64,000 bases of DNA, taken from a virus (lineage: Duplodnaviria; Caudoviricetes). The stretch spans positions 57,042 through 121,041 of IMG/VR virus record IMGVR_UViG_2929701070_000001. One strand, 5' to 3'. The translations under genes and the position numbers were made by a program. Under the pieces are notes generated by a model. It was not told the origin of the DNA. It did no database searches and was given only the letters and a program-made list of their open reading frames with translations. Below, in pieces: positions 1 through 64,000 of the stretch. The number at the start of each line of letters is the position of its first letter. Positions within the stretch are counted from its first letter, which is position 1.

Positions 1-1
1 T

Positions 2-262
2 GTGCTGCTCGGCTGGGGCGGCCGTCTGTGGACGGTAAGCCAGTCGTGTGCCTGCGCGCACCCGGACGGTCGGGCCGCGATCGGCTCCGGCGAAGGCCCC
101 GCGATCGGCGCTCTCGACGTGCTCCTAGACCAGGGCACCGAACCGGCCGTCGCGGTCACGCGGGCCGCCCAGGTCGGCATCACCCGCGACCGCTACTCCG
201 GCGGACCCGTGCAGGTTGAGCGATTGGCGGGCCCTGACGAACCTGATGAGGGTGACCGGTGA
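2..262 (+). CDS. C-terminal part of HslV/proteasome-beta-like (Ntn-hydrolase) peptidase, 5' truncated
   Basis: AIGSG..AIGAL...AV..A....D.YSGG pattern typical of the C-terminal half of HslV-like proteins. Confidence 0.55.
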   Translation: MLLGWGGRLWTVSQSCACAHPDGRAAIGSGEGPAIGALDVLLDQGTEPAVAVTRAAQVGITRDRYSGGPVQVERLAGPDEPDEGDR

Positions 263-423
263 GCGAGCAGCCGTACAACAACGGCGGGTGCCTTCCACCG
301 CCGCAGCCGATCCGCATGCGCCTGCACCCCGACGAATGCGTGGTCCGATTCGAGGATGACCGGGCGGTGTGCGTGCGCGCCGACCACCAGGACCGCACCT
401 GCTCCCGCCGCCCCACCGACTGA
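259..423 (+). CDS. small hypothetical protein (54 aa)
   Basis: GTGA overlap with upstream stop; open to TGA at 421-423. Confidence 0.4.
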   Translation: MSEQPYNNGGCLPPPQPIRMRLHPDECVVRFEDDRAVCVRADHQDRTCSRRPTD

Positions 424-584
424 CTGTCTGGTTCCTCGCGCGGCCGGCGTGCTGCGACACCCGAGCCCATACGGAGGCTGTGACCTTCGTGTGCTGCGGG
501 AAACCGAGGATGTGCCCTCGGCGGTGACCCGACCCACCCCGGGATGGGACGGCGCCGCACCGGCCGCGCGAGCAACCAGACAGT
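423..584 (-). ncRNA. candidate structured RNA (long closing stem, multibranch core)
   Basis: 24/25-bp inverted repeat 423-447/560-584; internal helices need G-U pairs that form on the minus strand. Confidence 0.45.
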
Positions 585-667
585 AGAGACAACGGTCGTG
601 ACATGAGCTATCCGATAGCCATCCGGCATGCCACAGCGCATGCCATGGCCGTTGCCATCCGCGACAG

Positions 668-982
668 GTGGTGACCACGCTGACCTCGCCCACCCCCAGC
701 CGCAGGCCCTGCACCATCCTCGTCGCGCTCAACGAAGCCGACGCCACCTGGTGGCAGTTCGTCACCGACCCCGACCACGTGTACCTCACCCAACGCCCCG
801 CCCCACAGGACACCGGGTTGCAGCCGACAGCCGTGCACATCACCCCCGACGCCCGCCGCGGCGACCACTACCGGCCCGTCATGGACCTCGTGCACCGGCA
901 GCTCGCCGCCATGCGCCCCCACCAGCGACCGCCCATCAACCGGCTGGACGAGCATCCGGGGCGAGGGGAGAAGCCGCAGTGA
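668..982 (+). CDS. hypothetical protein, paralog of the C-terminal domain of the next gene
   Basis: ORF coupled to next gene; shares C.LLVALNE.DA.[WY]W and [HY]ITP.A..G..Y..[VI]M..VHR.L. Confidence 0.6.
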   Translation: MVTTLTSPTPSRRPCTILVALNEADATWWQFVTDPDHVYLTQRPAPQDTGLQPTAVHITPDARRGDHYRPVMDLVHRQLAAMRPHQRPPINRLDEHPGRGEKPQ

Positions 983-1488
983 GCCGCACACCCAGCCCCG
1001 CCGACCAGCGCTGCAACCTCAACCCGGATGTGGTGGACGCCCTCGCCGACCAGTTGCACACCCTCAACTGCACTCCACTTATCGGCGCCGCCGCAAAGTT
1101 CACCCCGCAGCATCGCGACAACGACCTCGCGCAGGCACGGTTCCTGCTCCAAGGACTCCGCGGCACCGGCTGGGAACTCACCCGCGCACCCAAGCCGGAC
1201 GGAGAGCAGCCCCATCGCTGCGCTCTCTTGGTGGCGCTGAACGAGGACGACGCCAAGTACTGGCGGCACGCAGGCGGCACCCGACGGGCGGCCCTCACCC
1301 ACGGCAACAGCCCACTCCGCAGCGTTGAAGGACTCAGGGTGACCGATGTGTACATCACCCCACGCGCCGCCGAAGGCGAACGGTACGAACGGATCATGGG
1401 CACGGTGCACCGGAGCCTGCGGCTGATGAACGTCGACCCGAGCACCGCCATCAACTACCTGCACGAGCAGCCGGAAGGCGGGCAGTAG
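979..1488 (+). CDS. hypothetical protein
   Basis: GTGA overlap start with SD; paralogous domain with previous gene. Confidence 0.6.
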   Translation: MSRTPSPADQRCNLNPDVVDALADQLHTLNCTPLIGAAAKFTPQHRDNDLAQARFLLQGLRGTGWELTRAPKPDGEQPHRCALLVALNEDDAKYWRHAGGTRRAALTHGNSPLRSVEGLRVTDVYITPRAAEGERYERIMGTVHRSLRLMNVDPSTAINYLHEQPEGGQ

Positions 1489-1490
1489 CG

Positions 1491-1844
1491 GTGGCAGTCG
1501 AAGACGGCAAGAGGTACAGCCCACTCGACCGCGACAGCGTTCACGCCGACATGGCCGACGACCCCATCACCACCCGCCGCAACCTCGACCGGCAGCCCGC
1601 TGTAGCCGCCGCCCACGACGGGTGCGCCGACTGCGCGACACTTCTGCCACCGCAGGCACCCAACCGAGTCGGGAAGATCCAGCTCACCCTCCAAGAAGTA
1701 TCCGACACGTTCGGCCTTCCGGCCGGCGCGCGAGCACTGCGCATGTACGTGCAGGACGACCCGCACGCCCTCGTCGTCGTCGTGGAATCCGACGACCTGC
1801 CGCCCGTCCCCGACGGCGCTGGCACCCCGTATCTGAACCGCTGA
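1491..1844 (+). CDS. hypothetical protein
   Basis: tightly packed ORF with high GC3. Confidence 0.5.
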   Translation: MAVEDGKRYSPLDRDSVHADMADDPITTRRNLDRQPAVAAAHDGCADCATLLPPQAPNRVGKIQLTLQEVSDTFGLPAGARALRMYVQDDPHALVVVVESDDLPPVPDGAGTPYLNR

Positions 1845-1916
1845 GCATCCCCGCTCACGGGCGGCCATCCCGGCATGGGGCGCTGCTCGTCTTCCCGACA
1901 TGGGAGTTGACTCGTC

Positions 1917-2432
1917 ATGGCTGGACGCGGCCCCGCGCCGAAGGACCCGAGCAAGCGGGCACGACGCAACAGTGACCCCGTGCCCACCACCGTCATCGAC
2001 TTCACCAAGGGTGAGCAGCCGGAACTGCCGGCGGACTACCCGTGGCCGGAGCAGACCCGCGCCTGGTGGCGGATGTGGGCAGAGTCTCCGCAGGCCGAGC
2101 ATTTCATGCAAACCGACTGGGACTTCCTGCTCGACACTGCGATGGTGCACGCCGAGCTGTGGGCCGGAAACATCGGCGCTGCGGCTGAGCTGCGGCTGCG
2201 GGTGGCGAAGTTCGGCGCGACGCCGGAGGACCGGGCGAGGTTGCGGATTCAGTTCGCCGAGGCGGACGAGCGGGACGGCGCGCGGCCGGCGGGCAGCACC
2301 GCGAAGGAGCGGTACGGGAACCTGCGGCCGGTGGCCAGCGGCGAGGGCGGCGGCGCGACGGTAGTGCCGATCAAGTCGGCCCCGGCGAGGAAGGCGGCGG
2401 CACCTCGGCGGCGCACCCAGGCGGACAAGTAA
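1917..2432 (+). CDS. terS: terminase small subunit
   Basis: MAGRGPAPK..., WW..W..SPQ, ELRLRVAKFGATPEDR.RLR typical of actinophage TerS; position upstream of terL. Confidence 0.85.
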   Translation: MAGRGPAPKDPSKRARRNSDPVPTTVIDFTKGEQPELPADYPWPEQTRAWWRMWAESPQAEHFMQTDWDFLLDTAMVHAELWAGNIGAAAELRLRVAKFGATPEDRARLRIQFAEADERDGARPAGSTAKERYGNLRPVASGEGGGATVVPIKSAPARKAAAPRRRTQADK

Positions 2433-2546
2433 TCACGGCAACGAGCTGCGGGAACGCTCGCTTCGTCTCCACATGAGACAATAAAAACGTAAGCCCCGGC
2501 GGGTGCTGGTAACACCCCCGGGAGTGGCCGACTGGTTGGAGTCGAC

Positions 2547-3410
2547 ATGGCCGAGCATACCTGCGCACACTGCGCCGGTCCCATCACCACCCGCACGAGC
2601 AAGGCGACCTTTTGCTCCGTCAACTGCCGTCAGGCGGCAGGTCGACGCCGGAGGGGCGAGGTCGTTGGGGCAGCCGGCAACTGCCCGGGATGCGGAGCCT
2701 CGCTCGCCGGGCGTTACCAGGGAACGAAGCACTGCTCGATTGCCTGCGCGAGGGCGGTTCAGCGGAATCCTGGAGTTCTGCTTCCGATGCTCCTGCCGAT
2801 CCGTTGCCGTAGGTGCAGGGTGGAGTTGCCCGATCAGCGGGGCATCCGGGGCAAGAAGCGGCTGTGCAGCGACGACTGCCGACGGCAGAAGAAGAACGCC
2901 GTACGCCGCGCCGAACGCTTCACCATCCAATGCGTTGTCTGCCACGCATCTGTGGAGACGGCGGACGGACAACAGCGGTACTGCTCGGTTGACTGCCGTA
3001 GGATCCGCCGCCGACACCCCCGTGACGCGAGGGTGTGCGGCCCATGTGGCTCGCCGTTCTGGCCGAACACGTCCCAGCAGATTTACTGCGGCCGGGTGTG
3101 CCGCAGGCGCGGTCATTACCTGGCGAACAAGGACCGCTATCTCTCCGACGTTCGGCTTCGCAAGGCCCGCGTTCGGGGTGTGACGACGGAGTACTTCACC
3201 AGCCTGGAAATCTACGAGCGGGACGGCTGGATCTGCGGCATCTGCCACCAGCACGTTGATCCAAAGCTGGAGTTCCCGCACCCGTGGAGCAAGAGCCTCG
3301 ATCACCGCATCCCCGTCTCCAAGGGCGGGCCACACTCCCGCGAGAACACTCAGATAGCTCACCTCCTCTGCAACCTCCGAAAGAGCGACAAGTTGCTGGA
3401 GGCCGTTTGA
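2547..3410 (+). CDS. HNH endonuclease with N-terminal CxxC/treble-clef repeats (likely free-standing homing endonuclease)
   Basis: RDGWICGIC...SLDHRIPVSKGGPHSRENTQIAHLLCNLRK; about five CxxC..[FY]CS..C repeats. Confidence 0.9.
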   Translation: MAEHTCAHCAGPITTRTSKATFCSVNCRQAAGRRRRGEVVGAAGNCPGCGASLAGRYQGTKHCSIACARAVQRNPGVLLPMLLPIRCRRCRVELPDQRGIRGKKRLCSDDCRRQKKNAVRRAERFTIQCVVCHASVETADGQQRYCSVDCRRIRRRHPRDARVCGPCGSPFWPNTSQQIYCGRVCRRRGHYLANKDRYLSDVRLRKARVRGVTTEYFTSLEIYERDGWICGICHQHVDPKLEFPHPWSKSLDHRIPVSKGGPHSRENTQIAHLLCNLRKSDKLLEAV

Positions 3411-3428
3411 CGAGAGGACGGTGAGGTC

Positions 3429-5130
3429 ATGCCATGGAAGCCGAGTTACCCGGGGGAAGTCCCCACTCTCGGCTGGCTTTGACCTCGTCCTCGACTGGAT
3501 CTCCGAGTATTTGGCGGCACCAGATCGGGCTGAGTATGAGCCCTTTGTGCCGTATTCGGAACAAGCCGAATTTCTACTGGCTTTCTATGAAATCAACCCG
3601 AGAACGGGAAAGCGTCGGCGTCGGCGGGGCGTGATCAGCCGGCCGCGTGGGTGGGGCAAGTCTCCGCTGTTGGGGGCGATCGCGCTCGCCGAGGCGTTGG
3701 GGCCGGTGGTGCCCGACGGATGGACAGCCGATGGAGAACCGGTCGGCCGTCCTTGGAGTGACATCCGCACGCCGCGGGTGGGCATCCTCGCTGTGTCGGA
3801 GGCGCAGACCGACAACACGTGGGCGCCGATGCTGGAGATGTGCGACGGCCCGCTCATGGCCGAGTACCCGGGCTTGGAACCGCTCGACACGATGGTGAAC
3901 CTGCCCCGAGGGAAGATCGAAAAGGTCACCTCGTCGGCCCGTTCCGTCAAGGGCAAGCCGTTCAATTTTGCGGTGATGGACCAGACCGAGGAGTGGGTGC
4001 CGTCTAACGGCGGCCTTAACCTGTTCGAGAAGGTCAAGAACAACACGGCGAAGACCGGCGGTTCGTTCATTGAGTCGCCGAACGCGTTCATCCCCGGCGA
4101 GGGGTCGGTTGCCGAGCAGTCGGCGTCGTTCTGGGCGGCCATCAAGGAGGGCCGGGCCCGTGATGACGGCCTGTACTACGACCACCGTGAGGCGCCGGCC
4201 ACCACGGACCTGACTGATCGGGAGTCGCTGATTGCTGGCCTGCGGCTGGCGTATGGGGATTCGTCGGCGCACCCGGACGGGTGTGTGCTGCACGATCCGC
4301 CGTGCCCGCCGGGTCACACGGACCTGGACCATCTGGTTGCCACGATTTGGGATCCCACCTCGGATGAGCAGGTGTCCCGGTCGGACTTCCTCAACCAGGT
4401 CACCCACGCCTCCGACTCGTGGCTGTCGCAGCCGGAGTGGAAGGGCTGCTTCGACGGCACGAAGGTGGTCGCCGACAAGGAGACCATCACCCTCGGCTTC
4501 GACGGCTCCCGGTCTCGCGCGAATGGGCGCACCACGGACGCGACCGCGTTGATCGCGTGTCGGGTAGAGGACGGGCACATTTTCGAGCCCCTGGACAAGT
4601 CCGTGTGGGAGCAGCCAGCGAAGATGCCGATCGGCCCCGACGGCAAGCCGACGGTGTGGCAGGTGCCGGTCCACGAGGTTGTGGCCGCCGTGCACGAGTG
4701 CTTCCGCCGATACAACGTGGTCGGGTTCTTCGCCGACCCGGCCAAGTGGGAGACGTGGATCGCGGACTGGGAGGCCAAGTACGGCGCCCGGTTGAAGGTG
4801 AAGGCCACCCGTGACCACCCGATCGAGTGGTGGATGACGGGCGGCCGGTCGCGGCAGATTGTGCAGGCGTTGGAGGAGTTCCACAACGCTGTGGTCACCC
4901 GGGAGTTGACCCACGACGGCTCGTACGCCCTGACACGTCATGTACTTCATGCTCGCCGCCGGTACAAGGCGGGCTCGGGGATGCAGATAGCGAAATCCCA
5001 CCCAGACAGTGCCGACAAGATCGATGCCGCGGTTGCGGCCGTGCTCGCCTGGCAGGCGCGGATGGCGGCCGTGGCCGCCGGTGTGGAGACGAAGCAGCGG
5101 CGACCGTACCGGGTGAAGCGGCTCCGATAG
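3429..5130 (+). CDS. terL: terminase large subunit; N-terminal 17 codons in a different frame (+1 shift at CTT TGA C, 3477-3483)
   Basis: Walker A RPRGWGKS, Walker B AVMDQTE, nuclease LGFDGS and KIDAAVA; ATG 3429 gives MPWKPSYPGEVPTLGWL*. Confidence 0.9.
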
Positions 5131-5159
5131 GCAAATCGCCGACGGCTACCAGGAAGGGG

Positions 5160-6695
5160 GTGGCCGTGGCGATCAACATCGAGGTGCCCCGCAGCCCCGG
5201 CTGGTGGATGGCGCGGCTGTTCAAGAAGCTGCACGACCGGCAGCGCGTTGACCGGCTGGAGTTGCTGCACAACTACCTGCACGGTAAGCCTCGGTTGCCG
5301 CAGGGCGCGGAGAACGTGCGGGAGATGTTCGCGCAGTTCCAGCGCAAGGCGTGCGTGAACGTGCCCGCGGTGGTGGTGGGGTCGGTGTCGGATCGGCTTC
5401 GTCCGGTCGGTTTCAAAACGGCAGTTGACCAGGACGTTTCCGGTGACCAGCAGGCGTCGGACGTGTGGGAACGGACCGGCCTGAACATCATCGCCGCGGA
5501 CGTGCACGACATGATGCTGAACCTCGGTGAGGCGTACGTGATTGTGGGTCCGGTCGATGACGACACGGGGGCGCCGGTCATCACGGCTGAGGATCCGCGG
5601 TTCATGGTGGCGGAGGCTGACCCGGCGAAGCCGCAGAAGCTGCTGGCGGCGTTGAAGGTGCTGCACGACGACATTGACGGCGTGCACCGGGCGTACCTGT
5701 ATCTGCCGGGCCGGGTGTATGTGGCGTTCACTCCGTCGAAGGTGGCGCAGGCGAGGCCCCGGTTTTCGTCGGCGTCGTGGTCGTGGGATGCGAGCAAGGG
5801 CGGCGAGGACGGCCAGAAGCTCACGCACGACCGGATGCCGGTGGTGCGGTTCCTGAACAAGGACGGTGCCGGCGAGTACGAGCACCACCTGGACCTGATC
5901 GACCGGATCAACCACAACATCCTCCAGCGGCTCGTGATCGCCAGCGGACAGGCATTCCGGCAAATGGCCGTGTCGGGGCTGCCGGACGAGGACGCAGACG
6001 GCAACGAGATCGACTGGTCCGACTCGTTCGTGATGATGCCGGGCGCCATGTGGCAGTTGCCGCCGGAAGCGGAGATGTGGGAGTCGCAGGTCACCGACCT
6101 GCGACCGATCATCGAAGCGTCCCGTGACGACTTCCGTCAGGTCTCCATGGCCACCGGCACCCCCATGTACATGATGGTGCCGGACGGGCAGAACCAGTCG
6201 GCGACCGGCGCGGGCCTGTACCGGGAGCAGTTGGTGTTCCGGGCGAGGGACCGCCGGGAACGGGCGACCGGCCGGTGGGCTGAGGTGATGTCGCTGGCGT
6301 TCGAGGAACTGGGTGACACCAAGCGCGCGGACGTGGCGACCTTGCGAACGCAGTGGGCGCCGGTGGAGCAGTTGTCGCTGGCGGAGAAGGCCGACGCGGC
6401 GGCGAAGGCGCAGAACGACATGCCGCGCCGGTCCCGGCTGATCGAAATTTGGGGCTGCACCCCGGATCAGGCTGACCGGATGATGTCGGAGTGGCAGGAC
6501 GAGCAGGTGTTCGCCATGCAGCTCGCGGCGATGCAGGCCGCCCAGAATCAGCTCCAGGCGGGTGGGCAGCCGCCGATTCGGGCTATCGCGTCCACGCCGG
6601 CGCAGCCGCAGGTGCCGCCGGCTGAGGATCCGCTGGCCGGGCTTGACCTCAACCAGATCGCGAGCACGGATCCGGTGACGACGGCGGTGAACTGA
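5160..6695 (+). CDS. portal protein
   Basis: follows terL, ~510 aa, SPP1-gp6-like actinophage motifs (LxNYLHG, PVVRFLN, DRINH, QAFRQ). Confidence 0.85.
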   Translation: MAVAINIEVPRSPGWWMARLFKKLHDRQRVDRLELLHNYLHGKPRLPQGAENVREMFAQFQRKACVNVPAVVVGSVSDRLRPVGFKTAVDQDVSGDQQASDVWERTGLNIIAADVHDMMLNLGEAYVIVGPVDDDTGAPVITAEDPRFMVAEADPAKPQKLLAALKVLHDDIDGVHRAYLYLPGRVYVAFTPSKVAQARPRFSSASWSWDASKGGEDGQKLTHDRMPVVRFLNKDGAGEYEHHLDLIDRINHNILQRLVIASGQAFRQMAVSGLPDEDADGNEIDWSDSFVMMPGAMWQLPPEAEMWESQVTDLRPIIEASRDDFRQVSMATGTPMYMMVPDGQNQSATGAGLYREQLVFRARDRRERATGRWAEVMSLAFEELGDTKRADVATLRTQWAPVEQLSLAEKADAAAKAQNDMPRRSRLIEIWGCTPDQADRMMSEWQDEQVFAMQLAAMQAAQNQLQAGGQPPIRAIASTPAQPQVPPAEDPLAGLDLNQIASTDPVTTAVN

Positions 6696-6696
6696 C

Positions 6697-7938
6697 GTGC
6701 CGACCGACGATGGGAAGCTCACCGCCTCCGAGGCCGCCGCCATGTATGCGCTGGTGCAGGCGCAGGCCGCGTTGCGGCAGCAGATCACCCAGATGGCTGT
6801 GGCGGCGGCGACGTTGCCGTGGACGACGTTCTCGGGCTGGTTCTCGTCGGCGGAGATCGGTCAGCTTGTGGCGAGTGTGTTGCGGATCGTGCAGCCGCTG
6901 CAACGGCAGGCCGCGCAGGTCACCGACGCGTTCCTGGCCCGGCAGATGTCCATCACACTCGGCCGGCGCGTGGAGCCGGTCGGGGTGATCGACGTGACCC
7001 GGCTGCGGCGGGCCCTGCCCGAGCCGGGCGACGCCCGGGAAAACCCGACCGCCGGGTCGATCGACCTGGCCGATGTGGGGGAGGGCCGCGACCAGTCGTG
7101 GTTCACCGGCAACTTCATCCCCCGCGACACCCCCGAGATCGTGGACTACAGCCTGCCCGAGGACGGCCGCGGGTGGATGAACCCGATGGTCGTGTACGGG
7201 CGGCCGGCGGACACCTACCGCTATCTCGTCAGCGAGCAGGACGTCGCGCCGGCCGTCGCGGTGCAGCGGGCGGTGCTGCGGGCGCAGCAGATCGCCGAGA
7301 TGGACGTCGCCCTCGCCATCCGGGAGCAGTCCCGCAAGGCTGTTGTGCTGAACCGGGCGGCGACTGGGTTCCGGCGGATTCTGCACCCCGAGCTGTCGCA
7401 GTCGGGTTTGTCGTGCGGCTTGTGCGTGGTGGCCGCGGACAGGATCTACACCAAGGGTGAGCTGTTGCCGCTGCATCCGGGCTGCAACTGTGAGGTCGCG
7501 CCGATCGTCAACGGCGTCGACCCCGGTTTGACGCTCAACGACGCTGACCTGTCCCGCCTGTACGAGGCGGCGGGCGGCACCACGTCGGGCCGGAAGCTCC
7601 AAAACCGGGTGCGGGTGTCAATCACCGAGCACGGCGAGCTGGGTCCGATCCTGGTCCGCTCGAACCATCACTTCCGTGACCCGTCCGAGGTTGCGCGGAG
7701 CAAGGCCGAGCAGTCGGAGTCGACGCGCAGGCGCCGCTCCGACCAGGCCGCCGCCCGCCGCGTCCGCACGGTCATCGACAGCAGCGACCCGGCGGAGTTC
7801 ATGCGCAGGCGTATCGCCGCGTTGGAGGAATCGATCGCCGCGATGGAACGTCTCCAGGCGGCCGGTGAGGACTTCGCCGATCAGATCATGCAGCGGCGCA
7901 TCGACGTTGAGCGGCTGCGTAACACAGTGCAGCTGTAG
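6697..7938 (+). CDS. MuF-like/capsid maturation protein
   Basis: position after portal; GFRRILHPELS..CGLCVVAADRIY..PLHPGCNCEV.P motif. Confidence 0.7.
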   Translation: MPTDDGKLTASEAAAMYALVQAQAALRQQITQMAVAAATLPWTTFSGWFSSAEIGQLVASVLRIVQPLQRQAAQVTDAFLARQMSITLGRRVEPVGVIDVTRLRRALPEPGDARENPTAGSIDLADVGEGRDQSWFTGNFIPRDTPEIVDYSLPEDGRGWMNPMVVYGRPADTYRYLVSEQDVAPAVAVQRAVLRAQQIAEMDVALAIREQSRKAVVLNRAATGFRRILHPELSQSGLSCGLCVVAADRIYTKGELLPLHPGCNCEVAPIVNGVDPGLTLNDADLSRLYEAAGGTTSGRKLQNRVRVSITEHGELGPILVRSNHHFRDPSEVARSKAEQSESTRRRRSDQAAARRVRTVIDSSDPAEFMRRRIAALEESIAAMERLQAAGEDFADQIMQRRIDVERLRNTVQL

Positions 7939-7951
7939 CTGCCCCTGAACG

Positions 7952-8015
7952 GGGGCCGGTTAGGTGAGCGGGGATGCCACCTGGTCGGCCCCTTCAAGCA
8001 TCCCCAAGCATCCCC
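7952..8015 (+). promoter_or_regulatory. intergenic hairpin with possible H-type pseudoknot
   Basis: 15-bp stem 7952-7966/7978-7992 with G-U pairs; loop GGGGATGC complementary to tandem GCATCCCC. Confidence 0.45.
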
Positions 8016-8033
8016 AGTTGTTGGAGCCCACCC

Positions 8034-8399
8034 ATGTCACTTGTTGAGCACGCCAAGCGTGAACTGGAGTTGTGCGGCCAGTTCGCGGAAGACCCGGCGT
8101 ACGCGCAGTCCCTTGTCGCGGCGGTGGCGGCGTTCGCCTCGTACGGCCACTCCGGCGGGTCCGCTGGCATCGCCATTCACCAGCTCACCACGCTGCTCCA
8201 ATACGGCAACCTTGCGCCGTTGACGGACGCCCCGGACGAGTGGATGCACGTGACCGACGCCGATGGCGGCCTGTGGCAGAACCGCCGCAACTCGGAGGCG
8301 TTCTCCACCGACGGCGGCAAAACCTACTACCTGCTCAGCGAGCGGACCGGCGACAAGAAGGTCATGCACCGGTCGAAGCCGGCGAAGGCGGGTGCGTGA
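8034..8399 (+). CDS. hypothetical protein
   Basis: SD GGAG; GHSGGSA..PLT..PDEW...WQN.R pattern recalled from phage hypotheticals. Confidence 0.7.
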   Translation: MSLVEHAKRELELCGQFAEDPAYAQSLVAAVAAFASYGHSGGSAGIAIHQLTTLLQYGNLAPLTDAPDEWMHVTDADGGLWQNRRNSEAFSTDGGKTYYLLSERTGDKKVMHRSKPAKAGA

Positions 8400-8842
8400 T
8401 GGCCCGTATCCAGATCCTCCAGTTGCCGCCGTACGGACCTGACGGTGAGCAGCCGTTCGCGCTGATCGTGGACCAGTGCGAGATGGCCTTCCCGATCCGC
8501 CAACTCACTGGCTCGGATCCGAGCGAGGCGCAGCCGTTCGAGGTGCGATCGTCCAGTCTGGTGGCCGTGCCGCCGGTCGATGTCACCGAGGGCGAATCGG
8601 AGCAGGACCGCTGGCAGCGGTTCGCCGAGCAGATCGGTGCCCGTGGCGCGTTCGTCACCCCGGAGCGTGTCGACATCGCGGACGAGGAGCCCAGCGACGA
8701 CATGCTGATCCAGTTCGACCACGCTGCGCTGCTCGACACGGTCAGCACCGCCGTGCGGGCGCACTTGGAGTCGACGGAGGCGTCGGACGCGTTCCGCGCG
8801 GACATGGAGCGGCGTGCCGCGGCAGCAAGGGTCGACGGCTGA
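8399..8842 (+). CDS. hypothetical protein
   Basis: TGATG coupling; MARIQILQLP...PFALIVDQ. Confidence 0.65.
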   Translation: MARIQILQLPPYGPDGEQPFALIVDQCEMAFPIRQLTGSDPSEAQPFEVRSSSLVAVPPVDVTEGESEQDRWQRFAEQIGARGAFVTPERVDIADEEPSDDMLIQFDHAALLDTVSTAVRAHLESTEASDAFRADMERRAAAARVDG

Positions 8843-9879
8843 TGCACGCCTTCTCGGTCGACTACCGCAAGCGTGATGGTGCCGCCAGTTCGGGCGGCCG
8901 GGTGTCGCGTGGCTTCTGGCTGAACGGCATCCCGCGTCCGCTGATCCTGTGCCGCATGTTCGGCCACCGTCCCGTGGTGGATGGCACCACAGGGTTCCGC
9001 GATGGGGACCTCGGTTCGCGGTGGGTGGTGTGTGACCGCTGCGGTGTGCGCCCCGACCCGCAGAGCAGCCTTGACCCGGTCCGGTGGAACATTGGCGACC
9101 GGTACGGCGGCCCGTGGCAGAGCTCGCCGTCCGGCAAGGTGAAGCGCGATGCGGTGCTGACCCCGCAGATGCTTCCGGGACCGTGGCCGGTAAAGCCGAC
9201 CGGCAAGCTCGGCGGTCAGATCGTGCTCGGCACCCGCGACCTCACGACTGGCGTCACGCTCAAGGTCGGCAACAAGGGCTCCGAGCACACTCTCGCCGCC
9301 AGCTTCCACGTGCCGTGGATTGGGGCGCTGTACCTGCACACCGAGCGGTTCGGTGCAGGTGTGGTGCGGCGGCTCAACCCGGTTGGCTACGACTCGCGGG
9401 TTGTTGAGTTGCGGGCGCACGACGGACACCTGTTCTGGCGGCTGTGGGCTAGGCGGGACCACTGGTCCCGTAGCGATCCGTGGTGGATGCACGGGTCGGT
9501 GCAGATCGACCCCCGCACGATGCTGCTCGGGCCGAAGCGGTACGTGTACACCAACCACGGGTCGAAGGTCACCGAGACAGTGCGAATGCCGCACGGCGAC
9601 AGCCACCAGGTGCAGTTGCAGTTGCAACGTTGCGCGTTCGGCCGCAAGCGGGGCCGGAAGAAGCTGTCGTGGTCGGTGGACTGGGAGGCCCCGAGCGGGA
9701 TCCCGACCAAGCCGACCGACCGGGGCCGCGTTTACGGCTCCGGGGTGCCGGTGACCGACGCGTCGGTTGCGGCCGGCACCTGGCAGTTTGAGGCCGCCGT
9801 CCGCATCGCCGAGCGGATGACCGAGCAGCGCACCCGCAACGACTGGCGGCCGGAGAGAACGGCGACGGCACGTTCATGA
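8842..9879 (+). CDS. hypothetical Trp/Arg-rich protein
   Basis: TGATG coupling; 345-aa ORF with C..FGH and CDRCG. Confidence 0.65.
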   Translation: MHAFSVDYRKRDGAASSGGRVSRGFWLNGIPRPLILCRMFGHRPVVDGTTGFRDGDLGSRWVVCDRCGVRPDPQSSLDPVRWNIGDRYGGPWQSSPSGKVKRDAVLTPQMLPGPWPVKPTGKLGGQIVLGTRDLTTGVTLKVGNKGSEHTLAASFHVPWIGALYLHTERFGAGVVRRLNPVGYDSRVVELRAHDGHLFWRLWARRDHWSRSDPWWMHGSVQIDPRTMLLGPKRYVYTNHGSKVTETVRMPHGDSHQVQLQLQRCAFGRKRGRKKLSWSVDWEAPSGIPTKPTDRGRVYGSGVPVTDASVAAGTWQFEAAVRIAERMTEQRTRNDWRPERTATARS

Positions 9880-9917
9880 CCGACAGGTTCGGTACGTAAC
9901 TCGAAAGGTGGTGCGGC

Positions 9918-10196
9918 ATGGCCGGATCTCCACAGCATGTGACCTTGGCTGCCGGCACCGTCACCACGCTGACGTTCGATGAGGACTTCGCGCAGGTGGA
10001 GGTGCTGAACGTGGATGGTGCTGCCGCCGTCTACTTCCGCGCCGACGGGTTGAATCCGACTGTGGGTGGTGTCGGCTCACACGTGATCCCAGCCGTGATC
10101 GGTGGTCTGATCGTGCCGCCCAAAACCACCGGGAACACTGTCGTCAAGCTCATCTCGGCGGGGACGCCGCAGGTGTCGGTGAGGGGGCTGCCGTGA
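9918..10196 (+). CDS. small putative virion structural protein
   Basis: SD AAAGGTGG; beta-rich 92 aa; coupled to head-fibre gene. Confidence 0.6.
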   Translation: MAGSPQHVTLAAGTVTTLTFDEDFAQVEVLNVDGAAAVYFRADGLNPTVGGVGSHVIPAVIGGLIVPPKTTGNTVVKLISAGTPQVSVRGLP

Positions 10197-10684
10197 CCCG
10201 CACCGTGTACGGTCCGCCATCTGGTGGTGGGGGCATTGAACCGCACGCCGCGACGCATCAGCCGGGCGGCAGCGACCCGATGGTCGCCGACGCCGCCGCT
10301 GGTATCGCGAGCCTGAGGTCTCTCGGCACTGGCGCCACGCAGGCGGCGGCGGGTAACGACGTGCGCCTGTCGGACGCGCGCCCGCCGACGGCGCACACGC
10401 ACACGGCCGCCCAGATTTCCGACTCGACCGTGATCGGCCGGTCGGTGCTGACTGCGGCGGATGCTGCGGCGGCGCGAACCGCGATCGGTGCTGGCACGTC
10501 CAACCTGGTGTTGGGTGCGACCGGCACCACTGCGGCGGCCGGCAACCACACCCACGCTGGTCTGCTGACCGGGTCGGCGACGGCGGTCAACAACAGCACC
10601 GCCACCGATGTGCCCGGCCTGGTGGCTGACTTCAACAACCTGCTCGCCGCGCTTCGGGCGCGGGGAATCATCACCGGCGCGTAG
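10193..10684 (+). CDS. head fibre/decoration-like protein
   Basis: AAAGND.RLSDAR fibre motif; C-terminal STATDVPGLVADFNNLLAALRARG head-fibre motif. Confidence 0.65.
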   Translation: MTRTVYGPPSGGGGIEPHAATHQPGGSDPMVADAAAGIASLRSLGTGATQAAAGNDVRLSDARPPTAHTHTAAQISDSTVIGRSVLTAADAAAARTAIGAGTSNLVLGATGTTAAAGNHTHAGLLTGSATAVNNSTATDVPGLVADFNNLLAALRARGIITGA

Positions 10685-10704
10685 CCCGGTACCGCGCACC
10701 ACAC

Positions 10705-10729
10705 GCCCGCCCACTGTGGCGGGTTTTTT
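10705..10729 (+). terminator. Rho-independent terminator
   Basis: GCCCGCC-CACTGT-GGCGGGT followed by T run. Confidence 0.75.
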
Positions 10730-10772
10730 CATGCCCGACACGGGCGCCACCTACCCGACATGGGAGTCCGCA

Positions 10773-11573
10773 GTGACCGCACCGACCGAGCCGACGACTG
10801 CCCCGGCGGTCCCGGCGCAGCCCGCCCAGACCACCCCGCCCGCCCAGCCGCCGGCCGCGCCGCCGGTGCCCAGCCCCTCGCAGGTGTTCCCGCCCCAGCA
10901 GCCCGCCGCGCAGCTGGCCACCCCGGCGCAGCCAGCCCTCGGTAACGGGGAGCACGGCTACCCGGAGAACACGCCGCTGGCGCAGATGAACGCCGACCAG
11001 CGTGAGGCGTACTGGCGCCATCAGGCACGCAAGCACGAGAACACCGTCAAGGCACGCGCCGACTACGACGACCTCAAGGCCAAGGCCGCCGAGTTCGACA
11101 AGCTCCAGGCCGCGAACCAGACGGAGATGCAGCGGGCCGTCGCCGAAGCCGAACAGCGCGCCCGCACCGACGCCCTTACCCAGGCCGGCGCGAAGATCGC
11201 CGAAACGGCCCTGCGGACCAGCCTCAAGCTGGCGAAGGGCATGGACGACGCAGAGATCGACCGCATCGTCGGCCCCCTGAACTGCAACTACTTCCTCAGC
11301 GGCGACGGGCTCAGCGTGGACACCGACAAGGTGACCACCTACCTGAACACCGTCGCCGCGCCCGCGCCGGCTGCCCCGGCGCCCGCCCCGGCCGCTGCGG
11401 CGGCCATCCCGCCCGCCGCCGCGCAGCCCGCCACGGGAGCCGTCCGGCAGGTGCCCGACATGGGCCAGGGCAACCGCACCGCAACACCCTCCGGTGGCCT
11501 CGCGGCCGGCGCGGAACGCGCCAAGGCGTACCTCGCCAAGCAGCAGGGCTCCAAGCCCGTCATCACCAGGTAG
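10773..11573 (+). CDS. capsid scaffolding protein
   Basis: Pro/Ala-rich N-terminus; YP.NTPLAQM..QREAYWRHQARKHE; coiled coil; position before capsid genes. Confidence 0.8.
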   Translation: MTAPTEPTTAPAVPAQPAQTTPPAQPPAAPPVPSPSQVFPPQQPAAQLATPAQPALGNGEHGYPENTPLAQMNADQREAYWRHQARKHENTVKARADYDDLKAKAAEFDKLQAANQTEMQRAVAEAEQRARTDALTQAGAKIAETALRTSLKLAKGMDDAEIDRIVGPLNCNYFLSGDGLSVDTDKVTTYLNTVAAPAPAAPAPAPAAAAAIPPAAAQPATGAVRQVPDMGQGNRTATPSGGLAAGAERAKAYLAKQQGSKPVITR

Positions 11574-11624
11574 CAGAAGCCGCCTCGGCACCGGGCGCAT
11601 CGCTGATCTCAAAGGAGTAACCAC

Positions 11625-12029
11625 ATGGACCTCACCGTCCGCACCGTGGGCTACCAGACCGAGGACCACTCGTGGCTCGGCTCCGCTCACGGCACCGAGG
11701 CGACCGACAAGATCGTCCTCGACCTGTCCCTGTTCACCGCTGGCACCCACTACCCGAACGGGTTCATCCCGTCGGGCATGACGGTCGCGAAGGTCACCAC
11801 GGCCGGCGCGAACCAGGGCATGTACGGCCCGTACAACAACGCGCTGACCAACGGCCAGGAAGTTCTGGCCGGGCACCTGTACACCAACGTCGCCGTGAAC
11901 ACCGGTTCCACGCGCGCCGCCGGTGCCCTCCTCAACCACGGGAAGGTCCGCGAGGCCAACCTGCCCGCCAACCACGGTCTCGACGCCGCCGGCAAGACGG
12001 ACGTCGCCGGCCGGATCCAGTACAAGTAA
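11625..12029 (+). CDS. head decoration protein (lambda gpD-like)
   Basis: GFIPSG..YGPY..GQE.LAGHL..HG.V...LP; immediately before major capsid. Confidence 0.75.
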   Translation: MDLTVRTVGYQTEDHSWLGSAHGTEATDKIVLDLSLFTAGTHYPNGFIPSGMTVAKVTTAGANQGMYGPYNNALTNGQEVLAGHLYTNVAVNTGSTRAAGALLNHGKVREANLPANHGLDAAGKTDVAGRIQYK

Positions 12030-12044
12030 GGAGACGGCTGACCG

Positions 12045-13079
12045 ATGGCACTCAACTTCGACCTCGTGGACCCGGCCGAACTGACCGGGTTCGTGCGGAC
12101 CCTGCCGGGGCCCGCCACCTACACCCTCAACCAGTTCTTGAACGACGACAACATCGGCGACATCGACGCCGAGTTCGACACGCTCATCGAGACCAACCGG
12201 GCCGCCCGGTTCCGCGCATGGGACTCGGAAACCGATGTGGGCAAGCGAAACCGGCTTGAGCGCAAGCGCGTCTCGCTCCCGCCCCTCGGCCAGAAGCTCG
12301 TCGTCGGCGAGGAGGCCCGGCTGCGGCTGGAGATGGCTCGCGCCGGCGGTGACAACTCCAACGGCATGATCCGGGCGATCTACAACGACGCGGTGACCAA
12401 CACCAACGCGGTCCTCGCCCGCATGGAACTGGCCCGCGGCCAGGTGCTCACCACCGGCAAGATGGACCTCACTCAGGACGGTCTGGCCGGCATCCAGGCC
12501 GACTATGGCGTGGATCCGTCGCACTTCCCGGTCGCCACCACGGTGTGGACGGACTACGTCGACTCGGACCCGCTGGAGGACATGCGGACCTGGGCGGACC
12601 TGTACACCCTCGACTCGGGTGAGCCGCCGGCGTACGCGCTGACGTCCCGCACCGCCGTCGGGCACATGCTGCGCAACAACAAGGTGCGCGGGCTGGCCGC
12701 CGCGAACGGCGTCACCCCGTCGATGATCTCACGCCAGCAGCTCAACCAGCTGCTGGAGTCGTTCGACCTGCCGATGCTGGTGGAGTACAACACCCTCATC
12801 GACGTGGACGGCACCTCCACCCGGCCGATCCCCAACGACAAGATGGTGTTCCTGCCGGCCAACCCGCGCAGCCTGGGCCGCACCATGTGGGGCATCACCG
12901 CGGAGGCGCTGGAGCTGGTTGGCCTGGACAACCCGGCGATCACCTTCGAGGAGGCCCCCGGCCTGGTCGGTGTGGTGACTCGCGAGGGGGATCCCGTGAG
13001 GACCTGGACCAAGGTCACCGGTGTGGGTATGCCCGTCATCGAGGACCCCCGCAAGCTGCTCACCGCCGAACTGTTCTGA
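12045..13079 (+). CDS. major capsid protein (gpE-like)
   Basis: 344 aa; A.FRAWDSE, LPPLGQK, ARMELARGQVL.TGK, DP..TWTK....MPV. Confidence 0.85.
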   Translation: MALNFDLVDPAELTGFVRTLPGPATYTLNQFLNDDNIGDIDAEFDTLIETNRAARFRAWDSETDVGKRNRLERKRVSLPPLGQKLVVGEEARLRLEMARAGGDNSNGMIRAIYNDAVTNTNAVLARMELARGQVLTTGKMDLTQDGLAGIQADYGVDPSHFPVATTVWTDYVDSDPLEDMRTWADLYTLDSGEPPAYALTSRTAVGHMLRNNKVRGLAAANGVTPSMISRQQLNQLLESFDLPMLVEYNTLIDVDGTSTRPIPNDKMVFLPANPRSLGRTMWGITAEALELVGLDNPAITFEEAPGLVGVVTREGDPVRTWTKVTGVGMPVIEDPRKLLTAELF

Positions 13080-13093
13080 GAGGGGACCTGATC

Positions 13094-13456
13094 GTGGGAC
13101 GGGAACTCAAGCGGTCCGTGATCATCGGGGAGGTCGTGTACCGGCCCGGTGACACCCCCACGGACGAGCACGCCAAGATGATCACCAACCCGCGGGCGTG
13201 GGGCGAGGAGGACACCGACGCCACGCAGGCGGCCGTGTCTCCGGGCCCCACCCCGACCGGGACGACCGCTGGCATCGGCGGTGACCCCACCCCCGGTGAC
13301 GCGGTGCCGGCGCCGCCGCGGTCCGGGCCGGGATCCGGTGAGGACAAGTGGCGGGCGTGGGCCGCCAGCCACCCCGAGCTGGAGGTGGAGCCGGACGCGA
13401 AGAAGGCGGACATCATCGCCGCCGCCGAGGACGCCGGGCTGCTCGACAAGCAGTAG
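13094..13456 (+). CDS. hypothetical protein after capsid with small HeH-like C-terminal helical domain
   Basis: ITNP.AW motif; PPRSGPGSG...W.AWA...KADIIAA. Confidence 0.6.
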   Translation: MGRELKRSVIIGEVVYRPGDTPTDEHAKMITNPRAWGEEDTDATQAAVSPGPTPTGTTAGIGGDPTPGDAVPAPPRSGPGSGEDKWRAWAASHPELEVEPDAKKADIIAAAEDAGLLDKQ

Positions 13457-13529
13457 GTCCACACATGCCGGTGCCCGCCGACCACAACCGGTCGGTGGGC
13501 ACTGGCCGGCGCCAACCGGGAGGTGATCC

Positions 13530-13988
13530 ATGGCCGAACCTTTCGCGACCCCCGAACAGGTCGCGGCGGTGTTCCGGCCGCTGACCGCAGCGGAGGCAGC
13601 GATCGTCGCGGCGCGGCTTGCTGCGGCGTCGCGGATGCTGCGGGGCCGGTTTCCCGACCTCGACGCGCGGATCGCCGCAGGCACCCTCGACCCCGATCTG
13701 GCGGCGGACGCCGCCGTGGCGATGGTGCTGCGGGTCATCCGCAAACCCGGTGCCCTCGCCGGCGTCGGAAACCTCAAGGCGGAAGCGACCGGCCCGTTCC
13801 GGCGCGACTACTACCCGGACGAGGACGGCGACCTGGACCTCGTCGTCACCGACGCGGAGGTGGCGCTGCTCACCCCACCGCAGATCCGTGCTCGCCGGCC
13901 GGCGGGCACGATCCGCGTGCAGGCCGGGCTCGCCCCAGCACCGCCGTACCAGCGGCGGGTGGGGGAGAACCATGTTCGCTTCTGGTGA
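13530..13988 (+). CDS. head-to-tail adaptor
   Basis: FAT..V...RPL..E, L..AS.MLR, MVLRV.R.P, TGPF motifs. Confidence 0.75.
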   Translation: MAEPFATPEQVAAVFRPLTAAEAAIVAARLAAASRMLRGRFPDLDARIAAGTLDPDLAADAAVAMVLRVIRKPGALAGVGNLKAEATGPFRRDYYPDEDGDLDLVVTDAEVALLTPPQIRARRPAGTIRVQAGLAPAPPYQRRVGENHVRFW

Positions 13989-14301
13989 CACCGAAACCGT
14001 CGAGTGGCTGCGCCCGCCCGAAAAGGACCGGTGGGGTGACCCGATCCCCGGCACCGGGCAGCCGCTGTCGATCCCCGGATGCCTGTTCGCGCCCGGACCC
14101 ACCGCCGAAAACCTGAACGGCGCCAACCAGACCGAAGCCGACGGAACCCTCTACATCCCGCCCGACGCCCCGATCAACCCGGCGGACATCACCTCCGCCG
14201 GCCAGTTCCGGGTCCGCGGCGACGTGTACGAGGTCATCGGCAAACCGCGGGTGTGGGGTAACGCCGGTGTGGAGATCGTGCTGCGGATGGTCACCGGCTG
14301 A
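13972..14301 (+). CDS. head-to-tail stopper
   Basis: DRWGDP, GC.FAP, VRG.VYEVIG.P..W, L..VTG. Confidence 0.75.
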   Translation: MFASGDTETVEWLRPPEKDRWGDPIPGTGQPLSIPGCLFAPGPTAENLNGANQTEADGTLYIPPDAPINPADITSAGQFRVRGDVYEVIGKPRVWGNAGVEIVLRMVTG

Positions 14302-14324
14302 CCCGACAAGGGGAGGTGACGGTT

Positions 14325-14735
14325 GTGGCTCGACGCGTCACGCTGCTCAAGTTCAAGCTGAACAAATCGAGAACAGGCATCAAGGGTCTCGCCGTGGACC
14401 CGAGGCTCCAAGCCGCCTGCCGGGACATCGCAGAAACCAGGGCCCGCCCGTACGCGATGGCCGCCTCACCCGAAGAGTCCGGCTCCTACGCCGCATCGTT
14501 CCAGGTGGAGGACATCAAGGTCCACGGCATACCCAAGCGGTGGCCGATGACCCACGCAGGTGCGGCACTGGTCAACCGCGACAGCGGCGCCACCGCCATC
14601 GAAGTCGGCTCGGCGCGGCGCACCCAGTCCGGTGAAATTGTCGCCACCCCCGCCAACTGGGTGCTGCGCAGAACCCTCGAACATCTGGACGCGCTCAGCG
14701 GCCGACGACGTCGACAGCAGAGAGACATCCAGTGA
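14325..14735 (+). CDS. neck protein (HK97 gp10-like)
   Basis: SP..SG.YA.SF; A.AIEVG; synteny. Confidence 0.6.
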   Translation: MARRVTLLKFKLNKSRTGIKGLAVDPRLQAACRDIAETRARPYAMAASPEESGSYAASFQVEDIKVHGIPKRWPMTHAGAALVNRDSGATAIEVGSARRTQSGEIVATPANWVLRRTLEHLDALSGRRRRQQRDIQ

Positions 14736-15139
14736 CCGGCCCGTGGTGGCGGTTCCCCGACATGGAGGAAACCCTGGCGGTACTCCTCGAACCGCTGGCC
14801 GGCGGTGAACTGCACACCGGCACCGAAACACCCGCCGACCTCGACAAAAGGCTGCCGTTCATCCGTGTGGTTCGCCCGCCCGGCGGGTTCAGCGACCAGC
14901 ACACCGAATACGTCACCGTCAACATCGACGTGTTCCACAGCAACTACCGGTCGGGCGCGAAACCGCTCGCCGAGCGGGTCCGCCAGTTCCTGACCACGCA
15001 GAAGCACCGGCTCGGCCCCGCCGTGATCGACACAATCGTGTGCACGTCCGGGCCGGGGGAGATGCCGTGGGCGCCCGGCATCCGCCGTGTCGGCGCCACC
15101 TACCAGACCGTGGCTCGCCGCTACCGGGCCGACACCTGA
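14732..15139 (+). CDS. tail terminator
   Basis: FPD.E..L, LPFIRV.R..G motifs; precedes major tail gene. Confidence 0.75.
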   Translation: MTGPWWRFPDMEETLAVLLEPLAGGELHTGTETPADLDKRLPFIRVVRPPGGFSDQHTEYVTVNIDVFHSNYRSGAKPLAERVRQFLTTQKHRLGPAVIDTIVCTSGPGEMPWAPGIRRVGATYQTVARRYRADT

Positions 15140-15162
15140 GCCAAGCCCACCCACCCTCACCC

Positions 15163-15185
15163 GCCCCGCATGTCGGGGCTTTTTT
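15163..15185 (+). terminator. Rho-independent terminator
   Basis: GCCCCG-CATGT-CGGGGC followed by T6. Confidence 0.7.
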
Positions 15186-15215
15186 CATGCCTCGGCACAG
15201 AAAGGGCACCCTGCC

Positions 15216-15875
15216 ATGCCGTACTCCGTTCTGCGGGACAAGAAGAACCAGCTGATCCGCAAGGCCCGGGACCTGTCGGTGTTCATCGCGCCCGAGTCTG
15301 CCGACCCGATCACGGCGCTGACCACGGGCGCGACGGCCGACCTGGCGACTCTGCCGACCGGCTACGGCGACATCGGCTTCACCTCTACCGACGGTGTCGG
15401 CGTCACCCGGGAGACCGAGTCGTCGCAGGTCCGCTCGTTCGGGTCGACGGAGCCGACCCGTGAGGACGTCACCAACGACACCGTCACCCTGAGCGTCACC
15501 GCGCAGGAGACGAAGCTGCTGACGATCGGCCTGTACACCGGGGTCGACACCACCAACCTCAAGGCGGCGTTCACCACCGGCGAGCTCAGCATCGAGAAGC
15601 CGAACTTGCCGAACCCCCGCTACTACCGGCTGCTCGCCCTCGCTGTCGATGAGAGCAGCGACGGCGAAATCTACATCGCGCAGGTGATGCCCCGCGCCCG
15701 CATCACCGAGTTCGGCGAGCAGACCTTCGGTGAGGGCGACGACCCGATCTCCTACCCGCTGACCTTCACGGCCTTCCGCGACAGCGCCCTCGGCTACAGC
15801 CACCGCTGGATCTTCGGTGGGCCGGGCTGGCTCGCCCTTCTGGCCGACATGGAGATCACGCAGGCCACCAGCTGA
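15216..15875 (+). CDS. major tail protein
   Basis: LP.GY.DIG....DG, V.SFG..EPTR.D, FGGPGW motifs. Confidence 0.85.
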   Translation: MPYSVLRDKKNQLIRKARDLSVFIAPESADPITALTTGATADLATLPTGYGDIGFTSTDGVGVTRETESSQVRSFGSTEPTREDVTNDTVTLSVTAQETKLLTIGLYTGVDTTNLKAAFTTGELSIEKPNLPNPRYYRLLALAVDESSDGEIYIAQVMPRARITEFGEQTFGEGDDPISYPLTFTAFRDSALGYSHRWIFGGPGWLALLADMEITQATS

Positions 15876-15897
15876 CGCCGCTGGCGTCTCTTGAACG

Positions 15898-15955
15898 GCC
15901 GGGGCGGCGCCTTTGGGTGGGCTCGCCGCCCCGGCTCAACCTTCCCAGCTCACCC
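15898..15955 (+). promoter_or_regulatory. intergenic hairpin with possible H-type pseudoknot
   Basis: 12-bp stem 15898-15909/15924-15935; loop GGGTGGGCT pairs with AGCTCACCC 15947-15955. Confidence 0.45.
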
Positions 15956-15982
15956 GCACCGCCCGCGTGAAGGAGCACACCG

Positions 15983-16180
15983 ATGGCCGTCAGCGAGCCG
16001 ATCGCCACGTTCACCCGTAACCACCCGACCACCGGCAGGAAGCAGGAGCGAGTCGCGTACACGCCTGACGAGGTCGTCAACCTGCGTGCCGACGGCTGGG
16101 TCGAGAAGACCACCCGCGGCAGCTCGGGTGGCACCGGCTCGTCCGGCAGCCGCTCGTCCAGCAGCACCAGCAACTCGTAA
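15983..16180 (+). CDS. small hypothetical protein
   Basis: strong SD AAGGAG; V.LRA.GW motif. Confidence 0.65.
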   Translation: MAVSEPIATFTRNHPTTGRKQERVAYTPDEVVNLRADGWVEKTTRGSSGGTGSSGSRSSSSTSNS

Positions 16181-16210
16181 CCCACGCCACCAGACAAGGA
16201 GCCCACCCGC

Positions 16211-16588
16211 ATGAGCACCACCACACGTGCTGCCCGTGGCAGCAAGGCCGCCTCCCGTGCTGCGGAGAAGCCATCGACCAACCCGGCGACCGAGGACGTG
16301 TCGCTGGACCTGGACAGCCTGGAGCGTGAGGATCCCCAGGACCCGTTCACGTTCCGGCTCAAGGGGCACACGTACACGATCGCCGACCCGAAGGAACTGG
16401 ACTGGCAGAAACAGCTGCGAGCCTTCGGTGACCCGGTCTACTTCCTGCGGCACGCCATGTCCGCCGAGGACGTGGAGAAGTTCTTCAACACCGAGCTTCC
16501 CGGATGGAAGATGGAAGCGGTAATGAAGGCGTACTGGAAGCACTTCGGGTTGCCCGACCTGGGGGAACTCGCCGGCTCGCCCACCTGA
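16211..16588 (+). CDS. tail assembly chaperone (G)
   Basis: between major tail and tape measure genes; ends near slippery G GGG GAA. Confidence 0.8.
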   Translation: MSTTTRAARGSKAASRAAEKPSTNPATEDVSLDLDSLEREDPQDPFTFRLKGHTYTIADPKELDWQKQLRAFGDPVYFLRHAMSAEDVEKFFNTELPGWKMEAVMKAYWKHFGLPDLGELAGSPT

Positions 16589-17031
16589 TCTCCAGGTACG
16601 GGCGGGCCATCGAGCGTGACCTGCAACGCATCTACCACCTTGACCTGGGCACCGAGTGGCGTGCCCGCAGGTGGCGGAAGCTACTCAACCTGATCGACGG
16701 GCTGCCCCGCGACTCCGCGTTCGTGGAAGCCCTCACGTCCGACGAGCAGTGGGCACGGTCGGTGCTGGACAACCCGCCGCCGGAGAACCAGCCGGCCCGT
16801 CGCATGTCGGAGTGGTCGCCGCAGCTGGAAATGCTCACGAACCTGTACGACGCGGTGCGGGAGAACACGCGTGCGGTGATCGCGTCGGCGGGCGGAAAGC
16901 CGGGGAAGGTGCTTCCGGCGCCGCGGCCGGTGACCGCGTTGGAGCGTGCCCGGCGGGCGCGGCGGTGGGAGAAGCACCGGTCGGTGGTGGCGCGGGTGTT
17001 GCCGCATCGGGCCGAGCACAACCCTGCGTAG
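16561..17031 (+). CDS. tail assembly chaperone extension (GT) via -1 frameshift
   Basis: GGGGGAA at 16561-16567 in frame G-GGG-GAA; -1 frame open to 17031 (AIE.DL..Y..DL, LI..LP.DS, P.PRP). Confidence 0.8.
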   Translation, partial: GGTRRLAHLISRYGRAIERDLQRIYHLDLGTEWRARRWRKLLNLIDGLPRDSAFVEALTSDEQWARSVLDNPPPENQPARRMSEWSPQLEMLTNLYDAVRENTRAVIASAGGKPGKVLPAPRPVTALERARRARRWEKHRSVVARVLPHRAEHNPA

Positions 17032-17076
17032 GCGTTCGCGCGCCACACCAGCCAGCACTGATGATCGGGGGTTGGT

Positions 17077-20000
17077 GTGGCGCAGCGGGTCGGGTACGAG
17101 GCGGGCACCGCGTGGTTGCAGGTCCTTCCTTCATTCGAGGACATCGATGCGGAGATTAAGAAGGGTCTCCGTAAGGCCGTCGATGAGCTGAACAAGGGCT
17201 TGTCCGACGCCCTGCCCGACGGTGTGAAGGCCAGCGCGAAGGCCACCGAGCGGGCCGCCGCGCAGGTCGGCGAGTCTGCCGGTGAGGTGGCGGGGGAGAA
17301 GGCTGGGGAGAAGTTCGCCGGCCATTTCGCCGACACGCTGAACCGGCGGCTGCGCAACGCGTTCCGGGCGCTGCCCGAGGTGATCATCGACGCGGATTCG
17401 TCGGAGTTCGACAGGGCTGTGGCGAAGGTCCGCAAGGACATCGAGACGCTGCGCGGCAAGAAGATCGGCGTCGACATCACCCCGGCGCAGGCCATCGATG
17501 AGTCGCGGGGCTTGTCGGATCGGCTGCGGGGTTTGCGTGCCCAGGCGCCGGCTGATGACCGTCTGCGGGTGGATCTGTCGCAGGCCGCCGACGAGGTCGA
17601 CGCGTGGGTGGCGGTTGCCCGCGCGGGCGGCGAGGAGTTGGCGCGGGAGGCGAAGCGGGCCGCCGACGAGTGGAACCGCATTCACCAGGCGGCGTTGGAT
17701 GAGAACCTGCGGCGGGAGCGGAAGGCCGTTGAGGAACGTAACCGGCTGCACGCCCACGCCCTTGACGAGGATCTGCGCCGCTCGTACCTGATCGTGCAGG
17801 AGCAGGCCCGCATCCACCAGCAGGCCATCGATGAAGACCAGCGCCGCGACTGGCAGGCGGGTGTGGCCCGCCGCAAGCTGCACGAGCAGGCGCTGGAGGA
17901 GGATCTGCGCCGCGACTGGCAGGCGCAGCAGGCGTTCGGGAAGCTGCACGAGCAGGCGATCCGGGAGAACGGCCTGCGGGAAGTCAAGGCCCGCCGGGAG
18001 CTCACGAAGCTGCACGAGCAGGCCATCGCCGAGGACTACCAGCGGCAGCGCAAGGCCGTGCAGGACGCTGCCCGCCTTGCCGAGCAGGAGTTCGGCCGCA
18101 CGTTCGCCGGGAAGATCCAGGCGGACCTGACCCGGGCGTTGCAGGCGCTGCCGGACATCGGTACCCGCCCTGCGCGGGATGCCGCCGAGCAGATGGTCAA
18201 GGAGATCCGCGGCCGGCTGGAGACGCTGCGGGGGCAGCGGCTCGGTATCGACGTGGACGCCGGCAGGGCGCTGGCGGAGATCGCCCAGTTGCAGGCGCAG
18301 CTGGTGAAGCTGGCGAACACCAGCCCCGACGTTGAGGTGAGGGCGGAGACCACGGCGGCGGCTGCCCGCCTGGCGGCGGTGGAACGCATCGCTGACCGGC
18401 TCGACGGACGCAACCTCAACATCGAGATCAACGCGGACGCATCCGCTGTCGACAGCATCGGCAGGGCCGCAAACTTTAGCCTGTCGCGGCTGGAGTCGCT
18501 GACGTTCGTCGGCCTGTCGCTGGGCACCACCCTCATTCCGGCGGCCGGCGCGGTCGCCTCCGCGATCGGGTTCATCGGTACTGCCGCCGTATCGTCGGCG
18601 GCTGGTATCGGTGTGCTCGCGCTCGGCTTCTCCGGCATCGGCGAGGCGGTGAAGGCCCTCAACGGCTACCAGCAGGACGCACAGAAGTCCGCCATCGCTG
18701 TCGCCGCGGCGCAGGACCGTGTCACCTCGGCGACGGAGGCGGTGACGTCGGCGAACATGTCGCTGGCGAACACCCGCGCGTCGGCGGCGTCGGCCGCGCG
18801 GCGGGCGGCGCAGCAGGTCGCCGACGCCGAGCGTGGCGTCGCGGACGCCCGACGTGCCGCCGCGGAGGCGGTGCGGTCCGCTGCCGGCCGGGTGATGGAC
18901 GCCGAGCGGGACCTTGCCCGCGCCAGCGTGGACGCCCGGGAGGCACGGGAGGGGTTGACGCGCGCCTACCGGGACGCCGTCGATGCTCTCGCCGACCTCA
19001 ACTCGTCGGTGAAACGCAACGCCCTCGACCAGCGGCAGGCCACCCTCGACCTCAAGGAGGCGCGGGAGGAACTGAACCGGACGCTGACGAACCCGCGGGC
19101 GACCCGCGAGGAACGTGAGCAGGCGCAGATCACCTACGAGCGTCGTCTCCAGCAGATCGAAGACCTCAAGCGTGAGGGCAAGAACCTTGCCGTGCAGCAG
19201 GCCGACGCCAACAAGAAGGGTGTGCAGGGTTCCGACCAGGTAGTGGCGGCGCGCCGGCGTGTCGCGGACGCGGACCAGCGGGTCGCGGACGCGCAGTCCC
19301 GGCTGGCGGATGCGCAGCAGGCGGTGGTGCGGGCGCAGGTCGACGGCGCCCGCCGGGTCGCCGACGCGCAGCGGCGGGTGTCGGATGCGCACGCGGCGCA
19401 GGCCGACCAGCAGCGGCAGTCGGCGTTCCAGATCGCCCAGGCGCAGCAGGGTGTGGTGGCGGCGCAGCGGCAGCTTCGGCAGGCGTACGACAAGACTGGT
19501 GTGGCCGGCGGCGCCGCCTTGGAGAAGCTGAACGAGGCGATGGCGAATCTGACCCCGACGGGTCGGCGCTTCGCCAGGTTCATCTTCGGGTTGAAGGACG
19601 AGTTCGACGGGCTGCGGGCCACCGCAGCGGACAACCTGCTGCCTGGGGTGCAGTCCTCCATCGAGGATCTTCTGCCGCTTCTGCCCGGCTTCCGCGACTA
19701 CGTGGGGCGGGTCGCGTTCGCGATCGGCGGCATGTTCCAGGAGACCTCCCGGTTCCTGCGGGTCGATCCGACGTGGCGGAAGTTCTTCGGCCACGTTGAC
19801 GGGGAGACCGTGCCGACGCTGGAGCGGCTGTACCGCATCGGCCGGAACACGGCGACGGGGCTGCTCGGCCTGTACATGGCGTTTACCGGCTTCAACGGTG
19901 ACGTCGGTGGCGGGCTGGAACGGCTGACCGAGAACTTCGCCCGGTGGTCGGCGGACCTGGAGAACAACCAGGGCTTCCAGAAGATGCTCGGCTACATCCG

Positions 20001-22314
20001 GGAGAACGGCCCGGCGGTCGTGGACCTGCTCGGCGAGATGGTCGTGTTCGTGGCCCGGTTCGTGCAGGCCGCCGCGCCGATCGGTGCGTTCCTGGTGGGC
20101 ATGTTCGAGAACCTTTTCTCGGTCATCAACTCGTTCCCGATGCCGGTGCTGCAAGGCATCGTCCTGTCCCTGGCGTTGATCGCGGCGGGCATCCTCGCCG
20201 TGAACACCGCTTCCCGTATCGCCGCGCTCACCACCGGCACGTGGTCACGGCTGTCCGGGGTCATCGACACGGTGGGCGGGGCCATGGACCGGGCGCGGGA
20301 CAGGTCGGAGCGGTTCGGCCGCGGCATGTCCCGGGCCAGGTCCGCGGGGCTGACCATGCGGGACGGGCTCGCGTCGGTGGGCACGTTCCTCGCCGGTCCG
20401 TGGGGTGTCGCTCTCGGCGGCGCTGCCTTGGCTGTTGGCTACTTCGCGCAGAAGTCCGCCGAGCAGAAGCAGAAGGTCACGGACCTGGCGGACGCGTTGA
20501 AGCTGCTCGGAGACGCCTACAAGCAGACCCGCAGCGTGTCGTCGTCGGCGGTTCGGGATGTGGTCGCCCAGTCCGAAGAACTCCAGAAGCTGATCAACGA
20601 CTCCAAGTTGTATGGGCTGGCGGTGGAGGACATCGCCCGCGCGGCTGCCGGGGAGCGGGCTGCGCAGAGTGCAGTGATTTCGGCGCTTGAGGCGAAGAAA
20701 GAGGCGTTGCGTCAGGCAACCACAGCGCAGATCGAGAACGGTGCTGAGGCGTCTTTCGCGGTGCACGAGCTCGATCAGCAAGAGGCGGCCATCAACACCC
20801 TCATCGCCGCGTTGGAGAAGCAGTTCGGTCGAACCAACATGGCCACCAACGCGCAGAAGGCGCTCGATCAGGCGCAGCGTTCCTCGGTGGCCGCTGCCAC
20901 ACCGGCGCAGATCGCGCAGGAGAAGGTCGGCGAGGCCATGAAGGTGCTCGCCGACCGCACGGCGACGGCCGCGGACAAGGCCAATGCGTTGAAGATGGCG
21001 CAGGACGCCTTGTCGGGGGCGGCTAAGTCGCAGGTGGAGGCGGAGGAAGCCTATGAGGCGGCCGTCGACAACGTGGCCGGGGCGTTGACGAAGAAGAACA
21101 ACAGCCTCAACAAGGGCACGGCGGCGGGGCGTGCGAACCGGGACGCGGTGCAGGCTCTGCTGGAGTCGTCGGTGGAGATGTACAACGCCGACATCGCCGC
21201 CGGTAAGAGTGTGGAGGAAGCGACCCGGCTGCATGAGTTGCGGGTCAAGGCGCTGCGGGATGAAGCTGCGAAGGTCGGCGCGAACACGGTCGAAACCGAG
21301 AAGCTGATCGCGACGTACGGGAAGATCCCCACGGACATCGAGACGCTGCTCAAGCTGACCGGCAACGTGGAGGTCGACAAGCAGCTCGCCCACATGGCGA
21401 TCCAGCAGAAGGCGTTGGACAAGAACATCTCGTACGCGGAGTCGAAGCGGCTGTACGAGAAGGACAAGCGCCTCGCCATGATGGCCTCCGGTGGCCTGGT
21501 GCACGGTCCGGGCACCTCCACCTCGGATTCCATCCCGGCGATGCTGTCGCGCCGGGAGTTCGTGGAGCCAGCGGCCACAGTCGACTACTACGGCGTCCCG
21601 TTTTTCGAGGCGTTGCGCCGTAGGCGCATCCCGAAGGAGGCGCTGCCGGGGTTCAAGCGCGGCGGCTTGGTGGACTGGCCGTTCAACGTCAACGTTGCTG
21701 ACACGTACATCCCCAAAGCTGACGTGGTGCCAGCGCGGACCGCTGGTGGGATCGGCTCGGCGGACATGATGAAGATCCTCCGCCGGGTGTTCCCAGGTTT
21801 GGCGTTGCTGTCCGGCTATCGGCCGGGCTCGCGCACCAACTCAGGGTCGCTGTCCTATCACGGGCGCATCGCGAAGGACGGCGACAAGGGCCGGGCAGTG
21901 GACGTGCCGCCGCGCATGGACGTGTTCAACTGGCTGACCCGGAACTACCCGGACAGCCGGGAGATCATCTACACGCCGGCGGGTGGGCGGCAGGTGTGGA
22001 ATGGCCGCCCCCACGTTTTCCAGGACCCGTTCGTGCGTCGCACGCACTACAACCACGTGCACTGGGCGTACGACGAGGGCGGCTACCTGCCGCCCGGGGT
22101 GTCCACGGTGTTCAACGGCACAGGCAAGCCGGAGCCGGTGTTCACCGACGGGCAGTGGGCTGATCTCAGCGCGTTGGTTCGCAACAACCACGCCGAGCCC
22201 CGCGGCGGCGAAACACACCACTGGCATTTCAAAGAGGCGGCGTTGGATCACGGCCGGTTGCAGGCGTGGGCCGACCGCCGTGACGCGCTCGCCAGGGCGG
22301 GCCGCAGGTCGTAA
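17077..22314 (+). CDS. tape measure protein with C-terminal putative peptidoglycan peptidase domain
   Basis: 1745 aa, Ala-rich helical, hydrophobic segments; GPGTSTSDSIPAMLS..E; YH..GRAVD..HYNHVH; NGTGKPEPV. Confidence 0.9.
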   Translation: MAQRVGYEAGTAWLQVLPSFEDIDAEIKKGLRKAVDELNKGLSDALPDGVKASAKATERAAAQVGESAGEVAGEKAGEKFAGHFADTLNRRLRNAFRALPEVIIDADSSEFDRAVAKVRKDIETLRGKKIGVDITPAQAIDESRGLSDRLRGLRAQAPADDRLRVDLSQAADEVDAWVAVARAGGEELAREAKRAADEWNRIHQAALDENLRRERKAVEERNRLHAHALDEDLRRSYLIVQEQARIHQQAIDEDQRRDWQAGVARRKLHEQALEEDLRRDWQAQQAFGKLHEQAIRENGLREVKARRELTKLHEQAIAEDYQRQRKAVQDAARLAEQEFGRTFAGKIQADLTRALQALPDIGTRPARDAAEQMVKEIRGRLETLRGQRLGIDVDAGRALAEIAQLQAQLVKLANTSPDVEVRAETTAAAARLAAVERIADRLDGRNLNIEINADASAVDSIGRAANFSLSRLESLTFVGLSLGTTLIPAAGAVASAIGFIGTAAVSSAAGIGVLALGFSGIGEAVKALNGYQQDAQKSAIAVAAAQDRVTSATEAVTSANMSLANTRASAASAARRAAQQVADAERGVADARRAAAEAVRSAAGRVMDAERDLARASVDAREAREGLTRAYRDAVDALADLNSSVKRNALDQRQATLDLKEAREELNRTLTNPRATREEREQAQITYERRLQQIEDLKREGKNLAVQQADANKKGVQGSDQVVAARRRVADADQRVADAQSRLADAQQAVVRAQVDGARRVADAQRRVSDAHAAQADQQRQSAFQIAQAQQGVVAAQRQLRQAYDKTGVAGGAALEKLNEAMANLTPTGRRFARFIFGLKDEFDGLRATAADNLLPGVQSSIEDLLPLLPGFRDYVGRVAFAIGGMFQETSRFLRVDPTWRKFFGHVDGETVPTLERLYRIGRNTATGLLGLYMAFTGFNGDVGGGLERLTENFARWSADLENNQGFQKMLGYIRENGPAVVDLLGEMVVFVARFVQAAAPIGAFLVGMFENLFSVINSFPMPVLQGIVLSLALIAAGILAVNTASRIAALTTGTWSRLSGVIDTVGGAMDRARDRSERFGRGMSRARSAGLTMRDGLASVGTFLAGPWGVALGGAALAVGYFAQKSAEQKQKVTDLADALKLLGDAYKQTRSVSSSAVRDVVAQSEELQKLINDSKLYGLAVEDIARAAAGERAAQSAVISALEAKKEALRQATTAQIENGAEASFAVHELDQQEAAINTLIAALEKQFGRTNMATNAQKALDQAQRSSVAAATPAQIAQEKVGEAMKVLADRTATAADKANALKMAQDALSGAAKSQVEAEEAYEAAVDNVAGALTKKNNSLNKGTAAGRANRDAVQALLESSVEMYNADIAAGKSVEEATRLHELRVKALRDEAAKVGANTVETEKLIATYGKIPTDIETLLKLTGNVEVDKQLAHMAIQQKALDKNISYAESKRLYEKDKRLAMMASGGLVHGPGTSTSDSIPAMLSRREFVEPAATVDYYGVPFFEALRRRRIPKEALPGFKRGGLVDWPFNVNVADTYIPKADVVPARTAGGIGSADMMKILRRVFPGLALLSGYRPGSRTNSGSLSYHGRIAKDGDKGRAVDVPPRMDVFNWLTRNYPDSREIIYTPAGGRQVWNGRPHVFQDPFVRRTHYNHVHWAYDEGGYLPPGVSTVFNGTGKPEPVFTDGQWADLSALVRNNHAEPRGGETHHWHFKEAALDHGRLQAWADRRDALARAGRRS

Positions 22315-22342
22315 ACCGAATAAGGGCTGATGGGGGTGGGGC

Positions 22343-23305
22343 ATGCCGCTCGCAGTTGGTGTTCTCACCCCCACCACCCCGACACCCACCCCCACCGACC
22401 CGGGTCCGATCGTCCCCACCGTCCCCGAGGTGGGGACGATGCGGGCCACGTGGACCGACCCCGACGGTGGTGTGTGGGAGTTGACCGGCCCGCACGAGCT
22501 GCACGGCTGGCTGACCACGCAGGGCATCGGCGGGTGGGGGGCGACACCCCGCACGTTCGTGGTCGACCCGCTGGCTCGTGGTGGGGTGTCGGTGCGGCAC
22601 ATCCGCACCGAGCCGCGGCGCATCACGTGGCCGCTGAACGTGTACGGCAGCACCTATCTGGAGTTCATGACCCGGTACCGGGGTTTGATGCGGGCGTTCA
22701 TGTTGACCGCGCAGACCGGGCGGCCCGGGGTGCTCACCGTGTACTTGCCCGACGGGTCGGGCCGCAGCATCGAAGCGTTCTGTGAGGAAGGCTGGGCGGG
22801 TCAGCCGGGCGAGAACCACACGTTCGCGAACCCGGTGTTGACGCTGCTGTGCCCGGACGGGTATTGGCGTGACATCCAGCCGCGGGTGGTGACCCGCCAG
22901 TACCAGGAGAACACCGGCCCGTTCTTGGCCCCCTACATGCGGGTGTCGTCGGGGCAGGTGCTCGGTGACACCACCATCACCAACCCGGGTGACGTGCCCG
23001 GCTGGCCGCTGTGGACGATCACCGGTCCGGCGACGTCAGTGACCGCCACCAACAACACCACCGGTGCCGCGTTCACCCTCACGTTCACTCTCGCCGTCGG
23101 CGAGCAGGTCACCATCGACACCTCCAGCCACCGGCCCACCGTGCGCGGCCCCGCCGGGCAGAACCTGGTGGGTGCCTTGAACTGGCCGGGCGCTGACCTG
23201 TGGGCGTTGGCGCCGGGCGTCAACAACGTCAACTTCTCGGTCGACGGCGCCGACGCCGGCACCACCATCGAGATGCGCTACCACCCCCGATACGAGGCCG
23301 CATAG
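22343..23305 (+). CDS. distal tail protein (Dit-like)
   Basis: follows tape measure; L.CPD.YW, NPGDV..WP.WTI.GP, L.PG.N. Confidence 0.8.
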   Translation: MPLAVGVLTPTTPTPTPTDPGPIVPTVPEVGTMRATWTDPDGGVWELTGPHELHGWLTTQGIGGWGATPRTFVVDPLARGGVSVRHIRTEPRRITWPLNVYGSTYLEFMTRYRGLMRAFMLTAQTGRPGVLTVYLPDGSGRSIEAFCEEGWAGQPGENHTFANPVLTLLCPDGYWRDIQPRVVTRQYQENTGPFLAPYMRVSSGQVLGDTTITNPGDVPGWPLWTITGPATSVTATNNTTGAAFTLTFTLAVGEQVTIDTSSHRPTVRGPAGQNLVGALNWPGADLWALAPGVNNVNFSVDGADAGTTIEMRYHPRYEAA

Positions 23306-23308
23306 CCG

Positions 23309-24532
23309 ATGACCAGCCCCAACGAACTACCGGCCGGCATTGCCCGGCACCTCACCGACACCGACATCGCCCTCCTCATCACCGACCGGAACCTCAACGT
23401 CGTCGGCGACGTGATCCGCTGCTGGAGAACCGTCGACTGCACGCTGCGACACAACGAGGTCGGATCCGGCCAGTTCACCGCACCCGGCTACCCGTGGATC
23501 CGTAGCCAGGTTGACGCCGGCAACCGGGTGGTGGTGGTCCGCGCCGGCGACATTTTCATGTCCGGGCCGATCGAAGGCTCCCAGGTGGAGCAGTCCGACG
23601 ACGGCGAGAACTCCGGCGTCGGCGTGTTGACGGTCAACTTCTCCGACGACCTGTCGCGCATCGCGGACCGGCTCGTCTACCCCGACCCGACACAAACCCC
23701 GGAAGGGCAGATGGTGGACGCGTGGACGTTCACCGGAGTCGGTGAGCAGGTGCTGCGCACCTTGGTCGACGTAAACGCCGGCCCGAACGCCCGTACTGAG
23801 CGGCGGGTGCCGCAACTGATCCTCGCCAACCCCAACAGTCCGCTGGTGGGGTCGTCGGTGACGGTGTCGTCGCGGCTGGAACCTCTCGCTGAGGTACTGC
23901 GCCGTGTCGCCTTGTCCGCGGGTGGGCTCGGGTTCCGCACCCGCCAGGACCCAAACCAGAACAAGATCCTGTTCGAGGTGTTTCAGCCCCGCGACCTGTC
24001 CGGCACTGTCCGGTTCGGGTTCGGGTTGCAGAACCTGCGGTACCTGAACGTGGCCCGGCAGGCACCCACCGCCTCCACGGTCATCGTCGGCGGGCAAGGC
24101 GACGGCGGCGACCGGATGCTCACGTCCCGCACCAACACGTCAGCGGAATCGTCGTGGGGGCGGGTCGAGACGTACGTGCCGCGGCCCGGCTCCGACCCCG
24201 TCGCCGAACTGCATGAGGCCGCCGACCATGCCCTCGCCGACGGCGCCGAAACGGTCCGGTTACAGACGTCGGCGTGGGACACCCCCGACCAGCGGTACCC
24301 CGACCACTACCGGCTCGGTGACCGCGTGTCCGTGCAGGTCGGCCCCGCCGAGGAAGTGTCCGACCTGGTGCGGCTCGTGCACCTCCAAGCGTGGGACACC
24401 GCCGGCGAGCTCGTCTCCGCGATGGTCGGCACCCAAGACGCGTCCAGCGACCCTGCGTGGCTGCGGCAGATGCGCGGCATCGACCGCCGCCTCGCCTACC
24501 TGGAACGCACCGCCGTTCCCTCGACCGGCTGA
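23309..24532 (+). CDS. minor tail/hub protein (ReqiPepy6 Gp37-like)
   Basis: RHN.VGS, MSGP, R.VYP.P, VGGQG.G..R, Y.LGD.V.V. Confidence 0.75.
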   Translation: MTSPNELPAGIARHLTDTDIALLITDRNLNVVGDVIRCWRTVDCTLRHNEVGSGQFTAPGYPWIRSQVDAGNRVVVVRAGDIFMSGPIEGSQVEQSDDGENSGVGVLTVNFSDDLSRIADRLVYPDPTQTPEGQMVDAWTFTGVGEQVLRTLVDVNAGPNARTERRVPQLILANPNSPLVGSSVTVSSRLEPLAEVLRRVALSAGGLGFRTRQDPNQNKILFEVFQPRDLSGTVRFGFGLQNLRYLNVARQAPTASTVIVGGQGDGGDRMLTSRTNTSAESSWGRVETYVPRPGSDPVAELHEAADHALADGAETVRLQTSAWDTPDQRYPDHYRLGDRVSVQVGPAEEVSDLVRLVHLQAWDTAGELVSAMVGTQDASSDPAWLRQMRGIDRRLAYLERTAVPSTG

Positions 24533-24542
24533 GAGGACCACC

Positions 24543-25463
24543 GTGGCATCCGACTCCTACCCCCGCCCCGGCAACAACTCCGGGATCGTCACCGAGCTGA
24601 TGTACGAGCGGCTGGCGTCCCTCGAAGCAGCCGACGGGGTGCTCGGCCACCCGGGGGACACGGCGCCGGTGTACGCCGACGGGGTGGGCACCCGCACCGT
24701 GCGGGTGCGGGCGAACCGGCGCGCCCGCGTGCGCGGGTTCATGTACGACAGCGGCCCGGAAGACGTCAACGTCCAGCTGCCGGCGAACACGTCCGGCACC
24801 ACCCGCGTCGACCTGATCGTGGCGCGGCTGGACCGTGCCACGTGGCGGGTGCAGGAAACCTACATTCAGGGCACCCCGGGGCAGGGCGCCCCGGCGCCGG
24901 TCCGGCAGGTCACCAGCGGGGTGTACGACCTGCCGCTGGCGAAGGTGACCGTCGCCCACAACGCCACGGCCCTCGCCCCGGGCACCGTCGCGGTGGCCTG
25001 CTGGTACGTCGGCACCGACGGGCAGATCCGCTGCACCCCCGACACCCGGCCGCCGCACGAGGCAGGCCGGGTGGTGTGGGACACCGTCAACGGCTACCTC
25101 GTGTCGACGGGTGGGCGCTGGCTACTCGGCGTGGAGGACTCCGGCCTGACGGCGCTGGCCATGCTCAACAACTTCGCGGCCAACGAGAACCACGTGCAGC
25201 GGCGTAACGGGTGGGCGTTCGCTGACCTGACCTTCCGGCGTCCGACCGCCGGAATGAACGGCGGCACCGCCTACACGATCGCCCGGCTGCCCGACGGGTT
25301 CCGCCCGCCCTTCACCTACCAGACCAACGCGCAGTGCCCGTCGGCGCAGGTCACGGTCACTGTCGCGGTCCGCGAAGACGGATACATCAACGTCAACCCC
25401 GGCGCGGACATCCCAGCGAACCGGGCGGTCGTCCTCGACGCCCTCAACCACCCCGTCGCCTAG
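24543..25463 (+). CDS. minor tail protein
   Basis: N.SG.TR.DL.V.RLD, QGTPG..AP, YD.PLA.V.V; C-terminal LP.GFRP receptor-binding-like domain. Confidence 0.7.
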   Translation: MASDSYPRPGNNSGIVTELMYERLASLEAADGVLGHPGDTAPVYADGVGTRTVRVRANRRARVRGFMYDSGPEDVNVQLPANTSGTTRVDLIVARLDRATWRVQETYIQGTPGQGAPAPVRQVTSGVYDLPLAKVTVAHNATALAPGTVAVACWYVGTDGQIRCTPDTRPPHEAGRVVWDTVNGYLVSTGGRWLLGVEDSGLTALAMLNNFAANENHVQRRNGWAFADLTFRRPTAGMNGGTAYTIARLPDGFRPPFTYQTNAQCPSAQVTVTVAVREDGYINVNPGADIPANRAVVLDALNHPVA

Positions 25464-25482
25464 ACAAGAGGAGTTGCCCACT

Positions 25483-26184
25483 GTGGCGCGCTACATGTTC
25501 GGCGGCGGTATCGCCGACTACACCATGATTCTCGGCGACACCGTCACTGTCGGCGGATTCACCGGTCACCCGGTGGTGGCGGTCGGCGGGCAGCCGGTCA
25601 CCTTCTGGACGGCCGAGGAAGGCGGCTCGCAGCACACCGACCTGCTCGACACCGAGGCGCAGCCGGTCTCGACTGTCCTGTCGGAGGACGGGACGGGTAT
25701 CCGCGCGGTGGGGCAGATCCCCCGGTTCAGCGGTCCCGACGGGATAACCACCATGTGGGCGCAGGCCGGTGACGGCCCTCGCGCTCTGATGGTGACCACC
25801 GACGCGGCGGACGCGACCGGCGACATCGGCACGATCCTGCCGCCGCTGTCGGTGTCCGGGCCGGTGACCACCGGTGTCGGAGTGCACCGCCTGTACAACG
25901 ACACCACCGCCACCCTGCTCATCGCCGGGGTCCGTGCCTCGGTGGGCACCGCCCCAACCGGCGGTTCCGTGATCGTGGACGTCAACCGCAACGGCACCAC
26001 CATCTTCGCCGCCCAGTCGGAACGGCCCACCATCCCCGCCGGCGGCAACACCACCGGCAAGGTCGTGCCCGCCGACGTGACCACGCTCGTACCCGGCGAC
26101 TACCTGACGGTGGACGTGGACCCCGACGGCGGCGGCACCGGCGCGGCCAATCTGGTGGTGCAGATCCTCGTCACGAAGGGCTGA
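25483..26184 (+). CDS. minor tail protein
   Basis: RY.FGG..ADY, FW.A..GG.Q.TDL, F.GPDG...MWA; SD AAGAGGAG. Confidence 0.65.
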   Translation: MARYMFGGGIADYTMILGDTVTVGGFTGHPVVAVGGQPVTFWTAEEGGSQHTDLLDTEAQPVSTVLSEDGTGIRAVGQIPRFSGPDGITTMWAQAGDGPRALMVTTDAADATGDIGTILPPLSVSGPVTTGVGVHRLYNDTTATLLIAGVRASVGTAPTGGSVIVDVNRNGTTIFAAQSERPTIPAGGNTTGKVVPADVTTLVPGDYLTVDVDPDGGGTGAANLVVQILVTKG

Positions 26185-26189
26185 CCCGG

Positions 26190-28151
26190 GTGACGACGCT
26201 GACGAACAGCTTCGAGACGGGGCTTCCCAACGGCACCACGGTCACCGCCGCGAACTCGGGCAACGGCTCGGCCGGCGCACCTTTCGATACGGTGACCATC
26301 GACTCGCCCAACACGATGGTGTACTCGACGGCCAGCCCGGCTCACGGTGCTCTCGGCGCGCGGATCACCATCGGCGCGTCCGCCGCCAACTTCTGCTACT
26401 GCGAATGGTCGACGTCGCTGCTCGCCGTCCAGAGCGGTTCCACCATCTACACCCGCATCGGGTTTTCCTACCCCACTGTGCCACCGAACTTCGGGGAGTT
26501 CGCCCTTCTGCGTGGCCTGCTCGCAACGAACCAGCGGTGGCGGGTGTCGCTGACCAACACGGCGAAGATCGCCGTGTTCGGCCAGAGTTCCACGACGATC
26601 GCCACATCCGCTACCACCTTGGCTGCGGCCACCCACTACCGTGTTGAGGCTGCGGCGGCTGCGCATGTCTCCGCTGGCGCCATTGAGGTGCGGATCTACC
26701 TGGGGGATTCCCAGACGCCCGTGGAAACGCTGGGCCCGTTCACAGGGCAGGCCATGGGTGGCCCGATCGACCGGGTCAGGTTCGGGGTTGGCCTGTCGGC
26801 GTTCCCGTCGGTGGCCACGCAACTGGACATCGATGACGTGGGTGCGTCCACGACCACGTGGTTGGGGCCGGCGGTGGCGCTTCCGTCGGTGACGCACGCC
26901 TGGGTGGGTGCGGTCGCTCACAACTCGGCGACGGTCTCGTACGGCACCACCAACACGACGTCGGCGCGGCTGGTCGTGTCCACCTCCGCGGACCTGTCGT
27001 CGCCGGTGTACTCGCCGGCCGCCGCCCCGAACAGCAACGGGTTCGTCAAGCTCATCCGCGGCGGACTCGACCCTGACACTGCCTACTTCTATGGCGTGGA
27101 GGCGGACGGGACGCTGCTCGCCGACGGCCGCGGCTCGTTCCGCACCGACCCGGCACCCGGGTCGCGGGCGTCGTTCAGTGTCGCCTTCGGCAGCTGCCAG
27201 CAGACCAACTCGAACGCGGAAACGTTCCAAGCCATCGCCGGGCGGGTCGGCCCGTACGGCAAGGCCCGCCGGATGTTGCACGAGGGTGACCTGCATTACC
27301 GCGATTTCGGTGCGGGCACGACCGCGGCGGACGTCGCCAACCAGTTCAAGTCGTCGCTGGCCACCCCCAACATGCGCATGCTGCTCGCCAACGTTCCCAC
27401 CACGTACGTGTGGGACAACCACGACTGGGGTGGGCCGGACTCTCATGCTGCGGCACCGGCCGGACCGGTGACGGCCGACGTGTACCGGCAGGTGGTGCCG
27501 CACTACCCCCTGGCGACCGCCGGGAACACGGCGATCCACCAGTCGTTCGTGATCGGCCGGGTCCGGTTCGTCATCCTGGACACCCGTTCGCAGCGGTCCC
27601 CGCGCACGGACGCCGAATCGTCGGCGAAGACGCTGCTCGGCGCGGAGCAGAAGCAGTGGTTCAAGAACCAACTTCTGCTGCCCGAACCATTCAAGGTTGT
27701 GGTGTCGGGCATCTACTGGCGGCGCGACAGCGTCAGCGGCGACCGGTGGGGCTCCTACCAGACCGAGTGGGCGGAGATCCGCGACTGGGTGGCCGCGAAC
27801 ACCTCCGCGATCGGCGGCGTGCTCGTCATCTCCGGTGACCGGCACGCTCTGTACGCCGACAACGGCACCGGCGGCGGGGCCGGCGGCACCTACTGGCCGA
27901 ACGTTGGTGGCGCCCCGCTCGACCAGGGCAGCACCGAGTCTTTCGAGACGTGGACGCACGGCTACTACGCGGGCACCCCCGGAACCAACCTCAAGGCGTT
28001 CGGGTGGCTCGACGTTGACGACGCCGGCACCAGCATCACCGTCACCTACTCCGGGATCACCGCCCTCGACGGGCAGACCCGGGTGTCCATGACCGTCACC
28101 GCGCAGGCCGCCGCCGACTTGGCTGCCGCCCGGTGGGGCATTCACCTCTGA
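26190..28151 (+). CDS. tail-associated protein with PhoD-like metallophosphoesterase domain
   Basis: FGSC, GDLHY.D, WDNHD, LDTRSQR, LG.EQ..W, SGDRH motifs; N-terminal beta-sandwich-like region. Confidence 0.8.
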   Translation: MTTLTNSFETGLPNGTTVTAANSGNGSAGAPFDTVTIDSPNTMVYSTASPAHGALGARITIGASAANFCYCEWSTSLLAVQSGSTIYTRIGFSYPTVPPNFGEFALLRGLLATNQRWRVSLTNTAKIAVFGQSSTTIATSATTLAAATHYRVEAAAAAHVSAGAIEVRIYLGDSQTPVETLGPFTGQAMGGPIDRVRFGVGLSAFPSVATQLDIDDVGASTTTWLGPAVALPSVTHAWVGAVAHNSATVSYGTTNTTSARLVVSTSADLSSPVYSPAAAPNSNGFVKLIRGGLDPDTAYFYGVEADGTLLADGRGSFRTDPAPGSRASFSVAFGSCQQTNSNAETFQAIAGRVGPYGKARRMLHEGDLHYRDFGAGTTAADVANQFKSSLATPNMRMLLANVPTTYVWDNHDWGGPDSHAAAPAGPVTADVYRQVVPHYPLATAGNTAIHQSFVIGRVRFVILDTRSQRSPRTDAESSAKTLLGAEQKQWFKNQLLLPEPFKVVVSGIYWRRDSVSGDRWGSYQTEWAEIRDWVAANTSAIGGVLVISGDRHALYADNGTGGGAGGTYWPNVGGAPLDQGSTESFETWTHGYYAGTPGTNLKAFGWLDVDDAGTSITVTYSGITALDGQTRVSMTVTAQAAADLAAARWGIHL

Positions 28152-28195
28152 GAGGGGCCGCGTTGCCTCTGTCCATTGGCGTGCAAGGAGCACCC

Positions 28196-28468
28196 GTGAC
28201 CGTTCGTCTTGAGTTCGACCAGGCCACGTACGGCCCGGACGAGCCGATCAACTTCCATGTCGTCGTGGAGGGAGAACCCACGTCCGTGACCCGCGATGAG
28301 GTGTTCACCGGCACCGTCACCCTCCCCGGTCAGCCGCCGCAGGAGGTGTCGGGTGCGGCCCAGGTGGTGGAGACGACCGCCTACGGAACCTTCACCAACG
28401 ACCACTACACGGTGGTTCAGGACCCGGCGGACCCGTCGCGGTACACCGCCACCCCGAACGGGGGGTGA
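28196..28468 (+). CDS. small hypothetical protein (Ig-like?)
   Basis: SD AAGGAG; D..TY.P.E pattern. Confidence 0.55.
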   Translation: MTVRLEFDQATYGPDEPINFHVVVEGEPTSVTRDEVFTGTVTLPGQPPQEVSGAAQVVETTAYGTFTNDHYTVVQDPADPSRYTATPNGG

Positions 28469-28472
28469 CCCG

Positions 28473-29402
28473 GTGACGCGCGCACCCGAGAACCTGCTGA
28501 CTGTCCGACGGCTGCTGCTCGACCACCTCAACATCGATGAGACGCGTGCCCGCACCGCCGACCTGGAACCCGCCGAGGTCGGCATCGTGGGCGACTCCGC
28601 CCACCGGGGCGGCTACCACTGCGGCTCCAACCGGGTGCTCACCCGCGACTACTCGGTGGTGGAGTCCCCGCGTGACAAGGCGGGTCTGACCCTGGACGCG
28701 TCGGCGTTGGACGTCGGCCTCTTCGAGGTGCGTTCCGGCGGTCGCACCCACAACCTGCACACGTTCTCCTCCTGGTGTGTGGCGCAGTGCGTCGCGAACA
28801 CACCCGACTCCCGCGACATCAGGGAAATCATCTACAGCCCCGACGGTAGGACCGTGAAGCGGTGGGACCGGCTCCGTAAGCGCAGCAGCGGGGACAGCTC
28901 CCACCTGTGGCACACCCACTTCTCGTTCTTCCGCGACTCGATCAAGGCGGGCCGCGACCAGACGCCGCTGTTCCGCCGCTACCTGACCACCATCGGACTC
29001 CTGGAGGACGACGACATGAGCGCACGGGCCGAAAGCCAGATCCACAGCATGTACACCGGCATGTTCTTCGGCGGCTCCAGCATGGGCCGCAACGTCGACC
29101 CCGACGGAGCCGGCACCCGCCCCGCCGACAATAGCCTGGTGGTGAAGCTGGACTACACCATGCTGATGCTCGACCTCATCGCCTCCCGCACCGGCATCCC
29201 CGCCGCCGAGATCGAGCGGGTACGGGCCGCCGCCCGCGAAGGCGCCGCCGGAGCCGCCGACCAGCTCGTGGCCGTCATCGGCGACGCGGTCCGTGACCGC
29301 GCCGGCCTGTCCGACGACGACGTCGACCGGGTCAAGCAGGCTGTCCGGGACCTGTTCGCCACCGGCATCGCCCCCGACAGCACGACGGGCGCCGCCAGCT
29401 GA
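28473..29402 (+). CDS. putative endolysin (Zn-peptidase-like)
   Basis: first gene of membrane-protein cassette; GIVGD.AH.GGYH, ASALD, REIIY, SSHLWHTHFS. Confidence 0.65.
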   Translation: MTRAPENLLTVRRLLLDHLNIDETRARTADLEPAEVGIVGDSAHRGGYHCGSNRVLTRDYSVVESPRDKAGLTLDASALDVGLFEVRSGGRTHNLHTFSSWCVAQCVANTPDSRDIREIIYSPDGRTVKRWDRLRKRSSGDSSHLWHTHFSFFRDSIKAGRDQTPLFRRYLTTIGLLEDDDMSARAESQIHSMYTGMFFGGSSMGRNVDPDGAGTRPADNSLVVKLDYTMLMLDLIASRTGIPAAEIERVRAAAREGAAGAADQLVAVIGDAVRDRAGLSDDDVDRVKQAVRDLFATGIAPDSTTGAAS

Positions 29403-29419
29403 CCGGCACTCCTCCTCTG

Positions 29420-29863
29420 ATGGTCACCATTCCCTTCGCCCGCCTACCGTCCGCGCCGAGCATCCCGTGGCGCACCGTCGTGGTGCTGGTCCTCGCGAAA
29501 GCGTCATGGGACTCGGTGGGGCTCCTCGCCGGCGACATCGCCTACGCCGGACCGTCCTACGACGTGCTGCGCGCCTTCCCACCTGCCGGTGGGATGCGGA
29601 CGCACGGTGCCGTTCTCACCGCGCTCACCGTCGCGGCGATCCTGTCCGCCTACCACAGCACGCGCACCGGCGAGGAACGCTGGCTGCGATGGTGCCTCGC
29701 CGGCTACGCCGTCTGGTACATGGGATGGACGGTCGGACTGGCGTCAGCATGGCTGTACCACGGCCACGTCCTGTCGTGGGGTGCCCCCGCATCGGTGCTC
29801 GTGGTCGCCGTACTCGCCTTGGTGGCTGCGCGGGCCACACCGAAACAGATCGGGGGTGCATGA
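29420..29863 (+). CDS. multi-pass membrane protein (lysis cassette)
   Basis: about four hydrophobic segments. Confidence 0.6.
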   Translation: MVTIPFARLPSAPSIPWRTVVVLVLAKASWDSVGLLAGDIAYAGPSYDVLRAFPPAGGMRTHGAVLTALTVAAILSAYHSTRTGEERWLRWCLAGYAVWYMGWTVGLASAWLYHGHVLSWGAPASVLVVAVLALVAARATPKQIGGA

Positions 29864-30208
29864 GTGTGGTCGCCAGCAGCTGGGGCTCTGCTGATCGCCG
29901 CCGACGCCGCCGCCGGTGGGGGACCACCGGTCGAACTGCTGTGGGTCGGTCAGGCGGTCACGCTCGTGGGAATGCTCGCCACCGGGTGGGCGGCACTGAA
30001 AACGAAGCGGGTCGACGCGGACGAGTCCCGCCGGGCCCGTTTCGACGCCCGCGTCGACAAGGAACTCGATGACGCGCTGGCCGCTGTTGAGGTGCTGCGC
30101 GACAAGCTCGATAAGGAACACGCACTGCGCCTGCGGTACCAAGGCTGGCTGATCCGGGCCGGCATTGACCCGGACACCGGGAGGCCGTTCGATGAAGCAC
30201 AGCCGTAA
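29864..30208 (+). CDS. membrane protein with coiled coil (lysis accessory)
   Basis: hydrophobic segment, coiled coil and L...GIDP C-terminus. Confidence 0.6.
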   Translation: MWSPAAGALLIAADAAAGGGPPVELLWVGQAVTLVGMLATGWAALKTKRVDADESRRARFDARVDKELDDALAAVEVLRDKLDKEHALRLRYQGWLIRAGIDPDTGRPFDEAQP

Positions 30209-30803
30209 CCGATCTCCTCTCTCCCCGGTCCTCGCCGACGAGCCGCTGGTGGTCGAGGGCCTGACCCGGCGGCTGCGGATCGTGCTCCTGGCGGTGATCA
30301 TCACGTTCGGGATGACGAACGTGGCGAGCTACGTCATTGGGCAGGCGGTCAGGGCGGAGGCTGACCGGGACACACGCCACCGGGTGGAGGCGTTGGAACG
30401 GCAGCTCAGCCAAGAGTTGGAGCAGCGTGGGGCGGTGCGCGACGCGGAGATCGCCGAGCAGGAAGCCGCGTTGGCTCAACTGCGGCGCGACCTGTGCGTG
30501 GCGCTGGATCGGGCGCAGCCTCGGGATGCCGCGGTTCTGGCAGCGCGGAAACGGTACGGCTGCACGGCCGACCCGAGACCGGCGGCGTTGGGGCCGTCGG
30601 CGAGGCCGGGCACCGCACCACCGGCGAGGCCGGGCGGCGGTGGACCCGAACCGGCCGAACCGGGTGACCCGCCGCAGGGACCACAGGGCCCGTCGGGTCC
30701 TCCCGGACCGCCGGGACCACCGCCGGCTACTCGACCCCCGTCACCTCCGCCGCCAATGGACGACGGGCTGCTGTGTCTACCTATCGTCGGTTGTCTCCTG
30801 TGA
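30192..30803 (+). CDS. membrane-anchored protein with collagen-like Gly-Pro-X tail
   Basis: hydrophobic segment, coiled coil, GPQGPSGPPGPPGPP, Cys pairs. Confidence 0.65.
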   Translation: MKHSRNRSPLSPVLADEPLVVEGLTRRLRIVLLAVIITFGMTNVASYVIGQAVRAEADRDTRHRVEALERQLSQELEQRGAVRDAEIAEQEAALAQLRRDLCVALDRAQPRDAAVLAARKRYGCTADPRPAALGPSARPGTAPPARPGGGGPEPAEPGDPPQGPQGPSGPPGPPGPPPATRPPSPPPPMDDGLLCLPIVGCLL

Positions 30804-31127
30804 CGTGGTGTCACGCCACCAGGAGCCACCCCGGCGCACCCACCCGTCACCGACAGGTTGACCGGCCGCATCGTAGGCGGCGGGCACTTCCACCCACTCG
30901 CCGACGGCGGTAAGTTCGGCGGCCACGTCGCGGGCGCGCTGCTCGTCACGGTAGGCGCGGCACCCGACGGTGACGTCCGTGTGTTCAACCATCCACCGCC
31001 CGTCGGCGAGCAGACCGATGGTGACGTGCCGGCTCGCCCAGTGGGTGGTGTGGCCGTACTGCCAGCGTTGGATGCGCCGCACATGGTGCAGCAGCCACGG
31101 CTCGATCCGCTCCCCGTCGTCGCCCAC
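30777..31127 (-). CDS. hypothetical protein, antisense within lysis cassette
   Basis: 116-aa Trp-rich globular-looking ORF filling the gap; high GC3 on minus strand. Confidence 0.5.
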   Translation of the reverse strand: MGDDGERIEPWLLHHVRRIQRWQYGHTTHWASRHVTIGLLADGRWMVEHTDVTVGCRAYRDEQRARDVAAELTAVGEWVEVPAAYDAAGQPVGDGWVRRGGSWWRDTTSQETTDDR

Positions 31128-31224
31128 GCGCTGACCGTAGCGCGTTCAGGGTTCCTTGCATTCGCCCGACCGCAATTCAAGCTTCGGGCAGTTTCCTTGC
31201 ATCCCAAGATCCCAAGGAGGGGTC

Positions 31225-31599
31225 ATGTCTGACGTTCCCGCCCTGCCCGTGTACGGTTTCGCCCCCAACCTCGGGGGACTGCTGTCGCTGGCCATCACCG
31301 TGCTCCTGCCGATCCTCGTCGGTCTGGTCACCCGCCGCTCCACCAGCGCCTCCGCGAAGGCCGTGCTGCTGCTCCTGCTGTCCGCCGTCAACGCCGTGCT
31401 GTCCGCGTGGCTCCAGGCGGAGAACACCGCCGCGGTGTTCGAGTGGATCCCGGTGGTGTACTCCACGGCCATCAACTTCGGCATCGCCGTCGCGGTGCAC
31501 TTCGGCCTGTTCAAGCCGACCGGTGCCGCGTCGGCCGCGCAGGGCAGCCTGGTGAAGGACAAGGTGCTCGACGGCAGCGCCGTCGAACGCCACGCCTGA
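31225..31599 (+). CDS. holin
   Basis: SD AAGGAGG; three hydrophobic segments; LP.LVGLVT..KAVLL.LLS..HFGL.KP.G actinophage holin pattern. Confidence 0.75.
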   Translation: MSDVPALPVYGFAPNLGGLLSLAITVLLPILVGLVTRRSTSASAKAVLLLLLSAVNAVLSAWLQAENTAAVFEWIPVVYSTAINFGIAVAVHFGLFKPTGAASAAQGSLVKDKVLDGSAVERHA

Positions 31600-31653
31600 C
31601 ACGCCGCCCCGCAGGCTGGCGTCGTTTCTCGCTCCCCAGCGGCGACGCCACAC

Positions 31654-31700
31654 GTCCGCCCCACCTCCCGCGCCTCGCGCCGGGGGTGGGGCGGACTTTT
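31654..31700 (+). terminator. Rho-independent terminator ending the late operon
   Basis: GTCCGCCCCACCTCC...GGGGGTGGGGCGGAC followed by TTTT. Confidence 0.7.
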
Positions 31701-31710
31701 CGCGTCTGCC

Positions 31711-31736
31711 ACACGTCATGTGTGATGTGCTAGTGT
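31711..31736 (+). promoter_or_regulatory. promoter of Y-RNA/Ro60 module (extended -10) with palindromic operator-like site
   Basis: TGc-TAGTGT, -10 at 31731-31736, 7 nt before RNA1; CACGTCA-N4-TGATGTG. Confidence 0.55.
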
Positions 31737-31743
31737 CCGAAGC

Positions 31744-31815
31744 GCCTCCGGTGCGAAGGCGACGGGTACTTCTCTCGTAAAGGACACCCCCGTCGCCGGC
31801 CCTGATCTCGGAGGC
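31744..31815 (+). ncRNA. short Y-RNA-like RNA with anticodon-like stem-loop
   Basis: terminal stem GCCTCCG/CGGAGGC; GGTGCG...TGATC bulged helix; GGCGACGGG/CCCGTCGCC stem; loop CTCGTAA. Confidence 0.7.
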
Positions 31816-31831
31816 CACAACTAAACAGCAC

Positions 31832-31964
31832 CTCCCCGGTGCGCAGGCAGCGGTTACTTCTAAACCCATGTGTCGCAGGTTCAAGTCCTGCCGCCAGCTC
31901 AGCTGGCGTAGCTCAGATGGCAGAGCAATGGCCCAACACCGCAGCCGACTTTGATCTCGGGGAG
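31832..31964 (+). ncRNA. Y RNA, YrlA-like circularly permuted tRNA mimic
   Basis: stem CTCCCCG/CGGGGAG; T arm GCAGG-TTCAAGT-CCTGC; closed acceptor stem CGCCAGC/GCTGGCG; D arm GCTC-AGATGGCA-GAGC; upstream of Ro60. Confidence 0.85.
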
Positions 31965-31974
31965 TACAACTTCT

Positions 31975-32120
31975 GGTGTTGCCCGGTGCGCAGGACGCGG
32001 TTACTTCCTCTCGCAAAAGGTGAGACGCGGGTTCAAATCCCGTCGCCGACCTCGGTCGGTGTGGACGAGTGGCCTAAGTCGCATTGTTACCGCATCCGAC
32101 TTGATCTCGGGCATCACACC
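31975..32120 (+). ncRNA. Y RNA, YrlA-like circularly permuted tRNA mimic
   Basis: stem TGCCCG/CGGGCA; T arm GCGGG-TTCAAAT-CCCGT; acceptor CGCCGAC/GTCGGTG; D arm GAC-GAGTGGCCTAA-GTC. Confidence 0.85.
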
Positions 32121-32158
32121 TGAACGCGACTCCCCTCCTCACGGAAGGGAGTTTCTTC

Positions 32159-33763
32159 ATGTCCAAGTTCAACTCCACCGCCACCCGACCGTCAGGCGTC
32201 TCGCCGATCGTCGCCGACACGCGGCCGACCGGCACCACCCACGAGGGCGGCCCCGGCTACGCCCGTGACGCCAAGTCCGAACTGTTTCTGCTGGCTGTCA
32301 CCAACATGGTCGGCGAGAAGACCTTCTACGAATCCGCCGAGGCGCGTGACGAGCGGTTCGAGCGGCTGGTCCGCCAGGTCGCCGTCGCTGACCCGGCCTG
32401 GACCGCCCGGTTCCTGCCCTGGCTGCGCAACGGCGCGAACCTGCGCTCCGCGTCGCTGGTCGGCGCGTTGGAGGCCGCGAAGGGGATGCTCACTGCGAGC
32501 ATCCCCGGCTCCCGCGCCGTCGTCGCGTCCGTGCTCCAGCGCGCCGACGAGCCCGGTGAGGCCCTGGCCTACTGGACCAGCCGCTACGGCCGGGCGATCC
32601 CGAAGCCGGTGAAGCGGGGCATCGCCGACGCGCTGCTGCGCCTGTACACGGAGCGTTCGCTGCTCAAGTACGACACCGCCAGCCATGGCTTCCGGTTCGG
32701 TGACGTGATCGATCTCGTGCACCCGGTCGCCGACGCCCGGTGGCGCGGTGCCCTGTTCGCGGAGGCGTTGAACCGACGGCACAACCGCGGGTGGGCGGTC
32801 GACGCGGATCTGCTTCCGACGCTGGCGTACAACGCGACCCTCCGCGAGTTCGCCGCTGAGGACCCGTCGCGCCTGCTCGACGCGGGCAAGCTCCAACGGG
32901 CCGGCATGACCTGGGAGGACGTGCTGTCCCTCGCCGGGTCAAAGGTCGACAAGGCGAGGTTGTGGGAGGCACTGATCCCGTCGATGGGCTACATGGCGCT
33001 GCTGCGCAACCTGCGTAACTTCGACCAAGCCGGCGTGTCCGACGAGGTGGCGCAGACCGTGGCGGCGCGGCTGGCCGACCCGCAGCAGGTCGTGAGGTCG
33101 CGGCAGATGCCGATGCGGTTCCTGTCGGCGTACCGGGCGGCGCCGTCGCTTCGCTGGTCGTACCCGCTGGAGCAGGCCCTGGGCTACGCGCTGGGCAACA
33201 TTCCGTCCCTGCCCGGTCGGACGCTGGTCATGGTGGACACGTCGGGCAGCATGAACGCCGGCTTCTCCAAGGATGGCACCCTCATGCGGTGGGACGCTGC
33301 GGTCATCTTCGGGGTGGCGCTCGCCCAGCGCTGCGACACCGCGGACGTCGTGTCGTTCTCCGGCCGGATGTGGGGCGACCCGACGGGCGTCGCGACGAAG
33401 GTGTTCCCGACGCAGGACGGTGAGTCGCTGCTGCGCTCAATCGAGCGGTGGAAGACCGGCGGCTGGTTCATCGGCGGGGGCACCGACACTGCGGCGGCGT
33501 TGAGCAAGCACTTCGCCGGTCACGACCGGGTGGTCGTGCTGACCGACGAGCAGGCCACCGTGGGCGGCAACGTGTCCCGGTCGGTGCCGGATCAGGTGCC
33601 GATGTACACGTGGAACTTGGCGGGCTACCAGCACGGCCACGCCCCGTCAGGGTCGCGTAACCGGCACACGTTCGGGGGGCTCTCCGACGCCGCGTTCCGC
33701 ATGATCCCGCTCATCGAGGCGGGCCGCAACGCCGACTGGGACGCCATCTTCGGCCCGTTCTGA
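32159..33763 (+). CDS. rsr: Ro60/Rsr ortholog (TROVE domain plus vWA)
   Basis: T.EGG.GY, ELFLLAV.N.V...FYE, RADEPGE, MALLRNLRN; intact MIDAS DTSGSM...GGT...TDEQ. Confidence 0.92.
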   Translation: MSKFNSTATRPSGVSPIVADTRPTGTTHEGGPGYARDAKSELFLLAVTNMVGEKTFYESAEARDERFERLVRQVAVADPAWTARFLPWLRNGANLRSASLVGALEAAKGMLTASIPGSRAVVASVLQRADEPGEALAYWTSRYGRAIPKPVKRGIADALLRLYTERSLLKYDTASHGFRFGDVIDLVHPVADARWRGALFAEALNRRHNRGWAVDADLLPTLAYNATLREFAAEDPSRLLDAGKLQRAGMTWEDVLSLAGSKVDKARLWEALIPSMGYMALLRNLRNFDQAGVSDEVAQTVAARLADPQQVVRSRQMPMRFLSAYRAAPSLRWSYPLEQALGYALGNIPSLPGRTLVMVDTSGSMNAGFSKDGTLMRWDAAVIFGVALAQRCDTADVVSFSGRMWGDPTGVATKVFPTQDGESLLRSIERWKTGGWFIGGGTDTAAALSKHFAGHDRVVVLTDEQATVGGNVSRSVPDQVPMYTWNLAGYQHGHAPSGSRNRHTFGGLSDAAFRMIPLIEAGRNADWDAIFGPF

Positions 33764-33775
33764 CCGACCGCACAC

Positions 33776-33821
33776 GACGCGCCGGCTGCCATCCCTTCCA
33801 CGGGGTGGCAGCCGGCGCGTC
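33776..33821. terminator. long hairpin, probable bidirectional terminator between converging arms
   Basis: GACGCGCCGGCTGCCATCCC/GGGGTGGCAGCCGGCGCGTC followed by TTCGTTCGTT. Confidence 0.7.
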
Positions 33822-33831
33822 TTCGTTCGTT

Positions 33832-34779
33832 CTACCGCCGCAACAGTTCGGCGACCTGCTCGGGGCTGCGGGCATCCCGCTGCTCGCCTGCCTGCCCGGC
33901 GACGAGTTCCGCCACCTCCGTCTCGCTGTACATCTGCCCACAGTTGCCGCACTCGGCGTACTCCTCGCCGCCCTCACGGGCCAGCCGCGACACCTCCCGG
34001 CACTTGCCGCAGGCGACACCGATCCACCGACGCGGTGCCGGGTCGGTGTCGCCGACGGCGCCGCGCAGCCAGCCCCGCAACTCCCACAGTTCCGCTGCGG
34101 TGGCCGCAATGCTGGGATGCCGGTCGCAGGCGTCTTGGATGCGTGTTCCGGGCGTGTCGTCGGTGGAGCCGGCGCGGATCCACGCCACCAGTTCGGGGAC
34201 GGTGGCGACGGGCAGATGCTGGTCGGGCCACAGGGTGTCCCGCCAGTCCCTGACGATTTCGTAGAGGCGGGAGGCGACGGACAGGTGGCCGATCTGGTCG
34301 CCGGGCCACTGCCGGGCAACGTCGGTGGGGTTGGGTACGCGGGCGGGTGCGGTCAGGTCGACGGTGTCTAGGTTGATCGGCACGGATCGTTGTCGGCTGC
34401 CGGACACGTGTGGCTGGTTGGTGCGGCCGGGGATGGCGCCGACGCCTCCGATGGGGGCGAGCGGGTCAGCCCAGCGGGTTTCGCGTCTGCCCTGCTGGTC
34501 GAGCACCTGGTAGCGGCGTCGGTCGGCTTCCACGGGTTCCGGGTTCAGTAGCCGCTCGTGCAGCCCGTACAGGTCGCGGATCATCAGGTCGAACCGCTGT
34601 CGGCAGCCTTCACACACCGGCGGGTGTTCCGGCTGCCGGGCAGCGAGGTTGGGTCGGAAAACGTCGCAGAGGTCGCAGAGGGTTCGGCCGCAGCCGGCCG
34701 ACCCGCATCCGCCGGGTGTGGTGCAGGCAGCGTCTAAGCCGCCGGTGTGGCAGCCGCAGTTCGTGGGGCAGGCCGGCAT
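33832..34779 (-). CDS. Zn-finger protein, possible late-gene regulator
   Basis: multiple CxxC pairs; last gene of the early arm. Confidence 0.55.
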   Translation of the reverse strand: MPACPTNCGCHTGGLDAACTTPGGCGSAGCGRTLCDLCDVFRPNLAARQPEHPPVCEGCRQRFDLMIRDLYGLHERLLNPEPVEADRRRYQVLDQQGRRETRWADPLAPIGGVGAIPGRTNQPHVSGSRQRSVPINLDTVDLTAPARVPNPTDVARQWPGDQIGHLSVASRLYEIVRDWRDTLWPDQHLPVATVPELVAWIRAGSTDDTPGTRIQDACDRHPSIAATAAELWELRGWLRGAVGDTDPAPRRWIGVACGKCREVSRLAREGGEEYAECGNCGQMYSETEVAELVAGQAGEQRDARSPEQVAELLRR

Positions 34780-34887
34780 GGTGGTCGTTCTCCGTTCACG
34801 GTGGGTACGCTGACGGGGAACTTCGCGGGGGTCGCGAGGGGGCACGGTAGGCGGCGGTCGGATGGGCAGTCCGACCGCCGCCGTCGT

Positions 34888-35958
34888 CTATCTGCGCCGA
34901 CGGCGCCGGCCGTCGAGCCGGTCCTTCGGCGGGCCGGTGTTGCGCCGCTTCTTCGCTTCGATCGCCCGCAACATCGGGTCGTCCAGCGGCTCATCCCGTT
35001 CCGGTGCGGCGGGGCAGCGAGCGAAGTCGACTCCCTCCCGCAGCCCGTGCTCGGCCAGGATGGCGGCCTCGCGGCCGTTCACCAGCGGGCGGAAGCCGAG
35101 CCGCACGAACTGCGCTTGCACGGCGGCCGACACGCCGAACCGGCGCGGCTGGCTGACCTGCATCGCCATTATCTGCTCGACCATGTCTCGCTGCCAGGCG
35201 GACAACTGCCCGCCCCACTGCCGCAAGAACTGCTCTGCCGCTTCGGCTACAGGCCGGAGGCTTTCCCGCGACGCCCGGACGACAGCGGCGAGGCTGCCCG
35301 CTGACACGTCCACAGCATGCACCGGCTGGTTGTGGAAGGCGCGGCGCGCTCGGGTGATGGCCGGACGGTACCCTGCCAGTTCGGCCATCAGTTCGTCGCT
35401 GGACGGGCGAACAACCACCACGGCCTGGCCGTGCGAGAGCGCAGCGGCCATCACGTCGGCCCACGGGTCTTCGGTCTCATCGATGTATCCCACGTCGGAC
35501 CAGCCCGCCCACGGGTCGTAACCCTTCGCTGGGTCGGTCAGTTCCTGCTCCAGCCGCTGCCACGCCTCACGCACACGCCCGACCAGTTCGTCCGTGATCG
35601 GGTCCTGCCGGCCGCCTACGTTCGGGAGGTCGACGCCGACGAAGCGGTGGCCGTCGTCCAGCCGCAGATGCCACACCGCCGGGTCTGACGCCCGCTCGTA
35701 CACCTGCGCGTTGAAGCGGCCCGTGTAGCCGTGCGTTTCCGACCCGAGCGGGATCAGGTCGGTGTCATCAGAGGCCGTCACCAAGTCGGGCCGCCACCGC
35801 ATCGGCGTGGACAGCCAACCAGTGTCGCGTTCGTCGGTGTCGTTTGAGATGTGGGTGGGTTCGCAGTCCGACCCGCAGTACGCCGACCCTTCCCGCGGTT
35901 CGGCGCCGCACGGGCATAGCCCGTCGATCGCCCGGTCGATCTGGTCGAGAAGACTCAT
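34888..35958 (-). CDS. hypothetical protein (N-terminal Zn ribbon)
   Basis: CPCG...YC..DC.P; 356 aa. Confidence 0.65.
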   Translation of the reverse strand: MSLLDQIDRAIDGLCPCGAEPREGSAYCGSDCEPTHISNDTDERDTGWLSTPMRWRPDLVTASDDTDLIPLGSETHGYTGRFNAQVYERASDPAVWHLRLDDGHRFVGVDLPNVGGRQDPITDELVGRVREAWQRLEQELTDPAKGYDPWAGWSDVGYIDETEDPWADVMAAALSHGQAVVVVRPSSDELMAELAGYRPAITRARRAFHNQPVHAVDVSAGSLAAVVRASRESLRPVAEAAEQFLRQWGGQLSAWQRDMVEQIMAMQVSQPRRFGVSAAVQAQFVRLGFRPLVNGREAAILAEHGLREGVDFARCPAAPERDEPLDDPMLRAIEAKKRRNTGPPKDRLDGRRRRRR

Positions 35959-36239
35959 GCCTGCCCTCCGTGTGGTGACACCGCGTACATGATGCCTGAT
36001 GATCCCTCATCTATGAGGTGTTCGGGTTGGTTTGCCGCGTCGAACAGGTCCGGCCCGTCCTGCGCCGCGGCGGCGGGCTGGGCGATGCGCGGTTGCCGGG
36101 GTGGGATGAGTCCGCGCCGCCGCGCGCACTTCTCCCCAAACCCTGGCCCGTACACCCGCCCTGTCGGGACCGGCCGGTGGCAGCAGGAGCATTGGCGGGG
36201 GAGTGCGCCCGGCAGCAGCGGCTCCGTCATTGCGTCCAT
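35955..36239 (-). CDS. DUF6011-like small Zn-finger protein
   Basis: C..C.RP...G.G..CA motif; start may be 36230. Confidence 0.55.
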   Translation of the reverse strand: MDAMTEPLLPGALPRQCSCCHRPVPTGRVYGPGFGEKCARRRGLIPPRQPRIAQPAAAAQDGPDLFDAANQPEHLIDEGSSGIMYAVSPHGGQA

Positions 36240-36242
36240 CCG

Positions 36243-36611
36243 TCAAACCGGTGCGGTCGCCCAGGGGCCAACGGCGCGGTAGACGACCTCACCGCCGAGT
36301 TCCGCTGCACGCTGCCGCGCACCGGCTTCGGTGAAGCTGCCGCCGTCCACGAACCCGTCTGGGTAGCGCACCGACCACTGGTGGGCGATGACCGGGGCGA
36401 GTCCTTGTCCGCGCTCGACAAGGGTGTTCAGTACGTCGCGTGCCTGGACCTCGTATGCCCGACGCGTCTCGGGCAGCATGTCCAGCCAGCGGGCGTGCAT
36501 CGGTGGCGTGCGCAGGTGTGCGTGATTGGCTACGAGACGACGTTGTTCAGCGTCGAACAGGGCGCGGGCGGCCATCTCCACGTCGGCGTCGGTGTAGGCG
36601 GGTTGAGTCAC
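36243..36611 (-). CDS. hypothetical protein
   Basis: coupled ORF in early operon. Confidence 0.6.
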   Translation of the reverse strand: MTQPAYTDADVEMAARALFDAEQRRLVANHAHLRTPPMHARWLDMLPETRRAYEVQARDVLNTLVERGQGLAPVIAHQWSVRYPDGFVDGGSFTEAGARQRAAELGGEVVYRAVGPWATAPV

Positions 36612-37042
36612 GACGTCTCCTCAGCATTGGTCTGCGGGCTGGTTCGCGGTTTCACATCGCAGCCGTTGCGGCAGGTGCGTCCGTCGATCACCCAGCAGTG
36701 CGGGTTGAAGCAGCCAGGGCAGTCCTGCGGGGTGCAGATCCACGGCTGCTGCGACGGGCAGGCGGTGGCGGGTATGGCTGGCGCGGTGAGTGGGGTCGCT
36801 TGGTGCCGCTCACCGCGCACGACTGCGGTCGCCGGGCGTACGGTCACGAACCTTTGGGCATGCCACTGGTTGTGCAGGTCGGCGATGTGCTCCGCGATTT
36901 CCTGCGACCACACCATGTCGGCGGCCATCGGCCCCCCGTTGAGCGGCCCTTGCCCGTTGGGGGAGACAGCCCAGCCGCCGATCTCGTCGTTGGGCACGGC
37001 CGTCCACCGGGCGGTCAGGATGTCGCTGGATCGGTCAGCCAC
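36608..37042 (-). CDS. hypothetical protein
   Basis: IGGWAV..A.HI.DLHN; coupled ORF. Confidence 0.55.
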   Translation of the reverse strand: MADRSSDILTARWTAVPNDEIGGWAVSPNGQGPLNGGPMAADMVWSQEIAEHIADLHNQWHAQRFVTVRPATAVVRGERHQATPLTAPAIPATACPSQQPWICTPQDCPGCFNPHCWVIDGRTCRNGCDVKPRTSPQTNAEETS

Positions 37043-37319
37043 GGTCGGCCTCCTCAATGGGGGTGGGCGCGGTGGACAGGAACAGTCGGTAATGCGTCGC
37101 GGACATGCCACCCGGCAGGTGAGACGGAACGGGCACGATCAGCCCGGCGCCGTGGTGCTCCCGCATCACCTGAACGTCGGGGAACAGGTCGAGCACGTGG
37201 TCGGCGATGCGGTATGCCCATTCCTGCGGGCCCGTGCCGCAGCCACATTCGGCGTCATGCACCCGCGTAGCGATCAGGTCCCGCACCTGCCGTCGGGCGG
37301 CTTCGCTGGCGCTGGTCAC
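37035..37319 (-). CDS. hypothetical protein
   Basis: GTGA coupling. Confidence 0.5.
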   Translation of the reverse strand: MTSASEAARRQVRDLIATRVHDAECGCGTGPQEWAYRIADHVLDLFPDVQVMREHHGAGLIVPVPSHLPGGMSATHYRLFLSTAPTPIEEADRG

Positions 37320-38014
37320 CGGCCTGCCTCGCTCCGCGCCCGGTCGTACGCCGCGGTGAGGCACTGCTGGTCGTCGCACAGCCGCGCCCCGACGATCCCG
37401 TCGTCGGTGGTGGCTGGTTTCCCGCACACCGCGCACACCCGCTGGTTGGTGTTCGTGCAGCCGGCGGCGGTGCAGCGGGCCACGTCGCCGTCCCACTCGA
37501 CGGTGACGACGGGCCGCCCGTCCTCACCCTTGCGGTCGCTGTGTCCAGGCGTCGGGCACGCCCAGAACTTGACTCGGATCGAGCCGAGCGCTTCCAGGGC
37601 GGCGTCGATGGCGCGCACATCGTCGGCGCCGGTCGACTCTCCCGCCCGCTCCCACGGGGTGGTGTGCTGGTGTCGGCGTACGAGCTCGGCGGAGCCGCGC
37701 CAGCCGGGATCCTCGGCGCGCTTCTGCTCGTGCCACGCAATCCGGGCCAGCGCCCGCTCGCGGCCGGTGGGAACATCGGGCTCCTGCACGACGACGCTGT
37801 CCCGGAGCACCCGGGAAGCCCACTGCTCGACGGTGTCAGTGCCAGTCGGCAGCATGAGGCCGGCGTGGGCGATGGCGTCCACAGCGAGGAACGCGTACCT
37901 CTCGGCTTCCTGCACCGGCACGCCCGCCCACATGATGGCTTGCCGGGCGGCGGCAACAGCGTTGACACGGTTCCAGTCGATCGGGTCGGTGTCAGCGGCG
38001 GCCGGCTCGGTCAC
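37316..38014 (-). CDS. hypothetical protein with Cys-rich C-terminus
   Basis: GTGA coupling. Confidence 0.55.
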   Translation of the reverse strand: MTEPAAADTDPIDWNRVNAVAAARQAIMWAGVPVQEAERYAFLAVDAIAHAGLMLPTGTDTVEQWASRVLRDSVVVQEPDVPTGRERALARIAWHEQKRAEDPGWRGSAELVRRHQHTTPWERAGESTGADDVRAIDAALEALGSIRVKFWACPTPGHSDRKGEDGRPVVTVEWDGDVARCTAAGCTNTNQRVCAVCGKPATTDDGIVGARLCDDQQCLTAAYDRARSEAGR

Positions 38015-38211
38015 GGCTTCACCTCGGCGGTCGGGCGGTCGCCGGCCATCGCAAGGCCGAGTTGGAGCGTGTCGTGGAGTGTCTGTGCGCGGTGCGGGTC
38101 CTGCGGCGCCATCACGGTCAGGGCTGCTTCCACGCCCTTGAAGTCGCCGGCCGCGAGGGCGGCGCGGAAGATTCGTTCGCAGGTGTCGGGGTCAAACGGG
38201 TTGGTGGTCAC
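38011..38211 (-). CDS. hypothetical protein
   Basis: SD GAGGAG; coupled ORF. Confidence 0.5.
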   Translation of the reverse strand: MTTNPFDPDTCERIFRAALAAGDFKGVEAALTVMAPQDPHRAQTLHDTLQLGLAMAGDRPTAEVKP

Positions 38212-38836
38212 GGCGCGGCTCCTCGGGTGTGGTTGAGTGGTTGGTCTTCTTGCCGAGCAGGTACGCGAGCCGGTCGCGGCTCGGCATGGTCGTGGTCCGC
38301 GCTTCCGGGTTGATGAGGATGATGGACATCCGCCGGCGGTGCGCCTTCTGCACGGCGGAGAATGTGCCGCCGTCACGCTTCGACGGCTGCCACACCGCCA
38401 CGCACGCGTCAGCAGCCGGCAGGTTTCTCGCGGGGTCACCAGCGAGCATCCCGTCGTTGCGCTTGTGCAGCAGCACCGTCGCCAGCCGCCGACGGTCACT
38501 GTCCGCCGCCTCGTTCAGGTCGCCGTACACGACCTCGCCGGCGGCCATCCCCACCAGAGTCACCCATTCGGCTTGGGCGGCTTGCGGCCACCTGTCGGGC
38601 TGCTGCGGGTAAGGGATGTGCGCGATGAACGGCACGTCGATGCGGTGCAGGCTCCGCGCCCACCACTGGTCGGGGCCTAGCGCCATCCCCGTGTAGCCGC
38701 GTCCCATGGCGTGCTCGTCACGCAGCTTCACGGCGACCCGGTCAAGTTCGCCGCGCACCCACTCGTGTGTTTCCTTCCGCATGTGCTGGGGGCGGTGGCC
38801 GGTCACCATCACCGTCTCCCACACCGGCGCCGTCAC
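38192..38836 (-). CDS. SLOG-superfamily YspA/DUF1273-like protein
   Basis: VTGHRP, TGMALG.DQW.A, IPYP.Q..W, RND, GGT...V..A. Confidence 0.8.
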   Translation of the reverse strand: MTAPVWETVMVTGHRPQHMRKETHEWVRGELDRVAVKLRDEHAMGRGYTGMALGPDQWWARSLHRIDVPFIAHIPYPQQPDRWPQAAQAEWVTLVGMAAGEVVYGDLNEAADSDRRRLATVLLHKRNDGMLAGDPARNLPAADACVAVWQPSKRDGGTFSAVQKAHRRRMSIILINPEARTTTMPSRDRLAYLLGKKTNHSTTPEEPRRDHQPV

Positions 38837-39576
38837 GACGCACCCCCACTGATGACAGCGAACCGAGGCCGGGGCGTGACGGCGGTCGGCACCTCAGCGA
38901 GCGGCACGTCAGGCGACACAAAGAGACGAAGGTTCGGCCGCTCCCACGCCTCTACCTCCGGCGGCGGCGTCCAGTCCGGGTCCAGCGTCGACCACAGCTT
39001 CTGCCAGTCCAGACGGATGTGCCGGGCCAGCCGGCCACCCGTGTTCGCCGGAGGCTGCGGCACCTCCACCGCCGCACACGCCTCCTGGTTCGCCCGCTGC
39101 TGCTCCCAGTACCAGTTGGCGTGCTGACGGCACGCACCCACCGCGTGGCGGCGTCCGGTCTCCGGGTCCGTGAACAGCGACCCGATACTCTCCGGCTTCC
39201 CGCACGCCAGCTTCCGTGGTGTCGGAGCCCCGCACGGCGTCCGTTGGGCGGAGTAGCCCGGCTCCGCACGAAAGTCGTAGCGGCGAATGTCCTCCTTGAG
39301 TAACCCGGACACCCGCCAGGTGTTCGGGCCGGTCGTCTGCTCGTGCCGCACTCCGAACCCGCCCATCGCGGGGCGACTGCTCAGCGGGAACAGTGACCGT
39401 GCAGCGTCGGCAGCGTTCCAGCCGTTCTCGCCTTCCGGCGGGTCCTTGAGGATCGTGGCGCGGGCCAGCCACAGCCCGAGCAGCAGCAGGTTACCTGTGA
39501 TCTCAGGGTCGGCCATGAGCGCTGCCGTCACCCGGTTGTACTCGCGCAGTGCAGCGAACGTCGGCTCGGCTGTCAC
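38833..39576 (-). CDS. hypothetical protein
   Basis: DIRRY; C..P...C; C..H; N.GG.LARH; coupled ORF. Confidence 0.6.
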   Translation of the reverse strand: MTAEPTFAALREYNRVTAALMADPEITGNLLLLGLWLARATILKDPPEGENGWNAADAARSLFPLSSRPAMGGFGVRHEQTTGPNTWRVSGLLKEDIRRYDFRAEPGYSAQRTPCGAPTPRKLACGKPESIGSLFTDPETGRRHAVGACRQHANWYWEQQRANQEACAAVEVPQPPANTGGRLARHIRLDWQKLWSTLDPDWTPPPEVEAWERPNLRLFVSPDVPLAEVPTAVTPRPRFAVISGGAS

Positions 39577-39842
39577 CCGGCCACCTCCATCGCGTGCAGG
39601 TTGAGCGCGTGCCGGGCCGCCTCACCGCGGCGCCACGCGTCCCGCAGGTCCGCCTTCACCGCAGCCAGGTCGTCTGCGAACTCCGGCGCCGTGTCGTCCA
39701 CCGGCACCATCAGCCCGCCCCGGCCCGGCCGATCGTCCGGCCAGCCCATCCGCACATGCCCCCGTCCACGGCCGGCAACCTTGAACCCGCACGCCTCCAT
39801 CGCGGCCACCAGCCGCTGCCCGTCGTTCTCGATGTCGCTCAC
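39573..39842 (-). CDS. hypothetical protein
   Basis: GTGA coupling. Confidence 0.55.
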   Translation of the reverse strand: MSDIENDGQRLVAAMEACGFKVAGRGRGHVRMGWPDDRPGRGGLMVPVDDTAPEFADDLAAVKADLRDAWRRGEAARHALNLHAMEVAG

Positions 39843-40039
39843 GCGGCGAACCTCCGCTCGATGTAGCTGCGGTTGGTGGGGAACACCAGCACCTTCCCCG
39901 CATACCCGACGTGTTCCTCAGCCGACTCACGGTGCTGGCCGCACACGTAGCGGGTCATCCCGTCGCCCGGGTACACGCCGGCGGTCACCTCCCACTGGGC
40001 GACGGCGCCGGTGGCCTGCCCGCAGTAGTCACAGTCCAC
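39839..40039 (-). CDS. small Zn-binding hypothetical protein
   Basis: SD GAGGAGG; CDYC...C..H. Confidence 0.55.
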   Translation of the reverse strand: MDCDYCGQATGAVAQWEVTAGVYPGDGMTRYVCGQHRESAEEHVGYAGKVLVFPTNRSYIERRFAA

Positions 40040-40048
40040 GGGTCCTCC

Positions 40049-41443
40049 TCACACGATGGCCATGTCAACGAACCGGGACAGGTGCAGCTGGGCCGCCACG
40101 GTGACCGTGTCGGTGGGCCCGTTCCTGTGTTTGGCGACGATGAAGTCCGCCTCGCCGGCGCGGGAGGACTCCTTGTCGTAGTAGTCGTCGCGGTGCAGCA
40201 GGATGACCACGTCGGCGTCCTGCTCTAGCGATCCCGACTCGCGAAGATCACTGAGCTGGGGGCGCTTGTCGGTGCGCTGCTCCGGCCCGCGGTTCAACTG
40301 GCACACCGCGATGACCGGGCACTCAACCTCTTTGGCGAGCAGCTTCAACCCGCGCGACAGGTCCGACACCGCCTGCTGCCGCGACTCCGCCTTCGGCACC
40401 GTCATCAGCTGGAGGTAATCGACCACAATCAGCTTGAGGTCGTGGCGACGCTTGAGTCGCATCGCCTTCGACCGGATCTGCATCAGGTTCATCGACGGCG
40501 TGTCGTCCACGAACAGCGGTGCCTCGGCGATTTCACCCATGCAGCGGGCCAGCCGCGTCCAGTCGTCGTCGGACAGGTTGCCCGAGCGAAGCACGTGCAG
40601 CGGGACTCGGGCTTCCGCGGACAGAACCCGCATCATTATCTCGACCTTGCTCATCTCCAGCGAGAACACCACAGACGCGTCTTTCGCCCGGATCGTCGCG
40701 TTGCGGACGAAGTCGAGGCTGGCCGTTGATTTTCCAAGTCCCGGCCGTCCCGCCACGATCACCAACTGCCCTGGGCTAAGCCCATTGAGCAGCCGATCCA
40801 AGTCCGTGAACCCGGTCGGCACGCCGGTCATCTCGCCCTTGCGGTCACCGATCGCCTCGATTTCGTCCAAGGTCGGTTGGAGCATGTCGGCCATCACCGC
40901 GACGTCGTCGCCGACGGCCCGCTCGGTCACTTCCAGCACCGCCTGCTGCGACAACTGGACGATGTCCGTGACGTTCCGCCCTGCGGGCAGCGCGTCAGCG
41001 GATCCGTATCCCAGCTGCACGATCCGCATGCCTGCCTCGATCAGCCGCCGCAGCGTCGCCTTCTCCGCCACACTGCGGGCGTAGTAGGCGGCGTTCGCTG
41101 CGGTCGGCACCATCTCGATCAGGGTGTGCAGGTACGGCAGGCCGCCAACCCGGGCCAGGTCACCGGAGTCCATGAGTGAGGTGTGAACGGCCACGATGTC
41201 GACGGGGACGCCCGTGTTGTACAGCCGCACGATCGTGTCGAAGATCGGGCCGTGCACCGGCCGGTAGAAGTCTTCGGTTTTCAGGATCTCCGCCACGTCA
41301 CCGCACGCGTCCTTTGACAGCATCATGCCGCCGAGCACCGCCTGCTCCGCCGGGATGTCACACGGCGGCCGGCGGTTGAACTGGCCGTCTTCGTCGGATC
41401 GGCGCGGCATCGGCACGACCTCAGCCACGGGGGCGGCCGTCAC
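40049..41443 (-). CDS. dnaB: replicative DNA helicase DnaB
   Basis: AEQAVLG, AGRPGLGKS, FSLEM, DYLQL, QLNRGPEQR, DLRESGSLEQDAD, KHRNGP. Confidence 0.97.
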   Translation of the reverse strand: MTAAPVAEVVPMPRRSDEDGQFNRRPPCDIPAEQAVLGGMMLSKDACGDVAEILKTEDFYRPVHGPIFDTIVRLYNTGVPVDIVAVHTSLMDSGDLARVGGLPYLHTLIEMVPTAANAAYYARSVAEKATLRRLIEAGMRIVQLGYGSADALPAGRNVTDIVQLSQQAVLEVTERAVGDDVAVMADMLQPTLDEIEAIGDRKGEMTGVPTGFTDLDRLLNGLSPGQLVIVAGRPGLGKSTASLDFVRNATIRAKDASVVFSLEMSKVEIMMRVLSAEARVPLHVLRSGNLSDDDWTRLARCMGEIAEAPLFVDDTPSMNLMQIRSKAMRLKRRHDLKLIVVDYLQLMTVPKAESRQQAVSDLSRGLKLLAKEVECPVIAVCQLNRGPEQRTDKRPQLSDLRESGSLEQDADVVILLHRDDYYDKESSRAGEADFIVAKHRNGPTDTVTVAAQLHLSRFVDMAIV

Positions 41444-41886
41444 GACTGTCCCTCCGGGTCCAGCTCAGCGTCGGCGGCACCAGCCGTCAGTTCCCGCAAC
41501 TGCTGAAACGCCGACGGCAGGGACTCTTGCCGGGCCGCGATCGTCGCGATCAGCGGTTCCAGGATCTGCCGCGCCTGCGCGCCGCCGCGCGCCAGCCGCA
41601 CCTGACGGTTCATGTCTTCCTCGAACTTCGACGGCAACGCTGCCGTTGCCGTCCGCTGCTCCAGGCGGCGCTGCTCCTCTCGGATCTGCTTGACGATCGC
41701 GCGGACATGCGCGGGCATGATCCGCTCGGTGGAGTCTCGGTAGTGGCGGCGCACCGCCTCGCTGGCTTCCTCGAAGTCCAGGTCGCCGATGACCGCGTAC
41801 CAAGCCACGGCGTCGTGCTTGCTGGTCTCCCGGTAGTCGTACAGGGCGCAGGTGCCCAGCAGGCGGGCCACATCTCCCGGCGTCAC
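41440..41886 (-). CDS. helicase loader/inhibitor-like protein (G39P N-terminal-like)
   Basis: A.LL..CA.YD.R...AW...L...A..AV..HY....IMPA; between initiator and dnaB. Confidence 0.65.
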   Translation of the reverse strand: MTPGDVARLLGTCALYDYRETSKHDAVAWYAVIGDLDFEEASEAVRRHYRDSTERIMPAHVRAIVKQIREEQRRLEQRTATAALPSKFEEDMNRQVRLARGGAQARQILEPLIATIAARQESLPSAFQQLRELTAGAADAELDPEGQS

Positions 41887-42083
41887 TGGACACCACCTAC
41901 CACATGCGCCGGCATGATCCGGTCGGTGGACTCGGCGTAATGACGGGTTACTGCCTTCACCGCGTCGATGTAGTCCAGGTGGCCGACCACCTTGAACCAG
42001 GCATCCACGTCGGACGCCCCGACCTGTCGGTAGTCGTACAGAGCGCAGATGTCGAGCAAGCGGGCAACATCTCCTAAGCTCAC
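41883..42083 (-). CDS. short paralog of the loader-like domain
   Basis: aligns without gaps over ~60 aa to the N-terminus of the downstream gene; GTGA coupling on both sides. Confidence 0.65.
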   Translation of the reverse strand: MSLGDVARLLDICALYDYRQVGASDVDAWFKVVGHLDYIDAVKAVTRHYAESTDRIMPAHVVGGVQ

Positions 42084-43084
42084 CGGACACCTCCGTTCGC
42101 GAGTTCGGCGTCGAGTTCGTCGGCAATCTCGTGGGCGCGCAGGAACTTGCGCTCACCCGCCGACTGGCGCGGCTGCGTGTCGCGGACGGCCACGCCGTTG
42201 CGGTCCGGGTAGCCGGCCGGCGGGCCGCTGCGGTGACCCTGAATCGCAACCTCGTTGCCGGGTCTCGACGGGCCGCGGTCGTCGTAGGCGCGTCGCATCC
42301 AGTTGCGGAACACGGCAGGCCAGTCCTTCCTGACGGCCTTTTGTCCCGTCTGGGAACGCCAGTAGTCGCGGAACCTCAAGAACTCGCGGTCGATGTCGAA
42401 GCCGGGGATCTCCTCGGCGGCCCAGCCGCGCATCTCCCTGGAGATGCCGAACTGCTCGGGGATGCGGGTGCCGCGGTCGGTCTCGGCCTTCTGCTTCTTG
42501 GTCGTTGCGGACGTCGGAGCCAAAGGCGGAGCGTCGAACAGAACCTCCGGAGGAGGTTCTGTTGTGCCGGGTACGGGTACGGGTACGGGGCTCACGCCAG
42601 CAGGCGACAAGTTGCTGTCGATGCTCACGCCGTTTGCTTCACCTTGCTTGGATTGACGTCGCTTCGCCGCGCTGACCTGACCGCCACGACGGCCCGCAGC
42701 CCGGCGCTTCTCAGACAGCTCCGCCGGAGTGCCAGGCGTCGCCCGGTCTCGGGCCGGAGCCCGGTATTCCTTCGCGTTGTGGAACACGTACCCCGCCGCG
42801 TCCTCCGGCAGGTCCGCATACTCCACGGCACACTCGGCGCACATGGCGCTTCGCTCGTGCCACAGGCCCCAGCGGACCAGCGCCGTCGCCCACCGCGAGC
42901 CCAGCTCCCGGTCACACAGCAGCGTCGCCGGCTGGTGTGCGGGGACGTATCCCTTCCACTTCTTCTGCTTGTTCGTCCAGGTGTTCGCCAGCACATGCAG
43001 CGACAGCGCGCCCGGGTCCTCGAACACGACGGCGGTGACCTTCGGGTTGGTGTCGAAGTTGTCGTCGTACCGGACCCACGCCAT
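42080..43084 (-). CDS. replication initiator protein
   Basis: MAW.R.DD.F..NPK N-terminus; PVPVPVP linker; F.DYW...KDW.A.FRNW C-terminal domain. Confidence 0.75.
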   Translation of the reverse strand: MAWVRYDDNFDTNPKVTAVVFEDPGALSLHVLANTWTNKQKKWKGYVPAHQPATLLCDRELGSRWATALVRWGLWHERSAMCAECAVEYADLPEDAAGYVFHNAKEYRAPARDRATPGTPAELSEKRRAAGRRGGQVSAAKRRQSKQGEANGVSIDSNLSPAGVSPVPVPVPGTTEPPPEVLFDAPPLAPTSATTKKQKAETDRGTRIPEQFGISREMRGWAAEEIPGFDIDREFLRFRDYWRSQTGQKAVRKDWPAVFRNWMRRAYDDRGPSRPGNEVAIQGHRSGPPAGYPDRNGVAVRDTQPRQSAGERKFLRAHEIADELDAELANGGVR

Positions 43085-43179
43085 CAGAGCGACACCACCC
43101 GGCGAGGGTGGGCCTGCTGGACTTCCCAGGTCTTGCTGCGGTCGACCATTGCGCGTGTCTCCAGGTGATCGGGGGGCCG

Positions 43180-43386
43180 CTAGGCGGCGTTGGGCGAGTC
43201 CGTTCCGATCTCGTCCCACCGCTCCGGCGGGGTGGGGGCCGGGCTGGCGGCGATCTTCGGCACGTACGCCTCCAGGGCGTCGGTGACGAGCCGGGAGAAG
43301 CTGATGTCGTGGGCGCTGGCGACGCGCTCGGCGGCCTCCACGAGCGGCTTCTTCCGCTTCGAGTAGTAGAGCTGCTTGACGGGCAC
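43180..43386 (-). CDS. ribbon-helix-helix DNA-binding protein
   Basis: KQLYY strand, then A...A....SFS.LV.DAL..Y; SD GGAGG. Confidence 0.65.
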   Translation of the reverse strand: MPVKQLYYSKRKKPLVEAAERVASAHDISFSRLVTDALEAYVPKIAASPAPTPPERWDEIGTDSPNAA

Positions 43387-43428
43387 GGTTCCTCCATAGC
43401 TCATGCATGGCGTGTGTGGATACGATCA

Positions 43429-43460
43429 ACACGTTACATGTGATGTGTCGGAGGGTGCAA
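43429..43460 (-). promoter_or_regulatory. primary-sigma-like promoter of RHH/replication operon with palindromic operator-like site
   Basis: TTGCAC-N18-TAACGT on minus strand; ACACGTTACATGTGATGTGT overlaps the -10. Confidence 0.6.
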
Positions 43461-43535
43461 GGGTGCCGTGCTCGATTCAACGGAGAGGGTGGGCGCGGCC
43501 CGCCGGGGAAGTGCGGGCCGCGCCAGTTAGTGCGG

Positions 43536-44141
43536 TCAGATGCCGGTCAGCGCCGGCGCAGGAGCGCTGATCACGTCGAAGATGGCACGGGTCCACTGGC
43601 AGTCGCCGAGTGCGGTGTGCCGGTCGAACTGGGTCGGGTCCACGCCTACCGCCCGGGATAGATCCTCCGACTTCTCCGACTCCGGTACCGGCAGGCCCCG
43701 GCCCTTCAACCACCACTTCGCGGCGGTGGCTATGCACTCGCCCCGGTAGTGCCACGACGGCAGGATGCCGTTGGCGCGCATCCGCCGATCGAGCACGTCC
43801 ATGTCGAACGCCGGGTTCGATCCGTAGACGATGGCGCCGCGTGTCAGGCTCTCCACCGTGCGCAGCACCGCGAACTCCGGCTGGAGGCTAGGCCCGCGTA
43901 GGGCACTGAACGGAACCGGCTGGTACTGCGGGTTGATCTCGGGGTGCCGGTCGTAGAACCCGCCGACCTGGAGGGACTGCGGGTCGGCGTTGCCCAGGTC
44001 GAGGTCTTCGACAGTGACCAGCCACGATCGCTCGTGGTCGGAATGTTCGGGCCGGCGCAGGATCAGGGCGATCTCCCACGCCCGCCGGTCCGGGCGCAGG
44101 CTCGTGGTTTCACAGTCCAGGAAGACGATGGGTCGGGTCAC
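43536..44141 (-). CDS. DEDDh 3'-5' exonuclease
   Basis: FLDCETT, G.N..FD, HTALGD. Confidence 0.85.
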   Translation of the reverse strand: MTRPIVFLDCETTSLRPDRRAWEIALILRRPEHSDHERSWLVTVEDLDLGNADPQSLQVGGFYDRHPEINPQYQPVPFSALRGPSLQPEFAVLRTVESLTRGAIVYGSNPAFDMDVLDRRMRANGILPSWHYRGECIATAAKWWLKGRGLPVPESEKSEDLSRAVGVDPTQFDRHTALGDCQWTRAIFDVISAPAPALTGI

Positions 44142-44222
44142 GGTGGGCTCCTTGTCGAGTTGAATGGGGGGAGGTGTGGCGCGGCCCGCCGGTCGGGCCG
44201 CGCCAGAAACGGCAGGTCAGCC

Positions 44223-44705
44223 TCAGAACGGAGGCTCCTCATCGAAGTTGCCGCCGCCCTGCCGTCCAGCCGGAGCAGGCGCGGCGGACGCCCACGGGTC
44301 ATCCCCGCCCCCGAACCCGCCGTCACTCCCGCCGGACGAGCGCGACATCTTCTGCACCTTCGCCGTGGCGTACCGCAACGACGGGCCGACCTCGTCCACC
44401 TCCAGCTCGATGACGGTGCGCTTCTCACCCTCACGGGTCTCGTACGACCGCTGGCGCAGCCGGCCGGTCACGATGACGCGGGCGCCGCGCTGCAACGACT
44501 CCGCGACGTGCTCGGCGGCCTGCCGCCACACCGTGCAGGCGAGGAACAGCGGCTCGCCGTCCTTCCACTCGCCGCTGGCCTTGTCGAGGTAGCGGGGGGT
44601 CGAGGCGACGCGGAACTTCGCCACAGCCGCACCCGACGGGGTGAAACGCAGCTCCGGGTCATCGGTCAGGTTGCCGATCACAGTGATCGTGGTGTCTCCA
44701 GCCAT
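44223..44705 (-). CDS. ssb: single-stranded DNA-binding protein
   Basis: [25 protein letters not shown]...DEEPPF. Confidence 0.97.
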
Positions 44706-44706
44706 G

Positions 44707-45414
44707 TCAGGCCGCCTTTCGGTTGATGCGGCTTCCGGCCGCAGTCGGTTCGTGCGCCGCCTTGGTGACGGCGCGTATCAGATGCTGGGCTTGGCTTTCC
44801 TTGATGCCGAACTGTGCGGCGAGCGGCTTGTAGCCGTACGGCTCGCCGCGGTTGAGGCGGTGCTGCCGCCACACGCGGGCGAGTTCCACCTTCTCGGCAT
44901 CGTTCATGCCAGCGGCTAGACGGGGGTTGTGGATGGCGCGACGGACCAGCACCTCGTCCACCGTGTCGTCGTGTTCGTTGCCTACGTTCGGCTGCTCGTC
45001 CGGGTTGTCGATGTCGTCCCACGCGCCGGCGGGGTGCCAGCCTCGCCGCCTAGCTGTCTCCCTCGCCTGCTCGGACGCACCCGGGGTGTCGCACAGCAGC
45101 GCGAACAGGTCACGAACCCAAGCGGCGGTTGCGACGCGGACCGCGTTGTGCTTGCCGAGGGCGATGGCGCGCACGGTGTGGGGGGACTCGCCGCTGTGGT
45201 GTCCAAGTTCCTTCCAGCCCCAGCCGTTGACCACCAACGCCCGGAGGCGACGGATGGATCCTGTGGCGTCGATGCAGCGGGGATGGTTCCTCTTCTCCCG
45301 GCGCCGCTTGCTGTAGATGCGCCACTCCTCCCGCGCGTCGGGGCAGCGGCACCCGTCGTGGCTGTACGCCCAGAGGGTGCCGTGCCGCGGCGCGGTGCAG
45401 TTCGGGCCGAACAT
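44707..45414 (-). CDS. DNA-binding protein (HG...GCRC motif plus HTH)
   Basis: HGT..AY...GCRC; RRLRAL...GW; W.DID.P. Confidence 0.65.
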
Positions 45415-46556
45415 CAGCGGGACACCCGGATCGGCATGATCAGGTACCGGTAGCCGGGGGTTTGCTGCCCTTCTGCGTCGGCGGGGGTGATGACCGCGGG
45501 TTTGAAGGCGTCCACGAACGCAAAGTGGGCGTGGCTGGTGCCGAGGTTGGCGAGGCCGTCGATTAGGTACTGGGGGTTGAAGCCGATGGTCAGTGGGGCG
45601 TCGCCGGTGAAGTTGGCTTCCATCGCCTCGGAGGCGCGGGCCTCCTCGGTGCCGCCGGCTTCGACGGTGAGGGTGTCGTCGCCGGGGGTGAACGTGAGCA
45701 GCACGGGGGTGGTGCGTTCGGCAACCAGGGCGACCCGCTTCACGACCTCCAACAGTTGGGCAACGGGCGCGACCGCGGACATGGGTGCGTCTGCCGGGAA
45801 CAGGGACCGCACCGGCGGATAGTTGGCGCCGTCGAGCAGCCGGGAGGTGGTGCGGCGGGTGTCCCGCGCGAATCCGATCATCCCTTCGCCGGCGGCGCCC
45901 TGCGACAGGGCGATGGTGACGTGGCCGCCGAGCGGGCCGAGGGCTTTCGCGGTGTCGTGGAGGGTTCGGGCCGGCATGAGGGCGTTGATGTTCACCTCCG
46001 GGTTGTCCGGGTTCCACTGCATTTCCCGCACGGCGAGCCGGTATCGGTCGGTGGCGAGCATCGCCAGGGTGTTGCCGGACAGTTCGATGCGAACGCCGGT
46101 CATCATTGGCAGGGTTTCGTCGCGGCCGGCGGCCACAGCCACCTGGGCTACCGCCGTAGCGAACGCGGCGGCGTCCACGGTGCCTGCGGGGGCCGGCATG
46201 TCCGGCAGGGCCGGGTAGTCCTCTACCGGCATGGTGGGCAGCGTGAACCGGGCGCTGCCGCACACCAGTTCCAGGTGGGTGCCGGCCGTTGCGAGGCTGA
46301 TGGGTTTCGCCGGTACCGCCTTCGTGATTTCGGCGAGCAGCCGGCCGGACACCAGGACACTGCCGGGGTCGGCGACGGTGCCGCGGACGTGCATCTCGGT
46401 CGACACTTCGTAGTCGAACGAGCTGACGGTAACTCCGTCTTCGGTGGTGGCGAGTTTTACCCCGGCGAGGACGGGCACGGACGGCCGGTTCGGGAGGGCT
46501 TTCGCGGCGCTGTTGACGGCGTCTGCGAGGGCGTCACGCTCGACGGTCAGTTTCAT
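45414..46556 (-). CDS. dnaN: DNA polymerase III beta sliding clamp
   Basis: ERDALA, FDYEVS, SGRLL, EDYP.LP, ATDRYRL, FNPQYL, YLIMP.R. Confidence 0.95.
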   Translation of the reverse strand: MKLTVERDALADAVNSAAKALPNRPSVPVLAGVKLATTEDGVTVSSFDYEVSTEMHVRGTVADPGSVLVSGRLLAEITKAVPAKPISLATAGTHLELVCGSARFTLPTMPVEDYPALPDMPAPAGTVDAAAFATAVAQVAVAAGRDETLPMMTGVRIELSGNTLAMLATDRYRLAVREMQWNPDNPEVNINALMPARTLHDTAKALGPLGGHVTIALSQGAAGEGMIGFARDTRRTTSRLLDGANYPPVRSLFPADAPMSAVAPVAQLLEVVKRVALVAERTTPVLLTFTPGDDTLTVEAGGTEEARASEAMEANFTGDAPLTIGFNPQYLIDGLANLGTSHAHFAFVDAFKPAVITPADAEGQQTPGYRYLIMPIRVSR

Positions 46557-47146
46557 GGGCGGGCTCCTTCGGTCGGCTGGGCCGTGGTGGGCCAGGTGCG
46601 GAAGTTGATGTGGGAGCGGGACGCGGTCGGTCCGCGCTGCCCCTGGTAGTGGGAGCCGAGGCCGTCTGCCCCGTACGGCCACTGGGCGGGGCCGGACAGC
46701 TGAAACACGCACAGTTGTCCGATGCGCATGCCGGCGTGCAGAAGCAGCGGCCGGGGCGCTAGGTTGACGAGCTCCAACGTCACATGCCCGGAGAAGCCTG
46801 GATCGATGAAGCCCGCGGTGACGTGGGTGGCCAGCCCGAGGCGGCCGAGGCTCGACTTGCCCTCTATCCGGGCCGCGAGGGTCGCGTCGAGGGTGATGTG
46901 TTCGACCGTCGAGGCGAGCACCATCTGGCCGGGGGCGAGAGGGTAGGTGCCGCCCATGTCGTTCATGTCGGCAGGCAGCATCGGGTTTTCCGCAGCCGGG
47001 TCGACTACGCCCCCGGCAGGCCACACGAGCAGGTGCCGGTCCAACCGGACATCGATGGATGACGGCTGGATCAGGGACGGCTGTGGGGTGATGGTGAGCC
47101 GTCGGTCGCCGATAGCGCGGGCAAGGTCGGTGTCGCAGAGCAGCAT
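46553..47146 (-). CDS. dcd: dCTP deaminase
   Basis: QPSSIDVRL, EGKSSLGRLGL, TAGFIDPGFSG.VTLEL, Y.GQRGPT.SR. Confidence 0.93.
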   Translation of the reverse strand: MLLCDTDLARAIGDRRLTITPQPSLIQPSSIDVRLDRHLLVWPAGGVVDPAAENPMLPADMNDMGGTYPLAPGQMVLASTVEHITLDATLAARIEGKSSLGRLGLATHVTAGFIDPGFSGHVTLELVNLAPRPLLLHAGMRIGQLCVFQLSGPAQWPYGADGLGSHYQGQRGPTASRSHINFRTWPTTAQPTEGARP

Positions 47147-47147
47147 G

Positions 47148-47927
47148 TCAGCTCACCTCGGCGTGCGGGCTGGCCGCGACCTCGGTGCCGTCGGGCAGCA
47201 GCGTGATCTCGTAGTCGGCGAACACGTTCCGGGCGACCGTGCGAAGCTGCCGCAGACAGTCGACGGCCAGCTCGCGGATCTCCACGTCGGCGTGCTCGGT
47301 GGCGCGCATGTCGATGAAGTGCCGCCAGGCCCGGTAGTTGCCGGTGACCACGATCCGGGTCTCGGTCGCGTTGGGCAGTACGGACCGGGCCGCCTGCCGT
47401 GCCTGCTTGCGCCGCAGCGTCGGGTTGGGCTCGTCGGTGAACTTGGCCTCCAGCCCGACCAGCAGATCGTTGTACGCGCGCAGGCTAGCCTCAGAGGCTT
47501 CCACGAACCTCTTGTGCAGCTCCGGGTCCTGGGCGATGACGTCCGGCTCGACCATGGCGGCGTCGCGCTCCGGCACGTACCGCTGGGAGAGCTGCGAGTA
47601 GGAGAAGTGGCGGTGCCGGATCAGCTCGTGCGTGAACGACCGCGAGACGCCAGTGAAGTAGAACGACGCGCTGCCATGCTCCAACACGCTGAGGTGCCCG
47701 ACCTCCAGGATGTGCGCGAGGTAGCCAGCGTTGGTGGACGTGGCCGGGTTCGGCTTCTTCCAGGACTGGAAGCAGGCGCGACCCGCGAACTCGGCCAGGG
47801 CTTGGCCGCCCTTCGCGTCGGTGTGCCAGCCCGGGAAGTCCCCGTCGGCGGTGGCGTCCTTCGCGGCGGCAGCATCAAAGTGCGTCCACGCGACCAGGCG
47901 GGCGGTGGGCTGAACGATTTCGGTCAT
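47148..47927 (-). CDS. thyX: FAD-dependent thymidylate synthase
   Basis: [37 protein letters not shown]. Confidence 0.97.
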
Positions 47928-48490
47928 GCGGCGGTGCTCCCGGTGAGTGCGAGAAGAGGTGAGAGGACGGAGCCGTCCGGGTCGAGCGCGTCGGCGCCGA
48001 TCCACAGTTCGCCGCCGAGGGCACGCAGGTAGCGCTGGCAGTTGGCGAGCATCAGCCGGCCGGTGGTGTTGGTCTCGAACCGGCCGAGAACGTTGACGTG
48101 GATGCCGAGGCTGGCCGCCAGCGCGGTCTGCGTGACGTGGCATGCCTCGCGGGCGTCGACCAGAGCGCGGACCAGGTTCTGCCGGTCCACGAGGTGCTGC
48201 TGCTGGGCGGGCATCCGCGGGTCCACGTCGGCCACCTCGTACGGGCCGCCGGGCAGGTTGTGGGGGTACATGACCACCCGCAGCCGGAGGGCGTACGCGA
48301 TGTCTTGGGTGCGCTCAACCCGCCACGGCTGGCCGACCTCGAAGCGGGCGACCGTGGACTGGGGGACACCCATCACGTCGGCGAGCTGCGTCTGGCTGTA
48401 GTCGAGTTCGACGCGGCGGGCGATGAGCAGGTCCCGCAGCCCGATGCGGTAGGCGAGGTCGTCGGGGTGCAGGTCGGTGGGGGCGCGCAT
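47924..48490 (-). CDS. tandem XRE-family HTH protein
   Basis: two HTH-like units: [17 protein letters not shown] and TQTALA.SLG....LGRFE. Confidence 0.75.
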
Positions 48491-48742
48491 TCAGGCCACC
48501 TCCGCCTGCGAGAAGACGACATTCACCGGTCCGGGCCTGTGGTTGCGATCCCGCCACGCCCGGCCCTTCCCAGTGGGCTTGAGGACTCCGTTGGGGTACA
48601 CGGTGATCAGCCCTTTGGCTTCGGCCGCGTACACGAGGTCGTCAATGTCGACGCCGCCGGTGTCCGTGTGCCGCCAGTTGGCGAAGCGGACCTTGTCGTC
48701 ACGGATGAGATCGAACAGGTGGTGCAGGTCGTTGTCGTTCAC
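48491..48742 (-). CDS. hypothetical protein (winged-helix-like?)
   Basis: GLI....L.PT.KG.AW. Confidence 0.5.
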   Translation of the reverse strand: MNDNDLHHLFDLIRDDKVRFANWRHTDTGGVDIDDLVYAAEAKGLITVYPNGVLKPTGKGRAWRDRNHRPGPVNVVFSQAEVA

Positions 48743-48804
48743 GGTGCCGTTCTCTCGGGGGTTGGGGCCCGCCGCCGGGTGACGGCGGGCCGTGCTGCTG
48801 GTGG

Positions 48805-49104
48805 TCATGCGGCCAGGACGTGCGAGCCGCGCCGGTTGATGGCCCGCCGCTCGTCTTCGGTGGTGTTGCCCCACACCCCGGCCTCGCCGGAGTCGAGCGC
48901 CCACTGGAGGCACTGGTCCACGACGGGACAGCGGCGGCAGTTCGCTTTGGCCTGCTCGGTTTGGAGCAGCGCCGGCCCGGACGTGCCGATCGGGAAGTGC
49001 AGGTCCGGGTCGTAGTCCTTGCAGACGCCACGGGCCTGCCAGTGATCGTCGTCACCGGGGGCGAGCCGGATGTTGGTGAAGGAGAACGATCCGCGGTGGC
49101 TCAC
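48805..49104 (-). CDS. whiB: WhiB-family transcription factor
   Basis: W...C...DPD..FP, AK..C.RCPV...C..WAL, GVWG...ER. Confidence 0.92.
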   Translation of the reverse strand: MSHRGSFSFTNIRLAPGDDDHWQARGVCKDYDPDLHFPIGTSGPALLQTEQAKANCRRCPVVDQCLQWALDSGEAGVWGNTTEDERRAINRRGSHVLAA

Positions 49105-49463
49105 GCGGTCACCGCCTTCACGGTCCGGCGGCAAGCGCGACGGATCAGCGTGTCACCGTGGCAGAGTTCATCCGGCGCGCACGGGCAGGCGACATTCCGC
49201 CCGGTGAGCTGGTCCAGGTTGGCGAGGATCCACGCCCGGCGCTCAGGCTCAACGCTGGCGTACTCGGGTTCGCCGTCCAGCCACCTGTCGTACGCCTCAA
49301 CGCACACTTTGCGGGCGTCGGCGTCGGTCTCGGCGAGCATGGCGTCGAGGCAGTCGGCGACGCGGAAGGGGTTACCCCACCGGGAGGTGCGGTCAACGAT
49401 GACGGTGTTGGCGGGCTTCTTCCAGCCCTTGGTGCGCTTGCGCTGGATCCGCTGCGGGCTCAC
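49101..49463 (-). CDS. DUF4326 protein
   Basis: RIQRKRTKGW..P, SRWGNPF, L.G...AC.C...CHGD.L. Confidence 0.85.
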   Translation of the reverse strand: MSPQRIQRKRTKGWKKPANTVIVDRTSRWGNPFRVADCLDAMLAETDADARKVCVEAYDRWLDGEPEYASVEPERRAWILANLDQLTGRNVACPCAPDELCHGDTLIRRACRRTVKAVTA

Positions 49464-50605
49464 GCGGTCACCGCCGTACGCTCGGCCGGGAACTCGTTCC
49501 ACTCGCGGCCGTCCAGCAGCCGCCCCGCGCGCTTCTTGCCGACGCGGACGGCGATCGTGTCGTCATCGAGCATGTGCCCGAGGCCGTTTACGTCACCGGC
49601 GCGCATCGCCCGGGTGACGCCGGGGTGGAACGCCTTGGTGGAGCGCTCACGGATCGTCGCGGCGTAGCGCCCACCATTGGGGTGCTTGAAGTAGCGGCCA
49701 CCAGCGAAGTTGGAGTCCTTCTCGACCCGGACGGGCAGGTGGTCGCCCCACTGCTTGAAGAAGAACGGCACCTCGGCATCGGTGCACTGGTCGCGAAGGC
49801 TGCGCGCCCAGTCCGGGTGCATGGGTCGCGCCTTTGCGCCGGTCTCTCCGCCGACGACCACCCAGTGCAGCTGGCCCCACGCCGGGCCGGGCTCCCAACC
49901 GCAGCGCGGCTGGTGCACGTAGTACGGCGGGCCGTACCCACCGCAGGTGCAGCCGTCCGCCTCGGCGAGCAGCGGCAGCTTCACCGGCCCGAGCAGCGGT
50001 TCGCAGGACAGCCACCGCACGGCGGCGGGCGTGTCGAGCAGGGCGGGGATCCGCAGGTCGGCGGTCTTCTGATCCTCCACCGACACACCGACGTGCAGGT
50101 TTGGCAGCGGCCATGCGACAACCGGTCGGCGGCTGCCTGGGTCGTCGGCGGACACCGTCAGGTCGATCATCTTGAGCGCCACCTGGTTCTTGAACGCCTC
50201 GTCGTTGAGCAGTGACCGCATCCGGCCGTGCCGCTTGGTGAGCAGCTGGAACGTGTGCCGCTCCGCGACGGCCATGACGGCGAACACCTGGGCGATGAAC
50301 TCGGTGGGTACGTCCTTGTGGAACAGGTCGCTCTGCGAGTTGACGAAGATCCGCTGCGGCTTCTTCCAGCCGAGCGGCTGCGTGAGCCGGTCGGGCAGCA
50401 GGTTGATGCGTCCCGTCCAGTCGAGGCGACCGAATCGGCGGGTGGTGAGGCCGGCGAACGCCTCGGCGACCTTCGGGTGCGGGTTGTTGGCGCGGATGGT
50501 GGCCGTGGTGATGGCGTAGCAGCTGTCACACCCGGCGGTGACCCGCTCGCAGCCGAGCAGCGGGTTCCAGGTCTTGTCGGCCCACTCGATGCTGGTATCA
50601 GCCAC
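49460..50605 (-). CDS. DUF5131 / phage Gp37-Gp68 family protein
   Basis: IEW...TWNP..GC..V..GC..CYA, FVNS.SDLFH, LLTKR, SCEPLL, GGE.G..ARPM, FFFKQWG. Confidence 0.9.
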   Translation of the reverse strand: MADTSIEWADKTWNPLLGCERVTAGCDSCYAITTATIRANNPHPKVAEAFAGLTTRRFGRLDWTGRINLLPDRLTQPLGWKKPQRIFVNSQSDLFHKDVPTEFIAQVFAVMAVAERHTFQLLTKRHGRMRSLLNDEAFKNQVALKMIDLTVSADDPGSRRPVVAWPLPNLHVGVSVEDQKTADLRIPALLDTPAAVRWLSCEPLLGPVKLPLLAEADGCTCGGYGPPYYVHQPRCGWEPGPAWGQLHWVVVGGETGAKARPMHPDWARSLRDQCTDAEVPFFFKQWGDHLPVRVEKDSNFAGGRYFKHPNGGRYAATIRERSTKAFHPGVTRAMRAGDVNGLGHMLDDDTIAVRVGKKRAGRLLDGREWNEFPAERTAVTA

Positions 50606-50816
50606 GGACGGCCTCCTTCCGGTTGGTGGTGGTGTGGTTGGCGACGGTCTCGTTGAATGCGCGGGCGAGCGCCGCGGACAGGTCGAGAACGTCGAGCAGG
50701 GGGAGCGGCCGGGCGTTGAGGTAGATGACGCCGCCGCTGATGGAGACGGTGTCGCCGGCGGAGGTGATGAACGGCAGCCGGGTGCGGGCGGCTTCAACGT
50801 CGGCGAGGTCAGGCAC
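50598..50816 (-). CDS. hypothetical protein
   Basis: coupled ORF. Confidence 0.45.
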   Translation of the reverse strand: MPDLADVEAARTRLPFITSAGDTVSISGGVIYLNARPLPLLDVLDLSAALARAFNETVANHTTTNRKEAVRG

Positions 50817-51177
50817 TGGCCTTCTCCGTCCGCTGGCCGGGACGAACCCGGATGGCTTCCAACTCGGCGCGGATTCGCCCGGAGTGCCAGTCGCGGGGAC
50901 GCCACACGTCCACGTCGGCGCCGGCCGCCCGCAGGTCGGCGATCCACTGCTTCTGCTCGGGGCTGAGCGTCCCCCGGTCGGTCTTGTTCTCCCGGAACAG
51001 GACGCGGGTGCCGACGAGGGTGAGGTCGGGGTAACCCTTGGCGTCGGCGGCCACAGCCGTCATCCACTTACCCGCCACGGACTTGGACGGGGGGAAGTGC
51101 GCGACCTTGATGTTGTAGAGGCGGGCGAGGTTGATGATCTGCCGTTGCAGGTCTTCCTCGCTCATCACGCCGATCAC
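50809..51177 (-). CDS. VRR-NUC domain nuclease
   Basis: G.PDL.L...F.E.K..G.LS.EQ..W...VWRP.D. Confidence 0.85.
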   Translation of the reverse strand: MIGVMSEEDLQRQIINLARLYNIKVAHFPPSKSVAGKWMTAVAADAKGYPDLTLVGTRVLFRENKTDRGTLSPEQKQWIADLRAAGADVDVWRPRDWHSGRIRAELEAIRVRPGQRTEKASA

Positions 51178-51482
51178 TGGTCATCACCCGCCAGCGCCTC
51201 GCGGCGGGCGCTGGTCAGCGCACCCATCTCGCGAATGTCGATCGGCTTGGCGCCCCGCTTGATTGCCAGGTCGCGGATGCTGTCGGTGACGTCGTAGTGC
51301 CAGTGCACGCACGGCAGCGTCTTGTGGCAGGGGCGCTTGCACGTCTGGAACCACTTCTGCTGGAGGCCGAGCTTCGCGGCGAACTCGTGTAGCTCGTGCT
51401 CGGTGTCGGCGGTGAGGTGCGACCAGCGGCCAGCGGTTCGGCCGACCCGGGCGGGGATGCGGGCGTTGTCGACGTAGATCAC
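51174..51482 (-). CDS. DUF4031 protein
   Basis: YVD...WSHL.AD...ELH.FA..LG...WFQ...HYD...R..AI..GA. Confidence 0.85.
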   Translation of the reverse strand: MIYVDNARIPARVGRTAGRWSHLTADTEHELHEFAAKLGLQQKWFQTCKRPCHKTLPCVHWHYDVTDSIRDLAIKRGAKPIDIREMGALTSARREALAGDDQ

Positions 51483-51976
51483 CACGGCGCCGCCTCGGCG
51501 AGTTCCTGCCGCACCTGCCCGGCGATGTCGGCGGGCGGCGTCCACAGGCCGAGCGCCCCGCGGGCCGGCACCGGGTGGCGGAGGCGGCGCACGTTGGCCA
51601 ACACGAGATGCTTGGCGTAGCGGCCGTTGTGGACCCGTTCGCCCCACGGCTCGCAGCAGGTGCCGGGCGGGCCGGTCAGCGTCGGGATGTCCTCGGCGGT
51701 GTGGACGTCCACCAACTCGGCGACGGCGATGACCACGCCACCGTCGAGCCCGTTCAACGCCGAGTAGAGCTGGACGACGTCGGTGACACCGGGCCACAGC
51801 GCGGCGCGGACCCGCCCGTCGTGGACCGCCGTGTTGTCGGTTTGCTGGCTGGTGTGAATGAGCAGCTTGCCGCGGTAGTTGGTGCCAGCACCCCGGTTCT
51901 CGATCAGCTTCACCCCGGAGGCGATGCACGAAGCCCACGGCTCCCGCACGGTGATGGCGCGAACGTCGGCGGTCAT
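51479..51976 (-). CDS. ASCH domain protein
   Basis: A.TVR.PWA..I..G.K..ENR...RG.LLIH; P.RG.LGLW. Confidence 0.85.
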   Translation of the reverse strand: MTADVRAITVREPWASCIASGVKLIENRGAGTNYRGKLLIHTSQQTDNTAVHDGRVRAALWPGVTDVVQLYSALNGLDGGVVIAVAELVDVHTAEDIPTLTGPPGTCCEPWGERVHNGRYAKHLVLANVRRLRHPVPARGALGLWTPPADIAGQVRQELAEAAPW

Positions 51977-52239
51977 CCGGCCAGCACCTCGTTAACGGTG
52001 ATGGCGGGGTCGTCGGCCCGAAACAGCCGCACCACCTGCCAGCCCTTCGCCGCGGCGAGAGCCAACACGTCCTGCCACCGGTACGGCGTCTCGTCGGCCA
52101 CCCCGTACCAGTGGTCGCACCGCACGTCGGTGTCGTGGGTGTCGTCGCGCTCGAACACGAGGGGGATGACGTCGTCGGCGGAGTCGAACAGGCCGACCAG
52201 GGCGCGGTGCGGCGGCTCGGGCATCTGCACGGTGGACAT
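51973..52239 (-). CDS. hypothetical protein
   Basis: TGATG coupling. Confidence 0.5.
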   Translation of the reverse strand: MSTVQMPEPPHRALVGLFDSADDVIPLVFERDDTHDTDVRCDHWYGVADETPYRWQDVLALAAAKGWQVVRLFRADDPAITVNEVLAG

Positions 52240-52619
52240 CAGGCGTTCGCCTCCTCGGGGTGGTACTGCATCCGCCACGTCGGGTGCCACGGGGTCGCGC
52301 GGCGCTTCCCGTCGATGACGATCAGCAGGGAGGATCCGTCACCGCCAGCGATCCGACCCCGCTTCCCGTCGGCGGTGACGCGGCAGCCGATCGTGGCGGG
52401 CACCTGGTACTGGTGGCGGACCCACTCGACCTGCGCGTCGGCGCACTTGACGCAAACGTGCATCGCCCACGGGCGGGTGCCGTCCTCGTGGCCTTCGTCG
52501 CCGGGGAACGCCACGGATCGGACGTACAGGTCACCGGCGTTGATGGTGTGGTCCTCGTAGTGGCGGGCGAACGCGCACGGGCGGTCGGCGCGGGCGGTGC
52601 GCAGCGTGGTCGACGGCAT
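52239..52619 (-). CDS. hypothetical Zn-binding protein
   Basis: RTAR....C; I..GD.Y; C..CA; HPTW. Confidence 0.55.
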   Translation of the reverse strand: MPSTTLRTARADRPCAFARHYEDHTINAGDLYVRSVAFPGDEGHEDGTRPWAMHVCVKCADAQVEWVRHQYQVPATIGCRVTADGKRGRIAGGDGSSLLIVIDGKRRATPWHPTWRMQYHPEEANA

Positions 52620-53239
52620 CAGCTCACCGCCTCGGCGATGGGGTGGGTGAGGACGTGCAGGACGGCCCGCGTCTGCCATTCGGTCATGGACTCGTACGGC
52701 GGCTCGTCAACTGCCCGGCCCCGGTACCGCTCCAGCACCATGCCCGGGTCATCGATCGCCACCCGCAGATGCTTGGCCAGCGTGTCCGGGTGCAGTCGCA
52801 GCCCTTCCGCGTCGGCGACCGCCTCGGCGAGACGCCGGCAGCCCTGCTCCATCGCCAGGTCGACGTCCACGTTCGGGTCGCGGCCGTCGAGCTTGAACAC
52901 GGCGGTCAGCGCGCACGCGGCGATGTGCACGGCGGCCATCCGCATGTGCTCGTTGGCGTACACGGTGAGCGCCCGCTTGAGGTCGCGTACCTCATCCTTG
53001 AGGTGGTCGACCTCGGCGCAGGTGTGCTCGTGTCCCGGCTTGTTCGCGCCGAGGAACGCGGCGAGCTGCTGCCGGTCGTCGTCGGCGATGGTGACACCGG
53101 GTCCGTCGTTCGTGCCGGGCGGGGCGATCCACGCGACGGTGCGTCCGTCGGTGGTGCGCTCGATGACGAGACTGCCGCCCCGCGCGTCGGTGATCGTGAG
53201 GCCGGTGAAGTCGCGGTCAGCGACAGCGGAGGCGGTCAT
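52619..53239 (-). CDS. hypothetical protein
   Basis: coupled ORF. Confidence 0.55.
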   Translation of the reverse strand: MTASAVADRDFTGLTITDARGGSLVIERTTDGRTVAWIAPPGTNDGPGVTIADDDRQQLAAFLGANKPGHEHTCAEVDHLKDEVRDLKRALTVYANEHMRMAAVHIAACALTAVFKLDGRDPNVDVDLAMEQGCRRLAEAVADAEGLRLHPDTLAKHLRVAIDDPGMVLERYRGRAVDEPPYESMTEWQTRAVLHVLTHPIAEAVS

Positions 53240-53649
53240 CGGGCCGCCGCCTCGATGTAGGCGCGGGCCACGGCCAGCGCGCTGGGTTCGACATACACCG
53301 GCACCCGGCGCTCCGCGTTGAAGACCTCCCGGTCGAGCCACGCGGCGACCGCGAGGGCGACAGGCGGCTGCCAGGAGACGATGTGACGGGCGTTGCGCGG
53401 GTCACGGATCCCACCGAACCCACGGGCACCGCGCCGACCGGAGGCGACAACCTCGCTCGCCGGGGTGCCGGTGGGGTGGGCATTGGAGTAGATGCCGCTG
53501 GTGGCGTGCGAGTCCGGCGACCAGACAAGGCTGCTCGTCCACGGACCCTGGGTGGCCGCCACCGCATGTGCCTGCATGAGCTTTGAGGCGTGCCGCAGGA
53601 TTTCAACGTCGGTCATCTCGCCGACCGACGTGGTGGTGTTGGTCGTCAC
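53236..53649 (-). CDS. Ead/Ea22-like hypothetical protein
   Basis: AAT.GPW...A.HI..W.P.VALAVA.WL. Confidence 0.6.
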   Translation of the reverse strand: MTTNTTTSVGEMTDVEILRHASKLMQAHAVAATQGPWTSSLVWSPDSHATSGIYSNAHPTGTPASEVVASGRRGARGFGGIRDPRNARHIVSWQPPVALAVAAWLDREVFNAERRVPVYVEPSALAVARAYIEAAAR

Positions 53650-54176
53650 GCCGGAACCCCCGTCGTCAGCGCAGCCTCGGCAGACTCCATCGCCTCACGG
53701 GCGGCGTAGAACTCGGACAGCTTCCGCGGCTCCCATGAGCAGGAACCCTGCGGCTCGCCCTTGAACAGCGCCCACAGCGTGCCGCCGTGCTCGAAGAGTT
53801 CCGGGGCGCCGATGATGTTCTCGCGCCGGTAGTAGGCCGGCAGGCCGTGCTCACCCATGACACCGCGCAGGTCCGGCGGCTGGTGAGCGTCCATCCAGTG
53901 GCGGGCCGCATCACCGGCCCTGCCGCGGCGGGGCTCCAGCCGCTCACGGCTCTTGATGTACTGCCAGCCCTGCGGCGGGTCGGTCGGGTCGTCCGGCTCC
54001 AGGCCGACGAGGCGGGGCTTGCCGATCGGGCCGGAGATCATCAGTGCGCCCTTGTTCTTGCCCAACTTCTCGGCGTCTTCGCGGGCGCGGCGTCCGCCGT
54101 CGCGGAAGGCGTCGGCCGCGGCCTTGAACGCGGCGACGGTGGTCGGGTCGCTGGTGGAGTACACGTGCTCGGTCAT
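53646..54176 (-). CDS. hypothetical protein
   Basis: P.GW...PRR; KLSEFY..E; SD GGAGG. Confidence 0.6.
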   Translation of the reverse strand: MTEHVYSTSDPTTVAAFKAAADAFRDGGRRAREDAEKLGKNKGALMISGPIGKPRLVGLEPDDPTDPPQGWQYIKSRERLEPRRGRAGDAARHWMDAHQPPDLRGVMGEHGLPAYYRRENIIGAPELFEHGGTLWALFKGEPQGSCSWEPRKLSEFYAAREAMESAEAALTTGVPA

Positions 54177-54730
54177 GCGGTGACCTCCTGCTGGTTGGTG
54201 TGGTTGGGGGAGTAGGTCTGGATGTCGCCGTCGGGGGTGAGCAGCACCCAGCCGTGTACGGCGTGGTTGACGGGCACCTCAGCCGGGTTGTCGGTCTGCC
54301 GGATCGCCCACCCGTTGACGCGGGCCTCGGCGCGGCGCGACTCGACGTGCCCGTGGCAGCCCGTCGTCGCGGACCCGTCCAGCAGCACAAGGTTCGGCGG
54401 CTGGTTGGTGTCCGGCCGCAGGTCCCGGCCCTGCCTGGCGCGGCGGTGCTGGACACTCCAGTCCCGGCCCCGCTCACCGCGGATCGGGTCGCCGCAGCGG
54501 GCGCAGCGGCCTTGGTCGCGGCGGAATAGCAGCGTCACTGTCTCCGCCGACGGTCCCGTGTTGCGCGGCTGCTTCGGCGCCGGCTTCCGGTCCCGCTCGG
54601 CGGCGGTGCGGGACAAGCCCGATCCGGTGTTGGTGAACGTCGAGTAGGGGCTGGTGTTGCCGGCGGCGGCGAGCTCGGCCCGCCGCTTGTCGCCCATCGG
54701 CCGCATCCTGGTGCGGCGCTTGAGGCTCAC
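54173..54730 (-). CDS. HNH endonuclease
   Basis: RD.G.CA.CG...QHRR.R...N...NL..L.GS.TTGCHG.VE. Confidence 0.8.
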   Translation of the reverse strand: MSLKRRTRMRPMGDKRRAELAAAGNTSPYSTFTNTGSGLSRTAAERDRKPAPKQPRNTGPSAETVTLLFRRDQGRCARCGDPIRGERGRDWSVQHRRARQGRDLRPDTNQPPNLVLLDGSATTGCHGHVESRRAEARVNGWAIRQTDNPAEVPVNHAVHGWVLLTPDGDIQTYSPNHTNQQEVTA

Positions 54731-55929
54731 GCGATCGTCCCGTCGTTCACCTCGGCGAGGAACGTCTCCATGTCGAAGCCGTTGATCTCGTCGGAGGTCT
54801 TCTTGAACCGGGCGTAGATGCGCTGCTCCAGCGCCTCCGAGTTCCACCTGCGGGTGCCGGCGGCGGCCTGGATCTGCACCCACAGGGCGTCCTTGTCCGG
54901 CTCGATCTCCACCTCTACCGGCTCACCGGCATCGTCGGTGGCGGTCACCTGCGGCGCGGGCGGCTGCGCCGTCTGGGCGGGCGACGTCTTGGTCTGCTTC
55001 GACGCGGCACCAAGCGCGGCGGCTCGATCCTCCAGCACCTTCTTCGCCGCGTCGGTCAGCACACCGTCGTGGCCGGCGTCCTTCCACAGCGTCTGCAACT
55101 GCGGTACCGACGTGACCAGGGCGGCGAGGCGGATCACCTCGGCCTCGGTCAGCTTCTCCGTGTCCGGCTGTTCGGGGGCGGCGCCGATCGCGGCCAACTC
55201 CTGGGCGACCAGCGCCTGCCGGGCGGCCCGCCCGATCTGCCCGCCGAACGCCTGCGCCGGCGTGACAAAGTCGAAGTGCAGCACCGGCACCATGAACACC
55301 AGCGACTCGACCTGCTCTGACTGCGGCTTGTTCGGGTGGAACAGCTTCTTCTCCCGCCGCTGCACCTCCAGCCGGGCGGGGATGGGCTGCGGCGCGTTGG
55401 CGATGGACTCGGCGAGCATCGGCAGCTCAGCGGCGGCGTTCCAGCCGTGGCTTTCGAGTTTCCAGGTGCCCAGCGACGGAATGTCGGCCAGCATCAGCGA
55501 CATGCGGGTGGTCGGCTTGCACACCTCGCCCGGCTTCAAGTCGCGGCCGGCAGCCTGCGCAGCGGCCCGCACCGGCTCGCAAAGGCACGGCTTCTGCCGG
55601 ATCCGCTCGACCTCGCCGTCGCACATGCGGGAGCGGAACCCGTTGCCCCACAGCTCGTAGTTGGGGTCGATGTTCTGCGGCGGAACCAGCACGCGGATCT
55701 CACGCGCCTGGGTGATCACCTCGAACTGCGGGCCCTGCGGCGAATCCCACGGCCGCAGCGTGCCACCGAATGCCCCGGCGACCGCCTCGATGAGGGTCTG
55801 CGAAGGGGAGGTGAACCGCAGCGTCTCCAGCTTCGCCGGGTAGTTCTTGCCACGGGCGGACACGCGCTGCTCGCCGAGGCGAATCACCCCAACCTGGGTG
55901 AGGCGCCGCTGCAACTCCTTGATAGGCAT
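54727..55929 (-). CDS. phiC31 Gp3-like / recombination directionality factor-like protein
   Basis: QRR...G.IRLG, P.KL...RFTS, ELW......R.CDG, CKPTTR...L...G.W.L.SHG.NAA.EL, F.VP. Confidence 0.75.
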   Translation of the reverse strand: MPIKELQRRLTQVGVIRLGEQRVSARGKNYPAKLETLRFTSPSQTLIEAVAGAFGGTLRPWDSPQGPQFEVITQAREIRVLVPPQNIDPNYELWGNGFRSRMCDGEVERIRQKPCLCEPVRAAAQAAGRDLKPGEVCKPTTRMSLMLADIPSLGTWKLESHGWNAAAELPMLAESIANAPQPIPARLEVQRREKKLFHPNKPQSEQVESLVFMVPVLHFDFVTPAQAFGGQIGRAARQALVAQELAAIGAAPEQPDTEKLTEAEVIRLAALVTSVPQLQTLWKDAGHDGVLTDAAKKVLEDRAAALGAASKQTKTSPAQTAQPPAPQVTATDDAGEPVEVEIEPDKDALWVQIQAAAGTRRWNSEALEQRIYARFKKTSDEINGFDMETFLAEVNDGTIA

Positions 55930-55946
55930 GTGGTGTCTCCTCGCTG

Positions 55947-56984
55947 TCAGGCAGCGGCCGGCGCGGCGGCGGCCTCGCGGTCTGCCTTGCGCTTGCGGGC
56001 GGCGGTGGTTTCGGGAAGCACGAACGTGCGGGAGCTGACGGCGGCCGGACCGACCTCGATCAGCCACTTGGCGAGGCCGAGCGCGTGCAGAAAGCCGTCC
56101 CGGTAGGTTTCCTCGGTGGTGAGGACCAGCCGGGGGGTGTAGCCGTCGGGGCGCAGCTGCACGAGCATCCCGCCGTCGGTGGCGGGCATCGGCTCCTCGT
56201 ACTCGGAGTTCTTGACGCGGATGACCGGGGCGTGCCGGTAGCCGGTGACCTGGAGAGCCTGCTCCGGGTAGAACTTCGGCTTCTCACCCTCGCGGGTCTT
56301 GAAGTCGATGATCAGGGTGACGGTGAGCCCGAGCCGCTTGGCCTTCTTCCAGTTCACCCCGGTCAGCCGGGACACCAGCTTCGCGGCCAGGTCGGTACGC
56401 GACGCGTCGATGACGACGATCCCGTCGGTGGTGCCGGCGTACCCGGCGTCGCGGTTGACAACCAGCGCTTCGGAGACCAGGAACGACTCGGGGGTCAGCC
56501 CGTAGTCGGCGACGAACTGCTCGAATGCCTTCACGTACGGGGTGATCTCCCCGTCGTAAGGCTTGATCTCCCCGTGGTACGACCACCACTCCACGACATC
56601 GTGCACGGCCTTGCCTTCGTCGGCGCGTCGGGCGCTCTCCGCGAGGTGGCGGCCCGCTAACCAGTGGGCCACGCACTCGCGGCACTCGACGCACGGGCAC
56701 CGGTCGCAGCGTTCCTCCCGGCTGTGCCCGCCGTCGCCGGCGCACTTGCTCCAGGTGTTGCCGCAGGGCTTGATTCGGGAGGCTATGACCACGGTGGGCA
56801 GCTCGGCGAACGCGGCGTCGGCGGCGACCTGAGCAGCCCAGCGGAGCAGCGCTTCGCTGCCGATGACCCCGGTCGCGGTGGTCACGGAAATCAGCCGCAG
56901 GTCATCGATCAGGTAGAACCGCATGTCGCCGACCATTTCGGTGCCGTGGAACACCGGGGCCGCCGACGCGATAGTGAGGGTCAT
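55947..56984 (-). CDS. PD-(D/E)XK Cas4-like exonuclease
   Basis: SVTT, L..WAA, G..VH, E......YAGT.D, DFKT, LQ..Y. Confidence 0.8.
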   Translation of the reverse strand: MTLTIASAAPVFHGTEMVGDMRFYLIDDLRLISVTTATGVIGSEALLRWAAQVAADAAFAELPTVVIASRIKPCGNTWSKCAGDGGHSREERCDRCPCVECRECVAHWLAGRHLAESARRADEGKAVHDVVEWWSYHGEIKPYDGEITPYVKAFEQFVADYGLTPESFLVSEALVVNRDAGYAGTTDGIVVIDASRTDLAAKLVSRLTGVNWKKAKRLGLTVTLIIDFKTREGEKPKFYPEQALQVTGYRHAPVIRVKNSEYEEPMPATDGGMLVQLRPDGYTPRLVLTTEETYRDGFLHALGLAKWLIEVGPAAVSSRTFVLPETTAARKRKADREAAAAPAAA

Positions 56985-57190
56985 CAGACGTCGTCCCGTC
57001 GCACGAAGGCCATGTCGTAGTCGAGGTCGGCGGTGCGGCAGGCCGGTTTGTCGCAGCCGGTCAGCAGCCCCGCCACCGGGTCGCCGCAGTGCGGGCAGGT
57101 GACGGGTTGCGGCAGGTTGCAGGGGCCGCCCGGCCACGGCGGGGGGATCGGCACGCCCGGTTTCGGGTCAGCGATGACAGCGAGCGGCAT
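56984..57190 (-). CDS. small Zn-ribbon protein
   Basis: CPHCG...C...C; SD GAGGAG. Confidence 0.5.
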   Translation of the reverse strand: MPLAVIADPKPGVPIPPPWPGGPCNLPQPVTCPHCGDPVAGLLTGCDKPACRTADLDYDMAFVRRDDV

Positions 57191-57302
57191 CAGTTCTCCT
57201 CGCCGACGAGCAGGCCGGACAGGGGCAGGTCGTGCAGGACGCAGCCGTCGGTGTTGGTCTGCCCGTCCGGGTCGGTCGTGCAGGTGCACTGCGGGTCGGC
57301 GA

Positions 57303-57623
57303 TCACAGCGGCACCTCACGCAGCTCGGCCAGCCAGGACGGCTCGTAGTGGCATCCCGCTTCGATGACCGCGCCGACGAACACACCCGGGCCGCGGTGAT
57401 CGGCGCGCACCAGGTGCCACGCATACTCGCCGGTCCAGTCGGGGTTGACGCGCAGCAGTTGCGGGGTCGGCGGCTGGACGGAGTGCTCCCATCCCTCACG
57501 GATGCCGAGCGACCATGCGAGTGCGGTGAACACGTCGGGGTCACCGTCGTATCGGACGTAGCCCAGCCATCGGCCGTTCTCGTCATCGATCGGGGCGGCA
57601 GCGAAGGGTTTGCGGCTCGTCAC
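57303..57623 (-). CDS. hypothetical protein
   Basis: GTGA coupling; SD GAGGA. Confidence 0.5.
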   Translation of the reverse strand: MTSRKPFAAAPIDDENGRWLGYVRYDGDPDVFTALAWSLGIREGWEHSVQPPTPQLLRVNPDWTGEYAWHLVRADHRGPGVFVGAVIEAGCHYEPSWLAELREVPL

Positions 57624-57823
57624 GCCTCGTCCTCCTCGGTGGCCGGGCGGAACATGTCGGCGGTGTCGCCGGGCCGCAGGAAGTCCTCCACCGGGGCGGG
57701 CCACGGCATGTACATGCGCTGCTTCGGTTCGGCGTTGTTCCAGGCGTCGACCATGGCGATCTGCCGCCGGACGGCTGCCTGGTAGCGGGTGTCTCGGCGC
57801 GGCTTGCTGGTGGCCTTGGACAT
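57620..57823 (-). CDS. hypothetical protein
   Basis: SD GGAG; first gene after a leftward promoter. Confidence 0.55.
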   Translation of the reverse strand: MSKATSKPRRDTRYQAAVRRQIAMVDAWNNAEPKQRMYMPWPAPVEDFLRPGDTADMFRPATEEDEA

Positions 57824-57826
57824 ACG

Positions 57827-58447
57827 TCACCGACTCCAGAGGTAGGTGGATGTTCGGCTGGCGGGCTCGGGAGGTGACGTCCAGTCCGCTCTGCCGTATG
57901 CTCCCATCCTATGTACATCACGCCTAGTTGTACAAGTAGACGGGGCGGTAGAGTTTGCTCCGTGGACATGAAGGAAGACTTGGTCGTCTCCGAAGCACGG
58001 GCGAACCTCACCGACGTGCTCTCCCACGTCCGCCTGCTGCGCTGGACCGTCTTCCTGCTGAATCGCCGGACCGCCGTGGCAGCCATCGTCCCGATCGAGC
58101 TGGGACGGCTGATCCGTCGAGCCGGGGGTGCCGACCGGGCTGCGGAGATCCTGCGCGCCCACCTCGGACCCGAGCCTGATGACGAGGAAAGCTGACGCCA
58201 GCTCGGCAGCCCACCGGGGCAGCACACCCGCCCGCTCCGCCAGCTTCCCCACGCACGCCGAGCACCACGACAACCCGGCCGGTGGTGCCGCTGGCATCGG
58301 ATCCAGGATCACCGGCTCCGAGTTGCGGACACCCCACCCGTGCACGCCGCACTCCGCGGACCGGCCGGGGAACTTCCCGTCCTCCCGCATGATGTGCAAG
58401 CGGGTGGTCCGCGACGACTGGTAGCCCCGATAGAAAGCGCGTGCCAT
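57827..58447 (-). CDS. hypothetical Zn-binding protein; C-terminal half overlaps the Phd-like gene antisense (possibly a readthrough extension)
   Basis: LHI...CG...P.GL.WC..C.G..AE..G; TGATG coupling to upstream gene. Confidence 0.5.
   Translation of the reverse strand: MARAFYRGYQSSRTTRLHIMREDGKFPGRSAECGVHGWGVRNSEPVILDPMPAAPPAGLSWCSACVGKLAERAGVLPRWAAELASAFLVIRLGSEVGAQDLRSPVGTPGSTDQPSQLDRDDGCHGGPAIQQEDGPAQQADVGEHVGEVRPCFGDDQVFLHVHGANSTAPSTCTTRRDVHRMGAYGRADWTSPPEPASRTSTYLWSR
57906..57954. promoter_or_regulatory. divergent promoter region with two TGTACA palindromes
   Basis: minus strand TTGTAC-N18-TAGGAT; plus strand TAGAGT 7 nt before GTG 57962; TGTACA at 57912 and 57929. Confidence 0.55.
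57962..58195 (+). CDS. Phd/YefM-family protein without a toxin partner
   Basis: V.VSEARANLTDVL..V......L..R...VAAIVP.E. Confidence 0.7.
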   Translation: MDMKEDLVVSEARANLTDVLSHVRLLRWTVFLLNRRTAVAAIVPIELGRLIRRAGGADRAAEILRAHLGPEPDDEES

Positions 58448-58866
58448 CAGATCGCCGCCACCAGCAGCGCGGACACGAACAGGCACCCGATGTGAAGGGA
58501 CTGGTCGGCCAAATACCCGCCGTGCAGCGGTGTCTGTGAGGCGGCGAATGCCCGCGACCCGGTGTGCTCCAGGATCCAGCGGACCGGCCACCGCCGGTCC
58601 AGGAAGCCGTGCGTCACAGCCGAGAAGGCGAGCCCGACCGCGCATCCGGTGAAGGTGAGCGGCACACCGGCGGCTGCCAGCCCGCCGAGCGCCACCACCA
58701 TGCAGGCGTGGTAGCTGGCCAGGTGTCCCGCCATGGCCCGTACACCCAGCCAGCCCGGCTCGGCCTTGTTCTTGGCCTGCCAGTCTGTCTGCGCCGCATG
58801 GTCACCGACGTGGTGGCCGGCGAACAGGGCGCAGAATACGGCGGCGATGACGGCAGCCTCAGCCAC
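58447..58866 (-). CDS. DUF3307 membrane protein
   Basis: H.VGD...QT..QA..K, H...Y, H..LD, DQ..H. Confidence 0.85.
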   Translation of the reverse strand: MAEAAVIAAVFCALFAGHHVGDHAAQTDWQAKNKAEPGWLGVRAMAGHLASYHACMVVALGGLAAAGVPLTFTGCAVGLAFSAVTHGFLDRRWPVRWILEHTGSRAFAASQTPLHGGYLADQSLHIGCLFVSALLVAAI

Positions 58867-59143
58867 GGCGCACCGCCCGCTGCCGGGGGATGAGCATGGT
58901 GGCGTCCGGCCGGTCGGCGCAGCGGGGCAGCATCTCCGTCACCGGCTCCCGCCGCGGCCCCATCGAGGGATGCCAGTAGCCCTGCGGCACCCGTACCCGG
59001 CCGACCGCTGGCCCGTGCTCGGCGGCCACCTCGGCGCGGAAGCGGCGCACCGCGAACCGCAGCCACTTCACGGCGCCGACGATCAGCAGCCCACCGATGA
59101 TGTAGCCGGCTGCGCCCGGGTCGACCGGATTCAGCCAGCCCAT
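58859..59143 (-). CDS. small membrane protein
   Basis: one hydrophobic segment; TGATG coupling. Confidence 0.5.
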   Translation of the reverse strand: MGWLNPVDPGAAGYIIGGLLIVGAVKWLRFAVRRFRAEVAAEHGPAVGRVRVPQGYWHPSMGPRREPVTEMLPRCADRPDATMLIPRQRAVRRG

Positions 59144-59433
59144 CAGCGGGTCACCTGCTCGATGAACACGGTGTCGTCGTCCGCGGTGTTCGCCGCCGCA
59201 CGCTGGTATTGGGGTGCGTGGATGGTGCCGGTGCGCGGACCGTGACTGCGGGGCCGCGGCAACTCCACTGTCTCCGCGCATTCCCGCGACTCCGCCGGCG
59301 TGGTGTCGGCGGGCCGAGGCCGCAGCACCCACACTGCGAACCACACCGCCGCGAGGGTGACCACCACCCACGCCACGAAGGCGACCAGCACGTCTTCGGC
59401 GGTGACGAAGTACACCTCGATCGGTTCAGGCAT
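59143..59433 (-). CDS. small membrane protein
   Basis: SD AAGGAG; one hydrophobic segment. Confidence 0.55.
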   Translation of the reverse strand: MPEPIEVYFVTAEDVLVAFVAWVVVTLAAVWFAVWVLRPRPADTTPAESRECAETVELPRPRSHGPRTGTIHAPQYQRAAANTADDDTVFIEQVTR

Positions 59434-59803
59434 GGGTGGTCTCCTTCGGGTTGGGAAGCGTGGGGGACAGCAGCGCGCACAGTTCGGCGGCTTGCTCGGG
59501 CGGAAGATGCTGCCGCGCCCAGTCGTGGCCGAGCCGGTTGCGGTGCGCGAGCTGGTTGCCGAACAGCCGTTCCCGCCGGTTCTGGGCGATGACCGCCTGG
59601 TTGGCGGCGTCGACCGCCTCCGCTTCACGCCGCAGGGCGGTGTTGCTGGCGCGGGCGGCGGCGAGCTCGGCGTCGTGGCGGGCTTTCTCCTGACGCAGCG
59701 CGGACACCAGCCGATCGGTGCGGGCCTCCAGGTCGACCACGAGCAGGGCGAGGGTGGCCTGTTTGGACAGGAAGGCGCGCAGCCACCGCCAAGCACGGAT
59801 CAC
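59426..59803 (-). CDS. coiled-coil hypothetical protein
   Basis: GTGA coupling. Confidence 0.5.
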   Translation of the reverse strand: MIRAWRWLRAFLSKQATLALLVVDLEARTDRLVSALRQEKARHDAELAAARASNTALRREAEAVDAANQAVIAQNRRERLFGNQLAHRNRLGHDWARQHLPPEQAAELCALLSPTLPNPKETTHA

Positions 59804-60000
59804 CGCACACCACCCCGGGCCGCGGCGGACAATCGGGCGCGGGCCGCCTGCCGGTGCCGCTCATACCGGCCCACCGCCGACCGCAAGCGCGCGTTCTCCC
59901 GCACCAGCCGCCCGTTCGCCGCTTCTAGGCCGCGGATACGCAGCGCCGCATCCACGCGTCCGGCCAGCACCGGAAACACCGCTCCAACCAAGGCCCTCAC
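59800..60000 (-). CDS. hypothetical protein
   Basis: GTGA coupling. Confidence 0.45.
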   Translation of the reverse strand: MRALVGAVFPVLAGRVDAALRIRGLEAANGRLVRENARLRSAVGRYERHRQAARARLSAAARGGVR

Positions 60001-60548
60001 GACGGTGCCCCCTGCTGCACGGGAATCAGGCCGGTCGCGGCGGGGTCGGTGACGCGTTCTACCGCGTACCGGTGCAGGTAGTCGTTGCGTCGGTGCACCG
60101 CGGCGGTGAAGTCGTCGGCGCCGGTCAGGTCAACGTCGGGTTCCATCGGCACCCGACCGGCCGGCTTGGCGGGGGCAGCCGGGTTGGTGGGCCAGGTGAA
60201 CGCGTTGACGTCCCGCCCCGCATGGTCGACCGGCGGCTGCACCACCACAGGCGCCGCTGCCGGTCGGGAGACCGACCGTCGGACCCGGGCGGACACCTGC
60301 GCCACCGCCGGCCGCAGCCGCGACCACACGCCTGGCTGCACCGCCGGCAGCCACGACGGCCGCCCCAACCGGGCCGCCACGATCGCCGGCCGCCACCGCG
60401 CCAGCAGCGGCTCCGACTCGACGGTCACCTCCCGGTCCCGGGCACGGTCGGCCATCTCGTCGCGGTACAGAAACCCGAGCGCCGTCACCGACGCGCCGAT
60501 CACCGCGCAGATCCCACCGAACGACGCGAATGCCAGCAGGTCACTCAC
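59997..60548 (-). CDS. membrane-anchored hypothetical protein
   Basis: N-terminal hydrophobic segment; GTGA coupling. Confidence 0.5.
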   Translation of the reverse strand: MSDLLAFASFGGICAVIGASVTALGFLYRDEMADRARDREVTVESEPLLARWRPAIVAARLGRPSWLPAVQPGVWSRLRPAVAQVSARVRRSVSRPAAAPVVVQPPVDHAGRDVNAFTWPTNPAAPAKPAGRVPMEPDVDLTGADDFTAAVHRRNDYLHRYAVERVTDPAATGLIPVQQGAPS

Positions 60549-60844
60549 AGCCCCACCGCCGCCCGCACCGACCCGCGCCGCGCTGGCGTCGGACCGGCCT
60601 GCCGGTTCCGGGCCCGCATGTCCGGGTGCTGCCGAGAGACGTAACGCTGCTGCATCGGCGGCAGCGTGGCCGTCGGACCGTCGACCTGCCGCGGCGACGG
60701 CATGTTCGCGTACGACACCCGGGCAACGCCGATAGGGCGGGCCGGCGGGACGACACCCGCGTTCAGGGGCGACGCGGCAGCGGCGTCGGGACGGCGAGTT
60801 GCGTTCTGCAACATGCGGGCCAGTCGGGATTTCAGGGATGGCAT
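60545..60844 (-). CDS. hypothetical protein
   Basis: SD GAGGGGAG. Confidence 0.45.
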   Translation of the reverse strand: MPSLKSRLARMLQNATRRPDAAAASPLNAGVVPPARPIGVARVSYANMPSPRQVDGPTATLPPMQQRYVSRQHPDMRARNRQAGPTPARRGSVRAAVGL

Positions 60845-60870
60845 GCTGTGCTCCCCTCAGAAAGGGACGG

Positions 60871-61248
60871 TCAGGGGTTAGAGATGGCGCGGGTGCGCGC
60901 CGCGACACCGCTGCTGGGGGTGACGGTGTCGGCTTTGTGGTCATGCACGGCGGCCGGCGAGTAGTAGCCGCCGTTGTCCGGCATCAGCCGGCTGTCATCG
61001 GCCCACCGGCCGTCGGTTTCAACGCCGTACCGGTAGGTGAGTTCGTCTTCCAGCGCGGCGACCCGCGCGTCCTTCGCCGCGAGTTCGGCGGCGGTAGCCT
61101 GGCGGTCGCGGTGGCGATCCCATCGGCCCGCCAGGTAGGTGACACCCATCAGCAGCACCGCAGCCGCAACCACATGCCCGGCCGCGAGCAGAACAGCAGC
61201 AGCCACGAACAGGGCCACGGCGGCGGCCCAGCCGACGCGGGCGCTCAC
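60871..61248 (-). CDS. membrane protein
   Basis: two N-terminal hydrophobic segments plus coiled coil. Confidence 0.5.
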   Translation of the reverse strand: MSARVGWAAAVALFVAAAVLLAAGHVVAAAVLLMGVTYLAGRWDRHRDRQATAAELAAKDARVAALEDELTYRYGVETDGRWADDSRLMPDNGGYYSPAAVHDHKADTVTPSSGVAARTRAISNP

Positions 61249-61448
61249 GCCGCCACCCCGGCGGACGTCTCACGCGGCTGCGCCTCCCAGCCGGTCGGCT
61301 CACCGGTCAGCGGGTCGACACACACCAGCCGGTTCGGGGTGTGCAGCCAGCGTGACACTGTCGCCGACCCGTCGGCCTGCAACCGCACCACCGGCTCACC
61401 ACAGTGCCGGCAGGTGCGGGGGGCGCCCTCATGCCGTGCCCGGATCAA
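61245..61448 (-). CDS. small Zn-ribbon protein
   Basis: C.HCG.P...W.H....C. Confidence 0.5.
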   Translation of the reverse strand: MIRARHEGAPRTCRHCGEPVVRLQADGSATVSRWLHTPNRLVCVDPLTGEPTGWEAQPRETSAGVAA

Positions 61449-61633
61449 CGCTCACCGCCGGCCGGCACGATCTCGCGGCGCAGCCCGCCGTCCAGCGTCG
61501 ACCACCGCGGATCCGACTCGGCCATCCACTGCCGGGCCGCCGCCTCCTCCACCTCGTCGGCGATTGGCACCGACCGCACCACCCGCACACCACCGTCACG
61601 GGCGGCAGTGATCCGCAACTCCATGCCCATCAC
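61445..61633 (-). CDS. hypothetical protein
   Basis: coupled ORF. Confidence 0.4.
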   Translation of the reverse strand: MMGMELRITAARDGGVRVVRSVPIADEVEEAAARQWMAESDPRWSTLDGGLRREIVPAGGER

Positions 61634-61764
61634 GCCACGCCGCCGTTCCAGGCGAGCAGCACCACGACGATCACGACGACGGCACAGCCGCCAGCTGCCG
61701 CCAGCAGCCCGTCCACATAGCGGTCTCGGCGGCGGCGCCGCTCATCCCGGGAGAAGTCGCTCAC
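61630..61764 (-). CDS. small single-pass membrane peptide
   Basis: SD GGAGG; basic N-terminus plus hydrophobic segment. Confidence 0.4.
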   Translation of the reverse strand: MSDFSRDERRRRRDRYVDGLLAAAGGCAVVVIVVVLLAWNGGVA

Positions 61765-63503
61765 GCCGCCACCTCCCCAACCTGGAGAGCGGGCACATGC
61801 GGGGTCAGCTCGTACAGCGCCCGCGCGCCCTGCTGCGGCACAACGCCGTTGCCGAGGCACTTGAGTGCCGGATTGCGGGGCAGCACGTCGGTCACCCAGC
61901 CGGCCGGCAGACCCATCAGCCACTCCACGAACCGAGGGTTCAGGCGCGGCTGACCCTTGCTGCCCGGCTCCGTCGGCTCCGGCGCCGCACGGCCGGTGAC
62001 CGCCTCCCACCGGGCAATGGCAGGGGCATACGATCCCCACCGCTCGGCGTGCGCCACATCCGACAACGTCCAGCCGATCGACGTGGTCGGCTTCACGTCG
62101 GTCCGGTTCGCCGTGGCGTTACGACTGTTCCGGGAATCTGCCACAGTCGGCGTGGGCAGCAGGTCTCGCGCCACATAGTCCAGGGACGGCCGCACCGCCG
62201 CACCCGCCGACGGCGACTGGTTGTTGCCGTACGGGGTGGCCGTCGGCGTAGGCAGCAGCATCACCGCGCTAGGCAGCATCAGATCCCCCGAGCTGCCGCG
62301 CTGATTCGGGCCGCCCTTCGACCCGTCCGTCGCACTGGGCGTCGGCAGCAACGCCACCGCGTCATCGAGGAACCGTTTCCCCTGCGCAAACCGGTCAGAC
62401 GCCGTCTGCGCCGACGGGGTGCCGGTGCCGCGCCCCAAAGCCGCGTTCGGGGTGGGCAGCAGCGACACAGTGGTTCGCAGGTCCGGGCCGCCCGTGCCGT
62501 GACCACCCGCCCCGTTGGTGTCGCCCGTACGAGGCGTCGGCAGCAGGTTGACGACCACCTCGTTTAGCGGGCGGGCGTTACGGTCGAGCAGATTCGACTC
62601 GCCCGACTTCCAGTCACGGGCTGCTGGCGTCGGCAGCAGCGTCAGCTCACCTGCTTGAGTACCACCTGAGACAGTGGCGGCCGGAACCCCTCCGATGCGC
62701 GCCGGCCCGGAGTGCCGGTGTCCGACGCCCTCGGAGTCGGCAGCAGGCCAGGCAACGATGAAGACTCGCCAGCGTAGGTGCGGGGCGCCGACAGCGGCAG
62801 CGGGAACGCCCTTCCAGACCGCGTCATACCCGAGATCGGCCAGGTCGCCGAGTACAGCTCCGAGTGCTCGCAGAGAAGGCTGGTCCGGTTCGTCTCCCAC
62901 ACACCACGGGCAGGGTTCCAGGTCGCTATGGGCTCGGGCACTGAGCAGCCCCCTCACATTCTCCAGCAGTACGATCTTCGGTCGGAGTTCCTTGATGGCG
63001 CGGGCCACGTGCGTCCACACGCCCGTTCGGGTGCCCTTGACGATTCGCTCCGGCGGCGGGCCGTCGCCCGCCCGGTCGATCCGGTTGAGGTCGGCGATAG
63101 CGATTGCCGCTTCCTCCAGCAGCCCCGCATCGAACAGGTGCGACGGGACCAGCCCGCCGGGCGACGCAGCTTCACACGAGTCGACCTGGTGGTCTCCCCA
63201 CAGGCAGCCGCAGGCCATCACCCCGGCCGGCACGACCCGGTCACCGATCAGGCCCTCACGCTTCCCGGCGGCTGACACGTCGGTGCAGGGGAACCCGGCG
63301 GCCAGCACGTCGACCGGTTCCAGTGCAGTGAAGTCGGCGGTGCTGATGTCGCCGATGTTCGGCACGCCGGGGTGACGGACGCCGAGCACCTTCGACGGGT
63401 CGGGGTCGACCTCAGCGACCCACGACAGGTCGACGGGCCAGCCGGCCAGCCGCATCGCCATGTACAGGCCGGAGTACCCGGCGCACAGCTCGGCGGCCTT
63501 CAC
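61761..63503 (-). CDS. DNA cytosine-5 methyltransferase with LLPTP repeat array
   Basis: ELCAGYSG (I), GFPC (IV), ENV (VI), PH.R.R (VIII), LNP.FVEWLMG.P (IX), LGNGVVP (X). Confidence 0.92.
   Translation of the reverse strand: MKAAELCAGYSGLYMAMRLAGWPVDLSWVAEVDPDPSKVLGVRHPGVPNIGDISTADFTALEPVDVLAAGFPCTDVSAAGKREGLIGDRVVPAGVMACGCLWGDHQVDSCEAASPGGLVPSHLFDAGLLEEAAIAIADLNRIDRAGDGPPPERIVKGTRTGVWTHVARAIKELRPKIVLLENVRGLLSARAHSDLEPCPWCVGDEPDQPSLRALGAVLGDLADLGYDAVWKGVPAAAVGAPHLRWRVFIVAWPAADSEGVGHRHSGPARIGGVPAATVSGGTQAGELTLLPTPAARDWKSGESNLLDRNARPLNEVVVNLLPTPRTGDTNGAGGHGTGGPDLRTTVSLLPTPNAALGRGTGTPSAQTASDRFAQGKRFLDDAVALLPTPSATDGSKGGPNQRGSSGDLMLPSAVMLLPTPTATPYGNNQSPSAGAAVRPSLDYVARDLLPTPTVADSRNSRNATANRTDVKPTTSIGWTLSDVAHAERWGSYAPAIARWEAVTGRAAPEPTEPGSKGQPRLNPRFVEWLMGLPAGWVTDVLPRNPALKCLGNGVVPQQGARALYELTPHVPALQVGEVAA
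62642..62941 (-). CDS. nested +1-frame ORF inside the methyltransferase (beta-subunit-like)
   Basis: SD GAGGGGG before GTG; carries its own LLPTP.A.D repeat; PIATWNP..VWET...WP.SGM.R.G. Confidence 0.55.
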   Translation of the reverse strand: MPEPIATWNPARGVWETNRTSLLCEHSELYSATWPISGMTRSGRAFPLPLSAPRTYAGESSSLPGLLPTPRASDTGTPGRRASEGFRPPLSQVVLKQVS

Positions 63504-63742
63504 GCCGCCACCTGGCGCCAGTAGGTTTCCGAGTCCCGACGGGGCGCTTCACCGTCAGCGGGCGGGCACCACGGGCAGTCGTGTACCGGCTGCGGGTGCG
63601 CGAGCGTGTGGGCGCCCAGGTCCACGCCGGCGATCTCGGCGACCTTCTCCGCCGTCCACGCCGCCCCGTCTGACGGGGAAGGCAAAACCCGGGGGGCCGA
63701 TCCACCCGTTCGGGGGATGTCGGTTATGGTGCTGATGCTCAT
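63500..63742 (-). CDS. hypothetical protein
   Basis: SD GAGAGG; H...H...DCPWC; GTGA coupling to methyltransferase. Confidence 0.55.
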   Translation of the reverse strand: MSISTITDIPRTGGSAPRVLPSPSDGAAWTAEKVAEIAGVDLGAHTLAHPQPVHDCPWCPPADGEAPRRDSETYWRQVAA

Positions 63743-63829
63743 CTGATCCGGTCCTCTCGTGCAGGCTCGGGTTGGAGGGGCGGCACGTCGAGCGCTCACC
63801 GGTGGCACCCGGTGGGCGCTCAATTCGTG

Positions 63830-64000
63830 TTAGGGGTGCGCGCGGGTGGGGCCGGCGGCTTCCCGCGCCGACCCCACCTCCCCCTGCGCCCCCTGTGCGG
63901 TCTGATTGGTGGTGCGGGAAGCAGTAGTGGTGGTGTCGCGCAGCGCGCACCAGGCTTGGGCGAGCTGCCGCCAGCCCTCGCTGAACCGGACGGCGCTCAC
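63830..64000 (-). CDS. hypothetical protein, possibly 5' truncated
   Basis: open frame to window edge ending in TAA. Confidence 0.3.
   Translation of the reverse strand: MSAVRFSEGWRQLAQAWCALRDTTTTASRTTNQTAQGAQGEVGSAREAAGPTRAHP

Follow-up and report, generated by a model that had tools for sequence, protein, structure and literature searches.

The window, the 64,000-nucleotide stretch of viral DNA that was analysed, contains three tandem Y RNAs on the + strand (31744-32114), located 5' of a prophage Ro60/Rsr gene. For clarity, we refer to them as RNA1, RNA2, and RNA3. The array and its surroundings comprise the following features:

22343-24532: tail genes
31156-31599, +: phage holin gene just upstream of the array, which marks the prophage context (phrog_8269, E 9.8e-17)
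31744-31815, +: RNA1, a short Y RNA resembling YrlB, made up of a Ro-binding stem, a connector helix, and an apical region
31832-31964, +: RNA2, a permuted tRNA mimic of YrlA-like type; its body resembles tRNA-Met, and there is no closed anticodon loop
31979-32114, +: RNA3, a permuted tRNA mimic of YrlA-like type; its body resembles tRNA-Ser(CGA), with the long variable arm deleted
32159-33763, +: rsr, a Ro60 orthologue with TROVE and VWA domains (Pfam TROVE, E 1.7e-20; VWA_2, E 6e-07; phrog_850 'RNA-binding protein', E 2.2e-53)
40049-41443: DnaB gene

The start of rsr (32159) is separated from the end of RNA3 (32114) by a 44-nt gap, all on the + strand, which places the array within about 4 kb of a TROVE/Ro60 gene on the same strand, as expected for YrlA. 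The 5' Ro60-motif region reads UGCGAAGG in RNA1 and UGCGCAGG in both RNA2 and RNA3; these are near, inexact matches to the 5' Ro60-binding motif GNCGAAN0-1G given in the text of Chen et al. 2014 (PMC4201824). Across 69 aligned units, the block CCGGUGCG varies little or not at all. We propose that RNA1-3 are prophage Y RNAs and predict them to be ligands of the adjacent Ro60/Rsr protein. A sigma-70 promoter scan found no site.

None of the three RNAs reaches the gathering score of the Rfam YrlA model RF02553 (69 bits): RNA2 scored 39.9 bits (E 2.4e-07) over model positions 23-85 only, and RNA1 and RNA3 gave no match at E up to 10. Using covariance model R1, we obtained 105.9 bits for RNA2 and 47.7 bits (E 3e-09) for RNA1, both outside the training set, and 108 bits for RNA3, which is a training sequence. 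ARAGORN reported 0 tRNA genes in the window, and the free-ended cloverleaf of a tRNA is absent; the sole Rfam tRNA match (31902-32051; 29.7 bits, gathering score 29) fuses the D half of RNA2 with the T half of RNA3 across 95 nt. A blastn search with the window's array against phage records returned no match, and a Nocardia unit used as query matched 11 records.

In RNA2 and RNA3, a T arm is followed by a closed acceptor stem and then by a D arm. RNA1 has none of these arms, in agreement with the original prediction, which had described it as lacking a T and a D arm. This arrangement suggests that RNA2 and RNA3 are circularly permuted tRNA bodies on a conserved Ro-binding stem, in which the acceptor ends would be joined by a small loop and the new ends would be on the 5' side of the anticodon region. 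RNA1 may be a short derivative that retains the Ro module and the apical hairpin alone.

Anticodon regions of the three RNAs

The elements of the anticodon region are, for each RNA in turn:

31767-31772, +: invariant UACUUC of RNA1, which includes the published conserved YUAY (PMC4201824, section 6)
31770-31784, +: RNA1 apical hairpin UUCU / CUCGUAA / AGGA, with a rival register UCU / 8-nt loop / GGA
31857-31863, +: RNA2 CUUCUAA, in register with the anticodon loop CUCAUAA of host tRNA-Met (31857-31898 aligned to tRNA-Met from nt 32 to the end)
31866-31869, +: RNA2 anticodon-stem 3' strand CCAU (anticodon-stem pairs of the Rfam YrlA model; R1)
31928-31931, +: RNA2 AUGG, the 5' strand of the anticodon stem, preceded by the D arm and N26, partner of CCAU
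32008-32019, +: RNA3 distal anticodon-stem hairpin CU / CUCGCAAA (8 nt) / AG (covariance-model alignment)
32009-32025, +: rival RNA3 hairpin UCUCGC / AAAAG / GUGAGA, 1 nt 5' of the T stem, variable-arm-like, part of the minimum free energy (MFE) fold
32020-32022, +: RNA3 nt 41-43 GUG, which pair with CAU as the top of the anticodon stem (both-side changes at 3/3 helix pairs in alignment A1)
32082-32084, +: RNA3 nt 27-29 CAU, preceded by the D arm and G26

The original prediction held that these Y RNAs carry anticodon-loop mimics, and the letters and coordinates it gave for the loops and stems are exact. They are TTCT (31770-31773), CTCGTAA (31774-31780), and AGGA (31781-31784) in RNA1, CTTCTAAA (31857-31864) in RNA2, and CTCGCAAA (32010-32017) in RNA3; in RNA2, ATGG (31928-31931) faces CCAT (31866-31869).

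In RNA1, the hairpin comes after a UACUUC that is invariant in 69/69 aligned units. The predicted 4-bp stem with its 7-nt loop holds in its letters and in having homologous hairpins elsewhere; its local fold, however, is no better than chance and its register is disfavoured, with a pair probability of 0.21-0.23 compared with 0.46-0.62 for the 3-bp/8-nt register. The hairpin contributes just 2-2.5 kcal/mol, and the whole of RNA1 has an MFE of -34.0 kcal/mol (z -2.70). The short stems of the window, above all that of RNA1, could therefore be accidental, with no hairpin formed. Consistent with such an accident, the local folds do not exceed shuffled sequences (z = 0.23 for RNA1, with 113/200 shuffles equally good; z = 0.19 for RNA3, with 116/200), the RNA1 register is ambiguous, and the MFE structure has a 7-nt apical loop in just 18/42 bacterial and 7/19 viral short units. 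Short-unit homologues nevertheless keep a hairpin at the same place despite differing stems, as in L136 (UUCU-CUCGCAA-AGAA), L007 (7-nt loop CUGUCAA), and Amycolatopsis (UCUUG-CUGUAAA-CGAGA), and 7 nt is the commonest apical loop length in both the bacterial and the viral set. We consider an accidental origin improbable. No weight attaches to the reading of the RNA1 loop as 'Thr CGU': the family does not conserve the triplet, and a single substitution separates the loop from a Ser(CGA)-type loop.

The body of RNA2 closely matches host tRNA-Met, with 21/21 identical positions in the D arm and 19/20 in the V loop and T arm. Its CUUCUAA is single-stranded and lies within the junction to the connector helix. 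RNA2-type units are opened at 31|32 and have no closed loop, so that the predicted break in the anticodon loop is correct for this type. It does not apply to the RNA3 type, where the break (29|30) interrupts the anticodon stem in its 5' strand and the loop consequently stays closed.

RNA3 resembles host tRNA-Ser(CGA), with identity at 13/13 positions of the D loop and 21/22 of the T arm and acceptor. Its loop has 8 nt in the homologous register and, written as CUCG(C)AAA, differs from the tRNA-Ser(CGA) loop CUCGAAA by one inserted C. Judging from these alignments, the RNA2 and RNA3 loops are homologous to real tRNA anticodon loops and in register with those of the host tRNAs. RNA3 also carries an A28-U42 variant of the 27-29:41-43 helix. 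The rival RNA3 hairpin is about 11 kcal/mol more stable than the composite-stem model (-54.6 vs -43.7 kcal/mol), and the composite model is 15.7 kcal/mol worse than the MFE.

Conservation of the hairpin among homologues

To place the window copies within their family, we used 68 parsed, D-arm-anchored bacterial units and 74 distinct phage-contig sequences. Two alignments were used: A1, an unfitted MAFFT alignment, and A2, which was fitted to the model structure and for that reason leans towards the model. The sequences are related, and Fisher and shuffle figures therefore overstate the evidence. Energy-ranked picking of local hairpins was too noisy, since GC-rich other registers won in most units, and it was replaced by anchor-based counting.

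After the invariant UACUUC, a hairpin with a 7-nt loop is present in 59/68 bacterial and 51/74 phage-contig homologues. Assuming a 7-nt loop, all five stem pairs form in 44/68 bacterial units and at least four in 60/68, whereas the next best loop length, 4 nt, gives five pairs in 18/68. Both distal pairs are found in 57/74 phage-contig sequences, 51 of which have the 7-nt loop; the two standard distal pairs are missing in 9/68 bacterial units and 17/74 viral sequences.

The loops follow a Y-U-NNN-R-A pattern. The 59 bacterial loops with both distal pairs have C32 in 52 cases and U32 in 5, U33 in 58, A37 in 42 and G37 in 11, and A38 in 51, combined with 22 distinct triplets. The 51 phage-contig 7-nt loops, an independent set, behave in the same way (C32 41, U32 7; U33 48; A37 41, G37 8; A38 50). 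An anticodon-loop sequence is thus present in these Y RNAs, and the expectation that U33 and A37 would stay fixed while the triplet varies is borne out in both sets. Among 73 distinct hairpins there are 31 triplets; 51 have the full set of Y32, U33, R37, and A38, and 22 miss at least one of these. Parsimony changes at positions 32 to 38 number 6, 3, 22, 25, 18, 10, and 6 across 57 rows, and 8, 3, 20, 24, 11, 7, and 1 across 51 rows, so that changes at positions 34-36 are 3-8 times as frequent as those at 32, 33, and 38 in the two data sets. In the 73 hairpins, G36 and G37 occur together in 16, G36 alone in 3, G37 alone in 2, and neither in 52, a tRNA-like association. A search across the RNA for a column partnering positions 34-36 found none.

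In A1, the T, acceptor, and D helices are 97-100% paired and covary. The distal helix of the hairpin has both-side changes at 2/2 pairs (13 and 7 sequences) and the 27-29:41-43 helix at 3/3 pairs (3, 18, and 27 sequences), with 29:41 unpaired in 19/68 rows; because the units resemble different tRNAs, part of this 'covariation' could reflect donor tRNAs rather than compensatory change. The predicted pairings ATGG/CCAT in RNA2 and CAT/GTG in RNA3 prove to be this covarying top of the anticodon stem. RNAalifold on A1 predicted neither the distal hairpin nor the 27-29:41-43 helix and left columns 23-49 unpaired. A different pairing, between UUC and 41-43 (model S2), was rejected: none of its pairs has both-side changes, and 25, 6, and 12 cells are unpaired.

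A 4-5-nt V loop (AGGUC, UGGUU, AGAC) lies between nt 43 and the T stem, and N26 alone separates the D stem from nt 27. With respect to D stem, V loop, and T stem, the arm is therefore placed as in a tRNA (27-43, 44-48, 49). The family as a whole has the 5-bp stem, the 7-nt loop with Y32, U33, and R37, and the variable 34-36 of an anticodon arm, which the window copies show loosely.

This geometry bears on a different assignment, in which the hairpin would be a variable arm, as its published label 'V' implies (Chen et al. 2014, PMC4201824, in section 6), the connector would be the anticodon stem as in the Salmonella crystal, and the RNA3 element would be the 6-bp UCUCGC/GUGAGA helix, standing in for a class II variable arm. 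The D arm of RNA3 is indeed of class II (tRNA-Ser-like), the competing hairpin ends 1 nt before the T stem and is the energetically favoured one, and L005 and the first units of chromosomal arrays in the genus could adopt similar registers. The conserved hairpin, however, lies 5' of nt 41-43, which covary with 27-29, and in tRNAs the variable arm is found 3' of nt 43-45; a class II arm would sit between nt 45 and 48. A complete V loop follows the hairpin. By visual inspection of the loops, the competing register is unable to form in CUGCUAA-type relatives that share the AGAC V loop, and 34-36 do not covary with 41-43 (best paired fraction 0.75, compared with 0.65 when shuffled). We regard a variable arm as rather unlikely, and for RNA3 we keep it as a rival only, because the family hairpin is 5' of the covarying 41-43 strand.

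The likeness to real tRNAs also raises the question of whether the loop is simply left over from a source tRNA, after recent or repeated capture, and is itself without a role. The host tRNAs that units resemble vary (Ser(CGA), Met, Arg(ACG), and Lys/Ala-like), RNA2-type units and the Rfam (Salmonella-type) consensus have lost the hairpin, and the window copies are degraded. Exact matches are modestly enriched: 17/52 distinct loops are identical to a real tRNA loop of their own genome, against a null of 9.8 +/- 2.8. On the other hand, near-identical bodies, for example in Amycolatopsis, show point mutations in the triplet with 32 and 33 fixed and the stem still paired. The stem changes include CA/UG to CG/CG, with a CG/UG form in phage contig L118, and the excess of change at 34-36 over 32, 33, and 38 likewise argues against a passive remnant. 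The 7-nt loop moreover persists across Rsr proteins that are 46-72% identical to that of the window. A remnant of this kind appears unlikely to us.

Given these observations, we favour as the best explanation that this Y RNA family probably keeps a conserved anticodon-type hairpin within a permuted tRNA body onto which the Ro-stem is grafted. The RNA3 type is the commonest form in Actinomycetes and their phages. In it, nt 27-29, after the D arm, are predicted to pair with 41-43, before the V loop, and the two nucleotides on either side of the 7-nt loop would give pairs 30:40 and 31:39. This would yield a composite anticodon stem of 5 bp whose loop is intact, and the Ro-binding helix would exit from it between nt 29 and 30, forming a three-way junction. 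The two half-stems may stack coaxially, because strand 39-43 is continuous. The window copies are weaker cases: the register of RNA1 is ambiguous, RNA3 has an 8-nt loop and a competitor, and RNA2 is open. The proposal that such arrays present different anticodons fares poorly, as at least two hairpin-bearing units occur at just 5/107 loci, and nothing points to mimicry of cleaved tRNA halves.

Relation to YrlA and other tRNA-like RNAs

We compared the family with YrlA (Rfam RF02553) as described in the text of Chen et al. 2014 (PMC4201824) and, for the S. Typhimurium structure, of Wang et al. 2018 (bioRxiv 10.1101/312249). They are alike in their place just 5' of rsr on the same strand, in the Ro-binding stem, the conserved YUAY, and the order of T arm, closed acceptor, and D arm, and in anticodon-stem pairs between the strands preceding V and following D. 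The Rfam YrlA consensus, in contrast, runs from CUAc straight into the 3' strand of the anticodon stem, and the published S. Typhimurium structure is said to lack an anticodon loop, whereas most actinobacterial and actinophage homologues have a hairpin with a 7-nt anticodon-type loop where Rfam YrlA has none.

The hairpin is the 'V' stem-loop of Chen et al. 2014, described in the text of that paper as the fourth stem-loop, upstream of the T arm and starting after YUAY; what is new is its reading as an anticodon arm. There it was called 'less conserved' and equated with the tRNA variable arm, whereas here it has a conserved Y-U-NNN-R-A loop at tRNA positions 30-40. The M. smegmatis YrlA-5' probe of the same study, reverse-complemented by hand, reads CA-CUUCUAA-UG and fits the family pattern. 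According to its text, each species studied has one short Y RNA of YrlB/Yrn2 shape; compared with this type, the apical part of RNA1 is homologous to the anticodon hairpin of RNA3.

Permuted tRNA genes of red algae and archaea, as summarised in the text of Wang et al. 2018, share with these RNAs a 3' half that precedes the 5' half, a loop-closed acceptor, and a helix of the new ends near the anticodon region. They are processed to working tRNAs, of which there is no sign here, and the extra helix of the Y RNAs has a Ro60 site. Processing of the Y RNAs themselves, with excision of the Ro-binding helix and ligation of the ends to give a working tRNA, nevertheless deserves mention: the RNAs have all four arms, with 7 bp in the acceptor stem and 7 nt in the loop, M. 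smegmatis YrlA is reported to be cut by RNase P and to receive CCA (PMC4201824, main text), and further processing was raised as a possibility by Wang et al. 2018 (bioRxiv 10.1101/312249). Yet the triplet is unconstrained, with 31 triplets in 73 hairpins, no bacterial splicing endonuclease is known for such a junction according to the text of Wang et al. 2018, and none of the ORFs searched around rsr was recognised as an RNA ligase gene; five of them have no NCBIfam/Pfam family and three no PHROGs family. Maturation to a functional tRNA thus seems very improbable.

Viral tRNA-like structures and tmRNA also share L-shaped tRNA mimicry, and the TYMV structure has a mimic of the anticodon domain. 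These RNAs, however, have free CCA ends and act in translation, whereas the window RNAs are predicted Ro60 ligands with a closed acceptor stem.

Possible role of the hairpin

The retention of Y32, U33, R37, and A38 while 34-36 drift suggests selection on the shape of the loop, a U-turn, rather than on a particular anticodon. The hairpin could thereby complete a full-length tRNA look-alike, and a tRNA-recognising protein that is blind to the anticodon may be tethered to the Rsr-Y RNA particle or competitively occupied by it. In a prophage, such a protein could be a host or a phage enzyme acting on the anticodon loop.

We tentatively extend this to a more specific reading, which we hold to be possible rather than probable: actinobacterial and actinophage YrlA RNAs would be complete permuted tRNAs whose loop is under tRNA rules, acting as Ro60-tethered baits or competitive inhibitors for triplet-blind anticodon-loop enzymes, and in a prophage as a counter-measure or sensor. 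The enzymes that come into question are anticodon nucleases of defence or toxin systems and position-37 modification enzymes. As for the tRNA rules, they would have G37 only after G36, and A37 after U36, C36, or A36. A competitive-inhibitor idea for Salmonella YrlA is already in print, in the text of PMC7790460, and the proposed inhibition of an anticodon nuclease would gain a concrete, mutable element. In a literature search confined to article text, we found no earlier account of Y RNAs that mimic an anticodon loop.

YrlA has been portrayed in print as a mimic that has no anticodon loop; a large subfamily, phage copies included, appears to keep the full arm under shape-level constraint. If this holds, the search for partners should widen to proteins that touch the anticodon stem-loop. 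The Ser-like and Met-like bodies further indicate that such RNAs can derive from a single tRNA as well as from two different ones. The finding also accounts for annotation pipelines labelling some such RNAs as tRNAs.

The Y RNA array and its prophage setting

The window carries three tandem Y RNA units (RNA1–RNA3) 5′ of rsr, which share a closing stem, CCGGUGCG...AGG / ...UGAUCUCGG. They lie in a prophage. The features referred to below are as follows, with bit scores from R1, a covariance model built from homologues.

22343-24532, siphovirus tail genes (SPP1_Dit and Sipho_Gp37)
31156-31599, holin gene, immediately 5′ of the Y RNA array
31744-32114, + strand, array of three tandem RNA units
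31744-31815, RNA1 (47.7 bits; outside the training set)
31832-31964, RNA2 (105.9 bits; outside the training set)
31979-32114, RNA3 (108 bits; itself in the training set)
32159-33763, rsr, Ro60/Rsr orthologue ORF with TROVE and VWA domains, the array 44 nt upstream
40049-41443, DnaB-type helicase

Scanning the 64 kb with R1 returned RNA1, RNA2 and RNA3 only. The Rfam YrlA model matched RNA2 alone, in its tRNA-like core, and the 39.9 bits fall short of the gathering score of 69; ARAGORN found no tRNA in the window. The lone gathering-level Rfam match, to the tRNA model (31902-32051, 29.7 bits), is false: it is a chimera that skips 95 nt and joins the 5′ acceptor strand and D arm of RNA2 to the T arm and 3′ acceptor strand of RNA3. 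Tandem permuted units can therefore mislead tRNA models.

The rsr and Y RNA cassette is placed immediately after the lysis gene. Past the holin gene, at ~31644-31706, lies a strong hairpin, GC-rich and with UUUU after it. It surfaced as spurious miRNA-family matches and is probably a terminator dividing the late operon from the array. A second hairpin, CUCCUC-ACGGA-AGGGAG at 32135-32151, is followed by UUUCUUC, stops just short of the rsr start codon and contains the likely Shine-Dalgarno sequence GGAAGGGAG. It may control rsr translation; comparable CCCUCC...GGAGGG hairpins occur upstream of rsr in two homologous loci (L002 and L007).

An anticodon-type hairpin in the Y RNA family

Homologues were drawn from arrays of same-genus and same-order relatives, from 80 rsr loci of many Actinomycete genera, and from 80 viral contigs. 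Searching for the Ro strand plus UACUUC gave 195 places, with both ends present in 177 units; filtering by length and distance to the T arm, blind to the hairpin, left 69 full-length tRNA-type units. These were aligned with MAFFT without fitting to a structure (alignment A1), and UACUUC is invariant throughout. Hairpin positions are given in tRNA numbering, and relatedness among the sequences inflates all counts that follow.

Of the 69 units, 68 could be anchored on both the T stem and the D arm, and in these every loop length between 3 and 11 was tried. With a loop of 7 nt, all five stem pairs can form in 44/68 units and at least four in 60/68; the runner-up, 4 nt, allows all five in 18/68. 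Both distal pairs (30-31:39-40) are present in 59 units; the other 9/68 do not have two standard distal pairs. Within the 59, the counts are C 52 and U 5 at position 32, U 58 at 33, A 42 and G 11 at 37, and A 51 at 38; positions 34-36 hold 22 different triplets. The phage contigs repeat this pattern. R1 gave 171 matches there, from 83 phage sources, and among the best 76 (74 distinct sequences) both distal pairs are present in 57, with a 7-nt loop in 51 of these; the other 17 do not have two standard distal pairs. The 51 loops show C32 in 41, U32 in 7, U33 in 48, A37 in 41, G37 in 8 and A38 in 50; 22 triplets are represented, and closing pairs of 12 kinds. The test proposed in the original prediction, whether U33 and A37 stay fixed while the triplet varies, comes out positive.

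Parsimony changes, counted from position 32 to 38 on trees built from the remainder of the RNA, were 6, 3, 22, 25, 18, 10 and 6 in the bacterial set (57 rows) and 8, 3, 20, 24, 11, 7 and 1 in the viral set (51 rows). Columns 34 and 35 rank among the most variable of the whole RNA. A pairing partner for 34-36, sought among all other RNA columns, was not found, so the triplet is unlikely to have a pairing target that is fixed or lies within the RNA. The loops also share a feature with the genome's own tRNAs, the association of G36 with G37: 16 of 73 distinct hairpins have both, 3 have G36 alone, 2 have G37 alone and 52 have neither (Fisher p = 2.5e-11, uncorrected for relatedness). Identity to a real tRNA loop of the own genome is modestly enriched, at 17/52 distinct loops against 9.8 ± 2.8 with independent positions (at least 17 in 60/5000 simulations) and 12.4 ± 2.0 with shuffled triplets (112/5000). 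Of the 73 distinct hairpins, 22 lack one or more of the signature nucleotides Y32, U33, R37 and A38. Short units have a 7-nt apical loop in their minimum free energy fold in 18/42 bacterial cases, mostly starting CU, and in 7/19 single-hairpin viral cases; the 3′ AA is far less constant in them than in tRNA-type units. One mycobacteriophage carries a short unit with UUCA-CUGCUAA-UGAA.

A probable composite anticodon stem

The bacterial closing pairs are CA/UG (30), GA/UC (10), CG/CG (7) and, more rarely, CU/AG, GC/GC, UC/GA, CC/GG and others. In the unfitted alignment A1, both distal pairs show two-sided changes by the tool's own count, as do all three pairs between 41-43 and the three nucleotides after N26. 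Pair 27:43 is C-G in 34, G-C in 24 and U-A in 3, and pair 28:42 takes five pair types. Strong covariation also appears in the phage-contig alignment A2, which was fitted to R1 and is therefore biased towards the modeled structure. Pairing of 41-43 with the invariant UUC was rejected, with 0 two-sided changes and up to 25 unpaired cells. In the composite anticodon stem, pairs 27-29:41-43 would be supplied by the 3′ half of the RNA and 30-31:39-40 by the 5′ half, with the Ro-binding connector helix exiting between nt 29 and 30; the two half-stems would stack, as strand 39-43 is unbroken. Directly 3′ of the hairpin come a canonical V loop of 4-5 nt (AGGUC, UGGUU, AGAC) and the T arm.

Folding calculations point elsewhere. 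RNAalifold predicts neither short helix, energy models favor other registers, and in RNA3 an alternative hairpin, UCUCGC / AAAAG / GUGAGA, beats the composite-stem model by 11 kcal/mol. Pair 29:41 is unpaired in 19/68 rows, and different donor tRNAs behind the units could imitate covariation. Given the two-sided changes in A1, the composite anticodon stem is the best-supported secondary structure.

The hairpin element itself is already known: Chen et al. (PMC4201824) equate it with the tRNA variable arm, begun by a conserved YUAY, and their M. smegmatis YrlA-5′ probe, reverse-complemented by hand, reads CA-CUUCUAA-UG. The published S. Typhimurium YrlA structure (Wang et al. 2018) is said to have no anticodon loop. 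The anticodon-arm reading (tRNA positions 27-43) was not found in the text passages searched. At the family level, the element amounts to a conserved mimic of the anticodon arm, set in a permuted tRNA scaffold and here prophage-borne. It may serve to recruit a tRNA-recognizing factor to the Rsr particle, or to hold one there competitively. Hughes et al. 2020 (PMC7790460) suggest YrlA as a possible competitive inhibitor of an anticodon nuclease, and a 2025 paper on a Thermus phage Ro60 puts forward the idea that host PNPase is co-opted by phage Ro60 and Y RNAs.

The window's own copies, their tRNA origin and related loci

The original prediction suggested that the array could present different anticodon loops as decoys or mimic cleaved tRNA halves, and allowed that the short stems may be vestigial. 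Its letters and coordinates for RNA1-RNA3 are all correct, and the hairpins have family-level support. Overall, what was observed is confirmed in part, and so far the interpretation is supported in part. Within the family, the three window copies fit the pattern least well. Folded locally, the RNA1 and RNA3 hairpins do not outperform shuffled sequences (z 0.23 and 0.19). The RNA1 register is ambiguous (pair probabilities 0.21-0.23 for 4 bp/7 nt, 0.46-0.62 for 3 bp/8 nt), with a gain of just 2-2.5 kcal/mol either way. RNA3 has an 8-nt loop in the homologous register, and RNA2 lacks a closed loop. Nor are arrays of different anticodons general: at least two hairpin-bearing units occur in only 5/107 loci, all five with different triplets.

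Both halves of RNA3 match host tRNA-Ser(CGA), with 13/13 identities in the D loop and 21/22 in the T arm and acceptor. G26-C27-A28 and G41-U42-G43 are retained, RNA3 has CUCG(C)AAA where the tRNA loop has CUCGAAA, and the long variable arm has been lost. Both halves of RNA2 match tRNA-Met (D arm 21/21, V loop and T arm 19/20), and CUUCUAA of RNA2 (31857-31863) lines up in register with the Met anticodon loop CUCAUAA; since the connector enters at 31|32, the loop letters persist as one side of an internal loop. In RNA1, UACUUC-U-CU-CUCGUAA-AG is a shortened copy of UACUUC-CU-CUCGCAAA-AG in RNA3. Its CGU, earlier read as Thr, is a single change away from the Ser-type loop and should not be taken to mean threonine. 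Clear homologues of this hairpin include UUCU-CUCGCAA-AGAA (L136) and one with a 7-nt loop CUGUCAA (L007).

In Brevundimonas phage Kikimora (L114), GA-CUGCUAA-UC-GGG-AGGUC and then a T arm lie 5′ of a Ro-like gene. Part of this YrlA-like RNA (1491-1565) was deposited as tRNA-Ser, its loop CUGCUAA taken as anticodon GCU; the locus has three R1 matches 5′ of the gene. Mycobacterium phage Rey (L112) has a permuted element at 1486-1573 (T arm, closed acceptor stem, D arm; 52.5 bits over R1 positions 26-110), which adjoins a tRNA-Asn 3′ end inside a tRNA/tmRNA cluster, without a Ro-binding stem or a Ro gene within the 3 kb examined.

A second rsr locus of the own genome is chromosomal and sits on a different contig (L111; contig C11, 66001-70500, minus strand). 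Its array, longer than the window's, holds ~8 Y RNA units of several architectures and is kept across the genus (L003-L010). The first unit in L003-L006, L008 and L111 is class-II-like, with an extra GNRA-capped hairpin (GCAA or GCGA) directly 3′ of the D arm and nt 27-29, a placement that implies a four-way junction at the anticodon stem. On contig C1 (minus strand, ~465036-465100 and 468576-468651), a copy of the 3′ half of tRNA-Arg(CCU), starting in the anticodon loop and reaching the 3′ end, sits ~3.5 kb away from the intact gene and resembles an integrated element's att duplication.
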